A DNA stretch of 20,000 nt from Folioceros fuciformis. Its lineage: Eukaryota. Position numbers and translations under genes: made by a program. This document shows, piece by piece, positions 1 to 20,000 of this stretch. Positions within the stretch are counted from its first letter, which is position 1. Each line of letters opens with the position of its first letter. A model generated the notes under the pieces. It saw nothing but the letters and a program-made list of their open reading frames with translations. It searched no databases and had not been told where the DNA came from. The stretch spans positions 239,131 to 259,130 of the forward strand of contig JBNGIO010006178.1 in the NCBI GenBank assembly GCA_049999805.1. Reading direction: 5' to 3'.

Positions 1-470
1 AACCCCTCCAATGCGGCTCCCGCAGGCACGTCCTACGGCCATCAAGAAACATGCCGAGTAAAACGGTGTAGTTTCGCCCGCTTTCGCCACTTCGCCTCCA
101 CAGTCTTTCAACTCCTTTGTCTTGCCTCCTCTTCCGAATGGTCCTTCGTATCGCTAAATCATCTTTCGTAATAGAAATAGAGATAAGTCCCCTCTACTCC
201 AAAGATGAAAAAAAAAGGAGAACAACCCGAGCAGGGCCAAGGCCAAAAGGATACATAGCTCCTTCGAACTTCATTCGAAGAAGACATATCAGGCCTAATG
301 TAGTATTGCATCAAAATATCAAATCAAAATATTGAAAGCCCAAAGAAAATAATCTCCTCGGATAAAATTACTTCCATAGAAAATTTAATGTAACCAATAA
401 AAATACTATAAAAGATATAAACTACTAAGAATAAAAATAAAAATAACAATAAATTTGTAAAAAACCCTAA
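1..470 (-). other. Possible promoter / 5' end of a minus-strand gene leaving the window on the left
   Basis: Bases 1-170 are GC-rich, with a purine-rich minus-strand leader and ATG at 42 (MAVGRACGSRIGGV..., open to the edge). A site-II-like AGCCCA is at 337-342 and a telo-box AAACCCTAA at 462-470. No recognisable product. Confidence 0.25.
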
Positions 471-569
471 GAAGGACCCGTCACTACTTGGAAAAACCTA
501 CAACGTGGATGAATGTTGGAATCCATAGTAACAAAGTTGAAAACCAAAACAGAGCTGTACTCTTGTTGT

Positions 570-1050
570 AATTCCAAACCCTATGATCCACTCACTACCC
601 TCCACCATTATCCTCCGCTACACCCTAAAGCCATAGGCTAAACTCTAAATTCTTCTAGTCTACCATGCTACTAAACCCTAAATTATATAGCATGGTTCTA
701 AACTCTAACCCTGATTGTATTGCATGATGCTAAACTCTAACCCTAATTACTCTACTATGCTACAGAACTCTAACATATTCCAATAAACTCTAGACCTATT
801 CTGTTCAAGCTATGTTGTTAAACCCTAAACCCATTTTACTATCGCCATATTGCTAAACTCATATCCTATTATGTCACATGATGTTGCTAAATCCTAAATT
901 TATTTTGTGTCGTCATCACCATGCTACTAAACTCTACACCTATTCTGCTACTCTATTTGATTGTGTTACTAAACCCTAAATCCATTCTCCTACTCTATTT
1001 GACTGTGTTACTAAACCCTAAATCCATTCTATTCCGCTATGTTACTAAAT
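570..1050. repeat. Degenerate minisatellite whose units begin with a plant-telomere-like motif CTAAAC(C/T)CTA(A)
   Basis: About 13 copies of the head motif, mostly ~27-43 bp apart (e.g. near 639, 671, 698, 730, 818, 853, 887, 926, 969, 1011). A near-exact 42-bp tandem duplication spans ~948-1030. Confidence 0.8.
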
Positions 1051-1139
1051 GTTACTGAAGGAATCTTGTATCACTCAATCATAATGCTCTTACATACTTA
1101 GATCGGCATTTAATCATTCTTACATCATTCTTATCCCAT

Positions 1140-1800
1140 TGTCATTATCATTATCATTGCTCCATACACATTGCTTCACACCCTTTACCATCATTGCTCA
1201 ACCACCTTCATTTGGGCCTAGTGCTCTACACCACTCTACCATCATTGCTCAACCACCCAACTGCCCCTGCCCCCTGTGCCCATTGCTCCACCCCGCTTTA
1301 TCATCCTACTCAACCCATTGCTCCATATTGCTCTATCATCATCCTACGCCCATTGCTCCACGCCCTCTATCGTCATTGCTCAACCCATTGCTCCACATCG
1401 TTCTATCTTCATCCTGCGCTCATTGCTCTACACCCACACCCATTACTCAACCCATTGCTCCATTGCTCCATCGCTCTATCATCATTGCTCTATATTGCTC
1501 TACACCGCTCTATATCATTGCTCTACGGCACCCATCGTTCTACACCGCTCTATATCATTGCTCTAGGGTACCCATCGTTTTACACCACTCTACATCATTG
1601 CTCTATACTCTACGGTACCCATCCTTCTACACCGCTCTATCATCATTGCTCTACATTGCTCTACAGCTCTACATTTACGTAATTCCACATTGCTCGGTGC
1701 CTCCCCATTACGCTACATCCACACTCTAGCACCGTAAACATCCATAAACATTTCAATCGCTCCTTACCATAAACATATTATTGCTCCTTACCACTCCGCT
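1140..1800. repeat. Low-complexity C/T-rich minisatellite built from CATTGCTC and TACACCGCTCTA modules
   Basis: (C)ATTGCTC recurs more than 20 times. A 40-bp higher-order unit is visible at 1500-1539, 1540-1579 and, with an insertion, 1580-1626. The + strand is strongly G-poor. Confidence 0.85.
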
Positions 1801-1873
1801 CTATGCCCCAAAGAAAAGCAAACTTGCTACAACCTTTTTACAAAATTTTTGAACTACTTATTGCTGTTGATGT

Positions 1874-1892
1874 TACAAACAAACAAACAAAC
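1874..1892. repeat. (ACAA)n microsatellite
   Basis: acaaacaaacaaacaaaca; U/G-rich on the minus strand, possibly near the SGR6 3' end. Confidence 0.7.
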
Positions 1893-2415
1893 ATCACAAG
1901 GTTATCTCGCGGACAGCAGGATTACACACCACGACCTGCTTCGATCACGACTCAAAAATAACATCTTCCATTCGTAAACGGGGTCGCCTAGATATGGGAG
2001 TGTGTTACATGATCATCCTGGTCAGCAACCTGCTCTCGTTTCGCGTCCGGATAAGATTTCGAGACGGCAAACCCTGGAGAATCAAAAGTTTCGCCACTGC
2101 GAAACCTGCCTTGTCCCGACGGCCCCGACTGGTCACCTTCGGCGGCCGGAAGTTGTTGAAACGGTAGGTGGGAGGCAGCGGACACAAGAGGGTGTGCGCG
2201 ACACGTGCCGGTCGCCCGGTGTTCGGACCCCGGAGGCGTACCAGGGGGCTTGCCAGCATCGTGAAGGGGGAATCGGGGAGACGTTTACAACGGAGACCTG
2301 GGCTGTTGTGAGGGGCATGCACATGTGTTGCAAAGTGCAAAGCTAGATACACAATGTGTCGTAAATACAGTAGGGAGCATTTTTCATGTATGACGTCACG
2401 TGCCTTGGCTCAGGG

Positions 2416-5400
2416 TCATGCTGTGAGGCTTTGGATCTCCCCAAGGAGCATGCTCAAGGCCGAGGCAGACTTGGCTCGCACAACTGCGCTTGGGGCACCA
2501 GCTGTCATTCGTACCAAGGAGTTGGTCACCTGCGGTAAGTAAGCTGACAGAGGCCTTTTGTCGGTGAGTTGACTGAGGAGGCAGCCAACGAAATAGGCGG
2601 CGTTTGCTTGGATCAGAGGCCATGGGCTTTCAAATGCCTGCTTGCAATGGTGAGCTGGTTAGAAGGAGGACTAGGATTGGGATGAGTGGGAGGGGAGGAA
2701 GTTGGAATACTTGCCTGCAGAGCAGAGGTGACGTATGTGTCTGTTCTGTCGCTGAACAGGGATGCCAGATGCTTGGTGAAGTCCAGGAGAAATTCGTCGT
2801 AATCCAGTCTGCAAAGAGAGGACAGCCATCAAACTGCTGGTACGCAAGGTGAGTGACCGGTGCAGGGAGAACTGGATTGCGAGACGGGTACCTTCGATTC
2901 ATGTCGAATGAACGAGAGTTCGTCAAGGTTTCCAGATCCTCGGCATGGAGCAATGGGGAGACTAGCCGGAGGGTGTTCTGCGAGACCAGTTGTCCATGGC
3001 AGTCAAGGAAAAGTGTTTCCATTTTTTGGCCACCTTCTTTAAGCTACACACTTAAGTGGTGACTCGATTGGGGAGAACGAAGAGTACCTTACAGGCGTGC
3101 CGCACGGGGAGTGCTTCATCATTTACATGGAAGAGGAGGCGAGGCAGGACAGTGTGGATCTAGAGGTCGCACAGGCACAACATTGTGAGACGAGGCGGAA
3201 CCACGCAAGCGTGTGTCATGTTACTGAAATATACATAACGGGAGCAGGTCAACAAGATCGGGATGCAGGGTGTGACCTGCTCAAGGAAACCTTCAAGCTG
3301 TGCCCCAGAACCAAACCTACACATTGCACCCAGTGCAGCAAATGCTGCAGCTCGCATGCTGACATTGTGCCGAGCCTGGAAAGATTGATGGGTAAGTGAA
3401 CCTAGACGAAGCAAACGTTACCACCTGAATACCTGAGAACTCCAACGAAATTGATTACGTGCCTGTAAGGATCGGAGTCGGACGCATAGGTTCAGAAGTA
3501 GTGGAGAGACCGTTTCCTCTGGAACTAGCTCAAGAGCCTGGAACAAATTCATTCACCAACTCCACCAGTTCAGCGAAAGGTGAAGAGGCGAAAGGCAAAA
3601 ATGCATCATACAAACAATGAGTGGACTTCTGAAAATCAGCAAAGCTTACAGTTGTTAAACCTTGCACCGATGTTAGCGCAACCTCCTCTTCTGGGTCCTC
3701 TATTAGAGCCACTATAACTCTTAGAACCTGTGATGAATAAATGGACATCCTTTCATGGGGCACCTGCGTATGACACTTGAGGTCAGCACTGGAGAGCTAC
3801 ACACGTACACACCATCGTGGGAAAAGCTTGAGAGTATGCTTGAGCCGAGGAAGATTAAGGCATGCTGTCATACTTGAATAAGGCCTTGGACACACAGCCG
3901 CCTAACTGTAGGAGATTCATCTCCAATATGGGCGCTCAGAACATCAACCAGCTGGCCCAACAGCATGTCCCTCTTGCTCCCACTACATAGCGGAATAAAA
4001 GTTGAGATCAATGTGCTGACACTCAGACTACTAGCGCAGACAAACATTCACGTGGACAAGGACCTACCAATGCTGGACAAATTCAGACAATGCTGCTGAT
4101 GCTGCAGCCCTTTGAAAGTCATAAGGCATCTTTAAAGCTGGCCACAGAGAACTGCATACTGACTCCATCTAAAAACCGATTTTATCAAAATCAGATCTCC
4201 CATATGCGAAGCTTGCTTTGTTCAACGCTTAAAAAATTAATTGTTGTACCTCGAAAGGTTTCGATTTTGCACTGCACTTTGCAATCTCCCCAATCGCCTC
4301 TATCCAGCGCTCACCACTTAACCGTTGCTCTCCATCGACGGCTAGGACCTGTACGATCGAGCTCAGCAGGATGCCACGCTAACCATGTGTGCCAGCATCA
4401 TCAACCAGAAAAATAAAGCATCCCCACCTTCTGCATCTCAACGTCATTCAAACAGTCACAGAATGCTTGAAAGGTTGCTACCACTTCCCTGCGTCAGGCC
4501 ACCTGCGAGTTCAATACAGTATGCAAAATGCTTACCTAAGAATTTTGACATGCACAGGACTTAAGCGCCCTATCACACTTGTACAACAAAAGACAGATCT
4601 CTTCTGCACACACTCCATTTACTGTTTGGAAGTCTACCTCAGAGGCCGCACATTTAAGGACAAAGTCCCGTGTGCACTGCCAATACGTAAAAGTAGAGAG
4701 CACAACACAGCAGAATAACTTTGTCCTAAAGCTTTTCCGACGGCTTCGCTATCCCCCCTGCCACAAGCAAAACGAATACACAATAAGCTTCGCTTATTCA
4801 TCCACCTCTCTCAGCTTCCAGCAACTTACAAAACAAGTAAAACGTACTTCAAAATAACGCCAAGGGCTAGTGTCGCTGCTGGTGGCAGCATGTTCAGAGA
4901 TCCAGAGAGTGGAACATGGTCTGATTGCACACCCTTCTCTGCATCACCATCCTTCAGTAAGGGAGCATGCTCAAGGACGTCCACCAAATAGTCTATGAGC
5001 GGTAGCGCCAATTTCTCGTTGCGAGCAATTGCCTGAGGACGTATCCCAGAATAGTATAAGAACTATGGGAAACAGAACAGCCTGAGAAAGCACATCACTA
5101 TGACTGCTCCACATTTGATATGTCAGAAGACAGTACCAGAAACGCTTCTCGTAAAGGCAGTGCTATGCTTTGCCGTGCCCCATCTTGTTTCCCAACATCT
5201 CTTTCTGCTGCACCTAACAGCTCACTGAACACACAGGTCGCTTGTGCATGTTCTGCCAGACAGCAGACCTACACAGCAGGCTCTTACTATTAGTCAAGGA
5301 GCGGACAGAGAATTGTCACTCCACTACTTGCAGACAGATGCCAACTCCTAACATGATATGGAAGAAAATCAGACATCCAGTAGGTACTCACAGCATTTAA

Positions 5401-8400
5401 CACTTGAAGACGCATTTGCTGGTTTCCAAGCGCAGCAGCCGCAGCAAAAATAGATTGTGTGATGCTGCAGACGACCCAACCATTAGTAAATGCCAGTTGG
5501 TTTGGTACTCACAATTCAGTGGTTAATGTTCAAAGGGCTTTCATACCGTGGTATATCTAGCTCCAGCAACTCATGCCCTCTCTTCTCAATCAGCTGAGTC
5601 ACAGCCATGATACTTCCTTCGCCAGATAGCTCAGTTTTGTCACAAATCGCTGAAGAACACCCACGAAGTGCAGCCACCAGCTGGCAAAACCTCAAGATCA
5701 TTGACTCAAGGATGACTAGTAACAGTTGCTTGCATGGCTACCAAGCAAGATCAATCAAGATATTCTCACCTCGCCAGTTGTCAAGAGCACGCCAACAGAT
5801 GCTACAATTTGACGCACAATACCACCATCTAGACCATTTTGCTCCTGATGGACAAGAATACACTTGGTTAGGGCCTACAGATTACCAATTGACAATAAGA
5901 CGGGTAGTATCTCCAATCATTGTAGCAATAACCATACGAAACCCTGGGGAGTGAGTGAAGATTGTCACCCAGTTCGTAACAGCGATCAGTTCCTCCAAAG
6001 CTGATAAGGCAGCATATGCTGTGGACCGATCCTCTGGAGCTGCGCCAACTGGCTTTGGAAGGAGTAATGAGATGCTGAAGAACAAGTCAAGAATCTAACC
6101 AACGCAAAAGAACACAGTCAGCTGCAATGCTACTCCACACAAGACATGACCACAAACGCATGGAAGCACTAATGGGGAATCAAACGTATGATGATGTACA
6201 CAAGGTTGTACTGCACGACAACCCAAAGCAATTTGTTAAAACTACCTGTGCAGCAGTTTTTCGTATCTCAGTAGACACATCCGCACAGCGTGGAAGATAT
6301 GCCATTACCCTCTCTCCAAGCCTCAACCCCTCCCTAGGAGGCAGCAGAGGCGTGGCTGTTGATGGTGCAGAGTTATTAGACACATACATAAGCATACCAC
6401 TGCAAGTTGCACCTACTTCAAGATGCCATGTAAGCTTCACCTTTACCTGCTGTACTACTTTGAGCCCATTCAGCTGGAGTCCTGAGGTGTGTGCAGATCC
6501 CTGTACAATTGAATGGACACGTTCCAACGGTACAAAAACTGCGGAACTGGCGAAGAAGGGCTAGAACAGCAGTGCAAGATCTGAGCCTCTGATGCTCATC
6601 TCGAGAGGACACATATTGATCCAAACTCCATAGCAGGTGGTGCAGTTGATCAGCCCTACTTTTCCCATCGTCCCCACTAGCCACCACGCAGTGCAAAATC
6701 GTTTTGATTTGAAAAAGTGTGGAAAACAGTGACGTGGAAGTGCACGACAGAAGCATGCAGTGAAGGGATGCAGTGAGCACATTCATTACCTGGTCAGCAA
6801 AATTGCGCATAGCAGGTTGACCAGGTTTCCAAGTATGGAACCCATCACGTCAACTGGCTCTGGAGGAAGAGTAAAGAAACCTAGTGTTGCCTGTTAGCAT
6901 GGGAAACAAGTAATTCAGTATACATAGCCTAGAAATAAAAGTATTTCCCACTAACAAGTTTATGTCAGAGCATTTACTTGCAAAATGCGGTCCCTCATAA
7001 CAATGGTCAGTTTAGGCTCGACTGACACCAATGTAGTGCAGGTGTGAACAGCCAAATCCTGAAAAACATGCAAAACTATCAGCAATGGATGGCACATGTT
7101 TCAAGGCAATGAAATAATTTTGAAGAAGCTAATCCAGTTCAAAATGCCTAGTGTGAGGGGGAACTACTTAAAGGAGAACAATGAGCACGCACAGTGTGGG
7201 AAAAATCAAGCCAAAAACCTCGCCTGTGTATGAAGGACATCCAGGTCCAAGGCACTGGACAAACCATATCCATATCCAGATTCTTGGCCTGCCATGAGAG
7301 CAATTGTGTAATCCAACAGTTGATCACGATTCTTCAAAGGAAAAGATGAACCATTAGCTCCTGCTTTGATGACTGCTTGCCCTGTGGATTGCACGAAATG
7401 GCCAAAGCTCAAAGCAGGCCTCCAGCATAAGTTCCTGCACCAGCCTCAGCCTACTGAAGACGTACCTAAGAGGTTGATTGCCGTTATAACAGCTTGCTTG
7501 GCTGACGCAGTTCTTACGTCCAAGAGTCCCGACAACATGTTCGTTCCCTGGTGGATGAGACCAAAGAAACAACCAACAAGATAAATACCTCCAGGTCTGG
7601 CCTGACTGCTGTGAAGCTTCACGTTCTAAGAAGGGCAATGGTATGTGAGATCATACTTGAGTCAGGGCTTGGTCTACTCACCACAAGCGTATCAATACGA
7701 GCTTCTATAACTGTTGAGGGAGCATATGTAGCTGCGTACCCATACATGAGAGCTAGAGCAGCACATACATCATCCACATCTGGCCTGTTTTTCTGGTCAA
7801 AAAAAATTAAGAATAGCCTGCAGGGATGTTTGAGGGTTAACTTCCTGATAAACCATTTCATGCGCAAACCTTATCACTTCATGTATCAAGCACCTCTGTT
7901 TTAGTCTTCAAACAAATTGTTCCAAAATCCGCTGAAGTCACCTGTGTATTCTTTTGCGCCCTTGATTTTCCAAAATTTTCCTCAGCTTTTCAAGCACAGT
8001 GTCCAGATGAGAAGCAGCAACCTGCAGCGGTAACACCTCAAAGTAGTTAAAAAATCAGAGGGCTATTTGAAACATCAGGGCTAATTGAGAAATCACAGTA
8101 CTAAAAACGTCGGACAATCTGCATCATGAGACTACACGAACTCACACCATACCAGTCCCATTCCCATGGCAAGCCCAAGTCGGTTCGACTGGTCTGCCAC
8201 ATTGGCCTGCTTGTACATTATTGCAATCTTATCCCGCACATAAGCCCTGTCTGTGACCTTTTGAAGTAGAATGCCAAGGCATCTGAGAGGGAAAAACCGG
8301 CCAGTACACAATCACGCTATGCTTTCATTGCAAGGTATGATGGAGATCCTCAGCATGAAAGGTGATAAAAAGAACATGCTTAGAGAAACACGTGCCTGTG

Positions 8401-11400
8401 CAGAAGTCCTGCGTGTTCATGATCCCCGGCATAGAGCTCATATTGACTAGAAAAAGCATTTCCAAGAGCAATCATCCACTCGGGATTCTGGATAACATCG
8501 AGAGACTCAGAGAGCAGCTGCCATAGTGAGACCCCTCATCAGCAATACCGAAGCCTGTTTCTACGTCAAAACTGGAAAACGGATTACTAAAACGTCCAAT
8601 TTGCAACTCCCCCATCGGCATGGAAAGATGCAGCACTGCAAATTCAACACTCACATGAACAATCATGCCATCCCAAGTTTCTTGGTTCCAGGAGACATCA
8701 TCACAGTAACTGATGAAAGCTTTCAGCTTCGGAATCTACAGAACAACAGGTCCACGTACATGAGAAATTTAGTAACTAAGAGAACCTTACTGAACGGGAA
8801 TGCCTGATAATACCTCATCTTCCCAGAGCAGCAAAATTTCCTTGGGAAACAGTGGCGCCAGATAAAACAACACCTGTGATTTCACACAGACAAGAAATCA
8901 GGAATGGCTTTGACCATAATTGGTCTCCTACACCCAAGTTTCATCTGAATAGAGTCACTTCAATAAGGGCCTCACTGTCAGAATGCGAGCTCCCAATTGC
9001 TCCCTTGACATTGGATTTCGAAGAAGTACTAACAAGCGGGCAAGCACCTCCTGCACAAGTCATATTCTCATTACAGCTCGTAGCTGTGGTATGGGAATAA
9101 AGTAGCATTAAAGGCATCACTCACTCGAACTCTAATCAAAAGACATCACAGAATTCTGCTCACTTCTGGCCTTGGAACATCTGTGCATGTGACATAATCA
9201 ACACTAACGCTTTCACCCATTGCCAGTCTGCGCTTGGCTATCTCTGCAAGGCATTTACACACCTGGAAAAGAAATGACATTTATATCAAATTAAGGTGAA
9301 ATGACACCAAAGTTAATCATCCCACGGCTCGAACACTTACAATGGCTACAGCACTAGTGTACCGCCTCGGTATCAACACCTTCAACAAAAAGGGCCAGAG
9401 CGCCGACTGCAAGAAAGGTGAGCATGTGATGTATAAGAGAATTTCGAGGCAATTTGTTCCTACCAAGGAGCTGCATAAAACTTTTCAAGTTGAATTTGAC
9501 ATCAGCTTGTTAATGAACTGGCTACCAAAAGCTTAACACTAACCTCCATTTCAGGTATGGTGCTTGCCATTAGCAGCAAGCCTTTGTCACAAACAGCTCG
9601 CAGTTCCAGTAACGAGACTTCTCCAACTTTTAGCTGGACAGGCATCAGATCAACTCAGCAATCTAAGCAGAGACAACAGCTCTAGCGACATCGTACCATA
9701 TCATCCCATGTACCACATGCATTAAACAGAACCTCACATCATTTTTAGATTGTTGGCGGTCCTCAACGCCAATTACTTTCTCAATAGCCCTCCTTTGGAT
9801 TTGGAACTGCTCAACCTCATCATCCGCAATGGCGCACTGCCTGACCAGAAACTCAACGACAAGTTTCCCACTGTCTCTCTCAAAGTAGCAATTGGCAGCC
9901 ATCACTACAACTAGCTGTACACAACAATACACAGTCATTTCCTGAGACACAGCTGGACCCAGTAGTAAGCATCTGTCTTCATCACTGAAGCTAGTGCTAC
10001 CTCCACAATACTCTTTCGCAGATTGAGGCCCCTCTCTTGAAGTGTTGAGTTGATAGCCTCAGCCAGTGTTGGCCTGTAAGCGGCCCAAGCTTCTGGTAAC
10101 CTAAGCAGCAGTCATCGAGGAACAGATTCAAGTAGAAGCACAGACCATGTACCCATCCAGATCTTACACTTGTAGAACAGCTTAGATTAACCTAAGTCAA
10201 GAAATCAGGGACAAAATGAGCACCTTGAGACGAGATGCCTGAGCACAGAAAATGTTCCCAATCTCACAGGATCTTCCTTGGAAGTGATGCGCTGGTATTA
10301 GGAGAAAAATGATCAGATAAAGCAACAAATCACATGGCTAGTGAAGGAAACCCAAAATTTTGTAAAGGAACCATCGAAATATGTACTGTCATCAATGTGT
10401 CTTACGGTGTGGAGATACTTGTACATCTCTTCTGGATAAACCTCACCGATGGTACTGAAGCATCGCAATACTTCATTGACATTCTGGAAATTGTACATAT
10501 GTCAGTACGAGCTCAGTGATGCAAACACAGAAACAAGATGTCGAGCAGTCTGTCACCTTCAGGATAATACTTGGTTCATTGTCGCCTAGGTGCGAGGACA
10601 GTGATGCCATAGGCAAGATGAAATTTATAACGGAGGCAAGGTCCTGTAGCAGATTTAACACGGATTTAGCTGGTGTATCCTACCTAAATTTTTAAAATGC
10701 TTAGAGCATTTCAACGATAGAACAATACACGGAAAATTCATCCCCGTGGTTTTGCTGTCATGGGTAGTACCACAAAGTCAACCAAAGGCGTGTTGTCACC
10801 GTGCAGAAGAACCGCATCTAGAATCAGGTGTAAGCCGTGTGTAATTGTCAGAGGATTCTGAGGCTCTCTCTTTAATCTGGGCATGAAGGTTCCAAAGTGA
10901 TGCTCCCGACAAGTTGACTGATTGTGTCAAGACAATATGCAGATGCTGGGGGAAACATAACTTCCGACACTTACACATTAAGAACAGCAGGAAGGAGCTT
11001 AGGCAGTGCTAGCTTCAGCTGCGGAGAACTTATAAGGCCAACCATTTGGCCCAGCGCATCAACAGCTGCAGCACGTACCTAAGCCAGACAATATCATGCA
11101 GCATGAATCAGAAGCTATGAGCTGACACACTGAGTGACTACACGTATCTGTCTGAAGATGACAAACAAACAAATCAAGTGAGCAGGATGTTTCCACGTGA
11201 CTGACCCTTGGCTCAGACGATCCAACCCAAGATCCAAGGAACAGTTCAAAAGCCGAATAGAGTAGAGCTCTGAAGAGGGGATTGCATCAGAATAAAGAGC
11301 ACTGAGCAATGCCCAGTACACCACGAACAGAGGGAAGAGAAACAAGTGAGATGACTGGATGGCTGGAACGCGCTTACTGCAAGTCATTGTCTAGAACTGA

Positions 11401-12940
11401 TGCAGACGCAGAAACTTCTTCGTACTGGGAAATTGTTGCGCACCAGCACGTGAAAGCTGGAAAAAAACACAGGTTAAGCCTCAGTGTGCAATAGTAACCC
11501 ACTCTGTAGTGCAAACTGGACTATCCAAATTGCAACAGGAACTCAAAACACTAGCATTTTCCTGACCCACTCCAGCCTTATGATCATTGATGCATCACGT
11601 CCGAGTCAGAAGTATCATCAAGAGGAGTCACAGCAGATAACACTGACCATTTGCATATATGGGCCTCTGGAAATCCCTGACACCACCAAGAATTGGCATC
11701 ACATGGTATAGAACTCCTTTCACTCGAGGAGCAAACCGGAAAGCTTTGCAACAAAAAAAAACAAATAACTGCAGGTCAGAATGAATCATGCCAACTTGAA
11801 AATTACTACGCCACCACCCAGACTTTGAAGTTGACTCTATCAACTGCGCATGAAGTTGCGGGTGCCTACCGTCTACTACCGCAAAGTCTGCAAGGCACTG
11901 GACCGCAGCAACCACGAATGCAGAATTCCCTGACAGTTGGCCAAAAACTTCATCCATCACCTGTGTAAGAACATGCAATACTGTCTGCCATGATTGCACA
12001 AGAGGTACTACCTCCCAAACGGTACCTAGCGATTTCAGATGCAACCAATATTAAGCCAAAGCATCCATTCCACGTCCAGTCCAGTCATGGTACAGCCATC
12101 TTTGACAACAGACTACCAGATCGGGCACACGAGATGCCAAAGCCACCAGGAGACTAGACGCAGCTCGTTGCCAGTCCGAATTGAAATCCTGCACAAGAAA
12201 AGCCACAAGAATAATCAGCTGAGGAACGTGGATGACGCCAGTCACTCAGAGCCAAACTGAGTAGGCAAAAACTTAGGCAACCTTGCTGCTGGTCATGTCC
12301 GCAATTGCAATCTTGGTCATTCTTTGCATAAGTTCCGTGTCCAGGTCCGTATCCGGCATCTCCCGGACGGTGTGAGCCATAATCCTAAAAACCCCAGCAT
12401 GATGACTGCCCAACTCTCCCCCTCTCTGGGGGAGAAAGCAATACACACAATCAAAAAACAGGAACTGGAGGTAAAAATCAGGGCTCTGTACACACTCCGT
12501 ACCCGAACACAACCTACCAAAAACAGGAAAAGAGAAAGTCACGAGCAAGAAATTACCCGTTTTCCGATCCGCAGGCTTGATATACAATAGTCCAGAACGA
12601 CCCCAGCATTACTGCATGTAAGAAGCAAGGCCACCGGCAATTGAGCCGTCTTCCGTCTAAAACCCAAAACCCCATCAAATGTTACCATCCAAAAAAAAGG
12701 ACCTACCGATCTGCATTTTCTCGCAAACCATCTGCAGCAGCCTCCCGCACCGCAAGAGCAGTGTCGGCAAGGGCTCCCACCAGCACCCGAATTGCAGCTG
12801 ATTTCTCCCAACACCAAGATTCAAGACCAAGACTTCAGAGCAGGCTCGGATCAACCAAAAGAAGCGAATTACGCAGGAAAAGTTCGATTCTCCACACCTG
12901 CTGATAGGGATATGGGAGCACCCACATTATTGGAGGCCAT
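2416..12940 (-). CDS. SGR6: SHOOT GRAVITROPISM 6-like HEAT-repeat protein (MROH/maestro family), 50 coding exons, roughly 1,700 aa (not counted exactly)
   Basis: Manual splicing of the minus strand gives one continuous ORF from ATG 12940 ([35 protein letters not shown]) to TGA 2418-2416 (...[24 protein letters not shown]). Exons are collinear with Arabidopsis SGR6 as I recall it, e.g. [101 protein letters not shown]. 45 introns are GT-AG and 4 are GC-AG; all phases are consistent. Confidence 0.95.
2638..2714 (-). other. GC-AG intron 49 of SGR6 (77 nt)
   Basis: CAG|GCAAGT donor; joins ...TSALQ to AFESPWP in phase 0. The nearby GT gives the wrong phase. Confidence 0.9.
3376..3462 (-). other. 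GC-AG intron 45 of SGR6 (87 nt)
   Basis: CAG|GCACGT donor; joins ...VRLRSLQ to [12 protein letters not shown] in phase 0. The nearby GT gives the wrong phase. Confidence 0.88.
7059..7223 (-). other. GC-AG intron 28 of SGR6 (165 nt)
   Basis: CAG|GCGAGG donor; joins ...DVLHTQ to [17 protein letters not shown] in phase 0, matching the homologue without a gap. Confidence 0.85.
8283..8395 (-). other. GC-AG intron 23 of SGR6 (113 nt)
   Basis: CAG|GCACGT donor; joins ...AGLLH-R to CLGILLQKV in phase 2. A weak GT 6 nt downstream would insert 2 residues. Confidence 0.8.
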
Positions 12941-13677
12941 CTACAACCTCAAATGCCAGGCGACCCAGCTGCAGATTGCGTCCCCTCGATCATGTCAATC
13001 TGCCCGCCCGAACCAATCCTCCCAGGCGCGGGCGCATCAAGAAAATATGCCCGCCTCTTAAAAGATCGGGGATGGAAAAATCCCACTTTCTCGTCGGCAA
13101 CTTGTTCAACCTCCACTCACCATGCAGACAGCAGCAGCACCGAAGAATCCAGTAGCGCCAGTGAGACGAGCAAGACTGGCCTGAAAACAGAACGGCGCAC
13201 TCGTATCCTGGTGAGTTCAGGAGACGACCGCACAAAGGTTTGCTTAGCATGTAGATTGCACTCGGGTTGTGACGACGATCCACGCTAAACTCCGAAGCCG
13301 CCCAGACACTGGCTTCCGTCACTTCTTTCTTTCCTCTTGGCCCGTTCCTCCTGGACGGAAAGCCGGCTTTTATTTCCTGCTCTGAGTAACTTGTGTCACG
13401 GTAATTCAAGTATTTGTCGGCAAGCCTGCTTCGCGAGCTTGCATCCAAGCTCGTCTTGCCACCCACCTTCGAAGGTAGGAGGGACTCGTTTTATGTGGCC
13501 GCTAAGGAATCTCTCCGCGTCCCCTCCCATCCTACTTTACTCCGTTTGTCTGATTCTGGAAGAGATTAGAGGAGAAGTGAGCGAGAGCGACTTTATTATA
13601 AACGAGGTTGTAACTCAATATAATGGTGGTGCGTTTAGATACAGGTGGTATATGCGGTGGGCGAACAGAAGAATTTC

Positions 13678-15271
13678 TCACGTAGACACCTCTGGGAATA
13701 GGTCCGATTGCAAGGGTTCTCCAGGTTGCAATCCAGGGTTGTACCCTGCTTCCACCCATACAGAATGCATTGTCCCTGGAATTCAGGGGCCAGAACTTGT
13801 GACACTTACATCTTGGAGGTGACGTAAACGAGCGGGAAGGAAAGGAAGGGAAAGGAACGAAGGTGACAGGCAGGGGGGCACACCTGGGCGAGGATCGAAA
13901 AAGACTTGATCACCAACCCAGCGAGTGGCATACGCTCTTCTGCGAAGAGTTGAAGTCTCTATGCCAGGAGCTCCGTGGAAAGCGAAGCTTTGGTGCACAA
14001 GACAGTCGCCTGGGTCAAGGTCCCAGGTTAACAGCTCCAACTGGACCAACAGAAACACGAAACTGCGCTCAGCATCAACATGACGCTGCTACGTTTGGGG
14101 ACATGTGTCGAAGATGTTGCTGGTAGATGAAACTCTCAACTTAGGTTCTCTGACCTCATCGAGCTTGCTCTCAATGTCTGGAATCTCAGGCAGGCTCTCA
14201 GAAGAAGAGGCCTTGTACCGCTCCTGGTCACCCGAAAACGAAGCAATCCTGCAAGCGCCATCAAAGTCGGGCGGCTCAGCAGCGTCGCCCCGCTCATGGG
14301 TAGAGCACCAACGTATCCTGCCTTCAAAACAGTATACGAGGGCCTACGAGCCAGACGACAGGCATTGATTGACGTGTATACATACCTATGAACCACCTTC
14401 CACTTATGCGATCCCTTGACATACTGAAGACACGCCGTCTTGGGAATATGGTCCAGAGCAAGCCACAAGGAGATCACCTGCTCACCCTTCAAGGGCCAGT
14501 AGGAGTGATCATTGTGCCACGGAGTCTTGGTGCTGGTTCCAGGCTCTTTGACGAACAACTGGTCATAAAAGAGTCTCACGCTCTTGGCCCTACACCACGC
14601 ATGGATTCACACTACAAACTCAGGCACGTCATTCCACACCACAACGGTCACCCAACCCTCCCGACCAGGCCAGGCCACCCCCAGTACCGTGTCATAGTCC
14701 TGGCAATCTCCCCAGCAGGAGACTGAAACACAAACTCGCGCATCACATGATGCCGCTTCCACAGAAACTGGTCATCATGAAAACGCTCCGCCTGAACAAT
14801 CAACACCCACCAATCAGCAACACCGACATCCCACAGACTTGCCAGCAGGTTCAGGAGCGGAAACTGCACCGTGCCAGGCTTAGCATGCTCGTCGCAGAGA
14901 GGACCTGCACGAGCATGAATTCCGCGGCCCTCAGAAAGAAGCCCTCACACTGACAAAGCCCTGCCTGCCTCTCACTCCATGGAAGTCGTCTTACCCGGAT
15001 TCTTCAGGTTGATCTCCGCTGCATCACGCAGCTTGTGAATCCAGTCGGAACCGAACAGCCCGCGCAGAACCACGGCACCATCCTCCTCGAAACGTCGAAC
15101 ATCCTGCTCCGATATCCTGCACTCCACAACGTTATCCCATGTCGCCAGCAAAACCTTCCCCTCCTCCTCTCACGTCCCTCTCCCATCACAAAAACCCCAC
15201 CTGGAGCCTCCCGCGGGCGCACTGGTTGCAAGCGCCCGGAATCGAGCCCAACTGCGCAGGCCTGCCCTCAT
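13678..15271 (-). CDS. Phytanoyl-CoA dioxygenase (PhyH) family Fe(II)/2-oxoglutarate dioxygenase, 8 exons, ~294 aa, putative mitochondrial presequence
   Basis: Exons 15271-15201, 15116-14995, 14904-14870, 14791-14688, 14589-14386, 14248-14155, 14040-13884 and 13775-13678, all GT-AG, total 885 nt. Motifs: FEEDGAVVLRGLF, LFVKEPGTSTKTPWHND (HxD), ISLWLALD, LQYVKGSHKW, LDPGDCLVHQSFAFHGAPG (distal His), RRAYATRW (2OG-binding Arg). N-terminus MRAGLRSWARFRALATS is Arg/Ala/Ser-rich and free of acidic residues. Confidence 0.9.
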
Positions 15272-15449
15272 CTTGCCTCTCGCTTCTATCAGTAACGATG
15301 CGTCCGTCTTCCCCTTACCAGCCGGCAGTGTGAAAGTTCACCAGAACTTCTTTTTAAAATGCGGCGGCCATTGCCGGAAGCGGTAGCCTGTCTGACAAGC
15401 AAGCAATCGAGCTTACTTGTCTCGCACCGCAGCGAGCCCCGACACTTGG
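15272..15449. promoter_or_regulatory. Putative bidirectional promoter / shared 5' region of the PhyH-like and SIA1-like genes
   Basis: Only 178 bp separates the divergent start codons at 15271 (-) and 15450 (+). Confidence 0.7.
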
Positions 15450-16853
15450 ATGGCACGGCAGGGACGGAGCCGGAGGTGCGAACCCTCGGGGCCGCCGCGA
15501 ACCTTCCTCCTCCTCCCGACGGTCCTGCTGCTCTCGACGGCGGGGCTTCTGGCCCTACTTCACCACCAGCATGGCGCTCCCGGACAGCGGGAGATGGCGA
15601 CTTTGCGGGCTTTCCAGGACAATGTGGCACAATGTGTGGGACGCAACGGGCTGGGGCTGCAAGCGGAGGTGAAGGACGAATGCAGGATTGAAGTGCGCTA
15701 CCCTCCGGGTACCAACAGCACGTGGTACAGCACTCAGTTTCGCCGGGTGGAGGCGACATCCTTCGAGCTCAACGTGTGCGACGCTGTGCAGCTCTGGGAG
15801 CAGTACCGGAACGTGACGACGGTCCTGACGCGGGAGTACCTAGATGCCCGGCCTGACGGCTGGCTGGAGTACGCGGCCAAGCGAATTGCGCAGCTGGGGT
15901 CCGACAAGTGCTACAACCGGAGCAGATGCGAGGACGAACTCTCCCTCGTGCTCCCTACAAGGCCACCATTCCGCCCCCGCCAGTTCCGCACCTGCGCGGT
16001 GGTAGGCAATTCGGGGGACCTGCTCAAAACGGAGTTCGGGGCGGAGATCGACGCCCACGATGCCGTGTTCCGGGAGAACGAGGCGGAGGTGAGCTCAGCG
16101 TATGCAAAACACGTGGGGTTGAAGCGGACGTTCCGGCTCATCGGCCGGGGGATAGCGCGGAGTATGGAGCGGGTGGTGGAAGGGGCGGAGGAAGAGGTAG
16201 TGGTGATCAAGAGCCTCATCCACCGCGACTTCAACGCCAAGATCAGGCGGCTGCCGAACCCCGTCTACCTCTTCCAGGGCGTGGTGCTGCGGCGGGGGGC
16301 CAAGGGCACGGGGATCAAGGCCGTGGAGCTCGCGCTCTCTATGTGCGACAGTGTGGACATGTACGGCTTCACTGTGGATCCCGGGTACGCGGGCTGGACC
16401 AGGTACTTCTCTGCGTCGCGGACGGGACACAATCCGTTGCAGGGAAGGGCGTACTACCAGCTGCTGGAGTGTCTCGGGGTGTTCAGGATTCATTCCCCCA
16501 TGCGGGAGCGGAGGAAGCAGGACTGGTCCGTGGTTCCAGGGAGGGAGGCGGTGCGGGAGGCTTACGATGCCTCTGTGAGGTTGAAGGGGCGGGAGCCCGG
16601 GCCGTTTGCGTCCTGCCAGGTTTGGGCGGACGGGAAGGAGGAGGCGGGGCCGGCGTTCGGGGCCCCGGGTATGAGCCAGGTGCGCAGGGCGTCGCAATAT
16701 AATAAGTGGGAGATGCTCGGGGTGGAGGATTTGCGACCTGAGGCACAAGAGCATCTCCGTGCGATGCAGGGGGTGTCTCTTTACAAGCTGGATGGAAACA
16801 AGCTGGATAACCTGATTTGTGTGAGGCACAACTCCGTCGGCGCCATTGCATGA
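15450..16853 (+). CDS. SIA1: Sialyltransferase-like protein (CAZy GT29), SIA1/MGP2 type, intronless, 467 aa, type II membrane protein
   Basis: Single ORF from the first ATG (15450). N-terminal hydrophobic anchor FLLLPTVLLLSTAGLLALL; sialylmotif L CAVVGNSGDLLKTEFGAEIDAHDAVFR; motif S GTGIKAVELALSMCDSVDMYGF. The blocks LWEQYRNVTTVLTREYLD, GHNPLQGRAYYQLLECLGV and YKLDGNKLDNLICVRH closely match Arabidopsis MGP2/SIA1 as I recall it. Confidence 0.95.
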   Translation: MARQGRSRRCEPSGPPRTFLLLPTVLLLSTAGLLALLHHQHGAPGQREMATLRAFQDNVAQCVGRNGLGLQAEVKDECRIEVRYPPGTNSTWYSTQFRRVEATSFELNVCDAVQLWEQYRNVTTVLTREYLDARPDGWLEYAAKRIAQLGSDKCYNRSRCEDELSLVLPTRPPFRPRQFRTCAVVGNSGDLLKTEFGAEIDAHDAVFRENEAEVSSAYAKHVGLKRTFRLIGRGIARSMERVVEGAEEEVVVIKSLIHRDFNAKIRRLPNPVYLFQGVVLRRGAKGTGIKAVELALSMCDSVDMYGFTVDPGYAGWTRYFSASRTGHNPLQGRAYYQLLECLGVFRIHSPMRERRKQDWSVVPGREAVREAYDASVRLKGREPGPFASCQVWADGKEEAGPAFGAPGMSQVRRASQYNKWEMLGVEDLRPEAQEHLRAMQGVSLYKLDGNKLDNLICVRHNSVGAIA

Positions 16854-17333
16854 TGAGAAACTCAAAATGCCGCACGCATCATTCTGCGCGCGCAATTGAT
16901 TGCCAAGAAACTCCAGCACGTTCCAAGGTGACATGCAAAATGGTCTACCACTGTTTGGACAAAACCTCGTTTCCGTGCTGTTTGCCATCGCATCGGCAGG
17001 TGAGTTCATCGCCATGTTTTCCCCAGGGACGCACACAGCTTGTTCCTAATAACACGACACCGAGACGACTCCGAACGAGATTCCCGGCAGACTCTTCTCT
17101 TCTTACTCCTGTTCTTTCCTCTTCGGGGGAGAACTTGGCCAGCGACGGAGTACTCACACCCCGGGATGCTTCTTGCTCTTTGTCCATTTAAGACAAAACA
17201 GCGGGCGCAGAGTTGGAAGCGTGGCGACTAAAGCTCTAGCGTGGAAGTGGATGAACGCCGTGATCCGTTATGCATATTTTCGCAAAACTGGAACGAAAAC
17301 GATTGTGGTCTCAAATGTGTTCTTACATCATTG

Positions 17334-17399
17334 CATCTCCTGCCGACAGTCAGGACAAGGAAGCCCCATCTCCTGCCGACAGTCGGGACAAGGCAGCCC
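17334..17399. repeat. 33-bp tandem duplication (2 copies, 2 mismatches)
   Basis: catctcctgccgacagtcAggacaaggAagccc followed by catctcctgccgacagtcGggacaaggCagccc, between the convergent SIA1 and RRP42 3' ends. Confidence 0.9.
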
Positions 17400-17619
17400 C
17401 GAGGAGGTGGTCATCCTTCTGATCAAAACCAGATCAAATGGGGTCTCGCCGCAAGTGCTATTCCCCATTGTTGGCACCTGTTCAGAAAGCTTTTCACAGT
17501 AGTCCTGCTGCCACCATTTATCGGTAGACCCGCGAAATGCTCACACCTTACATTGTACCGATTGTCCTTTGGTTATTAGCTCCAATTCGGAAACAGATTG
17601 CAACATGACGGCCGGCCTT

Positions 17620-18462
17620 TCACTTGACGTTCTCCACTTGCACGATCACCTTTCTGCTCAACTGCTTAGCTACGCTAAACATGTCCAGCAGAACGCCTGG
17701 ACTCAGACCAGCTCCATTTCTCTTGGTCACGCCAGTGATCATCCCCTGCGGATTCACAGCCACGGACACCGCAGAGCTGAAACACGATTCCTCTTCAGCG
17801 GTAGCATCCACAATATAATGCTTCCCGACCTTAGTCAAGGTAACCAGAATCGGAACCCGTGAAGCGTCCAGCTTCGAGTAGCCCTCGGGATTTCCATCGT
17901 CCACATCCACTTCGACCTCCGCGTCCTCAGACCCAGCAGAAGTAATCTCAACCTTGGGAATGCCCGTGTTAGCGAGAGCAGCCTTAACGGCGATGGAGAG
18001 ACAGTCCAGCAAATTGCCGTCGGAGCTCAGAACCAAACCGTCAATGTACAACACCCAGCAGATCTTGGCGTCCAGCAACCCTAAGGAGGCCGGGTCTATG
18101 GCGGCCCCAGCCCCGTTCCCGCCCCCCAGGAGGCTCCTCTCCAGCGCTCCGACCAGCTCCTGAGAGAGGTCGTCGCCTCCCCTGCCCTGAAACTCGGGGG
18201 CTGCAGTGGCCGAGCAGTCCACCGAGACGAGCATGTAGCCGTGCCCAGGACGGCCTGCCGGAGGCGTGCCCAGCTCCGCCTTCACGCTGGCTATCACATC
18301 CGTGCCTCCCAGCCTCACCCGCGCTGATCCATTGGCCAGTGGAATCACTCCAGGCTCCACTGAGAAGCGCCGGTACTGGAGGCGACTGCGACCGTCGGCT
18401 CGCAGATCGTCATAAACGCCGCCCTCGGTGTATCTCCGCTCTGCTTTCGACACTACTCCCAT
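17620..18462 (-). CDS. RRP42: Exosome complex component RRP42 (EXOSC7; RNase PH-like), intronless, 280 aa
   Basis: ORF from ATG 18462 (MGVVSKAERRY...DLRADGR) with ANGSARVRLGGTDVIASVKAELG, VDCSATAAPEFQGRGG, CWVLYIDGLVLSSDGNLLD and YIVDATAEEE, all typical of plant RRP42. Confidence 0.95.
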   Translation of the reverse strand: MGVVSKAERRYTEGGVYDDLRADGRSRLQYRRFSVEPGVIPLANGSARVRLGGTDVIASVKAELGTPPAGRPGHGYMLVSVDCSATAAPEFQGRGGDDLSQELVGALERSLLGGGNGAGAAIDPASLGLLDAKICWVLYIDGLVLSSDGNLLDCLSIAVKAALANTGIPKVEITSAGSEDAEVEVDVDDGNPEGYSKLDASRVPILVTLTKVGKHYIVDATAEEESCFSSAVSVAVNPQGMITGVTKRNGAGLSPGVLLDMFSVAKQLSRKVIVQVENVK

Positions 18463-18522
18463 CGTCGCCACCACGAACGGAAAAAAGTTGAGAGAGCAAT
18501 GAACGAAGCCTGTCTGGAACTT

Positions 18523-18530
18523 AACCCTAA
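18523..18530. promoter_or_regulatory. Telo-box-like motif (AACCCTAA) upstream of RRP42
   Basis: AACCCTAA lies ~60 nt upstream of the RRP42 ATG. Telo-boxes are characteristic of plant ribosome-biogenesis gene promoters and 5' UTRs. Confidence 0.5.
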
Positions 18531-18567
18531 TCCGACAGGAAGGGAGGACGCTTCCACAACCATCTAG

Positions 18568-19504
18568 CTATGCGGACTCCCTGCGAGACTTCTTCTGCTT
18601 CTTCCTCTGCTTTGGTACATCTCCTTTACCAGCAACCGTATGCCTCTCCTGAGGTTCTTCAATTGGCCGCTTCGGTGGCGGAGTCCTGGTTTCTGCAGCC
18701 AGCCAGAAAGGTTTTGCTATGACTTGATGAAAGCAAAAGAGACAAACATGAACGGGAGATTTTCAGACCGAATGCAACACCCTCTGGACAGAATGTGCGT
18801 ACCCTCGCTCGCAGGGACGCTGCGCTTAATTTCTCTTTCAGACCTGTCCTCTCCTGGCACGGCAGCTTCCCTTCCAGCAGCCCGAACGAAGCTGACAGAG
18901 TGAGAAATACTTCTGACTGGGCAAGGCACATCCGAGGAAGTGTCAGAAGCTGGGGCAAACAGCTGGGTTCAGGACCATGCTTCGAACATAACGCAGTTGT
19001 AAAAGCAGAAGGACAAGGGGGACTTGACAAACCGGCAAAAGAATCTGTAGAGGATATAGGCACAAAAGCATACGCCTCAGGTCCCTCCAGCTTCTCCTCT
19101 TTAACTACACTGAAGCAGTCTCCTGCAGCCACAAGAGTTCAGAGGCAAGCACACCTCAAGGTGACTGCAGCTAGAGTCTCAAATGAGGGCTTACCTTGCG
19201 AATTAAAAAAATGACCGAGCTTCCCATCGGCGGCAGCTGTGTGCATCCTCCATTGCTTGTCCACGAGATCATGGGGTCCCAGCTGCAGGACAGCCAGGCA
19301 ACATCAATACGGGATTCGGGACGCATCAAGGACAACAAACAGTTCGCAGAAGGCGGGCAGGGTTGGAGGTACATATTGAGACGGAATTCGCACAAGCCAT
19401 AACTCCGTGTTGTCTGCCGTGGCTTCCTCGGCCAGCGACTCGAACTTGTCTAATCTCTTGAAATGTTTCGGTGGCATATACCTATCCTCCTCTGCGTTCT
19501 CCAT
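18568..19504 (-). CDS. Mediator-associated protein 2-like / RNA polymerase I RPA34-like protein, 5 exons, ~182-190 aa
   Basis: Exons 19504-19373, 19282-19195, 19122-19033, 18916-18803 and 18716 (or 18692)-18568, all GT-AG and in phase. Y-x-PP-x-x-F and ELWLVRIP N-terminal motifs, DGKLG-x-F, ISHSVSFVR and a basic tail (KQRKKQKKSRR) fit the plant MAP2 / RPA34-like architecture (from memory; the sequence is divergent). Confidence 0.75.
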
Positions 19505-19600
19505 GCTGGGCGGTGCGACGGAGGTTCCTGCGCACACGAACTTGAAGCGACCCTTCCCAAAGGCGTGGGATGCCGTAGATATGTATTTGTATCCGGTCCG

Positions 19601-19607
19601 ATTTATA
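19601..19607 (-). promoter_or_regulatory. TATA box (TATAAAT) of the MAP2-like gene
   Basis: Minus strand reads CCTATAAATC about 100 nt upstream of ATG 19504. Confidence 0.6.
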
Positions 19608-19644
19608 GGCTCGATCGCGGGGCAAGTCCCTAGTTCTGGTGAAC

Positions 19645-19715
19645 TCGCCCTTAGAGAACAACATGGATATGTTGTTGTGGAAGAACAACATATCCATGTT
19701 GTTCTCTAAGAGCGA
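19645..19715. repeat. Perfect 27-bp inverted repeat with 7-nt loop (32 bp with one mismatch)
   Basis: 19650-19676 cttagagaacaacatggatatgttgtt is the exact reverse complement of 19684-19710; loop gtggaag. Confidence 0.95.
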
Positions 19716-20000
19716 AAAGGTTAATTATTTTTTACCTTTGGCCTACTTACTTTACGTTGTTCTTCTAATCTTTAAAATAGATAAATTTTCATAATACACC
19801 AATCCATGGCTTTTTAGAGTAGATAAAACTTTTCATCTCTCTTTTAATAATAAAAGATATAATACAGATGCAAGGACTATAAATTCATAATTGTTTTTTT
19901 AAAATACGTATTTCATACTCAAATATTCTGTGGCATTTAAGAGTATATTCTTTTACTCTACCTTGCCATAGGTATAGCAAATTTTTAAATTTATTTAAAT

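Follow-up and report, generated by a model that had tools for sequence, protein, structure and literature searches.

A 105-nt stop-free spacer between a candidate RPA34/NRPA14-like gene and RRP42 in Folioceros fuciformis

Two genes that follow one another on the same strand, 105 nt apart and in one uninterrupted reading frame, raise the question of whether they are expressed as a unit, be it as a shared mRNA or as a fusion protein, or whether they are ordinary neighbours. Such a pair is found in the window, i.e. the 20,000 nt of Folioceros fuciformis DNA analyzed here, where a candidate RPA34/NRPA14-like gene is followed head to tail by RRP42 (Table 1). The initial annotation regarded the locus as possibly bicistronic, with a stop codon whose occasional readthrough could fuse both products. 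In our view the two are probably separate streptophyte nuclear genes, ordinary neighbours with overlapping or readthrough transcripts. The source organism groups with land plants, not with chlorophytes, as judged by RRP42 similarity, and no earlier account of an RPA34/NRPA14-like and RRP42 pair was found in the literature searched on RRP42 bicistrons.

Table 1. Positions of the two genes and of the elements in and around their spacer, numbered along the window.
Feature	Position	Strand	Basis or remark
Candidate RPA34/NRPA14-like gene, five exons	18568..19649	minus	RNA contig and spliced ORF
Exons of that gene	19649-19373, 19282-19194, 19121-19033, 18916-18803, 18692-18568	minus	Joints of the RNA contig
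Stop with its context (GCA, TAG, CTAG)	18564..18570	minus	Read directly
105-nt spacer, open in the frame common to both ORFs	18463..18567	minus	GC 0.51, GC3 0.57 in that frame
Out-of-frame spacer AUG (18563-18561) with 36-codon ORF	18453..18563	minus	U(-3)/G(+4), stop TAG 18455-18453
Two pyrimidine runs (18548-18537, 18487-18479), candidate RRP42 Y patches	18479..18548	minus	Motif scan
Telomere-repeat-like box (TTAGGGTT on the gene strand)	18523..18530	plus	8 of the 9 bases of AAACCCTAA
RRP42 coding sequence, 280 aa, intronless	17620..18462	minus	Pfam and relatives
RRP42 3' UTR, 343 nt to the RNA contig end	17277..17619	minus	RNA contig

The two genes and the frame between them

Read on the minus strand, the upstream ORF, spliced as in the RNA contig described below, ends in a TAG (18570-18568) that is in frame 0 with the RRP42 ATG (18462-18460). 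The stop and the bases directly 3' of it read UAG-CUAGAU, and the spacer measures exactly 105 nt, or 35 sense codons (LDGCGS...FVVAT). The initial annotation had placed all of these elements correctly, and both of its genes are real, RRP42 being recognized by its Pfam domains and the upstream product by its liverwort homologues.

The 0.55-kb coding sequence of the upstream gene is interrupted by four introns, with joints reading CT..AC on the forward strand, that is GT..AG on the minus strand; other genes of the window are intron-rich too. Its computed spliced ORF, starting at ATG 19504, comprises 182 codons and yields a 182-aa product, in which Lys and Arg make up 29% of the last 45 residues. 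By BLASTP this product matches the liverwort proteins P0128 (42.7% over 110 aa, E 2e-34) and P0130 (46.8% over 111 aa, E 1e-32). The name MAP2 is that of the initial annotation and stems from no result of the present analysis.

Concerning the family of this product, language-model features point to an RPA34/NRPA14-like protein, i.e. to PF08208 (RNA_polI_A34). The first three ESM Atlas matches of P0130 (scores 0.93, 0.92 and 0.90) belong to clusters in which 49%, 22% and 71% of the members carry PF08208, and 25 of its 30 matches fall within that PF08208-carrying cluster set, all of which are leads that involve no alignment. The RPA34-like identity proposed initially may thus hold, with these clusters of a liverwort homologue as a lead, but it was not recovered with Pfam, where no family was matched at E <= 10 by exons 1, 2 and 5, searched singly, or at E <= 0.1 by P0128 and P0130. 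With exon 1 as the query, the best ESM Atlas score was 0.86, with no family attached, a word-indexed search among longer proteins gave one candidate and none that scored, and an exhaustive search gave six matches. Among the exon-1 matches, P0126, P0127 and P0131 (2192-4119 aa) were left out of the comparison, and P0129 (265-aa internal repeat) was rejected as a homologue, only a 19-residue motif being matched. Plant NRPA14 has little primary sequence in common with yeast A34.5, according to the available part of PMC4417161.

The downstream protein carries the RNase_PH (PF01138, 3e-23) and RNase_PH_C (PF03725, 3.4e-10) domains of an exosome subunit, as found with Pfam. It has 531 relatives at E <= 0.001, several of them named RRP42, the best being 65% identical over 98-99% of the query. 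Its N-terminus lines up with the N-termini of nine orthologues, none of which bears an extension, and at the C-terminus it falls ~10 residues short of them. The ORF is intact over its 280 codons, keeps the columns that are invariant in a 10-sequence alignment, and has a coding-like GC3 of 0.69, above that of the flanking sequence. Inside its 3' UTR lies a 33-nt tandem duplication (17334-17400).

How unusual is an open spacer in the common frame? When the mononucleotides of the spacer were shuffled 20,000 times, a 105-nt stop-free frame arose in 0.286 of the cases, and in 20,000 simulations under a first-order Markov model trained on non-coding sequence nearby it arose in 0.290. In the actual sequence, such a frame is present in 178 of 561 windows taken from local introns and UTRs, and in 12,524 of 39,790 frames over the whole window. 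An open frame at ~0.3, multiplied by 1/3 for a length divisible by three, gives ~0.10, hence the common frame and open spacer look like coincidence, a caveat that the initial annotation had raised and that the computed probability bears out. The +1 frame of the spacer is open too, except for its first codon. It should be noted, as a caution, that an in-frame stop-free spacer this long is expected by chance about once per ten such pairs.

RNA coverage and signals around the spacer

A spliced contig of 1985 nt, assembled by Logan from run X1, whose status as an RNA run is a guess, extends unbroken from 19649 to 17277 with no mismatch and with the four GT..AG introns removed. After the last intron it covers 18692-17277 in one piece, with 0 other letters and colinear across the spacer. 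Runs X2 and X3, from the same study as X1, contain next to none of the locus words and no match at 80% likeness. Coverage thus passes continuously from gene 1 to gene 2, as in readthrough or overlapping tandem transcripts, and since it does so in one spliced contig, at least some RNA should join both genes. A contig spanning two genes is, however, no proof of a single RNA molecule, so that of the initial proposal of one mRNA for both genes the joint coverage stands, whereas a single molecule and bicistronic translation are not indicated. The two 3' UTRs that can be measured in the window have 343 nt in RRP42 (from the stop at 17620 to the contig end at 17277) and 370 nt in the GT29 gene (from the stop at 16853 to the contig end at 17223). 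Were the 3' UTR of the first gene equally long, it would reach >200 nt into RRP42, and the two genes would be merged in a k-mer assembly. The merging of neighbouring genes in short-read contigs is a point of caution beyond this locus.

Concerning terminator and promoter signals, a motif scan of 18820-18440 found no AATAAA-like hexamer, in agreement with the initial annotation of the spacer, and no TGTAA, TATA box or site II element. The telo-box announced for the spacer is present only in an imperfect form: AACCCTAA is matched at 18523-18530 on the plus strand, 61-68 nt before the RRP42 ATG, while the canonical AAACCCTAA has five matches in the window, all at 462-1021 and none in the spacer. 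The box TTAGGGTT also stands in the same orientation, 157 nt before the RRP42 ATG, in six of the seven loci of one related metagenomic lineage (L003-L009), which amounts to one independent observation because these loci are 96-100% identical. The pyrimidine runs are, from their sequence, possible core-promoter Y patches for RRP42; as TATA and site II elements are absent, a putative promoter in the spacer rests on the imperfect telo-like box and on these runs. Folding of 18600-18440 is no better than that of shuffles (z = -0.39), and Rfam yields no family in the spacer or in the whole window.

As to start codons, the AUG of the first ORF lies in a strong context, with A at -3 and G at +4, and the 799 nt before the RRP42 AUG hold ten AUGs, without depletion relative to shuffles (mean 12.7, sd 3.3). 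The ORF that begins at the spacer AUG 18563 overruns the RRP42 AUG and would be an overlapping uORF on any RNA starting upstream. Because of the strong first start, the ten AUGs and this overlapping ORF, scanning ribosomes would rarely reach RRP42 on a two-gene RNA.

Adjacency and introns of RRP42 in relatives

In Calypogeia fissa the contigs bearing NRPA14-like genes have 34,336,743 and 20,206,424 bases and RRP42 (P0006) is on another one, of 24,099,576 bases, and nine metagenome loci with up to 2860 nt upstream of RRP42 contain no NRPA14-like match at E <= 1. The pair being neighbours in neither, the conserved adjacency for which the initial annotation had looked to orthologous loci does not appear in these relatives, which are distant, the nearest in RRP42 being 65% identical and no close relative standing among them. 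As for RRP42 relatives known only from assembled runs, 27 of the 33 have a longest contig of <1497 nt, too short for both ORFs. The RPA34 domain is found in none of five longer RRP42 relatives, so there is no fused form among them.

RRP42 is here a single 843-nt ORF, lacking introns as a retrogene would, and is spread over six tblastn blocks in ~2.2 kb (at least 5 introns) in L003-L009 and over four blocks in L002. Other retrogene marks were sought at RRP42, where there is no poly(A) remnant (only AAAA at the 3' end) and no target-site duplication; the longest word common to both flanks has 8 nt, a length reached by 24% of shuffles. Old retrogene insertions lose both the poly(A) remnant and the target-site duplication. 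En-bloc intron loss at the original RRP42 locus followed by rearrangement may be the alternative to a retrogene origin. Judged against the host-transcribed retrogenes in the available parts of PMC5470649 and PMC5408686, RRP42 is alike in being an intronless copy, intron-rich in relatives, that sits within another gene's transcribed 3' region, and unlike in having no poly(A) remnant, target-site duplication or known parental copy.

Overlapping neighbours, shared mRNA or fusion

In the arrangement that we favour, overlapping tandem genes, the RNA of the first gene would not end cleanly within the 105 nt, its 3' UTR or readthrough entering RRP42, and short-read assembly would therefore join both genes in one contig. 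RRP42 protein would be made from its own shorter mRNA, starting in the spacer, downstream of AUG 18563 and near the telo-like box and the pyrimidine runs; both this separate start and the place at which the first gene is polyadenylated are inferred. If a fusion protein is made at all, it would amount to trace-level translational noise. In Arabidopsis, according to the available portion of PMC9768141, 271 loci give readthrough transcripts, 202 of the second genes have their own start sites, the second ORF is rarely translated in seven of eight cases tested, and the RNAs are targets of NMD. The present pair resembles these loci (PMC9768141) in having same-strand neighbours on one RNA, a second ORF that is poorly translatable and an expected start site of the second gene's own; it differs from them in the spacer of only 105 nt, with no intergenic splicing. 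The joint RNA, with so much sequence 3' of the first stop, would likewise be an NMD substrate. If this ordinary reading holds, the locus simply adds to the closely spaced tandem pairs whose transcription overlaps or reads through.

The single contig would fit a true dicistronic mRNA equally well. Here the first gene would lack its own terminator, and RRP42 would come mainly or solely from the two-gene RNA, translated by reinitiation, shunting or internal entry. The unbroken contig, the spacer, free of AATAAA-like motifs and with very little room for both a 3' UTR and a promoter, and the lack of introns in RRP42 all speak for it, and green algae do have nuclear polycistrons (PMC7896298). The algal loci, as described in the available parts of PMC7896298 and PMC11291117, share with this one the short spacer (many are under or around 100 nt), and the single contig with no recognizable poly(A) signal after the first ORF. 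They rely, however, on leaky scanning, with a weak context at the first start and few or no further AUGs before the second ORF (PMC7896298, PMC11291117), and one added AUG brings the output of the second ORF to under half or to background (PMC11291117), whereas here the A(-3)/G(+4) start of a 182-codon ORF is followed by undepleted AUGs and by a spacer ORF overrunning the second start. Moreover, the hosts there are chlorophytes, and algal colinearity is long conserved (PMC7896298, PMC11291117), while it is not kept in the relatives examined here. With the spacer showing no excess structure, the contig not establishing a single transcript, and second ORFs so rarely translated on the NMD-targeted Arabidopsis RNAs (PMC9768141), we consider a dicistronic mRNA unlikely. 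Far less credence can be given to programmed readthrough, in which a useful fraction of ribosomes would decode the UAG and, through the 35-codon linker, produce a functional ~500-aa fusion of a Pol I subunit with the exosome; this we regard as highly improbable. The frame is indeed common and open, an RNA joining both ORFs may exist, and GCA-stop-CUAG is the OPRL1 context except for the stop codon (PMC4132726). That exception weighs, as the initial annotation had anticipated: in the available part of PMC4132726, UGA-CUA alone gives 1.5% readthrough in human cells, a change from UGA to UAG lowers readthrough in the CUAG context ~3-fold, and CUAUUA after UAG brings no stimulation in a plant system. 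With the readthrough genes of that source (OPRL1, OPRK1, AQP4 and MAPK10; PMC4132726) the locus shares CUAG after the stop and an open in-frame extension, and with OPRL1 also the last sense codon, but it has UAG in place of UGA and its extension enters a whole second gene, not a short tail. Neither does CUAGAU fit the plant-virus CARYYA motif, nor is there any 3' structure; the linker contains many Cys and Phe residues, has a GC3 below that of RRP42 and, as a peptide, matches no Pfam family at E <= 10. Since, in addition, the RRP42 N-terminus is a conserved protein start, no fused form and no adjacency was found in the relatives compared, and chance would give the frame and its openness at ~0.1 with a second frame almost open, the fusion proposed by the initial annotation finds no support.

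The difference in introns between RRP42 here and in its relatives fits a retrocopy in the 3' UTR of the first gene, using the host promoter. Taken further, RRP42 could be a mere passenger there, with little or no translation, and a working, intron-containing RRP42 would lie elsewhere. This agrees with the tblastn blocks of L002 and L003-L009, with the intron-rich genes around it, with its position in the transcribed region of another gene and with its shortened C-terminus, and conflicts with the intact ORF, the invariant columns kept and the coding-like GC3, as well as with the missing poly(A) remnant and target-site duplication; on balance the passenger copy is improbable. More doubtful still is a combined scenario, in which an RRP42 retrocopy, caught within the 3' UTR of a gene for a Pol I subunit, would depend on an obligate two-gene mRNA, with non-scanning translation and a small amount of UAG-CUAG readthrough fusion. 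An obligate two-gene mRNA that still yields RRP42, if true, would place one subunit each of Pol I and of the exosome core under a common promoter; functional nuclear bicistrons whose first ORF is long and AUG-rich would then occur in streptophytes as well, and their translation could not rest on leaky scanning. Apart from this, the absence of introns from a core exosome gene that is otherwise intron-rich is of modest evolutionary interest.

Structure and identity of the two genes

Only one sequencing run (X1, whose recorded RNA status is a guess) was found to contain the stretch, with 0.79 of 244 sampled words, and it yielded two contigs over the window. One of them, record 2, spans both genes and leaves four gaps of 90, 72, 116 and 110 nt, whose CT..AC ends on the forward strand are GT..AG on the gene strand, hence the contig derives from spliced RNA. 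The structure of the upstream, or first, gene was taken from this contig and not from gene prediction, and joining its exons by script gives an open reading frame (ORF1) of 182 codons, from ATG 19504 to TAG 18570-18568. Since the 5' end of the contig (19649) falls 5 nt into one arm of an inverted repeat, it may be an assembly break rather than a transcription start, leaving the start of first-gene transcription uncertain. The inverted repeat sits where the first gene borders an AT-rich stretch, and could represent a small foldback or MITE-like element.

Single exons of the first gene gave no Pfam match, none in a word-indexed search and no convincing match in the ESM Atlas. Exon 1 (44 aa), used as query in an exhaustive HMMER search, retrieved six proteins, two of them of suitable size: P0128 (174 aa, Calypogeia fissa, unnamed) and P0130 (189 aa, Marchantia paleacea, hypothetical). 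In local BLASTP the spliced product matches the former with 42.7% identity over 110 aa (E 2e-34) and the latter with 46.8% over 111 aa (E 1e-32), and this liverwort match, spanning exon 1 into exon 4, validates the gene model. Neither protein has a Pfam family at E <= 0.1; the top ESM Atlas matches of P0130 (0.93, 0.92 and 0.90) belong to clusters with PF08208 RNA_polI_A34 in 49%, 22% and 71% of members, and 25 of its 30 matches fall in that PF08208-linked set. The initial annotation had called the gene MAP2 (RPA34-like); these clusters are a lead towards the second part of the name, whereas MAP2 has no tool result behind it. According to the available portion of PMC4417161, At5g64680 (NRPA14), the Arabidopsis A34.5 homologue detected in purified Pol I, shares little sequence conservation with yeast A34.5, and plant NRPA14 has a Lys-rich C-terminal region, resembling the 29% K+R in the last 45 residues of the first-gene product. 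Together with the PF08208 neighbours, such traits make the label RPA34/NRPA14-like reasonable but unproven.

The downstream gene is indeed RRP42, as both Pfam domains (RNase_PH, 3e-23; RNase_PH_C, 3.4e-10) and its bryophyte relatives show. At E <= 0.001 the protein search gave 531 relatives; of the 120 that were listed, those ranking highest are bryophyte proteins bearing the name RRP42, with 60-65% identity and 98-99% query coverage. With 65% as the top identity among the matches listed, the protein collection contains no near relative of this organism. The initial Met aligns within three residues with the N-termini of nine orthologues, none of which carries an N-terminal extension like the spacer peptide, and the C-terminus is about 10 residues shorter than theirs. 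The 3' UTR extends 343 nt to the contig end at 17277, where the genome reads GCG, then AAAA. Within it, a 33-nt unit is tandemly duplicated (94% match, 17334-17400).

Features of the gene pair and its surroundings
Feature	Position	Strand	Description
Record 2, RNA contig	19649-19373, 19282-19194, 19121-19033, 18916-18803, 18692-17277	-	1985 nt, zero mismatches
Inverted repeat	19645-19676 / 19684-19715		32-nt arms, 97% complementary, 7-nt loop
Spacer AUG	18563-18561	-	36-codon ORF directly 3' of TAGCTAG; ends 18455-18453, beyond the RRP42 AUG
Telomere-like box AACCCTAA, imperfect	18523-18530		sequence match, 61-68 nt before the RRP42 ATG
RRP42 CDS, intronless	18462-17620	-	single 843-nt ORF, 280 aa
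Convergent GT29 (sialyltransferase-like) gene	15417-17223	+	one uninterrupted ORF, PF00777 5.9e-24

Introns and gene order in relatives

RRP42 is intronless here, amid intron-rich genes, and intron-rich elsewhere. Scanning metagenome contigs turned up nine RRP42 loci: in L003-L009 tblastn breaks the gene into six blocks spread over about 2.2 kb, which means at least five introns, in L002 into four blocks, and in L001, possibly a transcript, it is colinear. This difference suggests retroposition or en-bloc intron loss in the window. Besides RRP42, the GT29 gene also appears to lack introns in the otherwise intron-rich window, and a PhyH (phytanoyl-CoA dioxygenase) family exon (14139-14606, minus strand; PF05721, 9.6e-16) belongs to a gene that is evidently intron-split.

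Conserved adjacency, a check put forward in the initial annotation, was not found in the relatives compared. In Calypogeia fissa the two NRPA14-like genes are on contigs of 34,336,743 and 20,206,424 bases, whereas the contig with RRP42 (P0006) has 24,099,576 bases, hence they are not neighbours. When the spliced product, P0128, P0129 and P0130 (the last three being protein-search matches) were run by tblastn against the nine metagenome loci (59,601 nt, five including 2860 nt upstream of RRP42), no locus gave an NRPA14-like match at E <= 1. As to the protein relatives, 33 of the 120 listed come only from assembled runs, 27 of them with no contig reaching 1497 nt, the minimum for both ORFs and the spacer.

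The spacer and the translation of RRP42

On the minus strand the junction reads GCA-TAG-CTAG, and the 105-nt spacer forms 35 sense codons leading in frame to the RRP42 ATG, exactly as first described. The absence of an AATAAA-like signal also holds, with no such hexamer in 18820-18440, where neither a TATA box nor a site II element occurs. The reported telo-box is imperfect: AACCCTAA is matched, but the 9-mer AAACCCTAA is not. The open shared frame is statistically unremarkable: a 105-nt frame is open in 0.286 of 20,000 spacer shuffles, 0.290 of as many Markov simulations, 178 of 561 windows taken from local introns and UTRs and 12,524 of 39,790 frames over the whole window, and the joint chance with the 1/3 length class is about 0.1, in line with the earlier caveat of coincidence. 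The +1 frame is also open except for its first codon, and the in-frame GC3 (0.53 in the first gene, 0.57 in the spacer, 0.69 in RRP42) decides nothing with 35 codons.

Record 2 continues from the first gene's final exon over the spacer and reaches 17277 unbroken; nowhere along the spacer does RNA coverage drop out for a k-mer length, which is real support for the existence of RNA molecules crossing it. The proposal of one mRNA for both genes gains this coverage, but a contig over two genes shows no single transcript, and a k-mer assembler merges overlapping transcripts. Two 3' UTRs are measurable in the window, that of RRP42 and that of the GT29 gene (370 nt), whose RNA contig stops 53 nt short of that of RRP42; against a 105-nt spacer, a first-gene 3' UTR of similar size would enter the RRP42 CDS by more than 200 nt, and hence the transcripts are expected to overlap. 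The closest phenomenon described, in the accessible part of PMC9768141, is that of Arabidopsis, where 271 tandem loci give readthrough transcripts.

The mechanism documented for green-algal nuclear bicistrons, in the sections available of PMC11291117 and PMC7896298, is leaky scanning: a weaker ORF1 start context raises ORF2 output and a stronger one lowers it, one added inter-ORF AUG more than halves that output, one AUG restored within ORF1 brings it down to background, and the authors advise few AUGs ahead of ORF2. The present locus is the opposite, with A at -3 and G at +4 of the ORF1 AUG and ten AUGs in the 799 nt before that of RRP42, showing no depletion against shuffles (mean 12.7, sd 3.3; P(<=10) = 0.26). 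The spacer AUG would divert ribosomes on any RNA starting upstream of 18563. Reinitiation after the 182-codon ORF1 is not expected, the spacer region is no more structured than shuffles (z = -0.39; 70 of 200 shuffles equal or exceed it) and no Rfam family occurs anywhere in the window. From these points we infer a separate mRNA for RRP42, with its start between 18560 and 18463; the telomere-like box and two pyrimidine runs give modest support to a start in the spacer. In six of seven loci of a related metagenomic lineage, TTAGGGTT lies in the same orientation 157 nt before the RRP42 ATG, a position that counts as one observation, as the seven loci are 96-100% identical.

The locus is thus probably a very tight, ordinary tandem pair, in which first-gene transcripts would run into or through RRP42, RRP42 transcription would start on its own within the spacer, and the shared open frame would be a coincidence. 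A true dicistronic mRNA feeding RRP42 translation could also account for the covered spacer, and appears unlikely given the ORF1 start context, the ten undepleted AUGs and the spacer ORF running past the RRP42 AUG; moreover, in the part of PMC9768141 available, the second ORF was rarely translated in seven of eight Arabidopsis bicistronic readthrough transcripts tested. The intronless CDS would likewise suit a passenger retrocopy of RRP42, barely translated, which we consider improbable, as RRP42 lacks the features expected of a recent retrocopy: a poly(A) remnant is missing, and its flanks share no word longer than 8 nt, a length that 24% of shuffles reach.

A functional role for the readthrough fusion proposed initially is highly improbable. 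In the available text of PMC4132726, UGA-CUAG gives efficient readthrough (UGA-CUA alone 1.5%), and the OPRL1 context shares its last codon, GCA, with this locus; changing its UGA to UAG lowers readthrough about 3-fold, and UAG followed by CUAUUA gave no stimulation in earlier plant work. Arabidopsis readthrough candidates, as far as the accessible portion of PMC9293766 goes, are enriched in TGA, with the CUAG-type motif not found. Trace readthrough may occur on a joint RNA, automatically giving some fusion protein, but nothing indicates selection for an RRP42 fusion. Five longer RRP42 relatives (543-1381 aa) look like merged gene models, their extra Pfam domains being unrelated to PF08208 (weak evidence, according to the tool).

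Telomere-like and tandem repeats

In the related metagenomic lineage, L003-L009 carry 7 to 12 telomere-like 7-mers per locus of 4.8-9.1 kb, clustered near the RRP42 5' end (e.g. L003 2359-2371, 2704 and 2994) and including three spaced 6 nt, about 500 nt upstream of the ATG. In the window, five exact telomere-type AAACCCTAA 9-mers (at 462, 673, 820, 971 and 1013; chance expectation 0.15 per window) sit in AT-rich tandem repeats whose periods are 32 and 42 nt, which gives 462-1030 the look of an interstitial telomere-like satellite. The tandem repeats at 1278-1793 are C-rich, have periods of 35/70, 40/47 and 24 nt, and together with the strongly negative GC skew of 1001-2000 (-0.43 to -0.58) produce long spurious ORFs on the plus strand.
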